The notes: a model not told the origin generated them from the sequence alone. A DNA stretch of 64,000 nucleotides from Candidatus Enterousia sp. (GCA_045114635.1 JBGUKY010000008.1:39712-103711); one strand, 5' to 3'; shown: positions 1 to 64,000, counted from the first letter of the stretch. A program made the numbers and translations.

Positions 1-534
1 AAATTGAAGGCCAAGAAATTACGTTTCATTTTAAACAGCATAAATGAAAATATGAAAAAATATTTATTCATAAAAACATTTATCTCTGCTGCAACTGGAT
101 TGGGAGCATACATATTGTTGCGTATCATAGGATTAGAATATGCATCTGTTTGGGCATTTATAATTTTCATCTTAAATTATATTCCAACACTTGGTTCCAT
201 ATTCGCATGCGCTTTGCCAATTTTATACGCATTGATAAGTGGCGATACTTGGCATCTGCCAGTGTTTACAGCAATATCATTAATTGGCTTGGAAACCATC
301 TTTGGAAATATACTTGATCCAAAATTAACAGGACACACATTGAATATATCCACACTTGCCATATTGATAAACTTGGTATTCTGGGGAATGATTTGGGGAT
401 TGGCCGGAATGTTTTTCAGCGTTCCTATTTTGGTGGCAGTATATATCACTACCGCACAGTTTTCATCAACCCGTTGGATTGCAACATTACTTTCAAGTGA
501 TGGAAAAATACCAGATGAAACACAAAACGATTAA
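1..534 (+). CDS. AI-2E family transporter (PerM-like), C-terminal part; 5' end outside the window
   Basis: The ORF is open to the window edge in frame 1. It is multi-TM, with 'FWGMIWGLAGMFFSVPILV' typical of AI-2E permeases. The TTG at 4 is an ORF-caller artefact. Confidence 0.7.
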   Translation, partial: KLKAKKLRFILNSINENMKKYLFIKTFISAATGLGAYILLRIIGLEYASVWAFIIFILNYIPTLGSIFACALPILYALISGDTWHLPVFTAISLIGLETIFGNILDPKLTGHTLNISTLAILINLVFWGMIWGLAGMFFSVPILVAVYITTAQFSSTRWIATLLSSDGKIPDETQND

Positions 535-977
535 TTTCGTTTTAAAACAGCAATCGCATTTTCAAGGATTATTTTTGCAGACACAGAATCAAGCTCTTGC
601 TTGATTTTTGTGATGCTTTTGCGCCCTATTTCTTCCTGAGCAGCGGCACTGGTAAGGTTTTCTTCAATGAAAATTATCGGTAAATCTGTATTGTTCGACA
701 AGTTTTTCGCGAATTCACGAACCTGTTTTGTTGTATCAGAATCTGTCCCATCAGAAAACAATGGCAAACCGATAACAATGCCAGATATCTTATCTTCACC
801 GATAATGGCCATGACCTGTTGAATTAACTCATCTTGGGTTTTGATGTATAACTGTGGTCTGGCAAACACAAAATCACGATTTTCGTCTGATACGGCAACC
901 CCACATCTGCGAAGTCCCCAATCCAGAGATAATATGCGCCCACTACGCGGAAAATCCTTGTAATCAGATAAAATCAT
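531..977 (-). CDS. ruvX: Holliday junction resolvase-like nuclease RuvX/YqgF
   Basis: 148 aa with the N-terminal 'ILSLDWGLRRCGVAVSD' YqgF/RNase H-like motif. It has a 4-nt convergent overlap with the transporter gene. Confidence 0.85.
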   Translation of the reverse strand: MILSDYKDFPRSGRILSLDWGLRRCGVAVSDENRDFVFARPQLYIKTQDELIQQVMAIIGEDKISGIVIGLPLFSDGTDSDTTKQVREFAKNLSNNTDLPIIFIEENLTSAAAQEEIGRKSITKIKQELDSVSAKIILENAIAVLKRN

Positions 978-1014
978 TGTATAATTCCTTGGTACTTAAA
1001 TAATAGGATTCAAA

Positions 1015-1311
1015 ATGGCATTTAGCAAGCAACAATTACATAAATTTACAGATTTAATTAAAATCGATATTTCTGATGAAAAACTGGATCAAATGAATAT
1101 TGATTCTGTTGTTGAATGGTTGGATAAATTACAGCAAATTGATACGACTGGCGTAAAACCAATGTTAAACCCGGCCGAACACAAATTACCACTGCGTGAA
1201 GATGTTGTCACAGAACCAAATATGCGTGATAAAATTATGACAAACACACCAGATACAGCTGGCGTTTCACGTGGTTATTTTGCAGTGCCAAAAATCATGG
1301 ACGAAGAATAA
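1015..1311 (+). CDS. gatC: Asp/Glu-tRNA amidotransferase subunit C
   Basis: 98 aa, of GatC size and pattern. It lies immediately upstream of gatA with a 2-nt gap. Confidence 0.85.
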   Translation: MAFSKQQLHKFTDLIKIDISDEKLDQMNIDSVVEWLDKLQQIDTTGVKPMLNPAEHKLPLREDVVTEPNMRDKIMTNTPDTAGVSRGYFAVPKIMDEE

Positions 1312-1313
1312 AG

Positions 1314-2792
1314 GTGACGACGATGATAAACTTAACAATCAAAGAAGCTTTACAAAAATTAAAAAGTCGTGAAATTTCTGCCACTGATTTGACACGCGCC
1401 TATTTGAATCGTATTGAACAATTTGGCAAAGATTTGAATTGCTATATCACCGTTACACCAGAACGCGCGCTAAGTGACGCTACTGCATCTGATGAACGTT
1501 ATGCAAACGGCAATGCCCTTCCTTTAGATGGTATGCCAATCGCAATGAAAGATTTATTTGCAACGCGTGGTATTCGCACAACTGCTGCATCACGTATGCT
1601 TGAAAACTTTGTCCCAGAATATGAATCAACAGTATCACAAAAATTCATTGATGCCGGAACAGTCTTGTTGGGCAAAGCAAACCTTGATGAATTCGCTATG
1701 GGGACATTTTCAAAGACATCTTTCTTTGGTGCACCTGTAAACCCATGGCAAATGGAAAAAAGATTAACAGCCGGTGGTTCATCTGGTGGTTCAACAAGTG
1801 CTGTTGCCGGTGGACTTGCTATCGCTGCGACAGGAACCGATACAGGCGGATCAATTCGTTTTCCATCTGCGATGACAGGTTTGGTTGGTATGAAACCAAC
1901 CTACGGTTTATGTTCACGTTGGGGATGTGTTGCATTTGCTTCAAGTTTGGATACACCTGGCCCAATCGCAAGAACAGTTGAAGACGCTGCTTTGATGTTG
2001 GCAGCTATGGCTGGACATGATCCAAAAGATTCAACAAGTTCACCAAAGGCACATTTTGAAACAGATGGTAATTTACAACCTGTATTGGGTGATGGTAAAA
2101 AATTACGTATCGGCATAATCAAAGAATTCAACAATGTAAAAATATCTGACGATATGAAAACATTGTTTGAAAAACGAATCGCAGATTTGAAATCTTTGGG
2201 TGCTGAAATTGTCGAAGTTTCAATTCCAAATATTTTGGATGCTTTGGCGGCTTACTATATTATTGCTCCAGCAGAAGCATCTTCAAACCTTGCACGGTAT
2301 GATGGTATGAGATATGGTTTGCGTGTCGAAGGTGATGGCCCATATGATACATACAAAAAGACACGTGCTGCTGGGTTTGGCGAAGAAGTTCAACGCCGTA
2401 TGATTATCGGTACCGCTGTGTTATCATCTGAATCTTACGAAGTATATTTTATGCAGGCTGCACGCGTACGTCGTATGATTGCAGACAGTTTTAATTCCGC
2501 ATTTGAACAATGTGATTTAATTATCTGTCCGTCAAGCGCAGGCACGGCATTACCACTTGATTCAGATTTAACACCATTGGAATATTACGCGTTGGATTTG
2601 TTCACTGTGGCTATGAATTTGGCTGGTATCCCTGCATGTAGTGTTCCATGTGGTTTGGCACAAAATGGTTTACCACTCGGTATGCAAGTTGTTGGTCCAA
2701 GATTCAGCGATATGCGTGTTTTACAACTCGCAAAGCACATCGAAGATTGTGCCGCAATTGATAATCAACCAACAAAAATTATGGGGAAATAA
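1314..2792 (+). CDS. gatA: Asp/Glu-tRNA amidotransferase subunit A
   Basis: Amidase signature 'GGSSGGSTSAVAGG' and 'GTDTGGSIRFPSA'. The track start is a GTG at 1314; the ATG at 1323 with AAGG about 8 nt upstream is an equally plausible start. Confidence 0.93.
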   Translation: MTTMINLTIKEALQKLKSREISATDLTRAYLNRIEQFGKDLNCYITVTPERALSDATASDERYANGNALPLDGMPIAMKDLFATRGIRTTAASRMLENFVPEYESTVSQKFIDAGTVLLGKANLDEFAMGTFSKTSFFGAPVNPWQMEKRLTAGGSSGGSTSAVAGGLAIAATGTDTGGSIRFPSAMTGLVGMKPTYGLCSRWGCVAFASSLDTPGPIARTVEDAALMLAAMAGHDPKDSTSSPKAHFETDGNLQPVLGDGKKLRIGIIKEFNNVKISDDMKTLFEKRIADLKSLGAEIVEVSIPNILDALAAYYIIAPAEASSNLARYDGMRYGLRVEGDGPYDTYKKTRAAGFGEEVQRRMIIGTAVLSSESYEVYFMQAARVRRMIADSFNSAFEQCDLIICPSSAGTALPLDSDLTPLEYYALDLFTVAMNLAGIPACSVPCGLAQNGLPLGMQVVGPRFSDMRVLQLAKHIEDCAAIDNQPTKIMGK

Positions 2793-2796
2793 AAAA

Positions 2797-2872
2797 TGGT
2801 GGCTGGAAGTAGAATCGAACTACTGACACAGGGATTTTCAGTCCCTTGCTCTACCAACTGAGCTATCCAGCC
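2797..2872 (-). tRNA. tRNA-Phe (GAA), CCA encoded
   Basis: The reverse complement folds as a 76-nt cloverleaf: GGCTGGA-TA-GCTC-AGTTGGTA-GAGC-A-AGGGA-CTGAAAA-TCCCT-GTGTC-AGTAG-TTCGATT-CTACT-TCCAGCC-A-CCA. The acceptor stem has 7 perfect pairs and the anticodon is GAA. Confidence 0.92.
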
Positions 2873-2923
2873 AACGGGTGCTATAATAAGATACAAAAAA
2901 CAAAAAAGCAAGGAAAAAGAAAA

Positions 2924-4450
2924 ATGTTTACGATAAAAGGCAAAACAACAGATTGGGAAGTAGTTATTGGTTTGGAAACTCATATAGAGGTTTTATCCAA
3001 CAGTAAATTGTTCAGTGGCGCATCTGCTGATTATAATCCAACAGTTGCCCCTAATACCCAAGCATGTATGATTGATGTCGCAATGCCTGGAATGTTGCCA
3101 GTATTGAACAAATACTGTGTTGAACAGGCAATTAAATTTGGATTGGGGATAAATGCAGAAATATCAAAACATTCTAAATTTGCCCGTAAACAGTATTTTT
3201 ACCCTGACCTGCCCCAAGGTTATCAGATTTCACAGCCAGCCGAAGAACCACCTGTGGTTGGTCGTGGCTGGGTTGAAATTATGGGCGACGATGGAAAACC
3301 AAAAAAGATTTTAATTGAACGCGCACATATGGAACAAGATGCCGCGAAAAACAAACACGATATGCATCCAACAAAATCTTTCGTTGACTACAACAGAACC
3401 GGTGTTATGTTGCTTGAAATTGTAACATTTTTGGACACAAAAAATCCTGAAAACAATTCTTATATAACATCACCTGATGAAGCAGAAAGATATCTTCGTC
3501 AAATTCGTGAAATCGCGCGTGCACTTGGCGTATCCAAGGCAAACATGGAAGAAGGTTCAATGCGTGCGGACGTTAATGTATCTGTTCGTCCTGTGGGTTC
3601 AAAAACATTTGGCACACGTACAGAAACAAAAAATATGGTATCTTTTAAATTTATTAAAACCGCCATTGAATATGAAGCACGCCGTCAGATAGAAATACTT
3701 GAAAACGGTGGAACAGTTTCTCAAGATACTATGCGTTATCACCAAGACGATGGAACTACATCCGTAGAACGTAGCAAAGAAGATGCGCTTGATTATCGTT
3801 ATTTCCCAGATCCAGATTTGTTGGAACTCGAAATCACAGACGAAGAAATTGAACGCATTCGTAAAACAATGCCTGAATTACCAACCGCAACACGCGCAAG
3901 ATATATAAATGAATACGGTTTGTCTGAATACGATGCAAATCGTTTAACAGAAACAGTCGATATTTCACATTGGTATGACGCAGCAGTAAATGGCAATTCA
4001 GCACGTGCAAAACCGGTTGCGAACTGGATGATATCTGAATTGTTTGCGCATCCTGAAAACTTTGATATTGAAAATCAAATCAAAGAAAACAGCGATCCTG
4101 ATGCACCACGCATTATTACACCTGAAAACATTGCTGAATTGGTTGATATGATAGCAAGCAACGAAATCAATGGTAAACAAGCAAAAGATATCTTTATCAA
4201 AATGCTTGATGGTGAACGTGGAACCATTCACGAAATTGCAGATAAATATGGCATGAAACAAATCACTGATACTGGTGCAATTGAATCAGCGGTGGATGAA
4301 GTTATCAAAAATAATCCATCCCAGGTTGAACAATATAAATCTGGCAAAGTTGGTTTACTTGGTTTCTTTGTTGGTAATGTTATGAAGGCAACACATGGTC
4401 AAGCAAATCCAGCAATGGTAAGCGATTTATTAAAACAAAAATTGGGATAA
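2924..4450 (+). CDS. gatB: Asp/Glu-tRNA amidotransferase subunit B
   Basis: 'DWEVVIGLETHIEVLSNSKLF' is a typical GatB N-terminus, and the C-terminal YqeY-like tail is present. The true start is the ATG at 2924, preceded by AGGAAAAAGA. The track start at 2846 runs through the antisense tRNA. Confidence 0.93.
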   Translation: MFTIKGKTTDWEVVIGLETHIEVLSNSKLFSGASADYNPTVAPNTQACMIDVAMPGMLPVLNKYCVEQAIKFGLGINAEISKHSKFARKQYFYPDLPQGYQISQPAEEPPVVGRGWVEIMGDDGKPKKILIERAHMEQDAAKNKHDMHPTKSFVDYNRTGVMLLEIVTFLDTKNPENNSYITSPDEAERYLRQIREIARALGVSKANMEEGSMRADVNVSVRPVGSKTFGTRTETKNMVSFKFIKTAIEYEARRQIEILENGGTVSQDTMRYHQDDGTTSVERSKEDALDYRYFPDPDLLELEITDEEIERIRKTMPELPTATRARYINEYGLSEYDANRLTETVDISHWYDAAVNGNSARAKPVANWMISELFAHPENFDIENQIKENSDPDAPRIITPENIAELVDMIASNEINGKQAKDIFIKMLDGERGTIHEIADKYGMKQITDTGAIESAVDEVIKNNPSQVEQYKSGKVGLLGFFVGNVMKATHGQANPAMVSDLLKQKLG

Positions 4451-4453
4451 ACT

Positions 4454-4636
4454 ATGAAAGATATGGTTCATGCCCTTGCATTAATTAATCGTGAAATGCT
4501 TAATTTAGCTGCGCTTGTAAAGATTGATAGTTCTGCAAAGAACAAACAATACAAATCTTTGCATGATGCTTATACCAAGGCACGTGCTAGACAATATCAA
4601 CAACGGCGCAACATGATAAGAACAAGATATAAATAA
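4454..4636 (+). CDS. hypothetical small basic protein (60 aa)
   Basis: The ORF starts 3 nt after the gatB stop. It has a basic C-terminus (RARQYQQRRNMIRTRYK) and no recognisable family. Confidence 0.35.
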   Translation: MKDMVHALALINREMLNLAALVKIDSSAKNKQYKSLHDAYTKARARQYQQRRNMIRTRYK

Positions 4637-4649
4637 AAAAATATAAAAA

Positions 4650-5105
4650 ATGAAAGCAATAACAATTATTGAAAATAATCGTGTGACAGGTATTGTATAT
4701 GGTACTGTCGAAATTGGCACAACAGTAAAAACTGTTCCATATAAAAAAACAACTAATAAAAAAGTTTCTGTAAATAAAACAACAAAAGCAAAACGTTCAA
4801 ATATTCGCACAAACACTTATCAAAAAACTAAAAAAAGTGTAATTTTGAGTCCTATTACAAATGCGATAGAATTTAGGGTATTGTATCAAATTAAAAGTCC
4901 TGTTGCAAAATCTGATGCCGAAGCACATTATAAAAAACTTTTGAAAAAACATACAAATAAACGTCTTCGCAAATTTATTCTGCCAGAAGATAAAGAAGTT
5001 ATAAATGAAGCGATGTCCAAATCGCATGAACTTCGTCTGCAACACGAAGAACATATTTTAAAACAACAGCAAATAAAATCTGCCTGGGAACAATATCAAA
5101 AATAA
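4650..5105 (+). CDS. hypothetical lysine-rich protein (151 aa)
   Basis: Intact ORF in the gatB-miaB same-strand series. It is K/T/N-rich and basic, with no recognisable motif. Confidence 0.5.
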   Translation: MKAITIIENNRVTGIVYGTVEIGTTVKTVPYKKTTNKKVSVNKTTKAKRSNIRTNTYQKTKKSVILSPITNAIEFRVLYQIKSPVAKSDAEAHYKKLLKKHTNKRLRKFILPEDKEVINEAMSKSHELRLQHEEHILKQQQIKSAWEQYQK

Positions 5106-5116
5106 AGAATTAAAAA

Positions 5117-5452
5117 ATGCAAAATATCATCGTTTTTATTTCACCAAATATTCATCCAGTGGTACATGACAAAATCGTGGACATTTTGTTAACTCATCAA
5201 ATACAAATTACAAACAATATAGATAACGCAACAATTATAATTGATGAAACAAACGATATACAGAAGTCATTGGACGATGTATTTATGCATTTAAAAACAA
5301 AACCTTTTGAATTGCATATATATCCAAGTGAATTAGCAATTACCAAAAAAGACAAAATAAAACACTTTGTTCAACGCGATATTAACATTAAACGTTTTAA
5401 TAAAGTAAAACAATTTAACAGACAAAAAACATATAACCCAAGACACAGATAA
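5117..5452 (+). CDS. hypothetical protein (111 aa) with basic C-terminal tail
   Basis: Intact ORF ending 5 nt before the miaB start. No recognisable motif. Confidence 0.5.
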   Translation: MQNIIVFISPNIHPVVHDKIVDILLTHQIQITNNIDNATIIIDETNDIQKSLDDVFMHLKTKPFELHIYPSELAITKKDKIKHFVQRDINIKRFNKVKQFNRQKTYNPRHR

Positions 5453-5457
5453 AAAAA

Positions 5458-6759
5458 ATGCAAAAATTTTTTATACAAACTTTTGGTTGTCAAATGAATG
5501 TATATGACGGACAAAGAATTGCCGCCATGCTGGAAAAACACGGACTTACACAAACGGATAGTATTAGTAATGCCGACATAATAATACTTAACACATGTGC
5601 AGTACGCGCAAAGGCAACAGACAAAGTTTATTCTGCATTGGGACGCATAAGACGCGCAAAAAAAGAAACAGCCCTGCTTGGTATTGTTGGGTGTGTTGCA
5701 CGTGAATCAGGGAGTGATGCTTTCAAACGCATACCTGAATTAAACTTCGTTCTTGGACCACAAAGTTATCATAAATTACCAGAAATTATAAAGAACCCAG
5801 ACACTAAATTATTAAATATAGATTTAGGCGGTCTTGAAAAGTTTGATGAATTGCCACAAATGACAAAATCTCCACTGGTTGCATATATCCCAATTCAAGA
5901 AGGATGTAACCATTGTTGCACATATTGTATTGTTCCGTATACACGTGGTCGCGAATTATCACGTCCTTTTAATGATGTTATAAAAGATACTATCAATGCC
6001 GCAAAAACTGGTGCAATTGAAATATGTTTCCTTGGGCAAAATGTCAATGGATATAAATACACAGATGAAAATGGTAATCTTTATAAATTATCTGATTTGA
6101 TTCGCGAAACTGCTAAACTGCCAGAAATAAGCCGTATACGTTTCACATCAAGTTACCCAACAGAAATGAGCGATGACCTTATTGAAATGTTTGGTGTCGA
6201 ACCTAAATTATTACCATTTTTGAATATGCCAATACAAAGTGGTTCGCCACGTGTATTAAAACGTATGAATAGACCTGATGATATAGAAGCATATAAGAAT
6301 ATTGTTAATAAGTTAAAAACTGTCCGTCCAGACATTCAAATTTCGTCTGATTTTATTGTCGGTTTTCCTGATGAAAGTGATGAAGATTTTGAACACACTT
6401 TGGATATTGCACATGAAATAAAATATATAAACTCTTATTCTTTTAAATATTCACCACGTCCACATACTGCGGCGGCATTAATGCCAAATCAGATATCAGA
6501 ACAAATAAAATCTGTTCGTCTTCAAAGATTAGATTTACAATTAAATGAAAACCAACGCGAATTTAATATGTCTTGTATCGGCAAAGAAATGGTTTGTTTG
6601 TATGAAAGCGTTGATAAAACAGGAAAGCATCTTGTATTCCGTACGCCATATATGCAGCAATGCATTGTTGATAAACCAGACAATGAAATTGCACCATTAC
6701 AAAAAATAAAAATTACAGATGCAAACAAATCATGTCTGCGCGGTGAAATAATCAAATAA
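5458..6759 (+). CDS. miaB: tRNA-2-methylthio-N6-dimethylallyladenosine synthase
   Basis: N-terminal 'TFGCQMNVYD' (UPF0004 cluster), the radical-SAM motif 'CNHCCTYCIVP', and a TRAM-like C-terminus. Confidence 0.9.
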   Translation: MQKFFIQTFGCQMNVYDGQRIAAMLEKHGLTQTDSISNADIIILNTCAVRAKATDKVYSALGRIRRAKKETALLGIVGCVARESGSDAFKRIPELNFVLGPQSYHKLPEIIKNPDTKLLNIDLGGLEKFDELPQMTKSPLVAYIPIQEGCNHCCTYCIVPYTRGRELSRPFNDVIKDTINAAKTGAIEICFLGQNVNGYKYTDENGNLYKLSDLIRETAKLPEISRIRFTSSYPTEMSDDLIEMFGVEPKLLPFLNMPIQSGSPRVLKRMNRPDDIEAYKNIVNKLKTVRPDIQISSDFIVGFPDESDEDFEHTLDIAHEIKYINSYSFKYSPRPHTAAALMPNQISEQIKSVRLQRLDLQLNENQREFNMSCIGKEMVCLYESVDKTGKHLVFRTPYMQQCIVDKPDNEIAPLQKIKITDANKSCLRGEIIK

Positions 6760-6761
6760 AA

Positions 6762-8048
6762 TTAAAATTGAACTTTTGCGTTTAATGATAATTTATAATT
6801 CATGTCAAATTCATCTTTGAACATATCAATGGCTATAAATGCACCGGCATTATCCATAACAGATATAAAACCAGCATTTAACCCAAGATTCCAATAAGCC
6901 CGACTATTTATCGCGGTAGTTGCGCCGTATTCGTATTTGATACCATCTGATATAAAATTATATTTTGCCATTGTGCCAGCATGTAAATCTATATCAGAAT
7001 CCCTTTCATCCATAATATCAACATTTTGAAACATAATACCAACGAAAGGCGAAATTACAACTTCTGATATTTTCGTGTAATCGTATCCAATATCAAACCT
7101 TACATATTCAGATACACCGTTCGGATTATTTGAAACATTGCCGTTAACATAAATATCATCTGTATTAAAACTTGTACGATTAATACCAATTATTCCATCA
7201 AGCCAAATCAAATCTAGATATTGTCTTGCGCTGATATCAAGTCCATACGATATACCATCAAACTCATTAGTGTCATCTTGATAAGAAAAACGATTTATAT
7301 TACCCCCTATTTTGAAATATAAATCATCATATTTATCTGCAAAATAAATATGTCCACCATAATTGTTTATCTTATTAGAAAAAAGAACATCAATATCTGC
7401 ACCAGAATTACTACCCTGCTTTTTAGTTAAAAAGTTCAACATATTTGCACGATTGATTGTCTTGATCGGGTTCATCAAAACGGACGGATTAAAATGATAA
7501 GATGAATTCATTATCGAATTTATCTGATTCATATTGGACGCCCTGTCCATCGCTGCCAACATTTTATTATTCTGATTATTACTGCGCAGATTTTCAAGGA
7601 ATGTACCACGTGAATCTTTAAATACCTTTTGATAATTGGTTTCACGAACCAAATTCAAAAAGACATCATCATATACCGCAGTAAAACTTGTCCTGTATAA
7701 ACCATTTGAATCTTTGATTGTTATATCGTGCAACAGATCGTCACTTGTCAAGTGTGCAACTTTTGTACCGCTATTTACACTATCAATATTGTTTATATAC
7801 AATTTCACATCTGTTGTAAATTCAACTGTTGCCACCCAATTTTGCCAATCAGAAAAATTATTTATAACCACCGAAGAATTGGATATTACATATTTATCAG
7901 CAACAGTATCTGTAATATCTTCCAGTCGAATACGATCTAAATTTTCCACCTTTGCCACATGCTCTGTTCCAAAAGTTTCTACAGGAACCAATGCAAACGC
8001 ATCAGCACAAATAAACAACAGCAAAAGTGATACTAGGTATTTATTCAT
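6762..8048 (-). CDS. outer-membrane beta-barrel protein, autotransporter-beta-domain-like
   Basis: Signal peptide 'MNKYLVSLLLLFICADAFA'. The C-terminal half shows alternating beta-strand patterning and ends in '...LNAKVQF' (terminal Phe). Confidence 0.55.
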   Translation of the reverse strand: MNKYLVSLLLLFICADAFALVPVETFGTEHVAKVENLDRIRLEDITDTVADKYVISNSSVVINNFSDWQNWVATVEFTTDVKLYINNIDSVNSGTKVAHLTSDDLLHDITIKDSNGLYRTSFTAVYDDVFLNLVRETNYQKVFKDSRGTFLENLRSNNQNNKMLAAMDRASNMNQINSIMNSSYHFNPSVLMNPIKTINRANMLNFLTKKQGSNSGADIDVLFSNKINNYGGHIYFADKYDDLYFKIGGNINRFSYQDDTNEFDGISYGLDISARQYLDLIWLDGIIGINRTSFNTDDIYVNGNVSNNPNGVSEYVRFDIGYDYTKISEVVISPFVGIMFQNVDIMDERDSDIDLHAGTMAKYNFISDGIKYEYGATTAINSRAYWNLGLNAGFISVMDNAGAFIAIDMFKDEFDMNYKLSLNAKVQF

Positions 8049-8087
8049 AACACTTTTATACTAGCACACTGACATTTTTTTACACAA

Positions 8088-8113
8088 TAAAAAAAATCCC
8101 GCGTTACACGGGA
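8088..8113 (-). terminator. rho-independent terminator after the porin-family OMP gene
   Basis: On the minus strand, a hairpin with stem ATCCCG/CGGGAT is followed by T8. It lies 25 nt downstream of the stop at 8139. Confidence 0.5.
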
Positions 8114-8138
8114 TTTCAAAGCGAAACGAGGAAAGTTT

Positions 8139-8741
8139 TTAGAATTTATAACGAATACCAATATCACCACTGAAATCGTGCATTCCAGAAGCAACATCAA
8201 TATAATTATAACGTGCAGCGACTTCAACATTGAAACAACCAAAAGGCATTGATAATCCCAATGTTCCCATTGCTGAAAAGTTTGTATCAGATTTGCTTTG
8301 GTCTGCGGCCTGAATATCCAAGAAGGCAAGACCTGCACCAAATCCAACAAATGGTTGTATATAATGGAAATGCCATAAATCCATATATGCATTAGCCATC
8401 AATTCTATATTTTTGGATGATACGCCAACATTTTCAATATCACCAAATGCCCTATTTTTATTTCCTTTGGTAAAGAAAGATCCTTCAAGTTCCACACGTG
8501 TTTTGTCATATAAAGACAAACCTAATGCTGTACGAAGTTGATACACGTTTTGTGTTACATTTTCTTTTACGCCATTATAATCATAATTCAAACTACCGTA
8601 TGTAGCACCACCACGAAGCGCAACATATGGCAAAACATCCCAACCCAAAAAGCTGGATGTCTGTTGTTCATACATTTGACCACCTGCAAATGCTGGTGCG
8701 GCAAGTAATACTGCCATTGATGTGGCAATAAGTTTTTTCAT
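8139..8741 (-). CDS. porin-family / OmpA-like 8-stranded beta-barrel OMP
   Basis: The start is the ATG at 8741, preceded by GGAGAAACTT. Signal peptide 'MKKLIATSMAVLLAAPAFA'; C-terminus 'GIRYKF'. The pattern is like Omp25/OMP_b-brl proteins. Confidence 0.7.
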   Translation of the reverse strand: MKKLIATSMAVLLAAPAFAGGQMYEQQTSSFLGWDVLPYVALRGGATYGSLNYDYNGVKENVTQNVYQLRTALGLSLYDKTRVELEGSFFTKGNKNRAFGDIENVGVSSKNIELMANAYMDLWHFHYIQPFVGFGAGLAFLDIQAADQSKSDTNFSAMGTLGLSMPFGCFNVEVAARYNYIDVASGMHDFSGDIGIRYKF

Positions 8742-8871
8742 AAGTTTCTCCTTTTGTTGCTGATTAATCTCAACACTTGGTATTCTATCAAAAGACATAT
8801 AACATTTATATAGGTACATATCCCCATAGGATATGTGTCATAAGCCACAAAATCAGCCGCACACAAAAGAT

Positions 8872-9546
8872 TTAAGAAATCAATTTTTTAATAACAAAAT
8901 CTGCCAACATCAACCCAAAAGTTCCCGTTACAGTTATAACAGATCCAAATTCACGTCCACCGTTTTCTTGCGGACTTGCTATCTCTGTAGAATAAACAAC
9001 AGGAAAATCTTTCAGCTTTTCTTCCCTTACTACACGTCTTATTTTTGATGCCAGCGGACATACACTTGTTTTGGATATTTTATCAATTTTTATTTTTGAT
9101 ATATCTGTTTTACGCGCAGCCCCCATACTGGAAATAAAAGGCACATCATTTTTCAAACACCATTTATAAAGAGCTATTTTTGACGGAACAGTATCAATTG
9201 CATCAATAACGAAGTCAGGTTTATTGTCTATATTAGTTGCATCATCAAAAAACATATTCAATGCATCTACTGTTATATTTGGATTAATGTCATATATTCT
9301 TTGTTTTGCAACCTCAACCTTTGATTTTCCAATACAGGAATCAAGCGCAAACAATTGCCGATTTATATTTGATTCTTCTACTTTATCAAAATCTATTAAA
9401 ATGATATGCCCAACGCCACTACGTGCCAAGGCTTCTATTGCAAAAGAACCCACAGCCCCACATCCAACAACCATAACAGTGGATCGTTGTAATTTATTTA
9501 TTGCATCTTTGCCTAGTAATAAAGTTATTCTTTGCAATCTATCCAT
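8872..9546 (-). CDS. tcdA: ThiF/MoeB-family protein, tRNA threonylcarbamoyladenosine dehydratase-like
   Basis: Rossmann motif 'VVGCGAVGSFAIEALARSGVGHIILIDFDKVEESNINRQ', 224 aa. Confidence 0.72.
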   Translation of the reverse strand: MDRLQRITLLLGKDAINKLQRSTVMVVGCGAVGSFAIEALARSGVGHIILIDFDKVEESNINRQLFALDSCIGKSKVEVAKQRIYDINPNITVDALNMFFDDATNIDNKPDFVIDAIDTVPSKIALYKWCLKNDVPFISSMGAARKTDISKIKIDKISKTSVCPLASKIRRVVREEKLKDFPVVYSTEIASPQENGGREFGSVITVTGTFGLMLADFVIKKLIS

Positions 9547-10225
9547 TTTGCATAACCTTTAGTGTGTTTTCATAAATAATATTTTCGATATTATCTTCTT
9601 TTTTTATATCAGATATTTTATAGACAAGATCACGTAATACTATATCTTTTTTTGCATCTGTTTCAATTAAAATATTCTTTATTGGTATTCGTTGTATACG
9701 GTTTATTTCTTGGCTTTTATCAATTTTATTAAAAGAAAAAAAAACATTATAATTTTTTATTAAACTATCCAATATTTCAGAACTTCCGTTAAAATCATGT
9801 GCGACCAATATCGGCAAATCAGATGCTTTATATTTCTTTAATATATGTAAAACTTTATCCCACGCGCCAACACAATGTAAAAACACCGTTCTGTGTAATT
9901 TAACAGCTATATCAAGTTGTTTAGTAAAAACACATATCTGTTTATCCATATCTGGTTTATATTTATCAAGCCCTATTTCACCGACTATCAAAGAATTATT
10001 TGAAATTAAAAGATCTTTAAGTCTTTTATCAAAACCATCTTGAACGGTATCAACAAACCATGGATGTATTCCAAAAGCAGCATAAAGATTTTTATCTTCT
10101 AGCATCTTTTCAATCAATATCCCCCATTCTGATTCCTTTGTTGTACAACAAATAGTTCCAACGACATCTGATTGGAAATTATGACTTATATAATCAAGAT
10201 GAGAATGCGCATCTATTATTTTCAT
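9539..10225 (-). CDS. TatD-family metal-dependent hydrolase
   Basis: 'MKIIDAHSHLD' N-terminal His-x-His, with later 'FGIHPW' and 'ETD' motifs. It overlaps tcdA by 8 nt. Confidence 0.8.
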   Translation of the reverse strand: MKIIDAHSHLDYISHNFQSDVVGTICCTTKESEWGILIEKMLEDKNLYAAFGIHPWFVDTVQDGFDKRLKDLLISNNSLIVGEIGLDKYKPDMDKQICVFTKQLDIAVKLHRTVFLHCVGAWDKVLHILKKYKASDLPILVAHDFNGSSEILDSLIKNYNVFFSFNKIDKSQEINRIQRIPIKNILIETDAKKDIVLRDLVYKISDIKKEDNIENIIYENTLKVMQNG

Positions 10226-10272
10226 AGAAAATATTAAAGCACAAAAAGTTTATTTTTCAAGAATACAATATT

Positions 10273-10304
10273 AAAAAAACCGCCCAAACTGGCGGTTTTA
10301 TTTT
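10273..10304 (-). terminator. rho-independent terminator (ACCGCC/GGCGGT stem)
   Basis: AAAAAAACCGCCCAAACTGGCGGTTTTATTTT, located 5 nt downstream of the stop at 10309. Confidence 0.65.
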
Positions 10305-10308
10305 AGCA

Positions 10309-11619
10309 TTAGAACTTACGCTTTATACTTATACCATACGACCACTTATTATAACCAGGCATTGGTATATTTGACTCTTTCTCAGTATAACTGATGTTTA
10401 CGACCGGCATAAAGCCAAGCAATTCAATATGAGTATTAGCTACAGAGAAAGTATATTTCTGATAAGAAACCCTTTCTTTGACATGCATATGCTGACCATT
10501 TCTTTCAATATCTTGTTCACCGTCATAATCTATCCACGCTAAGAACGGTTCAAAAGATACTATGAAGGCATAAGGTAATTCCATACCAAAACCAATACCA
10601 AAACCGTATTCATAATTGGCATAAGAACTTTCTTTAGCGGTTTGACGTTCCAAATCACCACGTAATGAAATATATTTCGTAGAATCAATATAGTATGTAA
10701 AATGTGGTTCTGCTGAATATGTCTGACCATTAAACATATCATATTCATCATATTTATTATCCGTAACCATCAAAATCAAACCAGATGTCAATTTGCGTGT
10801 CAAATCATAATTGGTATCAATCTTGGCACCGTATGACCAACCAAGTTTTTGTTGCCCATACCAGGCACGACTTGCTACACCGGCAAACCAGATATCGCCC
10901 CTGTCCCAAACATAACGTGGACCAGTTGATGCAGACAAAGCCAAATCGTCATTCTTTTTATCCTTCAAATAAACATTTGTACCAAAAGCAGCATCACTTT
11001 TCCAACGCCACTGATCAGACAATTTGAATTCGTAATCAGCGCCCGCTGCAAAATATAAACCTGTTGTGTCTTTTGAATCTGTTATCGTTTCACAGGTACG
11101 ACCATCTTCATCGCCACCACAGCCACCATCGCCGTTTGACAGACTAGAACGGGTATCAGGCACATCACCATAATCAAACCAAAAATCCCAATTTTTATTT
11201 TTGCGCACCAAATATCTGTAAGATTCCAGCATTTGTTGTACATCTTCCGGTAAATTCTCAGCCGCCATAGCCAAACGTAAATTATAATCGGCACGATACC
11301 AACGATCATTGGCACCATAACATAAAGCCAATTCAATACGTGCACGTACAAAATCTGGACGTTCATCAAGAACTTTTTTGTAAAGACGTATGGCCTGTCT
11401 AAAATTGCCCTTTTTGCGTTCCATTTGCGCAGACAAAAACACCATTTTTTCTTTAACAGACAAGTCTGCCGGCAAAGGTATTTTTGCTAAAGCCGCCTGG
11501 GTTTCTTCGTTATCATATTGGGATACAACAATGTTGTTTTCCAGATTGTTTTGCGCCCCAGCTACCGAAACCATCGGTAAAGCCAAGACTATAAGTAAGA
11601 GTAATAATTTTTTTGACAT
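10309..11619 (-). CDS. TPR + C-terminal beta-barrel OMP, Slam/DUF560-like
   Basis: Signal peptide 'MSKKLLLLLIVLALPMVSVAGA'. An N-terminal TPR-like region (RQAIRLYKKVLDERPDFVRARIELALCY) is followed by about 280 aa of beta-barrel patterning ending 'ISIKRKF'. Confidence 0.5.
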   Translation of the reverse strand: MSKKLLLLLIVLALPMVSVAGAQNNLENNIVVSQYDNEETQAALAKIPLPADLSVKEKMVFLSAQMERKKGNFRQAIRLYKKVLDERPDFVRARIELALCYGANDRWYRADYNLRLAMAAENLPEDVQQMLESYRYLVRKNKNWDFWFDYGDVPDTRSSLSNGDGGCGGDEDGRTCETITDSKDTTGLYFAAGADYEFKLSDQWRWKSDAAFGTNVYLKDKKNDDLALSASTGPRYVWDRGDIWFAGVASRAWYGQQKLGWSYGAKIDTNYDLTRKLTSGLILMVTDNKYDEYDMFNGQTYSAEPHFTYYIDSTKYISLRGDLERQTAKESSYANYEYGFGIGFGMELPYAFIVSFEPFLAWIDYDGEQDIERNGQHMHVKERVSYQKYTFSVANTHIELLGFMPVVNISYTEKESNIPMPGYNKWSYGISIKRKF

Positions 11620-11660
11620 GTGTGTATTATAATGAATAAAATCCTAAAAAGCAAAAAAAT

Positions 11661-11690
11661 AAAAGGCCCAAAAAGTGGCCTTTTTATTTC
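11661..11690 (-). terminator. hairpin terminator downstream of tRNA-Lys
   Basis: AAAAGGCC...GGCCTTTT stem flanked by A/T runs, directly 3' of the tRNA on the minus strand. Confidence 0.5.
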
Positions 11691-11766
11691 TGGTGGACGC
11701 ACAGGGACTCGAACCCTGGACCCACTGATTAAGAGTCAGTTGCTCTACCAACTGAGCTATGCATCC
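11691..11766 (-). tRNA. tRNA-Lys (CUU), CCA encoded
   Basis: The reverse complement folds as a 76-nt cloverleaf: GGATGCA-TA-GCTC-AGTTGGTA-GAGC-A-ACTGA-CTCTTAA-TCAGT-GGGTC-CAGGG-TTCGAGT-CCCTG-TGCGTCC-A-CCA. Confidence 0.92.
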
Positions 11767-11824
11767 AAAACTATGTCGCAACTGATTATAGAATATTTTT
11801 GGGCAAAAGCAAGAGCTTTGTCGT

Positions 11825-13162
11825 TTATTTTCTTAAATACTGTGTCGGGTTGTATGCTTTTGTCCCCTTGCGAATTTCAAAGTGAAGTTGTGGTTGATCA
11901 ACCTTACCCGTCTTTCCAACACGACCAATTTGTGTTCCAACATTTACACGTGCACCACGTTTAACAGACATCGAATCAAGATGCGCATAAATTGTCATCC
12001 ATCCATCACTGTGTTGAATAATTATTAAATTACCCATACCCTTGACCTCGTTTCCGGCATAGGCAACCACACCGTTTTCTGCTGCCTTAACAGCAGTCCC
12101 AAGTGCAGCAGATATGTTTATACCATCATTAAACAGCCCGTTGTTTTTTGCGCCATACGCAGATAAAATCTTCCCTTTAACCGGCCACGAGAACTTTGAA
12201 CTTGAACGCGCAACAACCTTTGGTAATTGTTTATTTGGATCAGAAGATATTTTCTGTTTTGATTCACTTTTTACAACAGTTGTCTGTTTTGTTGCCACAG
12301 AACTTTCTTTTACTGTCGTCTTGGCTGGTGTTATTTTGGCAGTTGTTTTTATTTCTGATACAGATGCTGTTTTAACATTATCTAATTTTGGCACTTTGAT
12401 TTTTTGACCGATTGCCAAATCAAAAGGACTCGATATCTTGTTCATAACAGCCAAATCATTGACTGGTATTTCATATTTACGCGACAAAGAATAAAGTGTG
12501 TCGCCCTTTTGAACTGTAATTTCTTGTAAATCAACACGTTTAGTGCTGTTCGGTTTTACCGTTTCTTTTGCGACAACTTGTTCTTTGGTAATAACATTTG
12601 GAACCTGTTGTTTAACAGTTGCTGTGCGTTGTGTTTTTAATTTTTGACCAATTGATAAAGTATATGGTTCATGTAAATTATTTATTTGCGCAAATTCAGA
12701 AACAGTCATACCGTTTTTACGCGCCAATGAATAAACAGTATCACCTTTGACCACAGTAATTATATTATCACCCGCCTCTTTCTTTGGTGTGTCTTTATCT
12801 ATCACACCGCCGCCACCATACATTGGAACAATCAAATAATCATCTTGTGATTCTGCTGCTGCGATTTTTGTTTCTTCGCTTTCTGGAACCAATACATAAT
12901 CATCAATACTTGCATACAAAACATAATCGTTCACATTTGCAGATCCATATAATTCAGGCGATGCATAAACACCATAGTCTGTAACCGCAGAATTATAGAT
13001 TTCTGGTTGTGCATATGGATCCGCCAACAAGGCTGGATATCTGTCTTCAATAAACATACCGATATCATCTGGTATAGAAGCAATTTTTGGTTGTAAATCA
13101 CATGCACACAACACAAGTGCACACAAAGCAGACACTTTGAAAAAAGTTTTATACATTCTCAC
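11825..13162 (-). CDS. nlpD: LysM-LysM-M23 (LytM) lipoprotein, NlpD-like amidase activator
   Basis: Lipobox 'LVLCAC' and two LysM repeats (VVKGDTVYSLARKNGMTV..., VQKGDTLYSLSRKYEIPV...). The C-terminus is closely NlpD-like ('GNLIIIQHSDGWMTIYAHL', 'LHFEIR'), with 'NDGINI' in place of the HxxxD metal site. The ATG at 13156 is an alternative start. Confidence 0.85.
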   Translation of the reverse strand: MRMYKTFFKVSALCALVLCACDLQPKIASIPDDIGMFIEDRYPALLADPYAQPEIYNSAVTDYGVYASPELYGSANVNDYVLYASIDDYVLVPESEETKIAAAESQDDYLIVPMYGGGGVIDKDTPKKEAGDNIITVVKGDTVYSLARKNGMTVSEFAQINNLHEPYTLSIGQKLKTQRTATVKQQVPNVITKEQVVAKETVKPNSTKRVDLQEITVQKGDTLYSLSRKYEIPVNDLAVMNKISSPFDLAIGQKIKVPKLDNVKTASVSEIKTTAKITPAKTTVKESSVATKQTTVVKSESKQKISSDPNKQLPKVVARSSSKFSWPVKGKILSAYGAKNNGLFNDGINISAALGTAVKAAENGVVAYAGNEVKGMGNLIIIQHSDGWMTIYAHLDSMSVKRGARVNVGTQIGRVGKTGKVDQPQLHFEIRKGTKAYNPTQYLRK

Positions 13163-13211
13163 GCTTTGAATTATATCATAAAATCAATGTAAAATAAAAT
13201 ACTTATGCGTA

Positions 13212-13913
13212 TCAATCGCGCATAAAAAGCAAACTTAATTCAAACAACAACAACATAGGCAAAGCCAATAAAATTTGGGATAAAATATCTGGTGGCGTTA
13301 ACATGGCTGCCAATATAAAGACACCGATAATCACATATCTACGACTTTTAATTGCTGTTTGTTTGGAAAGCAAACCCACCCTGTTCAAACCAACCAAAAC
13401 CAAAGGCAATTGAAAAGCAATTCCAAAAACTTTTAACAAACCAATTGAAAAAGCTAGATATCCTTTGATCGAAGGCAAAAGTACTGTTGGTACAGATGTA
13501 GATGCATTTATTTCCAAGAAAAACTTAAACACAAACGGAAACAAAATATAAAAAGCGAACGCAGCACCAGCCACAAACAATAGTGGCGAAAACACAAATA
13601 TAGGCACCAAAAATTGTTTTTCATTTTTATGTAACCCTGGCGCAATGTATGCCCAAATATTCCATAACAAAACCGGAATTGTTATAATCAGCGCGATCAA
13701 TGTTGCAAGTGAAAACTGTATCATTAAACCATCACTCAATTCTGTATAAAGCAACATTGCATTGTCCCAAACAGCCATCAATGGCGCACTTAAAAACGAT
13801 TCAACACTGTCTGATATCAACCAACCAAAAACAAATGCCAAAACGAAAACAACCGCAGTCCATAATATTCTGCGACGCAATTCTGAAAAATGTTGCATCA
13901 ATGTCATTTTCAT
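13212..13913 (-). CDS. tatC: twin-arginine translocase subunit TatC
   Basis: 233 aa, six TM segments, 'HFSELRRRILW' N-terminal motif. Confidence 0.9.
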   Translation of the reverse strand: MKMTLMQHFSELRRRILWTAVVFVLAFVFGWLISDSVESFLSAPLMAVWDNAMLLYTELSDGLMIQFSLATLIALIITIPVLLWNIWAYIAPGLHKNEKQFLVPIFVFSPLLFVAGAAFAFYILFPFVFKFFLEINASTSVPTVLLPSIKGYLAFSIGLLKVFGIAFQLPLVLVGLNRVGLLSKQTAIKSRRYVIIGVFILAAMLTPPDILSQILLALPMLLLFELSLLFMRD

Positions 13914-14185
13914 TTTTTACGTATCCGTTTTTTTCTTACAATTTTTTTAGGTTTTTCACAAAACATATCTTTTGTTGCGTTTTCTAACAAATCATCGATT
14001 GGTTTTTCAAGGTCTATTCTTTGTTGCAAGTTTTCTGAAAAATCAGTTACTTTCCAAATAATGTTACGAATATATTTGAATACACGCGCTAAAAACTTTG
14101 CCACATCAGGCCAATATTTCGCAGGTACAACACAAATTGCAACTAATAAAATTACTAAAAATTCAGTCCAACTGATCCCGAACAT
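13910..14185 (-). CDS. tatB: TatA/TatB-family protein (TatB-like)
   Basis: 'MFGISWTEFLVILLVAICVV' N-terminal TM followed by an amphipathic helix. It overlaps tatC by 4 nt. Confidence 0.7.
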   Translation of the reverse strand: MFGISWTEFLVILLVAICVVPAKYWPDVAKFLARVFKYIRNIIWKVTDFSENLQQRIDLEKPIDDLLENATKDMFCEKPKKIVRKKRIRKK

Positions 14186-14193
14186 TTTATACC

Positions 14194-14808
14194 TTAATCA
14201 TAAAAGTCATCACCATCATTAGTGGACACTGTTTTATGACGTGATAATTGAAAATAATTTTTTTCAAAATCTGTTTTTGGTTTCAAATCATTAAATACAA
14301 CATCTGTTTTAGTGGATGTAGCATCAACCACAGACCATGATTTTAATTTCACAGGGCTTTTATCAAAAACAACATCCATATGACCCAAACCTTCCTGACC
14401 ACGCAAGTTCATTTTCAAAGTAAAGGTGTTTTTATCAGACACTGTTTCATAAACATTTATATCTGCATTTTGTAAATCTATCTTTTTACGAACCAATATT
14501 CCCGCAGGTGTACTCGTCAAAGGAACAGTTGTAATTTGATCCAAAGATTTATCATAAAAATACAAATCTTTACCATCCGCTATCAACTGAATCGGTGCAT
14601 TTTTATAGTCCAATCTTACACGACCAGGACGCAACATTGAAAAGATACCTGTTTGTGTTTTTCCATTGGAAATCTGTGTAAAACCGCCATTTAAACCAGT
14701 TATGGAATTAAGATATTTTTCCGCGCTTGTCACTAACTTTTTATCAACAGCCGCACTCGCATTAAATGCCATAAACAAACAAAAAAACATCGATATTATT
14801 TTTTTCAT
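14194..14808 (-). CDS. lolA: outer-membrane lipoprotein carrier LolA
   Basis: Signal peptide, about 200 aa, with the 'GGFTQ...G.FSMLRPGRVRLDY' LolA pattern. Confidence 0.75.
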   Translation of the reverse strand: MKKIISMFFCLFMAFNASAAVDKKLVTSAEKYLNSITGLNGGFTQISNGKTQTGIFSMLRPGRVRLDYKNAPIQLIADGKDLYFYDKSLDQITTVPLTSTPAGILVRKKIDLQNADINVYETVSDKNTFTLKMNLRGQEGLGHMDVVFDKSPVKLKSWSVVDATSTKTDVVFNDLKPKTDFEKNYFQLSRHKTVSTNDGDDFYD

Positions 14809-14810
14809 TC

Positions 14811-15761
14811 CTACATCCCCTTGAAAGCATTTATAACCATATCATGAACATTTTGAAGGCTATCTTCTATAACAGCGCCTGCTGCACACAAATGTCCGCC
14901 ACCACCAAAAGATTCAGCAATTTTATTTATAGGCGTTTCACGCGAACGAATAGATACACCAATACGGTTTTCTTTTTGTTCTTTCAACAATACCACATAC
15001 TGAACACCATGTATTTGACCAAGCAACGATAAAATAATTTCGCCACGCCCATCTAATTTTTTATAATCTTCGTGATTCACTGTGGCAACCGCAAGACGCC
15101 CTTTCATTAAAAACTCTGCTTCTGATACAACTTTGGATTCAACCAAGACTGTCTTTTTTGCTTTGTTATTCAAAAGATTTACAAGCTTTGTCATATCAGC
15201 GCCAAGATCTACCAATGCTGCGGCATCTTTTAAAACATCACTGTTTCGAACAAATTTAAAATTACCAGTATCTGTAATTATAGCCAATGTTAAAAGATCG
15301 ACAATATCTTGATTTATATCAAACTTCGCAGACTTTGCCATATCATAAATTATTTGCGACGTAGCGGCTTTTTCTTCGTCATCAAAACACAAACTGCCAA
15401 CCAAGTCGTCATTAAAATGATGGTCTATTTCAATTACAAAATCAGCAGCATTTACATACTTCTCTATTCCACCAAGATGTTTTCTGGTTCCATAATCAAC
15501 CAATATGTATAAATCATATTTAGCATTCTCTGGTAAATTTTTATAATAAACAGCTTCATCACGCAATGGTACATTGTCAAGTTCGCGTGGAACATTGCCA
15601 TCATATATAACTGTTGCCTTTTTGCCAAAATTCAATTCTATTATTTTCATCAAAGCCAAAGCAGAACATAATGCATCACCATCAAGATTCTTATGACCAG
15701 AGATAGCAATCGATTTTGCGCCTTTTATTTTTTCTATAAAAAGATTCATTTTTTTCATCAT
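14811..15761 (-). CDS. DHH/DHHA1 phosphoesterase (NrnA-like)
   Basis: 'GHKNLDGDALCS', 'EIDHHFN' and C-terminal 'GGGHLCAAGA' motifs. Confidence 0.8.
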   Translation of the reverse strand: MMKKMNLFIEKIKGAKSIAISGHKNLDGDALCSALALMKIIELNFGKKATVIYDGNVPRELDNVPLRDEAVYYKNLPENAKYDLYILVDYGTRKHLGGIEKYVNAADFVIEIDHHFNDDLVGSLCFDDEEKAATSQIIYDMAKSAKFDINQDIVDLLTLAIITDTGNFKFVRNSDVLKDAAALVDLGADMTKLVNLLNNKAKKTVLVESKVVSEAEFLMKGRLAVATVNHEDYKKLDGRGEIILSLLGQIHGVQYVVLLKEQKENRIGVSIRSRETPINKIAESFGGGGHLCAAGAVIEDSLQNVHDMVINAFKGM

Positions 15762-17554
15762 AATGCGATGTCTTCCAATGTGAACTGAGCGCTTACGCGA
15801 CCGTTATACTCGTTTTCTTTTAATTTACCTAACATCATTATTGTAGTATTTGTATTCGCATCGTCCAGTAAAAAATCACCCACAGGCGTTCCAACCAAAT
15901 TAAAGCCTACAAAAGACAATTGGGTTCCATTGCTGCAACGCACCATACCACGAAGATGCGCCCCATTACCCATAACGGTTGCGAACTTTAACACAGCACC
16001 CCTTAATACCAAAGTTGGTTCGGGGTTACATTGACCAAATGGCGCAAGGTCAGATAATTTTTCAACCAATTTCATATCTGCACTTCCGGCATCAATTTGT
16101 GCATCAACAAATATTTCAGGACTTGGTTTTACACCACCCAATTGTTCATTAACAGATTTTTCAAGGAAATCACAAAAATCTTTTTCACGATCCACATTTA
16201 ATGTGAATCCTGCTGCTGCTGCATGTCCACCACCTTCGGATAAAATACCAAGCGATAATGCTTCGTGAATAATTTTTCCCAAATCTATTTCAGGTATAGA
16301 ACGACCAGATCCATTTATAATTCCATCGCTACGTGTTGCAACACATGTTGGTAAATTATATTTGTCTTTTAACCGACCTGCGATAATCCCCATAACACCA
16401 CCATGCCAATTATCGCCACAAACAAACAAACTGCATTTCCCATCACGACAACATTTGTCTGCGATATCAGCAGCATCTATCATTATGCTGTTTTGAATAT
16501 CGATTCTTTCTTGATTCATATGATGTAATTGATTAGCAAGATCATTAGCAATTAATGGGTTATCTGTAAGCAATAATTCCAATGCTGGCGATGCAGAATC
16601 AAGACGACCCGCCGCATTAAGGCGTGGACCAATAGCAAAACCAGCCGCATAAACCGAAGGATTTTTTATACCAGCCAAATCCATCAAAGTCCTAAGTCCT
16701 AGGTTTTGACGAAGTCCCATAACCTTTAAGCCCGTAGCAACAAAAGCTCGATTCAACCCGATCAAAGGCATCGTGTCACAAATGGTTCCCAGCGCAACAA
16801 AATCCATATAATTAAGCAGATTTATTTGTGGTCTGGCTGAATTGAAAAAGCCCCTATTCTTTAATTCACGATTCAAAGAAACCAATGTCAAGAATGCGAC
16901 ACCAACCCCGGCCAAAAATGAAAGTTCAGAAGTATCATCGATGCGTTTTGGGTTCACAACAGCATCAGCATTTGGTAATACAGCATCTGGGGAATGGTGA
17001 TCTGTTACAACAACTTTAAGGCCAAGTTCTTTTGCTTTATCTACCTCTGCATTACCACTTATTCCACAATCGACAGTTATCATTAAACCAACACCATCTT
17101 TTGCGATTTGCTCTATGGCAGCAATGTTTAATCCATAACCTTCACCTTCCCTTGTCGGCAAATGCCAAGATACATCAACGCCAATCCCACGCAAATATTT
17201 TACAAAAATCGCAGTTGAAGTTATTCCATCGACATCATAATCACCATATATAGCAATTTTTTCACCATTGCATATTGAATCAGCAATGACGTGTGTAGCT
17301 ACATCCATATCTTTTAACACATATGGATCTGGCATATATTCTTTGATTGATGGATGTAAAAAAATATCAACAGCATCATCGCCAATGATTCCACGAGATG
17401 ACAAAATATTTTTGACCAAATCTTTTGTATCGTTTAAATCTGATTCCAGATTATAATCATCCGACACAGTCCAGGCTTTTCCAAGCATGGACTTCTCTAC
17501 TATCTTTCGCACACTATACTCTTTTTTCTTATTGTCGGTATTATTATAATACAA
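15758..17554 (-). CDS. recJ: single-stranded-DNA-specific exonuclease RecJ
   Basis: 'IYGDYDVDGITS', 'VTDHHSP' and 'GGGHAAAAGF' motifs. It overlaps the downstream DHH gene by 4 nt. Confidence 0.9.
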   Translation of the reverse strand: MYYNNTDNKKKEYSVRKIVEKSMLGKAWTVSDDYNLESDLNDTKDLVKNILSSRGIIGDDAVDIFLHPSIKEYMPDPYVLKDMDVATHVIADSICNGEKIAIYGDYDVDGITSTAIFVKYLRGIGVDVSWHLPTREGEGYGLNIAAIEQIAKDGVGLMITVDCGISGNAEVDKAKELGLKVVVTDHHSPDAVLPNADAVVNPKRIDDTSELSFLAGVGVAFLTLVSLNRELKNRGFFNSARPQINLLNYMDFVALGTICDTMPLIGLNRAFVATGLKVMGLRQNLGLRTLMDLAGIKNPSVYAAGFAIGPRLNAAGRLDSASPALELLLTDNPLIANDLANQLHHMNQERIDIQNSIMIDAADIADKCCRDGKCSLFVCGDNWHGGVMGIIAGRLKDKYNLPTCVATRSDGIINGSGRSIPEIDLGKIIHEALSLGILSEGGGHAAAAGFTLNVDREKDFCDFLEKSVNEQLGGVKPSPEIFVDAQIDAGSADMKLVEKLSDLAPFGQCNPEPTLVLRGAVLKFATVMGNGAHLRGMVRCSNGTQLSFVGFNLVGTPVGDFLLDDANTNTTIMMLGKLKENEYNGRVSAQFTLEDIAL

Positions 17555-17556
17555 AA

Positions 17557-19218
17557 TTATTCAAATAGCAATGGCATGATTCCATCAAGTATTGCACCAG
17601 CAGTTGGAACCGCATTCCAAGCGGCAGTTTTCCAACCACCAGATTCTTTTGTCCCCTGGGGTTCGTCTAACATAATCAATATTATATATTGCGGTGCAGA
17701 AACTGGGAATATTCCTGTGAATACAGTTTCATTTCGCTTACTATCTATTTTCCCATCAGCACCACGCTTTTCCGCGGTCCCTGTTTTTCCACCGACATCT
17801 ATACCTTTGACACGCGCTTTTTTTGCGGTTGTTTCTTCCGCAATATGAAACATTATATCACGCAATTTTGCAGAAATATCAGAACTTAAAACACGCTCGC
17901 CACGAACTGCACCAATGCTTCTTTTTAAAAGCGTTGGGTATATATATATTCCACCATTTGTCATTGCGTTTACCCCCAACAACAAATGCATAGGAGTAAC
18001 AGCTACACCATGTCCGAATGCCGCAGTTGCGCGTTCTGTAGGTCCCCAGGTTTTATAAGTTATGGCCCTTTCCGTTTTTCCAAATTCTAACTGTAAAGGT
18101 TTATCAAAATGCAGACGTTCAAAAAACTCTTTTTGGGCACCATCTGGTAAATCAAGTGCTATGCGCGCACTTCCAACATTACACGAATGCAACATAATTT
18201 CAGGTGCTTTTAATTTTCTGTGGCCACCTTTTTTTATAACATCTCTTTTAAATGAAGAAACATCATCAATTGGTTTACGCATTGCAGGACGACCATATTT
18301 ATCATATATCATCAATGGTTCATCAATCTTGTAATCTTTGTTCTGCAAGCCGTTTTCATAAGCCAGTGCAGTATTAAATATTTTGAAAATGGACCCCATT
18401 TCAAAATTATCACGCATCAATTTGAAACGACGCGTCTTTACAGGTATTGAATTGATATTATTAGGATCAAAATCAGGCAATTGTACCATTGCTATAATTT
18501 CACCAGTACTGGAATTCATCAACATGCCCAAGGCGCCTTTAGCACTATATTTATTCATAGCAATTGTCAATTGTTCATGAAAAATATTTTGTACACGTGA
18601 ATCAATTGATAAACGCAAAGGATCTTTGTTTTCGCGCAGATATTTATCATATGTCAACTCGACCCCTTCTAAACCGCCATCTTTACCAGAAAAACCAACA
18701 ACATGCGCAAACACATTTCTTTGTGGATAGCGCCTTTGTGCGAATTGTTCTATTTCAAAACAATTATATTTTTTATGTGCGCTTTTTATTGTTTTAATCT
18801 GTTCTTCCGAAGCGTTCTTTTTTATATACACACCACGATGATTTGATCGAATTAGGTTCAAAGCGTCTTCAACACTATAATCCATTGGGGCGAGTTTATG
18901 GACAATACTTGCAACTTCATCTATATCTTTTTCTTTTACACGTGGTGGAAACAGTTTTATATTTCCGGACTTAACACTTTTAGCTAACACAACACCATTT
19001 CTATCAACAATATCTGCACGACTTTCAATTTGTGTACTTTGGGTATATTTTTTGTAATCACTACTTTGTAGTCCAAGTTGCAAAGTACGCACAATAAAGA
19101 CCGCAAAAACAATGGAAAAAGCAACCCTTACCCAATGCAGGCGTGAAGCACTCTCGTAATTATATACTGCACCTTTATATTCATGCGGTAAAATATCTTT
19201 GCCGATAGTAAAACGCAT
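17557..19218 (-). CDS. ftsI: penicillin-binding protein 3 (FtsI-type transpeptidase)
   Basis: N-terminal TM and the motifs SxxK ('GSIFK'), SxN ('HSCNVG') and KTGT ('GGKTGTAE'). Confidence 0.87.
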   Translation of the reverse strand: MRFTIGKDILPHEYKGAVYNYESASRLHWVRVAFSIVFAVFIVRTLQLGLQSSDYKKYTQSTQIESRADIVDRNGVVLAKSVKSGNIKLFPPRVKEKDIDEVASIVHKLAPMDYSVEDALNLIRSNHRGVYIKKNASEEQIKTIKSAHKKYNCFEIEQFAQRRYPQRNVFAHVVGFSGKDGGLEGVELTYDKYLRENKDPLRLSIDSRVQNIFHEQLTIAMNKYSAKGALGMLMNSSTGEIIAMVQLPDFDPNNINSIPVKTRRFKLMRDNFEMGSIFKIFNTALAYENGLQNKDYKIDEPLMIYDKYGRPAMRKPIDDVSSFKRDVIKKGGHRKLKAPEIMLHSCNVGSARIALDLPDGAQKEFFERLHFDKPLQLEFGKTERAITYKTWGPTERATAAFGHGVAVTPMHLLLGVNAMTNGGIYIYPTLLKRSIGAVRGERVLSSDISAKLRDIMFHIAEETTAKKARVKGIDVGGKTGTAEKRGADGKIDSKRNETVFTGIFPVSAPQYIILIMLDEPQGTKESGGWKTAAWNAVPTAGAILDGIMPLLFE

Positions 19219-19508
19219 TAGTCGCCCGCCATTGGTATGTTATCTATATGTACTGTTTTGCTGAAAGACACTGTTTCTGCGCGCGGATTAACACCGATAA
19301 CAGAACCACGCAAAGAATCTGCTGACGACAATGCAGAAAACTTTGTTTTTGCAATATCATATTCATGTCTTGTGTTTTCCATTTCGCTGCGCACATCATT
19401 AAGGTTTTTATTTTGGACACGATACGCAACTTGTAAAAAAGAAATTACAAAACCAATGCCAATCAACATGGCCCAACCTATATTATACATTTTTTCATCG
19501 TCGCGCAT
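19218..19508 (-). CDS. ftsL: cell division protein FtsL (alphaproteobacterial type)
   Basis: A single TM followed by a coiled region, immediately upstream of ftsI with a TAATG overlap. The ATG at 19508 is preceded by GGAAGGGGA. Confidence 0.55.
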   Translation of the reverse strand: MRDDEKMYNIGWAMLIGIGFVISFLQVAYRVQNKNLNDVRSEMENTRHEYDIAKTKFSALSSADSLRGSVIGVNPRAETVSFSKTVHIDNIPMAGD

Positions 19509-19537
19509 ACAGTCCCCTTCCTTTTTAATATATTGTA

Positions 19538-19909
19538 TCACAAATTCTTAAAAAAACTAATCATTGATTGAATACCGTTCAACCTGCCAGCTCCAAAGTT
19601 CAAATTCAGCGAATTAAACTCTTCATATAAATCCATTTGCTTGATTTCTTCAATACTTTTGCCATCAACCATAGCTAAAATTATTGCCACAATACCACGA
19701 ACCATCATCGAATCGGCACATCCATAAAAATGGTTATCTTTCTCACAAATCTGAACAAATGAAGAGCACCCAAATATTTCATTACATTGTGCATCTTCTG
19801 GAACGGGTTCCAAAGATTTACCAAAATCCATAACCGTTTCTAATTTTTCAACAGGATCGGTAATTGATAACAAAATATTTTTTATATCATTGTATTTCAT
19901 CGTTACCAC
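19538..19909 (-). CDS. sufE: SufE-like sulfur acceptor
   Basis: 'IFGCSSFVQI' matches the SufE 'GCQSQVW' cysteine loop, and a C-terminal 'GRLNGIQSMISF' is present. Confidence 0.68.
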   Translation of the reverse strand: MVTMKYNDIKNILLSITDPVEKLETVMDFGKSLEPVPEDAQCNEIFGCSSFVQICEKDNHFYGCADSMMVRGIVAIILAMVDGKSIEEIKQMDLYEEFNSLNLNFGAGRLNGIQSMISFFKNL

Positions 19910-20217
19910 CCCTGCTCTGTTAAATCAAGTTCAAGACGTGCCGCATCACTCATTCTGGATATATCCCATGCAGGATCCCATACGAGTTTTACATCAACAA
20001 CTTTTCCGTTAACAACTGTTTCAATATTTGTCTTAACCTGACTTAAAATATCTTCCATCATTGGACAAGTAGGACTTGTAAATGTCATTTTTATAATGAC
20101 GCTGTCTTCATTTATTGCGATATCATAAATAAGACCCAAATCCCAGATATTCACAGGAATCTCTGGGTCATAAACTTTTTTGATTTCATTAATAATATCT
20201 TCACGTAAATCAGACAT
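19903..20217 (-). CDS. DUF59 Fe-S assembly protein (SufT/PaaD-like)
   Basis: 'VYDPEIPVNIWDLGLIY' and 'TSPTCP' motifs, 104 aa. Confidence 0.72.
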   Translation of the reverse strand: MSDLREDIINEIKKVYDPEIPVNIWDLGLIYDIAINEDSVIIKMTFTSPTCPMMEDILSQVKTNIETVVNGKVVDVKLVWDPAWDISRMSDAARLELDLTEQGW

Positions 20218-21315
20218 TTACTTCAATAATTCCTTTAGCGCATCAACAACATATTTGGCGTCATCCATTGTATTCCAAGGTCCAACAGAAAGACGAACAC
20301 TGCCATCAATATTTAATTTCTTATGTATCCAAGATGCACACATATTACCAACACGAACACAAATATCCTTTGCACCAAGCAGCGCACCAAAATCGATAAC
20401 ATGCATAGATTGTGGGACAAAACTTATCATACATGCATCAGGCGATGTTAATAATTTTATATTTTCTATTTTTGATAATTCATCATACATATAATGTATT
20501 AAATCACGACAACCGCCCCAATTTTCACAACAATCGATCGCATATGGCAAACCTATAATTTGTGTAATTGGCAAAGTTCCTGCTTCAAACTTGTCTGGCA
20601 CACTATTCAAGATAATATTTTTATCACCAACTATGCGATTGACCATACCGCCACCAAATTTATCAACAGCATAATCATCAGGATTTTTGATATACATTAT
20701 ACCGACACCCGTATTGCTACCTATTTTATGTCCAGAAAAAGCCAAGAAATCACAATCAAATTTTTTAACATCTATTTTGTTGTGTACGACGAATTGTGCA
20801 GCATCTATAACTATTATGGCTTTTGGATTTATATTATGTATTGCTTGAACAATCTGAACAACATCTTGTGCAATTCCAACAACATTGGACATCGCAGTTA
20901 CAACATAAACATCTGCGTTTGGAATATTATTTATATCAATATTTAACCTGTCATCCAATGGCATGACAAGCGTTTTATAATTCATTTCAAAAGGAAGTCT
21001 GGCACTATGATGATCCAAATCAGATACAGCAACTGTCATATTTTTATCTGGAAATGTATTTTTCAAGATGGCAACAATTCTATTAAAAGTATCTGTTGTC
21101 CCAGATGTAAAAACGATGTTTTCTTTATCTGCACTTATAAAATCAGCTACCCTTTGTCTGGCATTCATAATCATGTCATCAACATGACCTGCACGGGCAC
21201 AAATGCCACGTCCTGCATTTGCGTATGAATTACGCAGAAAACAAGCCTCGGCTTCTATCACAGATTGTGGCTTTAACCAGCTTGCTGCCGCATCCATATA
21301 AACGAATTTTTTCAT
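20218..21315 (-). CDS. sufS: class V aminotransferase, cysteine desulfurase (SufS-like)
   Basis: PLP lysine 'FSGHKIG' and active-site Cys in 'VRVGNMCASW'. At 365 aa it is shorter than a typical SufS. Confidence 0.78.
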   Translation of the reverse strand: MKKFVYMDAAASWLKPQSVIEAEACFLRNSYANAGRGICARAGHVDDMIMNARQRVADFISADKENIVFTSGTTDTFNRIVAILKNTFPDKNMTVAVSDLDHHSARLPFEMNYKTLVMPLDDRLNIDINNIPNADVYVVTAMSNVVGIAQDVVQIVQAIHNINPKAIIVIDAAQFVVHNKIDVKKFDCDFLAFSGHKIGSNTGVGIMYIKNPDDYAVDKFGGGMVNRIVGDKNIILNSVPDKFEAGTLPITQIIGLPYAIDCCENWGGCRDLIHYMYDELSKIENIKLLTSPDACMISFVPQSMHVIDFGALLGAKDICVRVGNMCASWIHKKLNIDGSVRLSVGPWNTMDDAKYVVDALKELLK

Positions 21316-21388
21316 GTCGTTTTTCTCTTGCTTTTTGTTATGATTATAATAAACTAAATCGAAATATCAATAACATAAGGAGAAAAAG

Positions 21389-21706
21389 ATGGCGCTTAAA
21401 CATGCTAATGATGAAACATTTGATTCAATGATAGGAAGCGGTTTAACATTGGTAGATTTCTGGGCTTCATGGTGCGGTCCTTGCCAAATGTTTGGCCCAA
21501 TATTCGAAAGCGTGTCTGACGAAAAAACAGAAGTCAATTTTGTAAAATTTGAAATTGATGAAACTAACCGACGCACACCTGCAAAATTCGGTATACGCAG
21601 TATCCCAAGCGTTCTGGCATTTAAAGATGGCGAATTAAAAGAAGCCCGCACAGGATTAATGGATGAAGAAACCCTTATTCAATGGATAGAAGAATTAAAA
21701 GGCTAA
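21389..21706 (+). CDS. trxA: thioredoxin
   Basis: 'WASWCGPC' active site, 105 aa, AAGGAG RBS. Confidence 0.92.
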   Translation: MALKHANDETFDSMIGSGLTLVDFWASWCGPCQMFGPIFESVSDEKTEVNFVKFEIDETNRRTPAKFGIRSIPSVLAFKDGELKEARTGLMDEETLIQWIEELKG

Positions 21707-21710
21707 TTAA

Positions 21711-22142
21711 ATGGTAAAAAAGAATTATAAAAGTATTGTTTTAGATCCAAAATACACACCAAAAAAGTCGGAACCTTATATGTGTCCTGAACAATTGGCG
21801 TATTTTTATCAATTATTAAATGCCCAACACGACCAAATTGTTAATGACCGTGAAGCTGTTTTGAACGATGTTCGTTTGGCAGAAAAAAATGAAACAGCTG
21901 GCGTTGGCGATGAACAAGATCAAGCAGCAGCAGAACAAGAAATCACTATGAATTTGCGTATGTCTGAACGTAATGCGAATTTATTAGAAAAGATCAAAGC
22001 TGCATTGGAACGTATTGAAAATGGCACATTCGGATACAGTGTTATATCTGGTGACGAAATTGGACTTCAACGTATGTTGGCAAGACCTTTGGCCACAATG
22101 ACAGTCGAAGAACAAGAAGAATACGAACAGCGTAAACATTAA
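21711..22142 (+). CDS. dksA: DksA/TraR-family RNA polymerase-binding regulator (Cys-less C-terminus)
   Basis: The coiled-coil tip 'DEQDQAAAEQE' (DxxDxA) is present. In the C-terminal 'GTFGYSVISGDEIG...ATMTVEEQ' all four zinc-finger Cys positions are substituted. Confidence 0.8.
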   Translation: MVKKNYKSIVLDPKYTPKKSEPYMCPEQLAYFYQLLNAQHDQIVNDREAVLNDVRLAEKNETAGVGDEQDQAAAEQEITMNLRMSERNANLLEKIKAALERIENGTFGYSVISGDEIGLQRMLARPLATMTVEEQEEYEQRKH

Positions 22143-22174
22143 AAAAGACCGCCCAAACGGGCGGTTTCTTTTTT
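22141..22174. terminator. bidirectional rho-independent terminator between dksA and tatA
   Basis: AAAAAAGACCGCCCAAACGGGCGGTTTCTTTTTT: a 7-bp GC stem with A-run and T-run flanks, between convergent genes. Confidence 0.68.
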
Positions 22175-22185
22175 ATTATCAAATA

Positions 22186-22377
22186 TTATTTTGATTTTTT
22201 CTTGGCAGCAACTTTTTTCTTTGCCGCTGGCTTTGGTTCGTCTTTCACTTCTTTTTTGAAAGTTTTAATTCCATTCGCAACGTTTTTCATCATCGCTGGA
22301 ATCTTTGCAGAACCAAACAATATCAAAATCAAAACAACTATTAAAATTATTTCCCAAATACCGCCTCTTCCAAACAT
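22186..22377 (-). CDS. tatA: twin-arginine translocase subunit TatA/E
   Basis: 'MFGRGGIWEIILIVVLILILFGSAKIP' is a classical TatA N-terminus; 63 aa. Confidence 0.82.
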   Translation of the reverse strand: MFGRGGIWEIILIVVLILILFGSAKIPAMMKNVANGIKTFKKEVKDEPKPAAKKKVAAKKKSK

Positions 22378-22392
22378 ATCTGTCTCCTTTTA

Positions 22393-23133
22393 TTATTTAG
22401 TCACATAACAATCAAGACCATCTGATTTTGCATTTCTACAAAAACCATTTGCATCGCTTGCATTTTGGAAAGCTACACGCAATCTGTATGTTGTTTGACC
22501 TTTAACTTGAGCAGCCAAAATAACAAATTGTTTACCAGAGAACAAACTGCTGTGTGCAGAACGCAACTTTTGTTCTGCGCTTTGTGCTGCGCCACGGCTG
22601 CTATAAGAACCAAATTGAACATAAACACTTCCATTAGAAGCAGCTGCAACAGGTTTTGTCGCTGCTGGTTTTGCAGCTGGCTTTTTTGCAGCTGGTTTAG
22701 CCACCGCTTTATCTGGATCAAATGTTACTTCTTTCCTGTCAGAGACTACACGCACAGGTGTTCCGTTTGATTCAACAGGTTTGGCTTCCACTGGTAGCGG
22801 TACTGGTTTTGGTTCGGCAACCGGTGCAGGTTTTGGTTGTGGTACAACCTCTACTGGTTTCGCAGGAACATTCAAGTCCGCGACAGGTGCCGGGGCGTTA
22901 TCTGCTTTCTGAACAGGGGCGTCCAAATCAATGTTTACTGTTGTGCCCGAATCGCTACCAACACGTGCGATTATTATCCAAGTTGCCAATATGATAATAA
23001 CAACACCCAACCCCATCAAAAGCCATGGTTTCTTTGGACGTGGCGTTGTAAAAGGTGTTGCTTCTGGCAAAGCATCAACCTGACTTGATTCTTCTTCAAG
23101 GTCTAATAAATCTAAATCTTGTTCTTGATCCAT
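22393..23133 (-). CDS. SPOR-domain protein with Pro/Ala-rich linker
   Basis: Acidic N-terminus, a single TM, a PA-rich repeat linker, and a C-terminal 'YVQFGSYSSRGAAQSAEQKLR...YRLRVAF' SPOR fold pattern. Confidence 0.75.
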   Translation of the reverse strand: MDQEQDLDLLDLEEESSQVDALPEATPFTTPRPKKPWLLMGLGVVIIILATWIIIARVGSDSGTTVNIDLDAPVQKADNAPAPVADLNVPAKPVEVVPQPKPAPVAEPKPVPLPVEAKPVESNGTPVRVVSDRKEVTFDPDKAVAKPAAKKPAAKPAATKPVAAASNGSVYVQFGSYSSRGAAQSAEQKLRSAHSSLFSGKQFVILAAQVKGQTTYRLRVAFQNASDANGFCRNAKSDGLDCYVTK

Positions 23134-23193
23134 AATATCCCCCTATTTTTTTATCATAAGGATATTATATCACAAAAAAAGCAATATCCCAAA

Positions 23194-23334
23194 TTATTTT
23201 GGCATATTTCCAAAATTAGGAGGAACAATCAATTTATGGTTTGTTTCAACAATTGGTTCATTTTCGCATTTACAACATCCAGCTACACAAATAACTGTTG
23301 AACACAACGCAAAAAGTAATAATATTTTTTTCAT
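23194..23334 (-). CDS. 46-aa lipoprotein, DUF3035/BamF-like (not in the ORF track)
   Basis: Hand translation gives MKKILLLFALCSTVICVAGCCKCENEPIVETNHKLIVPPNFGNMPK. It has lipobox 'VAGC' and an 'L.VPPNF' motif like alphaproteobacterial DUF3035. Its ATG overlaps the stop of the upstream 68-aa ORF (ATGA). Confidence 0.4.
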   Translation of the reverse strand: MKKILLLFALCSTVICVAGCCKCENEPIVETNHKLIVPPNFGNMPK

Positions 23335-23537
23335 CTCTCTAAACCTTTTAATTGTTCTTGTTGTTTCCACATTCTTTTTTGCATATGATAACGATAATCT
23401 TCTGCCGCTTCTATAGTTTTAAAATCTTTTAATTCTCGTTCAAATTTAAAAGATTTATTTTTCTTACGTTTGTAATACACAGGTACATAATACAAATCAA
23501 ATATATTTTTACGCACAGGAAGAACATCTACTATCAT
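23331..23537 (-). CDS. hypothetical basic protein (68 aa)
   Basis: Intact ORF whose stop overlaps the start of the mini-lipoprotein. No recognisable family. Confidence 0.4.
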   Translation of the reverse strand: MIVDVLPVRKNIFDLYYVPVYYKRKKNKSFKFERELKDFKTIEAAEDYRYHMQKRMWKQQEQLKGLER

Positions 23538-23557
23538 TATCTTTCCTTATTTTAATT

Positions 23558-23585
23558 ATATCAGGGTAAAAAATTACCCTGATAT
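23558..23585 (-). terminator. perfect 12-bp hairpin 3' of thrS (terminator or processing site)
   Basis: ATATCAGGGTAA-AAAA-TTACCCTGATAT, located 4 nt after the thrS stop. The trailing U-tract is poor, so its function is uncertain. Confidence 0.45.
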
Positions 23586-23588
23586 TAA

Positions 23589-25322
23589 TTATAACGGCAT
23601 TTTTACTGCATTTGTCATAAATTCAATAAATTCAGACAAAGATTTAACTTCTTGTCCTTCTTTACCAAGATGACGCAGCGTGACCGTTTTATCGTTCATC
23701 TCTTTTTCGCCAACAACAGCGATGATCGGTGTCTTTGATAAAGACAATTCACGAACTTTATAGTTAACTTTTTCGTCACGCAAATCAGCACGTGCAATCA
23801 CACCATTGTTGCGTAAAGATTCAACGACTTCATTTGCATAATCTTTATATTTTTCGGATACAGGCACAACAACAACAGGTTCTGGAGACAACCATAATGG
23901 TAAAACACCACCTGTTGATTCCAGTAATACCCCCATAAATCTTTCAATAGAACCTAATAATGCACGATGCAACATGATTGGACGATGTTTTTCACCATCT
24001 TCACCAACATAAGATAAATCAAATCTTTCTGGTAAATTCATATCTAATTGAACAGTACCACATTGCCATACGCGCCCCATAGAATCCTTCAGATAGATAT
24101 CTATTTTTGGTCCATAGAATGCAGCATCATGCTCTGCTATTTCATATTCGATATTATTTACATCCAAAGCATGTTGCAAAGCACTTTCTGCACTGTCCCA
24201 AACTTCATCAGAACCGATACGGAATTCAGACAACGGGCGTGTTGCTAATTTCATTGTGATTTTATCAAATCCGAACTTGCCATAAATATCTTTGATAAAG
24301 CGCAAGATTTTTACAACTTCGCTTTCAAGTTGTTCTTCTGTACAGAAAATGTGTGCATCGTCTTGAGTAAATTCACGAACACGCATCAATCCCGCCAAAG
24401 CACCTGCAGCTTCATAACGATTAACCTTTCCAAATTCAGCCAAATACAATGGCAAATCTTTATAAGATTTCATACCATTACCGAACACCAACATACCCCC
24501 TGGACAAGACATAGGCTTTACACAGAAAACCTTGCCATCTTGTGTTGTTCCAGAATAATTGTGTGCACCATATTTTGCCCAGTGTCCAGATTTTTCCCAC
24601 AAACATCTGTCCATAACGGAAGGCGTGGAAATTTCTTGATAACCTGCCCTTTCTTGGCGCGCGCGAATATATTCAATTAATTTGCGATAAATACGATAAC
24701 CTTTGTCATGCCAGAACACAGCCCCTGGTGCATATTCAGGTTCGAAATGGAATAAATCCATCTCTTTACCAAGTTTACGGTTATCACGCGCTGCTGCTTC
24801 TTCTTGCATTTTCAAGAATTCCGCCAACGCTTCTGCGCTTTCGAACGCATCAACATAAATACGTTGCAACATTTTATTCTTGGAATCACCCTTCCAATAA
24901 GCACCAGCAACAGTTTTAATCTTAAAACCATCTTTTGGTAAATCTTTACTGGACGCAACGTGTGGTCCACGACACAAATCTGTAAAGTCGCGGAAAGTAT
25001 AAATAGATAATACTTCACCGTTTGCATCATATTCATTCAACCATTCCATTTTATATGGTTGATCTTTGAATAATTCTTTGGCTTCTTCTAATGATATTTC
25101 ACGTCTATCAAAACGACCATCAGATTTAATCAAAGATTTCATTTCCTTTTCAATCGCTGCAAAGTCTTCTTCGCTGAATCTGTGTTCTGTATCGAAATCG
25201 TAATAAAAGCCGTTTTCAATTGCAGGACCACCAGCAAATTTAACATCTGGATATAATTTTTGAACTGCTGCCGCCATTACGTGTGCTAATGAATGACGAA
25301 CCGTTTCTATTGGATAAGACAT
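23589..25322 (-). CDS. thrS: threonine--tRNA ligase lacking the N-terminal TGS domain
   Basis: It starts at 'ETVRHSLAHVMAAAVQKLYPDVKFAGGPAIENGFYYDFD' (editing-domain HxxxH). Class II motifs and an anticodon-binding domain are present. It is 577 aa. Confidence 0.92.
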   Translation of the reverse strand: MSYPIETVRHSLAHVMAAAVQKLYPDVKFAGGPAIENGFYYDFDTEHRFSEEDFAAIEKEMKSLIKSDGRFDRREISLEEAKELFKDQPYKMEWLNEYDANGEVLSIYTFRDFTDLCRGPHVASSKDLPKDGFKIKTVAGAYWKGDSKNKMLQRIYVDAFESAEALAEFLKMQEEAAARDNRKLGKEMDLFHFEPEYAPGAVFWHDKGYRIYRKLIEYIRARQERAGYQEISTPSVMDRCLWEKSGHWAKYGAHNYSGTTQDGKVFCVKPMSCPGGMLVFGNGMKSYKDLPLYLAEFGKVNRYEAAGALAGLMRVREFTQDDAHIFCTEEQLESEVVKILRFIKDIYGKFGFDKITMKLATRPLSEFRIGSDEVWDSAESALQHALDVNNIEYEIAEHDAAFYGPKIDIYLKDSMGRVWQCGTVQLDMNLPERFDLSYVGEDGEKHRPIMLHRALLGSIERFMGVLLESTGGVLPLWLSPEPVVVVPVSEKYKDYANEVVESLRNNGVIARADLRDEKVNYKVRELSLSKTPIIAVVGEKEMNDKTVTLRHLGKEGQEVKSLSEFIEFMTNAVKMPL

Positions 25323-25369
25323 AATTTACCTTCTTATTTTTTTATATATTCTTATTTTACTGCTTGTTT

Positions 25370-25398
25370 ATTATAATACGCGCGATATTTTTGCGCAA
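25370..25398 (-). promoter_or_regulatory. candidate sigma-70 promoter for thrS
   Basis: On the minus strand: TTGCGC, a 17-nt spacer, then TATAAT, about 45 nt upstream of the thrS ATG. Confidence 0.4.
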
Positions 25399-25497
25399 AT
25401 AAAAATCTAGACCCCCAAAGGGGTTGTAGTAGTCAATGTAAAAATAGATAACATATAAATCATATTTGATATTTTAATACTATAATATATAAAAGTC

Positions 25498-25530
25498 AAA
25501 AAAAATCCGCCATTTCGGCGGATTTCTTTA
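25498..25530 (-). terminator. rho-independent terminator after the TPR gene
   Basis: On the minus strand, the ATCCGCC-GAAAT-GGCGGAT hairpin is followed by T8. It is directly downstream of the stop at 25534. Confidence 0.68.
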
Positions 25531-25533
25531 TTT

Positions 25534-26493
25534 TTAATCCAGACCACCTAAAAGGCCCTGTATACGCGCCATGCTTTCTTCATCATTCAAAGCCGCAGCG
25601 ATTGCAAACGCAGATTCCAAATCTGTTTTGGCAGCAGATACGTTTCCAATGTTCAAATTCAATGCTGCTGACTTTTCAAAGTAAGACATTGCACTGCTTG
25701 ATTGTGCTTCGCGCATTTCTTGTGTTGGCGCAGCTTGTATCTGTTCACTTATTACACGAACCGCGGAAGTATAATCGTTGATTGCATTTTCGTATTCCCC
25801 CAATGCGGTATATGCTTCTGCGCGTTCTGCATATACATTTGCAGAAATACTACCTTCGGCCCTTGCCAAAGAGTTTGTATAATCAGCAACTGCACCTTGC
25901 CAATTCTTACGCCAAAGGTTCAATTGACCACGTTTAGCATACAAATCACGCAAATTCAGAACATCTGATGGTTTCATAGATTGGGCAGCCAAAGCATTAT
26001 TGATATCCGCCAATGCTGCTTCATAATTTTCAAGACGTGTATTCAACAAAGCCCTGTCATAAAAAGCGACAGCATTTACACCATCAATTTGCAAAGCAGA
26101 ATCAAAATCTGCCAATGCTTTTTGATAATCACCAATTTGCATATATGCTTCGCCACGCAAAGTGTATGTATCCGAAGCAGCGTTTGAATCAATTGATGCA
26201 TTCAAACTTGCGATAGCGGCTTCCATATCGCCTGCAATCAATTGTTCTTTGGCATCAGCAACATAATCTTCTGCTTTAACCAAAGTTTCTTCTGCTATCA
26301 CTACATTTGGACGTGGATGAGTAAACTCATGACTGCGTCCCAAGATATAAAAAGTAGAAGCAATAAAGAACAAAATTATGAACCAGTATGCATAAATAGA
26401 CCAAGACCAAACATTAACACAGCAACCGCTTGATGCTGGCTTGCTAGCAGCTGATGTTGACTTGATTTTCTTTGTAGTTTTTGTTTTTTTCAT
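25534..26493 (-). CDS. membrane-anchored TPR repeat protein
   Basis: An N-terminal TM (WSIYAYWFIILFFIASTFYIL) is followed by several TPR-like repeats (e.g. 'RGEAYMQIGDYQKALADFDSALQID'). Confidence 0.75.
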   Translation of the reverse strand: MKKTKTTKKIKSTSAASKPASSGCCVNVWSWSIYAYWFIILFFIASTFYILGRSHEFTHPRPNVVIAEETLVKAEDYVADAKEQLIAGDMEAAIASLNASIDSNAASDTYTLRGEAYMQIGDYQKALADFDSALQIDGVNAVAFYDRALLNTRLENYEAALADINNALAAQSMKPSDVLNLRDLYAKRGQLNLWRKNWQGAVADYTNSLARAEGSISANVYAERAEAYTALGEYENAINDYTSAVRVISEQIQAAPTQEMREAQSSSAMSYFEKSAALNLNIGNVSAAKTDLESAFAIAAALNDEESMARIQGLLGGLD

Positions 26494-26522
26494 AAAAATC
26501 TCCCTTCCCTGTTAATCTGATT

Positions 26523-27221
26523 TTAGAAATTTTTTAACATCAGGTCAATTGTTTTCTTGTCTATTTCTAAAATTTTTCCAACTGCTAATTTTTCCAGCTT
26601 TACAGCACCATATGACACACGATGTAAAGCCTTCACCGGTGATCCAATATGTTTAAGCACGATTCTGATTTCGTTTTTTTTGCCTTCAATAACAGTTATC
26701 TTTAAATTATGTTTATCTAATTCTTGTATTTTCATCGGGCGATATTTTATTCCATCAACACATACACCCTTGCGTGCAAAATCCAAACCAGATTTTGTAT
26801 ATTTATCCACTGTCGCAATATATGTTCGTTCAATATGGTTTTGCGGCAAAGACATTTTACGTGCAAAATCACCATTGTTAGTTAGCAATAATAAACCTGT
26901 TGTTTTGAAATCAAGACGTCCTATGTATTTAAGATTTTTATATTTTTTATCCAATACATCATATATTGTTTTGCGTCCCAACGGATCACGCGCCGTTGTC
27001 ATTGTATTGATAGGTTTATGAAAGGCATACAATTTTATACCAGTATCTTTTTTTATCTCTTTACCATTTACAGAAACAATATCGCCATCTTCAACAAAAA
27101 ACACTGGTGTATCTATAACCACACCATTTACGGACACAGCACCTTTTTGTATAAGTTCTTCGGCACCACGACGTGATGCTGCACCAGAATCTGCAATATA
27201 TTTAGCCAATCGTGTCGTCAT
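26523..27221 (-). CDS. RsuA/RluB-family pseudouridine synthase
   Basis: S4 domain 'RLAKYIADSGAASRRGAEELIQKGAVSVNG' and catalytic 'GRLDFKTTGLLLLTNNG'. Confidence 0.85.
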   Translation of the reverse strand: MTTRLAKYIADSGAASRRGAEELIQKGAVSVNGVVIDTPVFFVEDGDIVSVNGKEIKKDTGIKLYAFHKPINTMTTARDPLGRKTIYDVLDKKYKNLKYIGRLDFKTTGLLLLTNNGDFARKMSLPQNHIERTYIATVDKYTKSGLDFARKGVCVDGIKYRPMKIQELDKHNLKITVIEGKKNEIRIVLKHIGSPVKALHRVSYGAVKLEKLAVGKILEIDKKTIDLMLKNF

Positions 27222-27877
27222 TTATTTAACACCTTTGATACAACGACCACCGCCGCTGTTTCAGCACGTAATATTGTTTTACCAAGTGACAAACCTGTAA
27301 CGCCCGCTTTGTCCATTTTTTCAAATTCTACAACCGAAAAACCACCTTCGGGACCAACAAAAACACGCTTGCCGGAAACTTGTTCTTTTTCACCCTCTTT
27401 TCCATGTGCGAATCTTTCATCAGCAACTATCAAACCTTTTAAATCAAGATCATCAAATTTTATTGGTTCCATTAAATTCGGAATACTGTTTCGATTTGAT
27501 TGTTCGGACGCCTCTATCATTATCTTTTTTATGCGCGACCAATTTATATGATTAGCAACCGTGCGATTTGTAATAACTGGCACAAAAGTTCCAACACCCA
27601 TCTGGGTTGCCATATTCACCAATTCGTCTGTCTTTTTTATTGGCGCAAAATAAAGGGTTAAATCATTACTTGGGTCAACATGTTCTGTTTTCGTACCAAT
27701 TACTATATTCTTGTTATCATCAGATAATTTTGCTGTATATTCATCACCATTATTGAACACCAAACAATCAGATGTGCGCATAACACGACGTAAATAATGT
27801 ACGACATCTTTATCTATTGCGATTGTTTTTCCTGGTTCTATTTTTTCATTTAAAAATATTCTTGGTGTATTTTGCAT
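27218..27877 (-). CDS. rsmE: 16S rRNA (uracil1498-N3)-methyltransferase
   Basis: 'PRIFLNE' N-terminus and the 'FVGPEGGFS..E' SPOUT motif. The ATG at 27877 is preferred over the TTG at 27928. Confidence 0.8.
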   Translation of the reverse strand: MQNTPRIFLNEKIEPGKTIAIDKDVVHYLRRVMRTSDCLVFNNGDEYTAKLSDDNKNIVIGTKTEHVDPSNDLTLYFAPIKKTDELVNMATQMGVGTFVPVITNRTVANHINWSRIKKIMIEASEQSNRNSIPNLMEPIKFDDLDLKGLIVADERFAHGKEGEKEQVSGKRVFVGPEGGFSVVEFEKMDKAGVTGLSLGKTILRAETAAVVVVSKVLNK

Positions 27878-27914
27878 TTTTTTAATCTTTATTATATAAA
27901 AAGGTTTCTTTTTA

Positions 27915-27923
27915 TGATATAAT
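27915..27923 (+). promoter_or_regulatory. extended -10 box (TGATATAAT) 7 nt upstream of the coupling-protein ATG
   Basis: The sequence TGATATAAT-atcaatc-ATG has no Shine-Dalgarno in between. Confidence 0.33.
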
Positions 27924-27930
27924 ATCAATC

Positions 27931-37514: not shown

Positions 37515-37538
37515 AAAAACCGCCAATACGGCGGTTTT
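37513..37538. terminator. bidirectional rho-independent terminator
   Basis: AAAAAAACCGCC-AATAC-GGCGGTTTT. It differs from the 35489 hairpin by one loop base. Confidence 0.7.
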
Positions 37539-37539
37539 A

Positions 37540-38316
37540 TTATGCGATACATTTTGTTGCAAAATCTATTATCGAACCATAAAGCACTGCAAAAAAGAAA
37601 CACACACTGCCCCCGATGACAAACAAGTGCCAAAGCGCATGTGCAAATTTCATCCTGCGCCATAAATAGAAAATAACACCAACCGAATAAGAAAGTCCGC
37701 CAGCCAAAACAAACCACATTCCACGTGCCGAGATTGTATGAATCATAGCTGGCAAAATCCAAAGTAATGCCCAACCCATAATTAAATACAAAGCAACCAT
37801 CCATTTTGGTTGTTTGCGCGGGCTGTGTATTTTCATAATAGCGCCAAATATAACGATGGCCCACATTATACCAAACATGGTCCACCCCAGCGCAGTATGA
37901 CCACATCGATTTAAATTAACTAATAAAAATGGTGTATAAGTTCCGGCAATCAATGCATATATTGCGATTGAATCCCATACTTCAAAAAAGCATTCACATC
38001 TATCACCAATTGTTGCGTGGCACATGGTAGAACCAAAATACAAAGAAAACATAGTTACACCAAATATTGAACACGCAACTGTTGCCCAAACATTATGATG
38101 AACAACAGCAAAAGCGACCAACAAACAAAGTGCAGCCATCGCCAAACCAATACCTATACCATGTGTTAAAATATTGACTGCTTCTTCAGCACGTGTAGAT
38201 GGACGTTCCCAACGGAACAAACCTGTCGCCTGCAAAACCTTTAACAATTTTGATGCGTGTTTATCTTTCTTTACAGCACGCAATTTCTGCTTTATAACCT
38301 TTTTAGTTTTAGTCAT
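37540..38316 (-). CDS. hemolysin III / PAQR-family membrane protein
   Basis: 'EEAVNILTHGIGIG' and seven TM helices. The ATG at 38316 is preceded by GGAGGG, whereas the track start at 38328 is a TTG. Confidence 0.85.
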   Translation of the reverse strand: MTKTKKVIKQKLRAVKKDKHASKLLKVLQATGLFRWERPSTRAEEAVNILTHGIGIGLAMAALCLLVAFAVVHHNVWATVACSIFGVTMFSLYFGSTMCHATIGDRCECFFEVWDSIAIYALIAGTYTPFLLVNLNRCGHTALGWTMFGIMWAIVIFGAIMKIHSPRKQPKWMVALYLIMGWALLWILPAMIHTISARGMWFVLAGGLSYSVGVIFYLWRRMKFAHALWHLFVIGGSVCFFFAVLYGSIIDFATKCIA

Positions 38317-39031
38317 TTTTCCCTCCAATACTTTTTACGTCAAATTCACAAAGTTGAACTGGTTCGATTTTTACATCAGAAAAATCACCACGCATATTTT
38401 TTATTCTTGTAATATATTCCGGTTTACCCATCATATCTTCCAAGACAAGACGTTGTGATTCATAATGTCCGCTACCAAATATCGCAAATACAGTATCATT
38501 TTTATTTAATGCAGCGGCTATATTTTCTAACATAAATCTATCACGTCCCTTACGTCCAAGATAATCACACATTTGGTTGTATATATCTCCATCTTTTTTC
38601 GATGGACCTGCCCGCAAAGCTTTATGTAATTCTTCATTTGTGATTTCTCTATCAGGAAAACCAGACTTCAAAACATCTATCATCTGATTGTCAGACAAAT
38701 CAGTAAACACCACAGGAACTTTATTTTTTGCTGCAACAGCAGACGCATAGGCAAGTGTATTATCTTGTAAACCATGCCATCCGAATTTGCGTTCATAGCC
38801 AGCGTTTTCCATTTCTGTTAACAAAATATCAGGCTTAATCCCAAAATCACCAGCAAAGCACATATCTACCATATTAAAAGATATGTTATGGCTATGAATA
38901 TCGCACATATACACCAAAGTTTTTTTATCACGCTTGAATATAGCTATAAATGCTGAATTACTTGCAAAATCTTTCGCTCTTACCGTATCTGCCCAATCAA
39001 CCAGTAAATCAAAATTTGGTTTAAAAAGCAT
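38309..39031 (-). CDS. hypothetical protein, weakly TraB/GumN-like
   Basis: 240 aa. 'GRDRFMLENIAAALNKNDTVFAIFGSGHYES' resembles the C-terminal R..M...I and G.GH motifs of TraB/GumN proteins. It overlaps the hlyIII-like start by 8 nt. Confidence 0.4.
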   Translation of the reverse strand: MLFKPNFDLLVDWADTVRAKDFASNSAFIAIFKRDKKTLVYMCDIHSHNISFNMVDMCFAGDFGIKPDILLTEMENAGYERKFGWHGLQDNTLAYASAVAAKNKVPVVFTDLSDNQMIDVLKSGFPDREITNEELHKALRAGPSKKDGDIYNQMCDYLGRKGRDRFMLENIAAALNKNDTVFAIFGSGHYESQRLVLEDMMGKPEYITRIKNMRGDFSDVKIEPVQLCEFDVKSIGGKND

Positions 39032-39054
39032 TATTCCTTCCTTTCACACATTGA

Positions 39055-40629
39055 TTATAAAATCATATTTATTCTATCAATAACGCGTTCACCACCCAAT
39101 ACTTGCATCACAGAATACAAATCTGGTGTGTTTGTACGACCGGTCATAGCGACACGCAAATTCATTGCGACTTCACCCGGTTTAACACCGCATTTTTCAG
39201 CAACAGCGACAATCTTGTTCCACCATGCGTCTTTATCATCAGCCCCATCAAATGTTGCCAAGAATTCACGCAAGACACTCGCATTGTATTCGTATTCTTT
39301 GTTGGCGTTGAACAAGAAATCCCAAAAATAAGAAACTTCGCTTAATGTTTGTTGCCATGTAATAAAGTCTTTACGGATACGTTTTGGATTATCGCGTTCA
39401 ATAGCCAACACAGACGTTAAATAATCAATATCTGCGACCTGTTTTTTATTATCTTCGCTACCATATTCATTTGCCCAATCGGCAACATTTTTAACCAGAA
39501 CATTTACTGGCAATGTGGCAATATATTCTTTGGCCCACCATTCCAACTTTTTCATATCAAACAAAGATCCCGATCCTGGTATTTTCTTTGGTTTCAATTC
39601 ATAATCCCAGAAAGATTTAACCTGACCTTTTAATTTTGCTTCTTCATAACCTGGTGCCAAAATATTACCCAAATATTCCACAACAGATTCTGTTGGCCAA
39701 CCTTCCTGCAAGAAAAATGCAATATTGTTTTCTGGATCTTTACGTTTAGACATTTTTCTTTGTTTACCGGTTTCTTCATCTATCTTATCAAGTGTTGCAG
39801 TATGAATATAACTTGGTAACTGCCAACCCATAGTGCGAAACATTTGGATATGTAATGCAACTGTTCCAAAATATTCTTCACCGCGAACAACATGTGTAAT
39901 CCGCATAAAATGATCATCACATAAATGCGCGAAATGATATGTTGGCAATCTGTCTGTAGATTTAATTAAAACAATATCTTCATTGTTTTCTGGCAAAGAT
40001 ATGGAACCACGCACAAAATCTTTGAAATAGATTCTTTTGTTTGGATCGCCCATTGAATACAAACGAATTGTTGGCGTTTCACCGTTTTCAAGATGTTTGA
40101 TTATATCTTCATCGCTTATATCACGATCACGCGCAAATTCGCCGTAAATACCGGTGGCAAGGCCAGCCACACTTTGTTTTTCACGAATTGCGTCCATTTC
40201 TTCCTGGGTCAAAAAGCAAGGATACGCAAGTCCCTTTTCCAATAAATATGCCGCAACGGAATGATAAATATCTTTTCTTTGCGATTGGTAATACGGGCCA
40301 TATTGTTCATCGTTATCATATTTAATACCAAAGTCTGCCAATGCTTTTATAACAACATTAACCGCTTCTTTAATTTCGCGTTTTGTATCTGTATCTTCTA
40401 TACGTAACAAGAAAATACCATTAGATTGTTGTGCCAATTTATAATCAATTAAAAAGCTATATAAATTTCCCAAATGCATATATCCCGTAGGACTTGGCGC
40501 AAAACGTGTAACAAAAGCACCCTCTGGCAATTGACGCAGTGGATATTTGGCTTCTAATTCTTCCAAAGTATATTTTGGTGCACCGCCCAATACGCGTGCT
40601 ATTAAATCTTTTGATAATCCGTTACGCAT
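39055..40629 (-). CDS. gltX: glutamate--tRNA ligase
   Basis: 'FAPSPTGYMHLGNLYSF' (HIGH-type) and 'KMSKRK' (KMSKS). 524 aa. Confidence 0.9.
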   Translation of the reverse strand: MRNGLSKDLIARVLGGAPKYTLEELEAKYPLRQLPEGAFVTRFAPSPTGYMHLGNLYSFLIDYKLAQQSNGIFLLRIEDTDTKREIKEAVNVVIKALADFGIKYDNDEQYGPYYQSQRKDIYHSVAAYLLEKGLAYPCFLTQEEMDAIREKQSVAGLATGIYGEFARDRDISDEDIIKHLENGETPTIRLYSMGDPNKRIYFKDFVRGSISLPENNEDIVLIKSTDRLPTYHFAHLCDDHFMRITHVVRGEEYFGTVALHIQMFRTMGWQLPSYIHTATLDKIDEETGKQRKMSKRKDPENNIAFFLQEGWPTESVVEYLGNILAPGYEEAKLKGQVKSFWDYELKPKKIPGSGSLFDMKKLEWWAKEYIATLPVNVLVKNVADWANEYGSEDNKKQVADIDYLTSVLAIERDNPKRIRKDFITWQQTLSEVSYFWDFLFNANKEYEYNASVLREFLATFDGADDKDAWWNKIVAVAEKCGVKPGEVAMNLRVAMTGRTNTPDLYSVMQVLGGERVIDRINMIL

Positions 40630-40664
40630 TTTATTTCATCCTTGTTTTTATAACAAACTGATTT

Positions 40665-40670
40665 TATACT
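40665..40670 (+). promoter_or_regulatory. -10-like TATACT 6 nt upstream of the trmB ATG
   Basis: TATACT-aaatat-ATG, with no SD sequence. Confidence 0.25.
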
Positions 40671-40676
40671 AAATAT

Positions 40677-41345
40677 ATGGAAAAACAAGAATTAAAACAT
40701 TTAAAAGCAAACGAAATAAGAACCTTTGGTCGTCGGCATGGCAAAAAATTGTCAAACCGCAAACAGTGGCTTATGGATAATTTATTGCCAGAAATTGCGC
40801 CAAACTCCAAAGATTTGGGCAAAAAAGCCTCTATTCTAGAGGTTGGGTTTGGAAACGGCGAACATTTACGCGATTTGGCACTAAACAACCCCGAAAAACT
40901 TATCGTTGGCGCTGAACCTTTCGCAAATGGTGTTGCCGCCCTGCTTTCTGCAATCACCAACGAATCGGATAACAAACTGTTGAACGAATATAAAAATATT
41001 CGCGTATGGCCTGACGATGTTCGTTTGTTGTTGAAAGATTTACAAAATATCAATTTTGATGAAATATGGGTTTTACATCCAGATCCATGGCCAAAGGCAC
41101 GACACGAAAAACGCCGCCTTTTGAACCACGATTTCTTAAACCTTTTGTCAGAACATATGTCAAAAGACAGTCGTATTATCATTGGCACTGACCATTGGGA
41201 ATATTACGATTGGATTGTTGAACAATTAAAACAAACCAAACTTGTTATAAAATCGACCGAAATAGAAACAATAAAAACCAGATACCAAATAAAAAACAAG
41301 GCTGGAACAACCAACCCAAAATATCTGATTTTATCTGTTGCTTAA
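40677..41345 (+). CDS. trmB: tRNA (guanine46-N7)-methyltransferase
   Basis: 'LEVGFGNGEHL' SAM motif and 'HPDPWPKARHEKRRL'. Confidence 0.87.
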   Translation: MEKQELKHLKANEIRTFGRRHGKKLSNRKQWLMDNLLPEIAPNSKDLGKKASILEVGFGNGEHLRDLALNNPEKLIVGAEPFANGVAALLSAITNESDNKLLNEYKNIRVWPDDVRLLLKDLQNINFDEIWVLHPDPWPKARHEKRRLLNHDFLNLLSEHMSKDSRIIIGTDHWEYYDWIVEQLKQTKLVIKSTEIETIKTRYQIKNKAGTTNPKYLILSVA

Positions 41346-42031
41346 TAATCAAGGAAAAATTTTAATCTATCTGCCAGTTCTGGACGCAAACATTCGGTCA
41401 ATCTTATGACCTGATCAATTCTGTCGAAATTATTACCAAGAATAAAATGAAGTTCCCCATCAAAATTAAAATGTTCCAACAATCCGTAAATACGTCCAAC
41501 AAAATCAGAACGATTCCCCATATCTTCATCAAGAGTAAGCACCAAGGCATCAGCACGAATATCGCGTAATTTTTGAAATATAAAAACAAGATTGTTTATA
41601 TCTAAATCTTCTGTATCCAGCGCAATACATAAATCATGTCCAAAAAACAAATCATTACGAACGATTTGTAAACTTTCTATAAACCGTTCAAAATCACGCA
41701 TTTTTATAAATATTTGAACGCCAGTGGCCCCCGTTTTACAAACATTTGTGATAAAAGCCCCTAAATTATACATATCATCTTCTATATTTTTTGATTCCGG
41801 GCAAAAATCATAACGGGTCAATATCTTTACGCCCTGTTTTTCAAGATAGGTCCAAACATTTGGAACAGTAGCAGAAGGAACAGATATCAAATGTACATCA
41901 TTATCAACTATGTTTTCGCACATCAAGGCCAATTCATTTGTATCAGCGACATCATCACACCAAAGCGCTATTCTTTTGTCCGAATCAGAAAAAATTTCAT
42001 TTATTTCAATCATTTTATTCAAGTTTATCAT
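41342..42031 (-). CDS. hypothetical protein, possibly a degenerate DeoC-like TIM barrel
   Basis: 229 aa. 'HLISVPSATVPNVWTYLEKQGVKILTRYDF' and 'CIALDTEDL' roughly parallel DeoC strands, but I see no lysine at the Schiff-base position. The ATG at 42013 is an alternative start. Confidence 0.45.
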   Translation of the reverse strand: MINLNKMIEINEIFSDSDKRIALWCDDVADTNELALMCENIVDNDVHLISVPSATVPNVWTYLEKQGVKILTRYDFCPESKNIEDDMYNLGAFITNVCKTGATGVQIFIKMRDFERFIESLQIVRNDLFFGHDLCIALDTEDLDINNLVFIFQKLRDIRADALVLTLDEDMGNRSDFVGRIYGLLEHFNFDGELHFILGNNFDRIDQVIRLTECLRPELADRLKFFLDY

Positions 42032-42037
42032 AAAATA

Positions 42038-42046
42038 TGATAGAAT
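42038..42046 (+). promoter_or_regulatory. extended -10 box (TGATAGAAT) 9 nt upstream of the cassette's first ATG
   Basis: TGATAGAAT-agaaacgaa-ATG, with no clear SD. Confidence 0.3.
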
Positions 42047-42055
42047 AGAAACGAA

Positions 42056-42925
42056 ATGAGAAACAAATTAGAACATATTTTATTGTCTGTGCTTTTGGGG
42101 CTGTCTATTTTTTTGGCTCTGTCATTTTGGTTAAATACTATTTTCAATTTTAATATGTTCTGCATGGCCCATTGGGACGAACTTGCAAGATTACAGATTT
42201 CACACACACCTATTGCCACTGGGTTTTATGTATCTTTTGCAACCGCAATACTTATCTTTTTGGTTGGCGTATATTTAATCTATCGCCCCACAACGCGCCG
42301 TATACGCATTGTAAAACAAGACCAAAATACCCTATCACCAACCAATATTATCCCAAAGAAACAAGATATTGCACCAGTCGTTGAACCTGTGTTTGATGCA
42401 CATCGTCCGCCACGTCTGAATTTACCAAAAAACATGGCACAAATCGTGGCACAAAATAATGCGAAAAAAGAACAAGAATCCGTACAAAAAAAGACCGGAC
42501 CTTCTGAAAATCCTTATACTTCTGTGATATCGGAAATATTTTCTAATGCCGGATATATTGTAAAACCTAATCCGATTATTTCTGGCTTTACACCAAATTT
42601 ATTTGCTATTGCCAAAGATGAAAATGTTTGGATTGGTGCCATAGATTGTGATTTGGATAAAATGATTAACGCAATTAACAAATTACAATCTGTATTTCAA
42701 GATACTTTGGAAGACATTCCAATTTATATACACGCTTTCATTTTAGACACAATGAATAAATATGATTCTGAAAATTCTTCTGTCTTGATTTTCAAATCAA
42801 TTGATGAATTGAAATCATTCGTTGATAAAAATCCTGCGGGACAAGTCGATGAAGAAGAACAAAGCAGTTTTGATTCATATTCTGAATATATTGATACAAT
42901 AATACAATATATTAAAAACATATAA
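42056..42925 (+). CDS. hypothetical membrane protein with a soluble C-terminal domain
   Basis: Two or three N-terminal TM helices and a low-complexity linker. The C-terminal domain 'EIFSNAGYIVKPNPIISGFTPNLFAIAKDENVWIGAID' has a restriction-endonuclease-fold-like layout, but an E-x-K motif is not evident. Confidence 0.5.
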   Translation: MRNKLEHILLSVLLGLSIFLALSFWLNTIFNFNMFCMAHWDELARLQISHTPIATGFYVSFATAILIFLVGVYLIYRPTTRRIRIVKQDQNTLSPTNIIPKKQDIAPVVEPVFDAHRPPRLNLPKNMAQIVAQNNAKKEQESVQKKTGPSENPYTSVISEIFSNAGYIVKPNPIISGFTPNLFAIAKDENVWIGAIDCDLDKMINAINKLQSVFQDTLEDIPIYIHAFILDTMNKYDSENSSVLIFKSIDELKSFVDKNPAGQVDEEEQSSFDSYSEYIDTIIQYIKNI

Positions 42926-42936
42926 AGGAACCATGA

Positions 42937-43443
42937 ATGCAATTAAATGAACATTCTGCACTAGAAAAACTTGGTATGCTTGGTATGGATGATATACCTG
43001 TAATTGCTTACACACCGCAAAAATGTTCTTTGGGCAACGATTGGTTTAAAAAGTATTCTGTGTTGCGTCGTGAATTTTTATCATCTTTGACTGATTCTAT
43101 TGAAGAAATCGCTTTTATGAATTTACCCCAAGAAGATTTTATAAATTTAATAATGGGCAAATCTTTACCAGATAATCTTTCAATACGATTCCGAATACCT
43201 TTGCTTTGGGGCGGTGATTTGGACATATCAAATATGTTCTTGTGTTGGACATTTCCGCATTCTTACAATATGGATCGTTTTATCATAGACCAAAGCGATG
43301 CCAGAATAATATATTTACCAAACCCTGAAAAAAAGGTTTACGTCACATCTCATACTGGTGGTGGCGGAGATGGCGGAAACGCAACTTCAGACAGACTAAG
43401 TCAAATTGCTTTCAATGCTATGGCTGCACGGGGAAATGAATAA
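42937..43443 (+). CDS. hypothetical protein with an HNH-like (beta-beta-alpha-Me) string
   Basis: 168 aa. 'RFRIPLLWGGDLDISNMFLCWTFPH' parallels the HNH consensus H-IP...GG.....N...LC...H, with the first His replaced by Phe. The tail is Gly-rich ('GGGGDGGN'). Confidence 0.4.
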   Translation: MQLNEHSALEKLGMLGMDDIPVIAYTPQKCSLGNDWFKKYSVLRREFLSSLTDSIEEIAFMNLPQEDFINLIMGKSLPDNLSIRFRIPLLWGGDLDISNMFLCWTFPHSYNMDRFIIDQSDARIIYLPNPEKKVYVTSHTGGGGDGGNATSDRLSQIAFNAMAARGNE

Positions 43444-43444
43444 A

Positions 43445-43879
43445 ATGAAAAAAGAAGAATTTTTATCTTTGATAAAATCACGCGGTGCCAAAATTTTTAC
43501 ACCTGGTACTTTGACTAATATAAGTATCGCGAATACAAATCTTCAAAATATGCGTGCCGCAATGATCCCTGCTTTTCTACAAGATTTTTATACTTCGTCT
43601 TTTGGTATAGTTTTGGGATCTGCATGTATATTTGGTCCACAAGAAATTGAACGTGGAACAAAATATCCATTACCAGACATTGCAAAAATCAATAAAGATA
43701 TGGTTGGAAATAAAAACCTGTTTGGAAAAACGGTTTTTGGACGAAATGACTTATTTTGGTTTGCGTTCGACGCCTCAGGCACATGTTTTATGTTGGATAA
43801 TTTAACACTATCTGTATTACGTAAATATGATGATCCCTATCGCGCAATGCTTGATTGTTTAATTGTTGGGAAAATATAA
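43445..43879 (+). CDS. hypothetical protein, SMI1/KNR4 (SUKH)-like
   Basis: About 144 aa. 'IPAFLQDFYTSSFG' and 'FGRNDLFWFAFDASGTCFMLDN' resemble the two conserved SUKH segments. It starts 1 nt after the upstream stop; the ATG at 43436 is an alternative. Confidence 0.4.
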   Translation: MKKEEFLSLIKSRGAKIFTPGTLTNISIANTNLQNMRAAMIPAFLQDFYTSSFGIVLGSACIFGPQEIERGTKYPLPDIAKINKDMVGNKNLFGKTVFGRNDLFWFAFDASGTCFMLDNLTLSVLRKYDDPYRAMLDCLIVGKI

Positions 43880-43880
43880 A

Positions 43881-44093
43881 ATGCATAAAATATCAGTATC
43901 TTTATCTGGTCATCAAACAAGCATCTCTTTGGAACAAGAGTTTTTTGATGTACTTCAACACATTGCTAAATTACGCAATATATCTGTTGCTTCCATTATA
44001 AAAAGCATCGATGAAAATCGCGATCCAGAATCTAATCTTTCTTCTGAAATAAGGATATGGATATTAAAACAAATATTGAAAACATCAAAATAA
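43881..44093 (+). CDS. ribbon-helix-helix protein (COG4321 / RHH_4 type)
   Basis: 'ISVSLSGHQTSISLEQEFFDVLQHIAKLRNISVASIIKSID...NLSSEIRIWIL' closely follows the conserved alphaproteobacterial RHH_4 pattern. Confidence 0.75.
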   Translation: MHKISVSLSGHQTSISLEQEFFDVLQHIAKLRNISVASIIKSIDENRDPESNLSSEIRIWILKQILKTSK

Positions 44094-46041
44094 ATGCCAT
44101 CCATAAATCGCGACCTATTATTCTGTAGGGCGTCATATGTGCGCCCCAAACAAAACCATCTAAACTGCCTGTTTGTTTTACAGGTATCAAAGATGTAATG
44201 CTTCCATCTGCACCAATAAATGCACTTATTCCTGAATAATTAGATCTTACAATTGGCAAACCAGATTCAATCGCATATCTGCGAACCATATCAAGATGTT
44301 GGTATATGCCTGGTGTTGAACCAAACCAAGTATCATTTGTTATATTTATTACAGCATCTGGTGTTACCCCTTGCGGAACCAAAGAATCAGTAAAGATTAT
44401 TTCATAACAAATTGCTGGTGAAAAAGAAAAATCACCATGTATTGTATTTATTGTTATAACATCTTTATTTGTGCCCGCAGATAAATCAGCTGGTGCTGGA
44501 ACAAATCTTCCGAAAGGTCCATATTCCCCAAATGGAACCAGATGAGACTTATCATAAATATTGTTTATCATACCAGTATTATTCGCAACAACCAACGAAT
44601 TATACATCTTACCATCACTATAATGATTTGCCCCCATAATAACATTTGTATTCAACAAACGTGATAAAGGAAACTTTTTATCTATAACAACATATGGATA
44701 TGCAGTTTCAGGATATACTATCAGGTCAGGTCTTACACTGTCATCTTCGGTTGCCCATATAAATAAATCTCGCACTTTTTGTTCTGCTACTGCATGCGCT
44801 TCTTCACGTGTTTTTGACATTTTATACATTGCAGATTCTGCAGGTTGTACTATTCGTATTAATGGCGCATTATCCATATCATAAGCATCATCCAATTTCA
44901 TATTATAATGACCGTATAAACACCCCACGCTAAATAAAAGGATATATGTAATAAACACAAACAAATTTGTTTTTGAATTATTTCTGATTATTTCAACAAA
45001 AGATGCTATCAAACCAATTATAACAAAAGTTAAACCCAAAGCCCCCCACAAAGACATTGAATTGGCAACCATTGGCATATTCATTGTGATATTTGCAATA
45101 GGGTTCCATGGAAAACCAGTTAAAAACCATTCACGGCCCCACAAAACCAATGTCCAAGCAGCAGCGAACAAAACTGCACGTGATGCTGGTTTTCTTGATG
45201 TGTATCTAATAACAGCAAATGGCAAAGAAAGAATAGCGCCACACAACAACCCTATTCCAACCAATGCCGGTATTGTCCAAATTGCAAATTGCGCTGTTAA
45301 TTCTGGAATAACATAGATAGAATTAAGAACCCACCAAAACATCGCAATACCATAAAAAGCACCAAATGGAAAAGACAGCAAATAAGATTTCCAAAAACTT
45401 ATCTTATTTGTTTGCTTTGTTATCAATGCGTACATTGATCCAACACCAAATAAAGACAACATCCATAAATTAAACGGAGCAAAACCAAAAGCAGTTATGA
45501 CGCCCAACAAAGATGCGCTTATATACCACCAAAAACCATTTTCACGGATTTTTATTGATTGAAGTTTATGGATTAACTTGCATGATCCGCAAGATATATC
45601 ACACACAATTACATCATCTGCATAAGGGTTTTTATATCCTAACTTTTTTAATATTTTTATTTCTTTAGATTCCATTATTGCGGCATCTTTGTCTTTGATA
45701 TGATCGTATCCTTGAAGATGCAACATTCCATGAACAACCATATGTACAGTATGTTCTTCAACAGAAATACCTGCCTGCTTTGCTTCGCGTTTTACAGTAT
45801 CAAGGGATATAAAAATATCACCCAACAACACATCATCACCCAATTCAAAAGACAAAACATTTGTTGGTTTATCCATACCACGATATTGTTTATTTAATTT
45901 ATGAATTTGTTTATCATTAACAAGAGTAATCGAAACTTCCGCTTCTTTGTGTACAGGTAAAACCGCCGCATTTGCGATTTTTTCAAAATCTATTTTATAT
46001 TTTTTCCAACTATTATTTTCTATATTAACATAAACTTGCAT
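44032..46041 (-). CDS. ybeY/lnt: in-frame fusion of endoribonuclease YbeY (aa 1-~142) and apolipoprotein N-acyltransferase Lnt (aa ~165-669)
   Basis: The YbeY part carries 'HGMLHLQGYDH' and a normal '...LGYKNPY' end, with no stop codon after it. The ORF continues into Lnt TM helices and the nitrilase-like domain with 'VYPETAYP' (E), 'YDKSHLVPFGEY' (K) and 'SPAICYEIIF' (C). Confidence 0.8.
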   Translation of the reverse strand: MQVYVNIENNSWKKYKIDFEKIANAAVLPVHKEAEVSITLVNDKQIHKLNKQYRGMDKPTNVLSFELGDDVLLGDIFISLDTVKREAKQAGISVEEHTVHMVVHGMLHLQGYDHIKDKDAAIMESKEIKILKKLGYKNPYADDVIVCDISCGSCKLIHKLQSIKIRENGFWWYISASLLGVITAFGFAPFNLWMLSLFGVGSMYALITKQTNKISFWKSYLLSFPFGAFYGIAMFWWVLNSIYVIPELTAQFAIWTIPALVGIGLLCGAILSLPFAVIRYTSRKPASRAVLFAAAWTLVLWGREWFLTGFPWNPIANITMNMPMVANSMSLWGALGLTFVIIGLIASFVEIIRNNSKTNLFVFITYILLFSVGCLYGHYNMKLDDAYDMDNAPLIRIVQPAESAMYKMSKTREEAHAVAEQKVRDLFIWATEDDSVRPDLIVYPETAYPYVVIDKKFPLSRLLNTNVIMGANHYSDGKMYNSLVVANNTGMINNIYDKSHLVPFGEYGPFGRFVPAPADLSAGTNKDVITINTIHGDFSFSPAICYEIIFTDSLVPQGVTPDAVINITNDTWFGSTPGIYQHLDMVRRYAIESGLPIVRSNYSGISAFIGADGSITSLIPVKQTGSLDGFVWGAHMTPYRIIGRDLWMAFILMFSIFVLISISLFQKKD

Positions 46042-46052
46042 TTTATTTTTCC

Positions 46053-47690
46053 TTATGCCGTATAACCATCATTTGAATAATTTGTATAATCATATGAATG
46101 ATTTTGTTTTTCTTTTATCTTTAAAATCCCGTCATTAAAAGCGATTGTTTTTAATTTGTCTTGGTCTGAATACTGCAATTGTTGATAGATGCTGTATTTG
46201 TTATTTCTTAACCCTTCCAAAATTTCTGGTGGCAAAAAATCTTTTACACGTTCACGCGTATTAGGAATATTGCCTATATTACCTTTGTTGTCTCTTGTCT
46301 TTGGATTTCTTAACCATTCTTTGAATGCTGCATATGTAGATGGTATTGGTTCCCAACCATGATCTGTTTCTTGCCATAAAATTTGTTTTCTTATCGTGTT
46401 ATCTTTTTTATAACCACCCATAAATTTAAAGAAATCGGCACAACCATTCGCAGGACAATCTAATAAATCATACGGATCTATTTGACCACTTAACAATCCA
46501 GCTTCCAACCATCTGCGCCAAAAGATACCGCCACCTTCAAGAAAATAGCCACTTAAACTATTCGCTATCTCATCTGGAGATTGATGGTTTAACCACTCAT
46601 CCCCAAAAGAACGCGACCCTGTTATAGGGTATCTTGCAAAACAATCTAATATTATAGAATCTGGTATATTTGCCCCATAACACATTTTACCGTTTTTTCC
46701 ATCCCTGTACTGTCGTAATTCTTCAAAACGTTCTTTGTTATTTTTATTTCTAGGGTTTTCTACTAGTTTATTTGCGGTATTATAAAATATAGAGCCCATT
46801 CCAACGGCTTCATTTGTTGTATTTAATAATAAATCATTGTCATATACATAATACCAATATAATAATGGATACGTTTCATAATCTTCTATATGCCAACGGG
46901 CCAGTTCATAAGCCTCTTCATCTGTTATTGGTTCTGTATATCTATTCACATGCGTCCCATCTTTAAGAACAGTAGAACCAAAACCAATTGTCCAATTATT
47001 TTCACTATCTTTATATGGTTTATGTAAATGTGGTTTATTAGCCGGATTCAATCCTTTCTTTTTGCACACAGATTCATATAAAGCTTTTTCTTTTTTATTA
47101 TTAACATCAAGTAATTTAACGCCTTCTTTAGATATTAAATCAGTGATTAACAATGGTGTCACAGGTTTTAAAGTTTCTTTAAATTCTTTAAAACTTAATG
47201 TTCTTTTTACAGTGTGTTCTACATAATTATCTTTTATACTACCATCATCATTGTTATATTGCGCAATTTTTGTTCCTCCAATAACCATACCCGTGAACAA
47301 ACTATAAACCATCCATAACTGCAATCGTGCCGCAGCCTTTGGATGAGAGATTTTTAATTTTTTAAAAAATTCTATAAATTTAGAATCAGCATTCTTTATT
47401 TTAATATCTTGATTCTTTGCTTTTAATTTCTCTATTATCTTATTATCAAAGAAAATCGTATTTAAATCTTTTACTGTATACTTCCCAAGACAAAATAAAA
47501 ACCATGCTAAATCTATACCAAGCAAACCGGCGGTTCGACTTACTTCATGTACATCTTTTTCGGGTTTCCATTGTTTTATTTTTTGATAAACAGGTTCCAA
47601 TTTGCCTTTATCGCCATGTAGGTATTCATGGCGCGATTTCAATTTCGATGCAATTTTTTTAACCTCGTCTAATAAAGACATAAATTTCAC
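46053..47690 (-). CDS. membrane-anchored, expanded GH24-lysozyme-like protein
   Basis: 545 aa with hydrophobic segments near aa 55-70 and 125-140. 'SKEGVKL', about 30 aa, then 'PYKDSENNWTIGFGST' parallels T4-lysozyme '[21 protein letters not shown]'. A later 'GGIFWRRWLEAGLL' parallels 'GL..RR..E..L'. Confidence 0.5.
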   Translation of the reverse strand: MKFMSLLDEVKKIASKLKSRHEYLHGDKGKLEPVYQKIKQWKPEKDVHEVSRTAGLLGIDLAWFLFCLGKYTVKDLNTIFFDNKIIEKLKAKNQDIKIKNADSKFIEFFKKLKISHPKAAARLQLWMVYSLFTGMVIGGTKIAQYNNDDGSIKDNYVEHTVKRTLSFKEFKETLKPVTPLLITDLISKEGVKLLDVNNKKEKALYESVCKKKGLNPANKPHLHKPYKDSENNWTIGFGSTVLKDGTHVNRYTEPITDEEAYELARWHIEDYETYPLLYWYYVYDNDLLLNTTNEAVGMGSIFYNTANKLVENPRNKNNKERFEELRQYRDGKNGKMCYGANIPDSIILDCFARYPITGSRSFGDEWLNHQSPDEIANSLSGYFLEGGGIFWRRWLEAGLLSGQIDPYDLLDCPANGCADFFKFMGGYKKDNTIRKQILWQETDHGWEPIPSTYAAFKEWLRNPKTRDNKGNIGNIPNTRERVKDFLPPEILEGLRNNKYSIYQQLQYSDQDKLKTIAFNDGILKIKEKQNHSYDYTNYSNDGYTA

Positions 47691-47816
47691 CTATGTTTCA
47701 ATTCAAAGGAACTGATTTATACATGTCATAATTTTTATTAAGCGACTTGATAATCCTTTGTTTCTTTACTAAGATATATTATATCACAAATAAACATTAA
47801 ATTAAACAAAAGTAAA

Positions 47817-49073
47817 ATGACACGACCACTTGCAGATTTGATGAGACCACAAACCATAGACGATATTGTCGGTCAAACTGATTTACTTGGTGAAAACGGT
47901 ATTGTGCACCGTATGGTTAAAAGTGGTAATTTATCAAACTTGCTTTTATGGGGACCTCCGGGATGTGGAAAAACAACTATTGCACGAGCCCTTGCAAATT
48001 CAGTTGATATGGATTTTGTTGCTCTTTCTGCTGTATTTTCTGGAACCGCAGATATAAAAAAAGTTATGGATGTTGCACGCCAAAATCATAACATTGGTCG
48101 TAACACTTTGTTGTTCATAGATGAAATCCACAGATTTAATAAAACTCAACAAGATACTCTTTTGCCATATCTTGAAGATGGCACTGTTACATTTATCGGC
48201 GCAACAACTGAAAATCCGAGTTTTAATTTAAACAACGCCCTACTGTCAAGATGTCATATTGGCGTATTAAAACCTCTGTCTACGGCAGATTTATTGACTT
48301 TAGTTGACAGGGCCGAAAAATTTTTAGATAAAAAATTGCCGTTAACAAAAGAAGCAAAAGGTCATCTTGTTCAAATGGCTGATGGCGATGCCCGTTTTTT
48401 ATTGAACAGTATTGAATATATATCTGGGGCAAAATTCAAAAAAGAATTAGATTCAAAAAAACTTGATGAAATTCTTCAAAAACGTGCACCTATGTCTGAT
48501 AAATCTGGTGACGAACATTATAATTTAATTTCGGCAGTGCACAAATCATTACGTTCTTCTGATGTAGATGCTGCGCTTTATTGGGTTGCACGAATGGTTG
48601 TATCTGGTCAAGACCCACGATATATATTACGCCGTCTTACACGTTTTGCTATGGAAGATGTTGGATTGGCAGACCCGAACGCAATGCAACTTGCATTATC
48701 AGCATGGCAAATTTATGAACGCATGGGTTCTCCCGAAGGGGATATCGCACTAACAGAATTAGTGATATATTTAGCAACTGCACCGAAAAGCATTTCAGCA
48801 TATAAGGCACAAACGGCTTCGTATAGCGTCGCTCGTGATACAGGTTCTTTGATGCCACCAAAGAATATTTTGAACGCCCCAACCAAGATGATGAAAGATC
48901 TTGGATACAATGATGGTTATGTTTACGACCCAGAAACAACAACAGGATGTAGCGGGCAAAATTGTTTTCCAGAAGAAATGGATCGCGTCAGTTTATACAA
49001 ACCAGTTGAACGCGGTTTTGAACGCGAAATCAAAAAACGTTTTGATTATTGGAACTCTTTTCGCAAGAAATAG
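47817..49073 (+). CDS. rarA: replication-associated recombination protein A (AAA+ ATPase)
   Basis: 'LWGPPGCGKTTIA' Walker A, 'LFIDEIHRFNK' Walker B and the MgsA C-terminal domain 'HYNLISAVHKSLRSSDVDAALYW'. Confidence 0.9.
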   Translation: MTRPLADLMRPQTIDDIVGQTDLLGENGIVHRMVKSGNLSNLLLWGPPGCGKTTIARALANSVDMDFVALSAVFSGTADIKKVMDVARQNHNIGRNTLLFIDEIHRFNKTQQDTLLPYLEDGTVTFIGATTENPSFNLNNALLSRCHIGVLKPLSTADLLTLVDRAEKFLDKKLPLTKEAKGHLVQMADGDARFLLNSIEYISGAKFKKELDSKKLDEILQKRAPMSDKSGDEHYNLISAVHKSLRSSDVDAALYWVARMVVSGQDPRYILRRLTRFAMEDVGLADPNAMQLALSAWQIYERMGSPEGDIALTELVIYLATAPKSISAYKAQTASYSVARDTGSLMPPKNILNAPTKMMKDLGYNDGYVYDPETTTGCSGQNCFPEEMDRVSLYKPVERGFEREIKKRFDYWNSFRKK

Positions 49074-49074
49074 C

Positions 49075-49953
49075 TTAGAATAATATCTTTATATTTCCGC
49101 CAATTTGAATTTCAGTCTTTTCAAATTCATAATCAAATCTAGCGACATATTGTGTATTACCATATTGACGCAACACTTTCAAATTCAGCCATTCTTGATT
49201 TGATAACAAATGTCTATTTGTTGATCTACGAACATCAAAACCAATGCCTGCACGCCAATCATATTTAAAACGAAAATATGCTTCTGGCACAAAATCAATA
49301 TAAGATAAACCTTGGGCATCATCAAAAACCCATGTCGATTTTACAGTACCTGCCAAAGTGATCCCTGTATATTGACGACCAAACTTAAATCCAGCAAAAT
49401 ATGAAGAATCAGCATATTCAGGTGTTCTTACATGAGAAGACCCCCATAATTTCAAACCAAATAAAACATCAGATATTATATGATTTTCATTGAATCCGTG
49501 ATTTATACGATATGTTCCACCAAATTCTGTGCTTGAAAAACCATCATCGTGTTTTCCAGATAAGTCCCATTGATACAACATATTCGCATGTATAGCTAAA
49601 TTATTATTTATACCGTATCCGATATATTGTCCAAGACGTAATTTTTCATCAAAACTTGATATATATGTATCCGTTAAAAATTGATTATCAGCAACTAAAA
49701 ACAAAGGGTCAGAAGAATCACTAAGCAATATATTTTTTGCTGCTGGTTTTATTTGTTGCCCAACATAGGAACTTGATTTTTGTGAAGAACTAGTATTTGT
49801 AGAAGCTTTTGGTGCAACAAACGGTTCTTCGCTTGTTGAAACATCAACACTTTCTTCATCAGACACATAAGTATCAGATAAAACAACCCCTTCGCCATAT
49901 GCACTTGTTATGCCAAAAGCAACCATCATCAAAAACAAATATTTTTTCATCAT
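49075..49953 (-). CDS. beta-barrel outer membrane protein (hypothetical)
   Basis: Signal peptide 'MMKKYLFLMMVAFGITSAYG', a Ser-rich linker, and a beta-barrel pattern ending 'GGNIKILF'. The ATG at 49953 is preferred. Confidence 0.55.
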   Translation of the reverse strand: MMKKYLFLMMVAFGITSAYGEGVVLSDTYVSDEESVDVSTSEEPFVAPKASTNTSSSQKSSSYVGQQIKPAAKNILLSDSSDPLFLVADNQFLTDTYISSFDEKLRLGQYIGYGINNNLAIHANMLYQWDLSGKHDDGFSSTEFGGTYRINHGFNENHIISDVLFGLKLWGSSHVRTPEYADSSYFAGFKFGRQYTGITLAGTVKSTWVFDDAQGLSYIDFVPEAYFRFKYDWRAGIGFDVRRSTNRHLLSNQEWLNLKVLRQYGNTQYVARFDYEFEKTEIQIGGNIKILF

Positions 49954-49982
49954 TTCAAACACCAATTTATTAAATCAAGAAA

Positions 49983-51269
49983 TCAGAAATACAAGATTGC
50001 TTGAATTCCAACTTTCCATTCATTGTAATTATCGATTTTATAATCGCCTATTGTGTACAACAACTTACTACCAGAGAATATCGGAGCACCAGTAGAAGAA
50101 TCTACTGGATAAGCAGAAGGGTTGACATCGTAATTCATATACTGTCTTGTTTTTCCGTTTGCAGAATCATACAAACATGTTGATGCATACAAATTCAAAG
50201 CAAAACTATCACCAGGCTGCCATCCAAGTGCACCCTTGATATTCAATTGATTATGCCAATCATAATTTCCATAAACCAATTCCCCGTTCAATGTAAAATC
50301 TTTGCTTAATACAGCAAACGCACCCAAACCACCTTCCAATTGGAGAACATCTTTAACACTTGAATTATAAGAAAGCATTAAATAATCGCCTGTTGAATCA
50401 TCAACATATATACCATATGTATCGCCATTGGTTAAATTGGTATAAGACACACGACCTATTCCATAAACCGTTGTTCTGTCGATTTTATAACCAGCCTTCA
50501 CAGCGCCCATGAATGTGTTTGCCACATCTTTTTGATGTTCAAAAAATGCTTCACCCATAACGATCCATTGATTATCATCTATAAATCTGGCTTGCAAACC
50601 TGCACCAAACAAATTAAGTCCAGAATCAGATTTAGTGTTACCAGCAGAACCATCAGACCAACCGTTAAATTCTATTTTTGTAGAATCATATTGTGCCATT
50701 AAAACCAGCGCCAAAGAATCTGTCAAACCATAACTCAAATCTTCTTTAACTGCGAATTGAGATGTTTTCGCTTTACCAGAAAGCACAGGATCTAAATCAC
50801 CATTAACCCAGCCAAGATATGGCGATACAGCAGAATCCAAGTTGTACACTGTTCCGTTCAACATATCAAAATTAAAATTGTTGCGCGCATAAGAAAAATC
50901 TGTCACAGAACCAAATTTACCTTCTAAAGGTTGAAAGAAAGGATTAGCCAAAAAGAACTTTCTTTCTTGGGAAGAATAAGATCTTTTAACTGTCTTTGTT
51001 TGTTTTTTATCTGTTTTAGTATATCCAATATTTTTATATACACCCCTTGACGAATATGTCTGAACAGGTTGATTATAATAAAAATTATTTGTTATCACAT
51101 TGCCATAACCACCAGTTTTACGGCTTGTGCTTGATCTCTTATAAGTGCTTGTCTTTACAGTTGGCATTGTATAATATCCGCTTCCCGTAGATTGCTTATA
51201 TTCGTATGCCGCCTCAGAAACAAAAGGCATTAACACAACCAAAGCAAAAGCAAGTGTGCACTTTTTCAT
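49983..51269 (-). CDS. beta-barrel outer membrane protein (hypothetical)
   Basis: The ATG at 51269 is preceded by GAAAGGAG. Signal peptide 'MKKCTLAFALVVLMPFVSEA'; C-terminus 'VGIQAILYF'. Confidence 0.55.
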   Translation of the reverse strand: MKKCTLAFALVVLMPFVSEAAYEYKQSTGSGYYTMPTVKTSTYKRSSTSRKTGGYGNVITNNFYYNQPVQTYSSRGVYKNIGYTKTDKKQTKTVKRSYSSQERKFFLANPFFQPLEGKFGSVTDFSYARNNFNFDMLNGTVYNLDSAVSPYLGWVNGDLDPVLSGKAKTSQFAVKEDLSYGLTDSLALVLMAQYDSTKIEFNGWSDGSAGNTKSDSGLNLFGAGLQARFIDDNQWIVMGEAFFEHQKDVANTFMGAVKAGYKIDRTTVYGIGRVSYTNLTNGDTYGIYVDDSTGDYLMLSYNSSVKDVLQLEGGLGAFAVLSKDFTLNGELVYGNYDWHNQLNIKGALGWQPGDSFALNLYASTCLYDSANGKTRQYMNYDVNPSAYPVDSSTGAPIFSGSKLLYTIGDYKIDNYNEWKVGIQAILYF

Positions 51270-51348
51270 CCAAAAACTCCTTTCCATTTTGTTATATTAT
51301 ACCATAAAAAGGGTCTGTAAAAAAGCCAAAAAAACGAAAAAATAAAAA

Positions 51349-53574
51349 TTATAAAATGTGTCTTTTTCCACCAGCATCAGGTGCACTTACCACACCTTCA
51401 TTTTCCATACGTTCAATCAAAGTAGCCGCCTTGTTATAACCAATACCAAGTCTGCGTTGAATGTAAGAAATTGTTGGTTTTTTATCACGAATAACTATTT
51501 CTTTTGCCTGTTCATAAAGGTCGTTAGATTTAGCTTCTTTGGACACAGGCATACCAGGAATAACCGAACCAGCATCGCCACCTTCTTCGGCTGTAACACC
51601 ATCAGCATATTCTGGTTCACCCTGTTCGCGTAAGAAATCTGCGACACGATTGACTTCTTCATTATCTACCAATGCTGCATGAATACGTACTGGCGCACGC
51701 CCTGCCTCACTGAATAACATATCACCTTGAGGCAACAACTGTTCAGCACCCTTTTCACCCAATGTTGTCATAGAGTCAATAGACGAACGTGCTTGGAATG
51801 ATATACGGGTTGGGAAATTAGCTTTGATAACACCTGTAATAACATCAGCACTTGGACGCTGTGTTGCCATAACAAGATGAATACCTGCGGCGCGCGCTTT
51901 TTGTGCCAATCTTTGTACACACATTTCAACATCTTTACGCGCAATAGTCATAAGGTCTGCCACCTCGTCTATAATAATAACAAGATAAGGCATATCAGAT
52001 AAATCAACTTGCTTGGTTTCAAATTCAAATTCACCAGTTTCAGGATCTGTTCCAACAACAACTTGTTCAGTCATAACTTCGCCACTTTCGCGCAATTTAG
52101 CTACTTTTTCATTATATTCGCCAATATTACGTACACCCATCTTTTTAAGTTTTTGATATCTGTCTTCCATGTCGCGCACAGACCATTTCAATGCATTAAC
52201 AGCCTCTGTTGCATCTGTTACTACTGGCGTAATAAGATGCGGAACATTATCCCATGCGGCAAAATCTACAGCCTTTGGATCAACAATCATCAATTTACAT
52301 TTATCTGGTGTAAAATGATACACAATAGATGTGATAATAGATTGAACAAACACAGATTTTCCAGACCCAGTACGCCCAGCAACCAACATATGTGGCATCT
52401 TTGCTAAATCATAATACATTGCTTCACCACTTATGTTAACCCCCAAAGCAAGCGGTATAGCGTATCTAGAATTAATAAATGCAGGATTTGACATCAATGT
52501 CTGATATCGCACTATTTTGCGATCAACATTCACCATTTCAATACCAATATACTGTGTTCCAGCAATTGGGGTAATACGAATTTTTTCCGTTGCCATAGCA
52601 CGAGTCATATCACGTGCGGTATCGGTAACTTTATTTATACGTGTTCCTGGTTCTGGTTCAAATTCATATTGTGTAACAATAGGACCAGGTTTTATACCAA
52701 CAACCTTTCCATATATACCAAATTCTTCAAAATGATCTTGCAATAAAACAGCGGTTTGTTTGAATTCTGGCGTCACAACATTTTTTCCAAACAAAGATTT
52801 TTCCAATAATTCTGGTGGCGGTAATTCATATTCGTGGGCCTCTGTATCACCAACAGCGGCAACTCGCTTGCGTGCGGATTTACGACGCTTTGGTTTTTCT
52901 TCTACTTCCTCTTCTTCATCCTCTTCCTCTTCGTATTCTTCCTCTTCTTCATATTCTTCTTCGTTTTCTTCTGGTTCAACAGGGGTTATTAAATGGAATA
53001 CTGACAACAACCATCTAACCACGTTTACAGTTGATACAAAAGCAGCCCTTACGTGCGACCATTTTATATGCAATAAAATTCCAGACATAACCAAGAATAA
53101 TAAAAAGAAAATTATCCCAACAGGCAATGCCGCAACACTAAGTATTGGCGCAACATCACCCGCAACAATAGCACCAGCAAGTCCACCAAAACTTTTATTT
53201 GGCCACATCAATCCTAATGCAGCGCAACCTATACACAATGTCACAAAACCACGTAATAAATTATATTCTGGTGCCCGCTCTTCTTCCCAACCAACAAATA
53301 AACTAACACCAAAACGACCAAGACATAAAAACAAGAACAAAGCCGGCAAAAAGCCGACAACATACCTTGTGAACATAACAGCATTACCAATTATTCCATG
53401 TTCACCAAATGTACCCTGGACTGCAAATCCTGATAAATACGGATTATAGAAAAATAATGCGACAACCAACCACAAAGAACACAAACAAAACAAAACACCC
53501 ACGCCACGCACAGCCAACTTGCGCAGCACAACAGATATGCTGGTTGGTAAAAACTTTGATTTCTTGCTCATCAT
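51349..53574 (-). CDS. ftsK: DNA translocase FtsK
   Basis: N-terminal TM domain, an acidic Glu/Tyr linker, a motor domain with Walker A 'AGRTGSGKSV' and 'YLVIIIDEVADL', and a C-terminal gamma wHTH 'ISYIQRRLGIGYNKAATLIERME'. Confidence 0.92.
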   Translation of the reverse strand: MMSKKSKFLPTSISVVLRKLAVRGVGVLFCLCSLWLVVALFFYNPYLSGFAVQGTFGEHGIIGNAVMFTRYVVGFLPALFLFLCLGRFGVSLFVGWEEERAPEYNLLRGFVTLCIGCAALGLMWPNKSFGGLAGAIVAGDVAPILSVAALPVGIIFFLLFLVMSGILLHIKWSHVRAAFVSTVNVVRWLLSVFHLITPVEPEENEEEYEEEEEYEEEEDEEEEVEEKPKRRKSARKRVAAVGDTEAHEYELPPPELLEKSLFGKNVVTPEFKQTAVLLQDHFEEFGIYGKVVGIKPGPIVTQYEFEPEPGTRINKVTDTARDMTRAMATEKIRITPIAGTQYIGIEMVNVDRKIVRYQTLMSNPAFINSRYAIPLALGVNISGEAMYYDLAKMPHMLVAGRTGSGKSVFVQSIITSIVYHFTPDKCKLMIVDPKAVDFAAWDNVPHLITPVVTDATEAVNALKWSVRDMEDRYQKLKKMGVRNIGEYNEKVAKLRESGEVMTEQVVVGTDPETGEFEFETKQVDLSDMPYLVIIIDEVADLMTIARKDVEMCVQRLAQKARAAGIHLVMATQRPSADVITGVIKANFPTRISFQARSSIDSMTTLGEKGAEQLLPQGDMLFSEAGRAPVRIHAALVDNEEVNRVADFLREQGEPEYADGVTAEEGGDAGSVIPGMPVSKEAKSNDLYEQAKEIVIRDKKPTISYIQRRLGIGYNKAATLIERMENEGVVSAPDAGGKRHIL

Positions 53575-53611
53575 TGGTATTTTATCACAAATTCAAGAAA
53601 AGTGCAAAAAT

Positions 53612-54289
53612 CTATTTTGAATTGATTTTCTTTAATAATGCTTTCGCAAAATCGGCACACAGCATACCGACAAAAGCGCCAACAACAACATCGCTGGCCC
53701 AATGTGCACCAACATAAACCCGAGAAACACCAATCATTATTGCCAAAGTCCATGTAACCCATTTGATTTTTGGGAACAACATTCCCAGCATAACAAGTCC
53801 AGCAAAACTGACTGCAGTATGTCCAGATGGCATAGAATGAAATTCGTTGCTGCCTGAAAACATATTAAATAACATTGGATCGGCAAATATTGGACGGGCA
53901 CGGCCAATAATTATTTTCAGTATTTTTGTAAAACCACATGCAAAAAATATTGATAAAAAAAGATAAAAAACATAACTGTTTTTAATTTTTACAAATGCAT
54001 ATCTTATATCACATTCATTTCTTACTGCTTTGTATATAAAGAATACAACAACAGATATCAAAGAAAAGATAACCCAAATATTCCAATTAAATATTGCCCC
54101 TAAAGATAATGCCGTAACACATAAAGCATTTGTTGTGTCCGGAACATCAACATTACATGAAGGGTTATTTATCAAATTGAATAATGGCATATCAAAAAAT
54201 AAAATACCAAGCGACGCTAAAATGAGTGTGATAACAGCACCCCATTTAATCCATTTCCATTTCAATGTATTGTCTTTTCTTATAAACAT
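53612..54289 (-). CDS. PAP2-family lipid phosphatase
   Basis: 'IIGRARP', 'PSGHTA' and 'SRVYVGAHWASDV' motifs, with six TM helices. Confidence 0.8.
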   Translation of the reverse strand: MFIRKDNTLKWKWIKWGAVITLILASLGILFFDMPLFNLINNPSCNVDVPDTTNALCVTALSLGAIFNWNIWVIFSLISVVVFFIYKAVRNECDIRYAFVKIKNSYVFYLFLSIFFACGFTKILKIIIGRARPIFADPMLFNMFSGSNEFHSMPSGHTAVSFAGLVMLGMLFPKIKWVTWTLAIMIGVSRVYVGAHWASDVVVGAFVGMLCADFAKALLKKINSK

Positions 54290-54290
54290 T

Positions 54291-55799
54291 TTATAAATCC
54301 ATTAATTCATTATATATTTGTTTGTCTGTCAATATTTTCAAACTAACCGCCGATGCCATACTGTCTTCATCTTCACCACTTGTGATATTAGGGCACGCCT
54401 TTCGCAATGCCTTTACATCAACATTTTTAGCAGTGTTATAATCACGCGCATTAAATTCGCCATTTATTATATTAAGGAAAAATGCCTCGCGTTGTTGTGT
54501 GTTTCTTATATTTGACAGACAAACCAAAGGAAATACACCGCGTCCATCAATCATATTACCCTTACCTGTTTTTACAGATTTATTTAACAATTCCAATACC
54601 CCACCATTATTCAAATCTATATGACTTGCGATTCTTGCGCGACCAGATGTTGGTGTCCCAATTAAAACACCACGTTTGTTTTCATAAAAAGCCGCTGCTA
54701 GTGCTTCGCTGGTTCCACTTGTATTATCAGAAATCAAAACCACCACAGGTGTCTTTGTTATTGCTTCACCACCAGGAACTATTTCTAATTCATCAACAGC
54801 GGTTTCTTTTATTCTCATTACTGGGACTGCCCCCATAAATAATCCAGCCATTTTTGCCGCTGCTTTTTCATCGTCCCCTTTTGCCGTTCTTAGATCTAAT
54901 ACAATTCCACCAACATCATTATATTTATTCAATGCTTCATTAACTATGTCCACAGAACCATCTGATATTTTATGAACTATGATTTCCAATATACCATCAG
55001 TTGTTTCATTTTTAGAACGATGAATAATGTCTGCATCTGCCAACACAACTGTTGCACGACGAAGTGTAACATTTCTGTTTCCAAAAGGTGTTAATAATTT
55101 TATTTTTACAGTCCCAGAATTATAACCAGATAATACGGCACCCATATCAGCATCAGACATATTCGCAACACGTTCACCGTTTACTTCTGATATTATATCG
55201 CCTTCGTGAATACCAGCAATATCAGCCGGAGAATCTTTATAAACACCTGTGATTCTGAAATTAGATTTGAAATCGCGACCACCATCAAAACCTATGCTTG
55301 TTAAAATACGTGTATCTCCTTCATTTATCGCATCACGAGAATATACGTATGTACCATTTTGATCAATACCACTAAGCAGTGCATTTACAACAACTTGGTA
55401 CAAACTTTCGGCCGGCAGTGAACGTAATTGTTTATCTTTTTCACGCATTTTTAAAATCAAAGCTGTTGTTATTTCACCATAGGCTTTCCAATCTTTGCTT
55501 TCAGGATAAGGGTAATTAGCAATCAATTCATCGCCCCATACAAGAACAGCCCGTTCTCCTGTTGCAGCAATATGTGCATCAGGATTCATCTTTTCCAAAC
55601 TTTCAATTGCAACACCAACATTTTTCCCAGCCCAATTCACACCATCTAATTTTTCATAAATGTCTGCAAAAACATCTGATACAACATGAACATCTAACCC
55701 ATCTTGAATTTTTACATCATCATGAAATAATTCTGATGCCAAAAGCGCCCCAGGGGCAAAGATTAAATTCGCCATTAAAAACAAATTTACTATTTTCAT
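54291..55799 (-). CDS. S41 (C-terminal processing peptidase)-like protein with PDZ domain; catalytic motifs look degenerate
   Basis: Signal peptide and a PDZ domain ('GVYKDSPADIAGIHEGDIISEVNG'). The S41 core 'LISDNTSGTSEALAAAFYENKRGVLIGTPTSGRARI' aligns to '..SASASE....(25 aa)..TFGKG'. Confidence 0.72.
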   Translation of the reverse strand: MKIVNLFLMANLIFAPGALLASELFHDDVKIQDGLDVHVVSDVFADIYEKLDGVNWAGKNVGVAIESLEKMNPDAHIAATGERAVLVWGDELIANYPYPESKDWKAYGEITTALILKMREKDKQLRSLPAESLYQVVVNALLSGIDQNGTYVYSRDAINEGDTRILTSIGFDGGRDFKSNFRITGVYKDSPADIAGIHEGDIISEVNGERVANMSDADMGAVLSGYNSGTVKIKLLTPFGNRNVTLRRATVVLADADIIHRSKNETTDGILEIIVHKISDGSVDIVNEALNKYNDVGGIVLDLRTAKGDDEKAAAKMAGLFMGAVPVMRIKETAVDELEIVPGGEAITKTPVVVLISDNTSGTSEALAAAFYENKRGVLIGTPTSGRARIASHIDLNNGGVLELLNKSVKTGKGNMIDGRGVFPLVCLSNIRNTQQREAFFLNIINGEFNARDYNTAKNVDVKALRKACPNITSGEDEDSMASAVSLKILTDKQIYNELMDL

Positions 55800-55826
55800 T
55801 ATATTCTCCTTTCCCCTGGTGTGTTT

Positions 55827-56690
55827 TTAATAATCTGTTTCTCTTAAATTAAAGTGATACAAGATAACATTAGAGATATAAATACTTGTTAATGTTCCAC
55901 TTATGATAGAGAATGTCATAGCGACAGCAAACTCACGCAACATCTGTCCGCCAAACAAATAAATACCAACCATCGCCAAGATAGTAGATACACTTGTCAT
56001 GATTGTTCGATACAACATTTCATTGACAGACAAATCGATTACATTTGATATCGACATTTTGTGATATTTTTTGATATTTTCATCAATTCGATCATAATTC
56101 ACAACCTTATCATTAACAGAATAACCAACACCCATCAAAATGACCGCGATAGCTGTTTGGTTGAATTCAAGGCCGGCAATTGAAAAGAACCCGAACATCA
56201 GTATAAGGTCAAACACCAATGACACAAACGAACCAACCGCATAACCGCCACGATATCTTATCCAAATATATATAGACATCATTATAAACGATACTAATAT
56301 CGCCAAGATACCACCGCGGATTAATTCGCCACCGATTTTTGGTCCAACAACTTGAACCTGGGAATATGTAACACGATTACCCAAAATGTTTTTTATTTCC
56401 GCAACACGAACATTTTGTTCTTCATCGGTTGATCCCTTTGGAAGTCCCACACGCAATAATATAGCATCGCCATCAACAGCCTGTAATTCAGGTTTGAATG
56501 CAGCTAAATCATGACGCATTTTATCAATGGTATATTCAGCAGTTGTCGGTTTTATTTCCATAGAAATGCCACCCGAAAAGTCGATACCATAATTAAAGCC
56601 TTTGAATACAATTGAAATAATGGAAAGCGCAATACAGATTGCAGAAATCCAATATGATAATTTACGATATTTCATAAAATGCAGTTTCAT
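55827..56690 (-). CDS. secF: protein translocase subunit SecF
   Basis: 287 aa with 'GIDFSGGISMEI' and six TM helices, downstream of secD. Confidence 0.9.
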   Translation of the reverse strand: MKLHFMKYRKLSYWISAICIALSIISIVFKGFNYGIDFSGGISMEIKPTTAEYTIDKMRHDLAAFKPELQAVDGDAILLRVGLPKGSTDEEQNVRVAEIKNILGNRVTYSQVQVVGPKIGGELIRGGILAILVSFIMMSIYIWIRYRGGYAVGSFVSLVFDLILMFGFFSIAGLEFNQTAIAVILMGVGYSVNDKVVNYDRIDENIKKYHKMSISNVIDLSVNEMLYRTIMTSVSTILAMVGIYLFGGQMLREFAVAMTFSIISGTLTSIYISNVILYHFNLRETDY

Positions 56691-56721
56691 AACTTTACCT
56701 CTTTTAATTGCACTTTCTTTA

Positions 56722-58302
56722 TTATTTATTTCTTATATAACCAATCTTTCTGCTTTTGCCGTTCATGTAATAATCAACAAAAACGCGTGTTAACAACAAG
56801 CAAGTAAACAATGTTGTCGCAACACCGATTGATAATGTTACTGCAAATCCACGAATTGGACCTGCACCAAATTGGAACAATATCAACGCACAGATCAAGT
56901 TTGTTAATTCACCGTCCAATACTGTTTTTGTAGAACGTGTAAATCCATAATCCACGGCGCGCAATGTTGGGACACCTGCCCTTACTTCGTCACGGATTCT
57001 TTCGAAAGGCAATATGTTAGCGTCAACTGCCATACCAAGTGTCAACACTATACCAGCAATACCTGGCAATGTAAGTGTTGCACCAAACAATGCAGATACA
57101 CCAACAATCATCAAAAGGTTCACAATCAAAACGATATCAGCAAACAATCCGAATATGCCATACAACATTGCCATAAATACAAGAACGAACAATACGCCAA
57201 CCGCAGAACCAATTTTACCAGTTGCGATTGTATCAGCACCAAGTCCAGCACCAACTGTTCTTTCTTCGATTACTTCCAATGGCGCAGGCAAAGCACCAGA
57301 TCTTAACAACACAGCCAAATCTTTCGCACTTTGTAATGTAAAGTTTCCAGATATTTGTCCACGACCACCAGGAATCGGTTCACGAATTGTTGGCGCCGAC
57401 AAAACTTTGTCATCCAAAACAATTGCAAATCTTTCGTTAACGTGTTCTGTTGTTAATTTTGCAAAACGACGTGCACCAGATGCATCAAATTCAGTTGTCA
57501 CAACAGGCATATTATTTTGATCAAATGATGCCTCGGAGTTTTTCAAACTGTCGCCTGACACTTCGACACGTGCATACACGGGAACTAATTGCCCACCTTC
57601 CATATAAGGCAAGAACATTGTGCCGCTTGGCGCATGACCAGACGCCAATTGTTCATTTGTGATGTTTTCATTTACCAAATGGAAAGTCATCTTTGCTGTT
57701 CTTCCAATCAATTCTTTGATATGTTCTGGATTATCTACACCAGGAAGCTGAACCAAAATGTATTTACCACCCTGGGATTGAATTGATGGTTCTTTTGTTC
57801 CAAGCGCATCAATACGACGACGAACAATTTCAATACTGCGGTTCATAGCATCTTGAATCATTTCTTCGCGTGCTTTGGATGTATAAGTAATTGTCAAAGT
57901 TTTACCACTTGAAGAAATATCTACACCATTACCCAATACGCTTTTAAGACGTCCTTTGGCTTTTGATACTTCGCTACTTTCACGCACAACCAAAGAAACA
58001 CCATTACCAGTATTACGCAAATCTGAAAAACGGATAACACCTTTACTTCTGTCAATCAAAGCACCACGTGCTTCATCATAAAGTTGTGCAGATTTTTCTT
58101 TTAACATAACATCTGTATCAACTTCCAATAAAAGTTGCGCACCACCCTTTAAATCCAGTCCAAGTGGAATTGGTTGTATCCAAGATGGAAAATAAGGTGC
58201 CAGTTTAGGAGAAATTGTTGGCACAGCCAACAACATACCAAACAAAGAAATGAAAACAATTGCTAATTTTTTAACCGTATTTTTTTCCAAAAAATATTTC
58301 AT
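56722..58302 (-). CDS. secD: protein translocase subunit SecD
   Basis: 'LGLDLKGGAQLLLEVD', a periplasmic P1 domain and a C-terminal six-TM bundle. Confidence 0.9.
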   Translation of the reverse strand: MKYFLEKNTVKKLAIVFISLFGMLLAVPTISPKLAPYFPSWIQPIPLGLDLKGGAQLLLEVDTDVMLKEKSAQLYDEARGALIDRSKGVIRFSDLRNTGNGVSLVVRESSEVSKAKGRLKSVLGNGVDISSSGKTLTITYTSKAREEMIQDAMNRSIEIVRRRIDALGTKEPSIQSQGGKYILVQLPGVDNPEHIKELIGRTAKMTFHLVNENITNEQLASGHAPSGTMFLPYMEGGQLVPVYARVEVSGDSLKNSEASFDQNNMPVVTTEFDASGARRFAKLTTEHVNERFAIVLDDKVLSAPTIREPIPGGRGQISGNFTLQSAKDLAVLLRSGALPAPLEVIEERTVGAGLGADTIATGKIGSAVGVLFVLVFMAMLYGIFGLFADIVLIVNLLMIVGVSALFGATLTLPGIAGIVLTLGMAVDANILPFERIRDEVRAGVPTLRAVDYGFTRSTKTVLDGELTNLICALILFQFGAGPIRGFAVTLSIGVATTLFTCLLLTRVFVDYYMNGKSRKIGYIRNK

Positions 58303-58321
58303 CTCTATTTACCCCACAAAA

Positions 58322-58636
58322 TTATTCAACACTTGCAACTGCGTTTTTGTTAACTTCGATAACAACGCCTTTTGCAATTTCCAAACTTATTGTTTTTTCG
58401 TTTACTTTTTTAACAGTACCATAAATGCCGGCAGCCATTACACGATTGCCAACCTTGATACTGTCCAACATCTTTTGATATTCGGCCATACGTTTTTTGT
58501 TTGGACGTATCATAAAGAAATACAATATCGCCATTATAACAAGACAATACATTATCATGCCCCACATACCACCCTGTTGTTGTGCAGCAGGAACATTTTG
58601 TGCAACTTGATTTACAACTTCAACAGATCCATTCAT
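58322..58636 (-). CDS. yajC: preprotein translocase subunit YajC
   Basis: A single TM, then 'MIRPNKKRMAEYQKMLDSIKVGNRVMAAGIYGTV'. Confidence 0.85.
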   Translation of the reverse strand: MNGSVEVVNQVAQNVPAAQQQGGMWGMIMYCLVIMAILYFFMIRPNKKRMAEYQKMLDSIKVGNRVMAAGIYGTVKKVNEKTISLEIAKGVVIEVNKNAVASVE

Positions 58637-58703
58637 GAAAAATCTCCTTTTTTATATACCAAGCCTAGTAAAAAAACAAAGATAAGTAAAGGAAAAAACC
58701 GCA

Positions 58704-60440
58704 CTATATTCTTTCGAACATTGCGTCTAATTCTGATATTGGAATAACCTTGTAAACTGGACGACCGTGATTACATTCGCCCCCCCGCTCTGTTCGTTCG
58801 ATATCACGTAAAAGCGCATCCATTTCAGCCATATTTAATTTACGCCCAGACCGCACAGAATGATGACAAGCATAGTTTGCCAATTTCAAATGTAACTTTT
58901 CTTGAAGACGCGAAGAATGCCCGTATGCGCGCACTTCGTCTGCAATTTCTTGGAAACATTTTTCAAAGTTTAAATCCCAATCAGCAGGCTTTTCAAAAAT
59001 AGCGATTGCACCATCACCAAATTCATCAATATGTAATCCACATTGTTTTAATTCGTCCGCTATACTTAAAACAGATTCCGCATCTTCTGGTTTCAATTTA
59101 ATCACTATTGGTGCCAAAAGCGGTTGTGTTTTAATTTCGCCCTTTCGCATTTTTTCATAAGTGATGCGTTCATGTGCAGCATGTTGATCAATAATCACAA
59201 AACCATCGCTGTTTTCAGCCAATATATATTTGTTATTAAGTTGCCCGATAACACGTCCAAGTGGCAAATCAAAGGCATCTGGTTCAAAAACAGTTTCAAC
59301 ATTATCAGGTTTGCGAACATCATTATTAAATGTTGGTTCGCTTACAAAACTGCGTGCAAAAGAATTATTTGATTGTACATGGTTCGCATGAAAATATGCC
59401 TGTGTTGGCGCCAATTTGAACCCGTCTGTATTATCACTTTGTTCAATGTTTGTTTGCGATATATTTTGATTCAAAGTTTGTGATAAAACATCACGCAAAG
59501 TTTTTATAATAAATGAACGAACATGTGTTGGTTCCAAGAAATGTACTTCTGTTTTCGCAGGCGATACATTAACATCTACATCGCGTGATGGTAATTCCAA
59601 ATAAAGCGCACAAAGTGGAAATTCGCGCGCATGCATAACATCCATATATGCAGCACGTAAGGCCGCAACCAAAACCTTGTCTTTGACTGGGCGACCATTA
59701 ACAAATAAATATTGATCAACGCTTGATGCACGACGTAATGTCGGATGTGAAATATATCCATGAATTCGCATTTGTGATGAAGACGATGTTGAATCAACTG
59801 GCAACATAAATCCCCTTACATCTTCACCCATGACAGAAATTATGCGTTCCAATAAATCTTGATTTTTTGGGAAACGCCATTTGTCGTTCAATACAAAACC
59901 AACGTCCACGCGTGCCATAGCCAGACGTTTTACAACATCTACTATTGCTAACATTTCAGACTTGTCACTGTTAAGGAACTTTAATCTTGCCGGTGTTTTG
60001 GCAAACAGATTTGAAACACGAATGCGTGTCCCGCTTTCCCAATCTGATGGTTTTATATCGCCATTGTTCGCATTTAATTGCCACCCATTTGGTTCATCTT
60101 TGTAAAATGTATCTATGCTCATATCAGATACAGATGCAATGGACGGCAATGCTTCGCCACGAAATCCCATAAAATTAATATTCAACAAATCATCATCTGG
60201 TAATTTAGAAGTAGCATGACGCAATATAGAACGCGCCAAATCTTCGCGTGTCATACCCTTGCCATTATCTATGACAGAAATCAATGTGCGTCCACCATCA
60301 ACAACATCAATAATAATTTGATCTGCACCCGCATCCAGCGCATTTTCAATCAGTTCTTTAACAACGCTTGCCGGCCTTTCAACCACTTCGCCAGCGGCAA
60401 TTTGGTTTATCAGGAAATCAGGCAAGACACGAACAGACAT
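58704..60440 (-). CDS. mutL: DNA mismatch repair protein MutL
   Basis: GHKL ATPase N-terminus 'LINQIAAGEVVERPASVVKELIENALDAGA' and a C-terminal dimerisation domain with 'CNHGRP'. Confidence 0.92.
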   Translation of the reverse strand: MSVRVLPDFLINQIAAGEVVERPASVVKELIENALDAGADQIIIDVVDGGRTLISVIDNGKGMTREDLARSILRHATSKLPDDDLLNINFMGFRGEALPSIASVSDMSIDTFYKDEPNGWQLNANNGDIKPSDWESGTRIRVSNLFAKTPARLKFLNSDKSEMLAIVDVVKRLAMARVDVGFVLNDKWRFPKNQDLLERIISVMGEDVRGFMLPVDSTSSSSQMRIHGYISHPTLRRASSVDQYLFVNGRPVKDKVLVAALRAAYMDVMHAREFPLCALYLELPSRDVDVNVSPAKTEVHFLEPTHVRSFIIKTLRDVLSQTLNQNISQTNIEQSDNTDGFKLAPTQAYFHANHVQSNNSFARSFVSEPTFNNDVRKPDNVETVFEPDAFDLPLGRVIGQLNNKYILAENSDGFVIIDQHAAHERITYEKMRKGEIKTQPLLAPIVIKLKPEDAESVLSIADELKQCGLHIDEFGDGAIAIFEKPADWDLNFEKCFQEIADEVRAYGHSSRLQEKLHLKLANYACHHSVRSGRKLNMAEMDALLRDIERTERGGECNHGRPVYKVIPISELDAMFERI

Positions 60441-60441
60441 T

Positions 60442-60912
60442 TTAATCCTTGAATTTTACGTCCACAATTTCGAATTCTTTTTCGCCACTTGGCAATCTTA
60501 CTGTACAGGTATCACCAACACAATGACCGATCAACGCACGACCAACTGGTGAAGTACAAGATATAACAAGGCGACCATCAGATTCAATATCTGACAAAAT
60601 ACGACATTCCATTTTATTGCCATCTTCATCTTCGGTAACAACCTTGGCACCAAAAACCACGCGATCACCAGAAAGGCTATCTACATCAATAACCTGTGCG
60701 TGTTCAATTACATCTTCGATAAACTGAATACGTTTATCAATTTGTCGCTGTTTTTCTTTTGCCGCGCTATAATCTGCGTTTTCAGACAGATCCCCAAGGG
60801 AACGCGCCCATTGGACCACTTTCAATATTTCCGGTCTTTGATTTTCTTTCAAATCTTTTAATTCAGCCAGTAATGTATCAAACCCCTGACGTGAAATTGG
60901 CTTCTTTTCCAT
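60442..60912 (-). CDS. greA: transcription elongation factor GreA
   Basis: 'SLGDLSENADYSAAKE' and a C-terminal FKBP-like domain. The ATG at 60912 is preceded by AAGGA. Confidence 0.9.
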   Translation of the reverse strand: MEKKPISRQGFDTLLAELKDLKENQRPEILKVVQWARSLGDLSENADYSAAKEKQRQIDKRIQFIEDVIEHAQVIDVDSLSGDRVVFGAKVVTEDEDGNKMECRILSDIESDGRLVISCTSPVGRALIGHCVGDTCTVRLPSGEKEFEIVDVKFKD

Positions 60913-60998
60913 AAACAAATCCTTAATTTATAGGTATAACGATATAACATTAATTTTAATTTTGCAATTATCAATTGAAACTATTATACTATAAGATT

Positions 60999-62066
60999 AT
61001 GTATAGATTTAAACCAAACGTTTTGACATTATTCCTTATGCGTCGTTTTTTTTCCAGTTTCCTTCTGGTTATGTTGACGACTTGTGGGATTATATTCGCG
61101 GTAACATTTGTTGAAAGATTATCTTCTAACCCTGATGCCCTGTCAACCTTGATGGACGCATGGGTAAGATTATTGGAATATGTTCCTATGTTTTTGCCGT
61201 TGGCTGTATTTATGGGAACATTGGTCGCTTTTTATAATTTAACAAAATCTTCGGAACTTATAATTATATCTGGTACTGGATTATCCCCTTTTCAAATTGC
61301 AAAGCCATTTTTAACTGGTGCATTTTTGATTGGTTTATTTGCCGCCACAATTGTTAACCCCTATTCTGTAGATTTAACAACACGCAAATTAACAGACCAT
61401 CAATTAAAGTTAATAGATAACGCAATATGGTTACGTGAATCTTCTGAAAATGGATATTTAACTGCACGTGCCAAGGGTATGAACATATCAAAAAATCACG
61501 ACATTATTTTTAATGATATAACTATATTATTACAGGACGACCAATTTAAATTGAAAGAACGCGTATCTGCGAAAACGGCTAATTTATCCAAAGATGGTAT
61601 AAATGTGGATCAGGCAACAATTATTGGTCCAGACGGCGCATCAACCAAGGGATCTCGTCATATTGAAACAAAATTAACACCACAAACAGTGTTAGACAGA
61701 TATTTACAACCAGATCAAATTTCTTTCTGGAAATTACCATCGTTTATACACAAAATGAATGCTATTGGTGTTTCAACACGTGGACACCTTGTTCAATTTT
61801 GGACATTGTTATTTCTACCATTAACAATGATGGCTATGACAGTGCTTGGCATCGCATTTTCACAAACTAAACAACGCAGAAATTACAGTTTTGGTGTAAA
61901 ATTCAGTCTTGGTATTGTCACATGTTTTGCGCTTTATTTCATTGTGAATATATTCAATGCTTTGGGTAACACTGGTGCATTGCCCCCTATTATTGCGATA
62001 GTAGCACCACAGATAATTATTATCACTGGCGCATGTACTTTCATAACCACTTTTGACACAATATAA
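60999..62066 (+). CDS. LptF/LptG-family LPS export permease
   Basis: YjgP/YjgQ layout: three TM helices, a periplasmic beta-jellyroll, then three TM helices. The ATG at 60999 is preferred over the TTG at 60975. Confidence 0.75.
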   Translation: MYRFKPNVLTLFLMRRFFSSFLLVMLTTCGIIFAVTFVERLSSNPDALSTLMDAWVRLLEYVPMFLPLAVFMGTLVAFYNLTKSSELIIISGTGLSPFQIAKPFLTGAFLIGLFAATIVNPYSVDLTTRKLTDHQLKLIDNAIWLRESSENGYLTARAKGMNISKNHDIIFNDITILLQDDQFKLKERVSAKTANLSKDGINVDQATIIGPDGASTKGSRHIETKLTPQTVLDRYLQPDQISFWKLPSFIHKMNAIGVSTRGHLVQFWTLLFLPLTMMAMTVLGIAFSQTKQRRNYSFGVKFSLGIVTCFALYFIVNIFNALGNTGALPPIIAIVAPQIIIITGACTFITTFDTI

Positions 62067-62077
62067 AAGGTACCAAA

Positions 62078-62209
62078 ATGCCAATTCGCAGAAGAAACAG
62101 AAACAAACATAAATATCTTATATGGACAATTATTATTGTGTTGTTAATTGGTATGATTGTGTCTTTTTCTAATAACCCAACATTCACAGAAATTGTTCTT
62201 TATCCATGA
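62078..62209 (+). CDS. 43-aa small membrane protein (not in the ORF track)
   Basis: MPIRRRNRNKHKYLIWTIIIVLLIGMIVSFSNNPTFTEIVLYP. AAAAGG lies 7 nt upstream, and its stop overlaps the xerD ATG (ATGA). Confidence 0.3.
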   Translation: MPIRRRNRNKHKYLIWTIIIVLLIGMIVSFSNNPTFTEIVLYP

Positions 62210-63069
62210 ATTATATTGATATTTTTTTAGAAGCATTATCAGCAGAAAAAGGTCGCAGTCAAAAAACTTTAAGCGCCTATGCTTCTGATTTACATCATGC
62301 CCAAGAATCAATCGGTAATTTATTAGATGCGAACGACAAAGATATTCAAAATTATCTTTCGGCCCTGCCCGATAAACCATCATCCATTGCAAGAAAGGCA
62401 AGCGCGCTTCGTTCTTTCTACAAGTTTTTAATGTTGGAAAAAATCATAACTAAAAATCCAACATCTAATCTTGAATTACCAAAACGCAGCCGCGCATTAC
62501 CTAAATATTTATCACCCGAAGAAATAGAATTATTAATATCGTCAGCTGGTGATGTAAAAAATTCAGTGCGCCTTCGTTGTATGTTGGAATTACTTTATGC
62601 TTCTGGACTTCGTGTAAGCGAATTATGTGAATTACCAATGTCAGCAAATCTTGGTGATAAATTATTAATACATGGCAAAGGTGCAAAAGAAAGATTGGTT
62701 CCAATGCATGAAGCCGCCCAAGATTCACTTCATAAATGGTTAGAACTTCGTGGCGATAATGATTCAAAATATGTGTTTCCAACAAACGCATCATCTGGCC
62801 ATATAACACGCGATGGATTTTTCAAGATTTTGAAAAAGTGTGCTGTTCTTGCTGGTATAGATCCGCATCGTGTAAGTCCGCACGTATTACGCCATTCGTT
62901 CGCATCACATTTGCTGGCTGGCGGCGCTAATTTACGTGTTATACAGACAATGCTTGGGCACGAAGATATTTCAACCACACAAATATATACACATGTTCTG
63001 CCTGAAAAATTACGCGATACAGTTGAAAGCGCGCACCCATTGGCACATAATGAAATTAAGGATATATAA
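62206..63069 (+). CDS. xerD: site-specific tyrosine recombinase XerD
   Basis: The N-terminal SAM-like domain and a catalytic C-terminus 'HVLRHSFASHLLAGGANLRVIQTMLGHEDISTTQIYTHV'. Confidence 0.87.
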   Translation: MNYIDIFLEALSAEKGRSQKTLSAYASDLHHAQESIGNLLDANDKDIQNYLSALPDKPSSIARKASALRSFYKFLMLEKIITKNPTSNLELPKRSRALPKYLSPEEIELLISSAGDVKNSVRLRCMLELLYASGLRVSELCELPMSANLGDKLLIHGKGAKERLVPMHEAAQDSLHKWLELRGDNDSKYVFPTNASSGHITRDGFFKILKKCAVLAGIDPHRVSPHVLRHSFASHLLAGGANLRVIQTMLGHEDISTTQIYTHVLPEKLRDTVESAHPLAHNEIKDI

Positions 63070-63071
63070 AG

Positions 63072-63569
63072 ATGATAACAAAATGCGAACACCCAGGATG
63101 CACAAAAGCCGGAACATGCCGCGCACCAAAGTCGCGTGATTTAAAAGAATATTGGTGGTTCTGCAAAGAACACGCTGCCGAATATAATAAAAATTGGAAT
63201 TATTATGCCAATATGACCCCTGATGAAATTGATGCAGAATGGGAACGTGAAACATTCGGCATTGCCGATAAAGATCGTGAAAAAGTTAACAAAGATGAAG
63301 AAGATTATGTAAACTTCCTTAATGACTTTTTGTCCGGGCGCAATACATTTGATAAGATGCCAGCAAAAAAAACTGTGCCATCACAAATTGTATCAGCCCT
63401 GCATGTATTTGATTTGCCAGTAACAGCAACATGGCGTGAAATTGGTGCAAAGTATCGTATGCTTGCTAAAAAATATCACCCTGATACAGCGAAAGACAAA
63501 TCGTCCACGCATGAATTCACACGCATTACAAACGCATATGAAACATTAAAAAAGCATTTCAAGAAATAA
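63072..63569 (+). CDS. C-terminal J-domain protein
   Basis: 'WREIGAKYRMLAKKYHPDTAKD' carries the HPD motif at the C-terminus. A Cys-containing N-terminus 'CEHPGCTKAGTCRAP...WWFCKEHAAEYN' is also present. Confidence 0.75.
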   Translation: MITKCEHPGCTKAGTCRAPKSRDLKEYWWFCKEHAAEYNKNWNYYANMTPDEIDAEWERETFGIADKDREKVNKDEEDYVNFLNDFLSGRNTFDKMPAKKTVPSQIVSALHVFDLPVTATWREIGAKYRMLAKKYHPDTAKDKSSTHEFTRITNAYETLKKHFKK

Positions 63570-63641
63570 TCATCTATTTTATATTTGCAACATTTTCTTT
63601 TTATGCTATGCTTTTGCCAAAGGAAACATAGGAATAAAGAT

Positions 63642-64000
63642 ATGTATGATGTTATTATTTTAGGTTCTGGACCTGCTGGATTAACAGCCGCTATTTATAC
63701 AGGACGCGCAAACAAATCTACACTTGTTTTGGCTGGCGCATCAATGGGTGGACAAACTGGCGAAATTGCAAAATTGGAAAATTATCCTGGCTGGGCCGGA
63801 TCTGGCATGGAACTGATTCAATTTATGGCAAAACAGGCGAAATCTTTTGGCGCAAAAATTGAATTTGCTTCTGCGACAGATATTAAATTTAATGACGATA
63901 ATACATATACTGTTGTTTGCGATAACGGAAAAACAATCGACGCAAAAACCGTTATTCTTGCAACTGGTGCCAAGGCGCGCAGATTGGAAATAGATGGCGC
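63642..64000 (+). CDS. trxB: thioredoxin-disulfide reductase, N-terminal part (runs off the window)
   Basis: Hand translation gives 'MYDVIILGSGPAGLTAAIYTGRANKSTLVLAG...' (FAD GxGxxG). An AGGAATAAAG RBS precedes it, and there is no stop before the window end. Confidence 0.85.
   Translation, partial: MYDVIILGSGPAGLTAAIYTGRANKSTLVLAGASMGGQTGEIAKLENYPGWAGSGMELIQFMAKQAKSFGAKIEFASATDIKFNDDNTYTVVCDNGKTIDAKTVILATGAKARRLEIDG

Follow-up and report, generated by a model that had tools for sequence, protein, structure and literature searches.

We analysed a 64,000-nucleotide stretch of a Candidatus Enterousia genome (hereafter, the window), in which four genes on the same strand, g1 to g4, form a compact cassette (Table 1). 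The ORFs and their spacings of 11, 1 and 1 nt are as the first-pass annotation had drawn them, and its reading of the ORFs as genuine genes of one operon was borne out by a gene order kept in 75 GTDB species-level loci and by dN/dS values of 0.01–0.24. Shine-Dalgarno-like motifs precede g2, g3 and g4, and g3 is probably translationally coupled to g2. No terminator-like site was found within the operon, nor did a terminator scan of the locus return one. A promoter scan of the locus was uninformative, as sites were rarer than in shuffled controls, and an Rfam scan near the locus detected no RNA family. The cassette had been placed between the housekeeping genes trmB and ybeY-lnt; this is correct, except that an extra gene of 229 aa separates trmB from g1. 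At the other end, the last 62 nt of g4 lie within the convergent ybeY-lnt ORF.

Table 1. Coordinates of the cassette and associated features, counted from the first nucleotide of the window
Feature	Position	Strand	Description
virD4	27931-30198	+	virD4/TraG-family coupling protein, 755 aa; PF02534 (E 4e-49), PF12696, PF10412
Divergent gene	41342-42031	-	229 aa; between trmB and g1, 24 nt from g1
Palindrome TATCAT-AAAAT-ATGATA	42026..42042		24-nt gap between divergent genes; candidate operator
g1	42056-42925	+	289 aa ORF
g2	42937-43443	+	168 aa stand-alone protein
g3	43445-43879	+	144 aa; ATG within longer TTG ORF from 43406
g4	43881-44093	+	70 aa; ATG within TTG ORF from 43863

The product of g4 is an RHH_4 protein (PF13467, E 3.9e-21, 75.3 bits against a cutoff of 25, residues 3–64). 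This match, which is above the Pfam gathering threshold, confirmed the earlier call of an RHH DNA-binding protein, and g4 homologs were also present in distant modules (L089, E 2e-22; L088, E 2e-9). The palindrome between g1 and the divergent gene overlaps a TAnAAT −10-like box as well as the start codon of the minus-strand gene, and across 16 aligned loci this intergenic block was better conserved than the flanking coding sequence. In 63 related loci, the palindrome pattern lies immediately 5′ of g1, with a single copy in each apart from one additional copy elsewhere in locus L015, and there was a single exact match within the 64-kb window. The palindrome is thus a candidate operator, probably for the RHH_4 protein g4, which may repress the divergent promoter region through it and thereby autoregulate the operon. 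The 229-aa gene shares the palindrome-containing control region, but its membership in the module is uncertain. It was conserved within the window's clade only (28–78% identity), and searches against Pfam, NCBIfam, PADLOC and the PDB gave no match.

Among gut Alphaproteobacteria (Ca. Enterousia and its relatives), 75 genomes at species level share this four-gene arrangement in synteny. The four genes are also linked in L080 and L089, but in a different genomic context, and L084 carries g2-g3 without virD4, g1 or RHH_4 nearby. The dN/dS values were 0.01–0.11 for g2 and 0.06–0.11 for g3, as compared with 0.05–0.14 for trmB and 0.08–0.20 for ybeY-lnt, and the median identity to the window was 60% for both g2 and g3, 65% for trmB and 59% for ybeY-lnt. 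The cassette is inherited and evolves like its flanking housekeeping genes, under strong purifying selection. Each genome locus holds one orthologue, and diversifying evolution was not seen (dN/dS 0.01–0.11). A repeat search identified no mobile-element boundaries at the cassette, there was no compositional anomaly, and PADLOC models gave 0 matches to g1–g4 and the upstream gene. The description of the cassette as an orphan, stand-alone, defence-type module was contradicted by these results, namely synteny in 75 species, evolution as slow as that of trmB and ybeY-lnt, a negative PADLOC search and the lack of mobile boundaries.

Relatives of g2, g3 and g1

An exhaustive HMMER search yielded a g2 family of 70 representatives. 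The window clade of g2 aligned with histidine-bearing (A-type) forms (hhalign 99.5%, E 2e-22), which in turn aligned with residues 250–384 of E. coli YhhZ (hhalign 98.6%, E 1e-15), and a combined g2 profile matched YhhZ at 98.1%. The window clade alone reached YhhZ with a probability of 7%, in the same register, so the link depends on the intermediates. As judged from these profile alignments, g2 is homologous, via intermediates, to the HNH-type C-terminal toxin domain of YhhZ (YhhZ-CT). The earlier term "HNH-like" is justified by this homology, but not by the active site, as the catalytic histidines are absent and no Pfam HNH model matched any of 28 g2 homologs at E <= 1 (0/28). YhhZ itself gave a weak PF01844 match (E 0.005).

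In the alignments, the catalytic positions are occupied in the window clade by R84/F85, S/A109 and D113, with variation at position 108. R84, N99 and D113 are invariant in this clade, and the structural Asn N99 is the sole HNH residue that has been kept. The virD4-adjacent relatives retain H84, H109 and H113; in A-type forms, H84 is invariant and H113 nearly so. The designation of g2 as a nuclease was therefore not sustained, because the window clade has no conserved histidine at all and Pfam HNH models fail throughout. The missing histidines speak against HNH chemistry without proving g2 to be non-toxic, and the invariant D113, N99 and R84 could serve another activity.

The C-terminus of g2 comprises a conserved G-rich loop, the motif GGNATSDR and a helix. 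This GG...DR-plus-helix tail, which spans residues 141-168, was found in alphaproteobacterial forms only; YhhZ and the plasmid HNH proteins lack it. An AF2 model of g2 (pLDDT 87.5) has a predicted core of beta81-85, beta100-104 and alpha105-117; a first run on a shallow alignment of close homologs had given a pLDDT of 55 and was discarded. When this fold was searched with Foldseek against the PDB and BFVD, HNH proteins dominated the top ranks, yet all E values were >= 0.9 and the aligned cores spanned ~40-60 residues. A profile search of PDB sequences with g2 found nothing, and no g2 relatives were detected in phage genomes.

We then compared g3 with named families. Window g3 matched NF038335, the YrhA family, over nearly its full length (27.1 bits, E 3e-6; cutoff 55 bits), and this model matched 24 of the 28 clade g3 members (best E 3e-9). 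Distant g3 homologs pass the cutoff (66.6, 63.7 and 57.3 bits), and E. coli YrhA, in reconstructed form, scored 122 bits. Since window g3 falls below the cutoff and its distant homologs lie above it, g3 is a divergent relative of the family and not a member by the curated rule. A clade-only g3 profile gave no hhalign match to the IS1-truncated K-12 YrhA fragment and found nothing among PDB sequences; for the g3 family profile, the top PDB match was 2ICG (E 0.04). The label "SUKH-like" given to gene 3 agrees with weak signals for SMI1_KNR4 (4/28 members, best E 0.002) and SUKH_6 (2/28), all below curated thresholds, but the nearest named family is YrhA. Similarly, the statement that the first three genes belong to no nameable family no longer applies to g3. 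Window g1 has no Pfam match.

A YrhA-like gene lies directly 3′ of a YhhZ-CT-like gene in the window, in the 75 clade loci and in L080, L084, L086-L089 and L094, and E. coli K-12 and both plasmid loci inspected show the same order of toxin-like and YrhA-like genes. The toxin–immunity grammar that had been proposed for g2 and g3 therefore holds for their ancestry, through homology to YhhZ-CT and YrhA. In their present form, the catalytic histidines are gone and the charge polarity is inverted. YhhZ-CT has a pI of 9.5 and YrhA one of 4.3, whereas in the clade the median is 5.4 for g2 and 8.6 for g3, with heterogeneous values (4.6-9.1 for g2 and 5.0-9.5 for g3). Window g3 is basic (pI 9.0).

Hydropathy and charge analysis of g1 revealed two hydrophobic segments with a positive-inside pattern that places the C-terminal domain in the cytoplasm, which agrees with the annotated two or three TM helices and soluble C-terminal domain and sets the number of helices at two. 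The protein is predicted to reside in the inner membrane in an N-in/C-in orientation, with a short periplasmic loop that is conserved in the alignment. A variable, Pro-rich linker ending in RPPRLN.P precedes the acidic cytoplasmic C-terminal domain, which covers residues 150-289. The g1 clade profile matched a family encoded next to virD4 in other lineages (hhalign 98.2%, E 3e-14, g1 residues 157-231), some members of which are annotated as NERD or carry PF08378. Weak NERD (PF08378) matches were obtained in just 2 of 30 members of the g1 family, and the D...D-x-E positions of the NERD-bearing relatives are not conserved in window clade g1. The C-terminal domain of g1 may thus be a degenerate NERD-like domain, for which direct Pfam assignment fails and the indirect link holds. 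The g1 family profile had no matches in the PDB, and plasmids contained no relatives of the g1-like protein. VirB8 and VirB10 were considered as identities for g1 and rejected, because the 2-TM N-in/C-in topology places the domain in the cytoplasm.

The virD4 neighbourhood

The virD4 gene of the window lies 12 kb upstream of the cassette, and none of the four families adjoins it. In four other lineages (L086, L087, L088 and L094), the genes occur in the order g1-like-virD4-g2-g3, with the g1 family directly upstream of virD4 and a His-bearing g2 directly downstream, followed by g3. L093 has g1-like-virD4 alone, again with the g1 family directly upstream. In L088, an RHH_4 gene heads the cluster. 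The virD4-adjacent g2 forms carry an N-terminal MW(D/E)WS motif, mostly followed by a P/Q-rich extension, and this N-terminal extension is missing from the g2 of the window clade. Window VirD4 shares 47% identity with its L094 counterpart, whose gene has g1-like, g2 and g3 as neighbours.

The absence of a delivery domain, as noted in the first-pass annotation, is true of the window genes, but their counterparts adjoin virD4 in four lineages. VirB4 and VirB8-11 were not seen in the window or in related loci, and the coupling protein is the sole type IV link. The genes beside virD4 in related loci gave no Pfam matches. Genes of 369-373 aa located before virD4 were considered as VirB11 and rejected on the grounds of their TM segments and the lack of an ATPase match. 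From the gene neighbourhoods of the other lineages, VirD4 is the presumed partner of the cassette, acting in trans.

Interpretation and alternatives

The explanation we prefer, with a confidence that falls somewhat short of even, is that the cassette is a module associated with VirD4 that arose from a toxin–immunity pair and is now non-catalytic and probably autoregulated at the palindrome. The cassette would be the local form of an old gene set around VirD4 that is specific to uncultured Alphaproteobacteria and consists of a 2-TM NERD-like g1, a YhhZ-CT-family g2, a YrhA-family g3 and often an RHH_4 g4. In the lineages with g1-like-virD4-g2-g3, the His-bearing g2 and its g3 would fit a nuclease effector that is linked to the coupling protein and accompanied by an immunity protein. 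In the window clade, the set would have been split from virD4, while g2 lost its catalytic histidines and N-terminal extension and the charges of g2 and g3 were inverted. Because these changes coincide with purifying selection on the operon, we infer that g2 and g3 now bind each other as a non-catalytic heterodimer that has lost nuclease activity. This heterodimer would most likely cooperate with g1 and VirD4 at the membrane, being a substrate of the coupling protein, its adaptor or its gatekeeper and not a DNase toxin, and g4 would repress the divergent promoter region through the conserved palindrome. A bolder version holds that g1, VirD4, YhhZ-CT, YrhA and RHH_4 make up an ancient, undescribed coupling-protein system that is fixed in the chromosomes of gut and rumen Alphaproteobacteria, and that the dead pair of the Enterousia type is an indispensable, domesticated, charge-swapped heterodimer controlling or feeding VirD4; we regard this as possible but doubtful.

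The same homologies might instead reflect an active effector–immunity pair, in which g2 is a toxin (non-canonical or non-nuclease) exported by a T4SS via VirD4 and g3 protects against it, with g1 helping to recruit g2 and g4 acting as a regulator. Descent from a toxin–immunity-type pair is common to both explanations, and a strictly kept, probably translationally coupled immunity-type partner is also a requirement of a still-toxic g2. Moreover, His-bearing relatives directly follow virD4, the tail restricted to alphaproteobacterial forms could be a secretion signal, and antibacterial T4SS effectors with immunity proteins have precedents in Xanthomonadales. However, the window clade has no conserved histidine and lacks the MWDWS/PQ N-terminal extension of the virD4-adjacent forms, its acidic g2 and basic g3 are the reverse of the canonical pair, and its constraint is housekeeping-like, with fixation in 75 species, although conserved core effectors do exist. 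On balance, an active effector is unlikely.

A relaxosome-like role appears quite improbable. The RHH protein would mark a DNA site, the HNH- and NERD-like proteins would process or hold the DNA, the SUKH-like protein would act as a restraint and VirD4 would pump. This idea accounts for the presence of an RHH protein, a T4CP and two nuclease-fold proteins in one module, and for the RHH_4 gene at the head of the L088 cluster. TraM is an RHH accessory protein. The window VirD4 carries a TraG-D_C domain, described in Pfam as the recognition site for TraM, and enterobacterial HNH-YrhA pairs adjoin transfer genes on conjugative plasmids. Nevertheless, an origin-of-transfer-like element or relaxase was not identified, window g2 is without catalytic residues, and the clade does not conserve the NERD-like motifs of g1. 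The surroundings are chromosomal and housekeeping in character, without element boundaries, and among characterised relatives the closest is a toxin and no relaxase.

Core-gene behaviour would also be expected of a lineage-specific housekeeping function (e.g. in the envelope or cell cycle) that has no working relation to VirD4, the adjacency elsewhere being historical. The position of the window cassette amid housekeeping genes, 12 kb from virD4, and the existence of g2-g3 in L084 apart from virD4, g1 and RHH_4 are compatible with such a role. Yet adjacency to virD4 recurs, for the g1 family in five lineages and for g2-g3 in four, with VirD4 47% identical, and this recurrence across deep divergence is hard to explain without a functional link, making a purely housekeeping role very improbable.

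The least probable explanation is that of the first-pass annotation, a stand-alone nuclease–immunity, toxin–antitoxin or anti-phage module unrelated to secretion: a toxin-like gene followed by an immunity-like gene and an RHH gene does recall type II toxin–antitoxin operons, and defence systems often contain nuclease-fold domains (HNH, NERD), but PADLOC was negative, phage relatives were absent, catalytic residues are missing, purifying selection equals that on housekeeping genes, and the set is neither patchy nor mobile but fixed in 75 species and conserved beside virD4 in other lineages. Its domain guesses for genes 1–4 were nonetheless largely correct, leaving the overall interpretation supported in part.

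The component families are known or recognisable, namely the YhhZ/Hcp-ET1 HNH-type domain, YrhA/SUKH-type immunity proteins, RHH and NERD. According to our literature searches, three aspects appear to be undescribed: a toxin–immunity pair coupled to a type IV coupling-protein gene and a NERD-like membrane partner in several lineages; a His-less, charge-inverted pair acting as a core gene set in a gut-associated clade; and an HNH-YrhA pair widespread on enterobacterial plasmids that are mostly predicted to be conjugative. Searches on RHH_4/PF13467 and on Enterousia/RF32 together with T4SS found nothing useful. If domestication of the pair is real, it would be a tractable case of conflict systems recruited into cellular machinery, in which a toxin–immunity pair came to serve as a structural component of a machine for secretion or DNA transfer, and it would suggest T4SS as well as T6SS delivery for toxins of the YhhZ type. 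Should g2 prove to be still toxic, it would establish a kind of HNH-fold toxin able to act in the absence of histidines.

Comparison with known systems

In Legionella, the membrane protein gene icmP(dotM) accompanies the coupling-protein gene icmO(dotL), and IcmS-IcmW serve as adaptors. By analogy only, g1 resembles DotM as a membrane protein with a cytoplasmic C-terminal domain whose gene lies directly upstream of that for the coupling protein, and small soluble partners are encoded nearby; a PDB profile search with the g1 family detected no sequence similarity to DotM or the related proteins. Like SUKH immunity proteins, g3 is small, cytoplasmic and encoded directly after a nuclease-fold toxin-like gene. 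Unlike SUKH and polymorphic toxin systems, the cassette has no immunity-paralogue arrays, delivery domain or diversifying evolution.

T4SS-delivered antibacterial effectors with immunity proteins have been documented for Xanthomonadales in reviews. These X-Tfe/X-Tfi pairs, which include the nuclease TfdA, are toxic effectors with adjacent immunity genes and are recognised by VirD4, and the virD4-adjacent A-type g2-g3 pairs fit this grammar. The likeness is one of concept and not of demonstrated homology. In contrast to X-Tfe, whose defining recognition domain is XVIPCD, no such domain is evident, the bacterial class is another one, the window copy is His-less and a complete T4SS was not seen.

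Relatives also occur on plasmids. In tblastn searches with His-bearing g2 relatives (E 1e-10 to 4e-8), matches were found on 458 enterobacterial plasmids, 433 of which were predicted to be conjugative, and a YrhA-family gene lies 3′ of the HNH gene in both loci examined. In the conjugative plasmid locus L091, the HNH-YrhA pair adjoins the transfer genes TraG-N and TrhH, and therefore this pair is also tied to type IV (conjugative) machinery. The literature search found no function for the plasmid pairs. They differ from the window pair in being plasmid-borne, in having an intact HH motif and another N-terminal region of ~200 aa, and in lacking adjoining g1-like or RHH_4 genes.

The nearest counterpart is the E. 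coli YhhZ-YrhA pair, presumably a T6SS effector–immunity pair of the Hcp-ET1/ETi1 type, in which Hcp is fused to a C-terminal HNH-DNase domain. According to reviews, the characterised Hcp-ET1, locus AAF13_24945, is delivered by T6SS2, is a predicted HNH-DNase and has a cognate immunity protein. The g2 family aligns with YhhZ residues 250-384, the g3 family shares NF038335 with YrhA, and the two genes follow each other in the same order. In YhhZ, residues 1-147 are TssD/Hcp, whereas g2 has neither Hcp nor an N-terminal delivery domain; where YhhZ has HH...H, the window clade has R/F...S...D, g2 has an extra C-terminal tail, and the charge polarity of g2-g3 is inverted. Unlike YhhZ-YrhA, the window pair sits with a 2-TM NERD-like protein and an RHH_4 protein, and is inherited with them as a core operon.

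Operon layout and conservation

The four genes of the cassette (g1 to g4) were found where the first-pass annotation had placed them, on one strand and with the same short gaps. Purine-rich Shine-Dalgarno-like motifs precede g2, g3 and g4. No terminator-like sites or Rfam families were detected inside the operon, and its base composition matched that of the flanks. The reported setting between trmB and ybeY-lnt was correct, but a divergent 229-aa gene and a 62-nt overlap between the 3' end of g4 and the convergent ybeY-lnt fusion ORF had been overlooked.

Coordinates of the features discussed in the window and in compared loci
Feature	Sequence	Position	Strand	Description
tRNA gene	window	2800-2872	-	
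tRNA gene	window	11694-11766	-	
virD4	window	27931-30198		47% identical to L094 virD4
post-virD4 gene	window	30218-31411	+	397 aa
HlyIII-gltX slot	window	38309-39031	-	240 aa
divergent gene	window	41342-42031	-	229 aa; between trmB and g1; 24 nt from g1
palindrome	window	42026-42042		TATCAT-AAAAT-ATGATA
g1	window	42056-42925	+	289 aa
g2	window	42937-43443	+	168 aa; 11 nt after g1
g3	window	43445-43879	+	144 aa; 1 nt after g2; ATG within longer TTG-initiated ORF
g4	window	43881-44093	+	70 aa; 1 nt after g3; ATG within longer TTG-initiated ORF
ybeY-lnt	window	44032-46041	-	single ORF, 669 aa; YbeY residues 11-137, Lnt residues 165-618
slot after ybeY-lnt	window	46053-47690	-	545 aa; weak phage-lysozyme domain
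slot after ybeY-lnt	L002	11117-11530		ROS/MucR regulator
slot after ybeY-lnt	L006	11111-12994		627-aa TPR protein
yrhA	L083 (E. coli K-12)	7039-8310		split by IS1E
MW(D/E)WS-bearing g2 relative	L086	6001-7272		
MW(D/E)WS-bearing g2 relative	L087	6001-7083		
MW(D/E)WS-bearing g2 relative	L094	11514-12116		
plasmid 'HNH endonuclease' gene	L090	6377-7930		
plasmid 'HNH endonuclease' gene	L091	6359-7936		

YbeY is an rRNA-maturation RNase and Lnt an apolipoprotein N-acyltransferase; every related locus examined retained their fusion (665-670 aa). Between ybeY-lnt and an MgsA-like AAA gene lies a slot whose content differs among the window and the related long contigs L002, L006 and L004, and which is empty in L004. 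Between HlyIII and gltX, the window ORF has weak TraB/PrgY/GumN and ChaN (Tiki-superfamily) similarity; L004 has a 280-aa gene there, and L002 and L006 have none. The two tRNA genes were the sole Rfam matches in the 64-kb window.

Homologs of g2, all ~168 aa long, formed more than 400 clusters; they come from MAGs of gut and rumen Alphaproteobacteria, among them Ca. Enterousia, a genus placed by NCBI in Alphaproteobacteria incertae sedis. On long contigs the order was gltX-trmB-(223 aa, minus)-g1-g2-g3-RHH_4-ybeY/lnt. A gene-neighbourhood scan of GTDB species representatives found g1 to g4 together elsewhere, with the window arrangement at 75 loci. Three GTDB records with the gene set (L065, L077, L080) belong to bins named Bacteroides fragilis, Muribaculaceae and Bacteroidales; these contigs are probably mis-binned or mislabelled, and L065 has full alphaproteobacterial synteny.

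Median identity to the window was 60% for g2, 60% for g3 and 68% for g4, and 65%, 59% and 76% for the flanking trmB, ybeY-lnt and gltX; g1 (36%) and the divergent gene (40%) evolve faster. The dN/dS values of g2 (0.01-0.11) and g3 (0.06-0.11) were equal to or lower than those of trmB (0.05-0.14) and ybeY-lnt (0.08-0.20). No flanking repeats marking a mobile element, no PADLOC match to the cassette and no relatives in phage genomes were found. The cassette is thus a set of conserved genes and not an island, contrary to polymorphic-toxin or defence-island behaviour, which argues against the defence-type module first suggested.

Conservation in the 24 nt separating g1 from the divergent gene was higher than in the flanking coding DNA. 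A palindrome overlaps this gap and a TAnAAT box, and has a single exact match in the window. Among related loci, 63 have the pattern immediately 5' of g1; each has a single copy except L015, which has one more. The RHH assignment of g4 was confirmed (RHH_4, PF13467, E 3.9e-21), and this dimeric protein, encoded at the operon end, is the obvious candidate for palindrome binding.

Relationship of g2 and g3 to YhhZ and YrhA

Pfam models matched none of 28 g2 homologs, and only 70 relatives emerged when 1.84 billion representatives were searched exhaustively with HMMER. These included two distant groups: short forms of 184-225 aa, and long forms in which a disordered P/Q-rich linker joins an N-terminal MW(D/E)WS motif to a g2-like domain at the C-terminus. 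MW(D/E)WS is invariant at the extreme N-terminus of the virD4-adjacent relatives (proteins P0273-P0291), and in most of them it precedes a long low-complexity linker rich in P, Q and Y, for example with PQPYAPQSYAPQPY repeats.

With distant relatives in the alignment, the AlphaFold model of g2 (pLDDT 87.5, pTM 0.79) had a beta(81-85)-loop-beta(100-104)-alpha(105-117) core. Foldseek gave no individually significant match in PDB or BFVD, and the top ranks in both libraries were HNH/His-Me proteins, including Cas8-HNH, Cas9 HNH, Rhs2-CT toxin, ZRANB3 and McrA in PDB and phage HNH endonucleases in BFVD. Profile comparison was decisive: a g2 superfamily profile matched residues 254-384 of E. coli YhhZ (98.1%, E 7e-14). 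In separate steps, the window clade (the loci syntenic with the window) matched the long forms (99.5%, E 2e-22) and these matched YhhZ (98.6%, E 1e-15). The window-clade profile by itself matched YhhZ weakly, in unchanged register. YhhZ is an Hcp/TssD protein whose C-terminal extension (YhhZ-CT) has a weak Pfam HNH match, and the next gene in K-12 is the IS1-interrupted yrhA. Removing IS1E, which is flanked by a 9-bp target duplication (GACATTAAA), left a 164-aa ORF, and the reconstructed YrhA scored 122 bits on NF038335 (YrhA family).

This NCBIfam model matched g3 over almost its full length (E 3e-6) and 24 of 28 g3 clade homologs (best E 3e-9), so that at the profile level the YrhA relationship is solid. 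The earlier SUKH reading of g3 is plausible, but Pfam SMI1_KNR4 or SUKH_6 matches were sub-threshold and confined to a few clade members; the top PDB match of a broad g3-family profile was the Listeria protein 2ICG (E 0.04), which we take to be a SUKH structure. Because g2 is related to YhhZ and g3 to YrhA, profile evidence makes the pair homologous to one of toxin-immunity type, which bears out the earlier suspicion.

g1 was upheld as a membrane protein with a soluble C-terminal domain. It has two hydrophobic helices, and five K/R after TM2 versus one in the loop predict that the acidic domain (pI 4.1) is cytoplasmic. This domain matched a large alphaproteobacterial family (98.2%, E 3e-14; at least 760 clusters), some members of which are annotated NERD or carry PF08378. 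No NERD match was found in the window g1 itself, and acidic motif positions of the NERD-like relatives are not kept in the window clade.

The core alignment shows VHHK..GGTN..NLVLI.N.PYH in YhhZ and its homologs on plasmids. Long forms next to virD4 have retained H84, which is invariant, H109, and a nearly invariant H113. Window-clade g2 has invariant R84 and D113, F85, S/A109 and a freely variable position 108; its alignment contains no conserved histidine, and only the structural N99, the GG turn and prolines are kept. The proposal that g2 is HNH-like therefore holds for its homology to YhhZ-CT but not for the catalytic residues, and window-clade g2 looks dead as a nuclease.

With a pI of 9.5, YhhZ-CT is basic, whereas YrhA is very acidic (pI 4.3, net charge -12.5); most long-form pairs retain this polarity. 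On charge data that are heterogeneous, it is inverted in the window clade (median pI 5.4 for g2, 8.6 for g3), where g2 would no longer resemble a DNA-binding nuclease nor g3 an acidic inhibitor. As the two are still charge-complementary, they probably still bind each other. The g2 C-terminal tail, a G-rich loop with GG-x4-DR and then a helix, occurs in alphaproteobacterial forms only and is as conserved as the core; its low model confidence is as expected of a segment folding on a partner.

Association with virD4 and plasmid pairs

Elsewhere than in the window clade, the cassette families are grouped with virD4, the gene for the type IV coupling protein; gene assignments were confirmed with HMM and BLAST comparisons. 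Two g1-like genes, virD4, a long-form g2 and g3 occur at L086 and L087; RHH_4, g1-like, virD4, g2 and g3 at L088; g1-like, virD4, g2 and g3 at L094; and only g1-like and virD4 at L093. L089 and L080 carry g1-like, g2, g3 and RHH_4 with no virD4 among them, and their surroundings bear no relation to those of the window; L084 carries g2 and g3 alone. Scores above the curated YrhA cutoff were obtained for g3 of L086, L087 and L089. L093 and L094 are chromosomal (neighbours rluD-like, rpoH-like, yacG, rng, maf and dksA).

None of the g1 to g4 families flanks the window virD4. The 397-aa protein directly after it, before an LpoB-like gene, is conserved after virD4 in L002 (64% identity) and unrelated to g1 and g2.

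Matches to the histidine-bearing g2 domain also came from enterobacterial plasmids: 458 carry such a gene, annotated 'HNH endonuclease', and 433 of these plasmids are predicted to be conjugative. In the two plasmid loci examined (L090, L091), it is followed by a gene for a 'YrhA family protein', and in conjugative L091 (MOBH/MPF_F) the pair adjoins the TraG-N and TrhH transfer genes. The searches run returned no function for this pair.

Proposed mechanism and known systems

We tentatively favour, at slightly under even chances, the following model, based on the observed gene order, homologies, constraint, histidine loss and virD4 linkage in relatives. The ancestral unit would have comprised a NERD-like membrane partner together with a coupling-protein-associated HNH effector and its YrhA-type immunity protein. 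Detachment of this unit from virD4 and inactivation of its nuclease would have taken place in the window clade. The g2-g3 heterodimer may have persisted as a non-catalytic substrate, adaptor or gatekeeper that works with g1 and VirD4 at the membrane, and g4 would autoregulate the operon.

The strict retention of both g3 and the g2 tail would also suit the main rival, in which g2 remains toxic and is exported as an effector that relies on different chemistry; we regard this as unlikely. The favoured model is most vulnerable in that VirD4 was the sole type IV component seen near these genes anywhere. A relaxosome-like role in DNA processing is less probable again, and a VirD4-independent housekeeping role slightly more doubtful still. 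Given the conservation of the locus, the stand-alone defence or toxin-antitoxin idea of the first-pass annotation is the least likely.

The cassette is not categorically new, since its parts are of known kinds. The literature searched contained no description of the virD4-coupled combination or of the histidine-less derivative. The novelty lies in the link of virD4 with both a YhhZ-CT/YrhA pair and a NERD-like membrane protein, and in a core, histidine-less, charge-swapped derivative of that pair.
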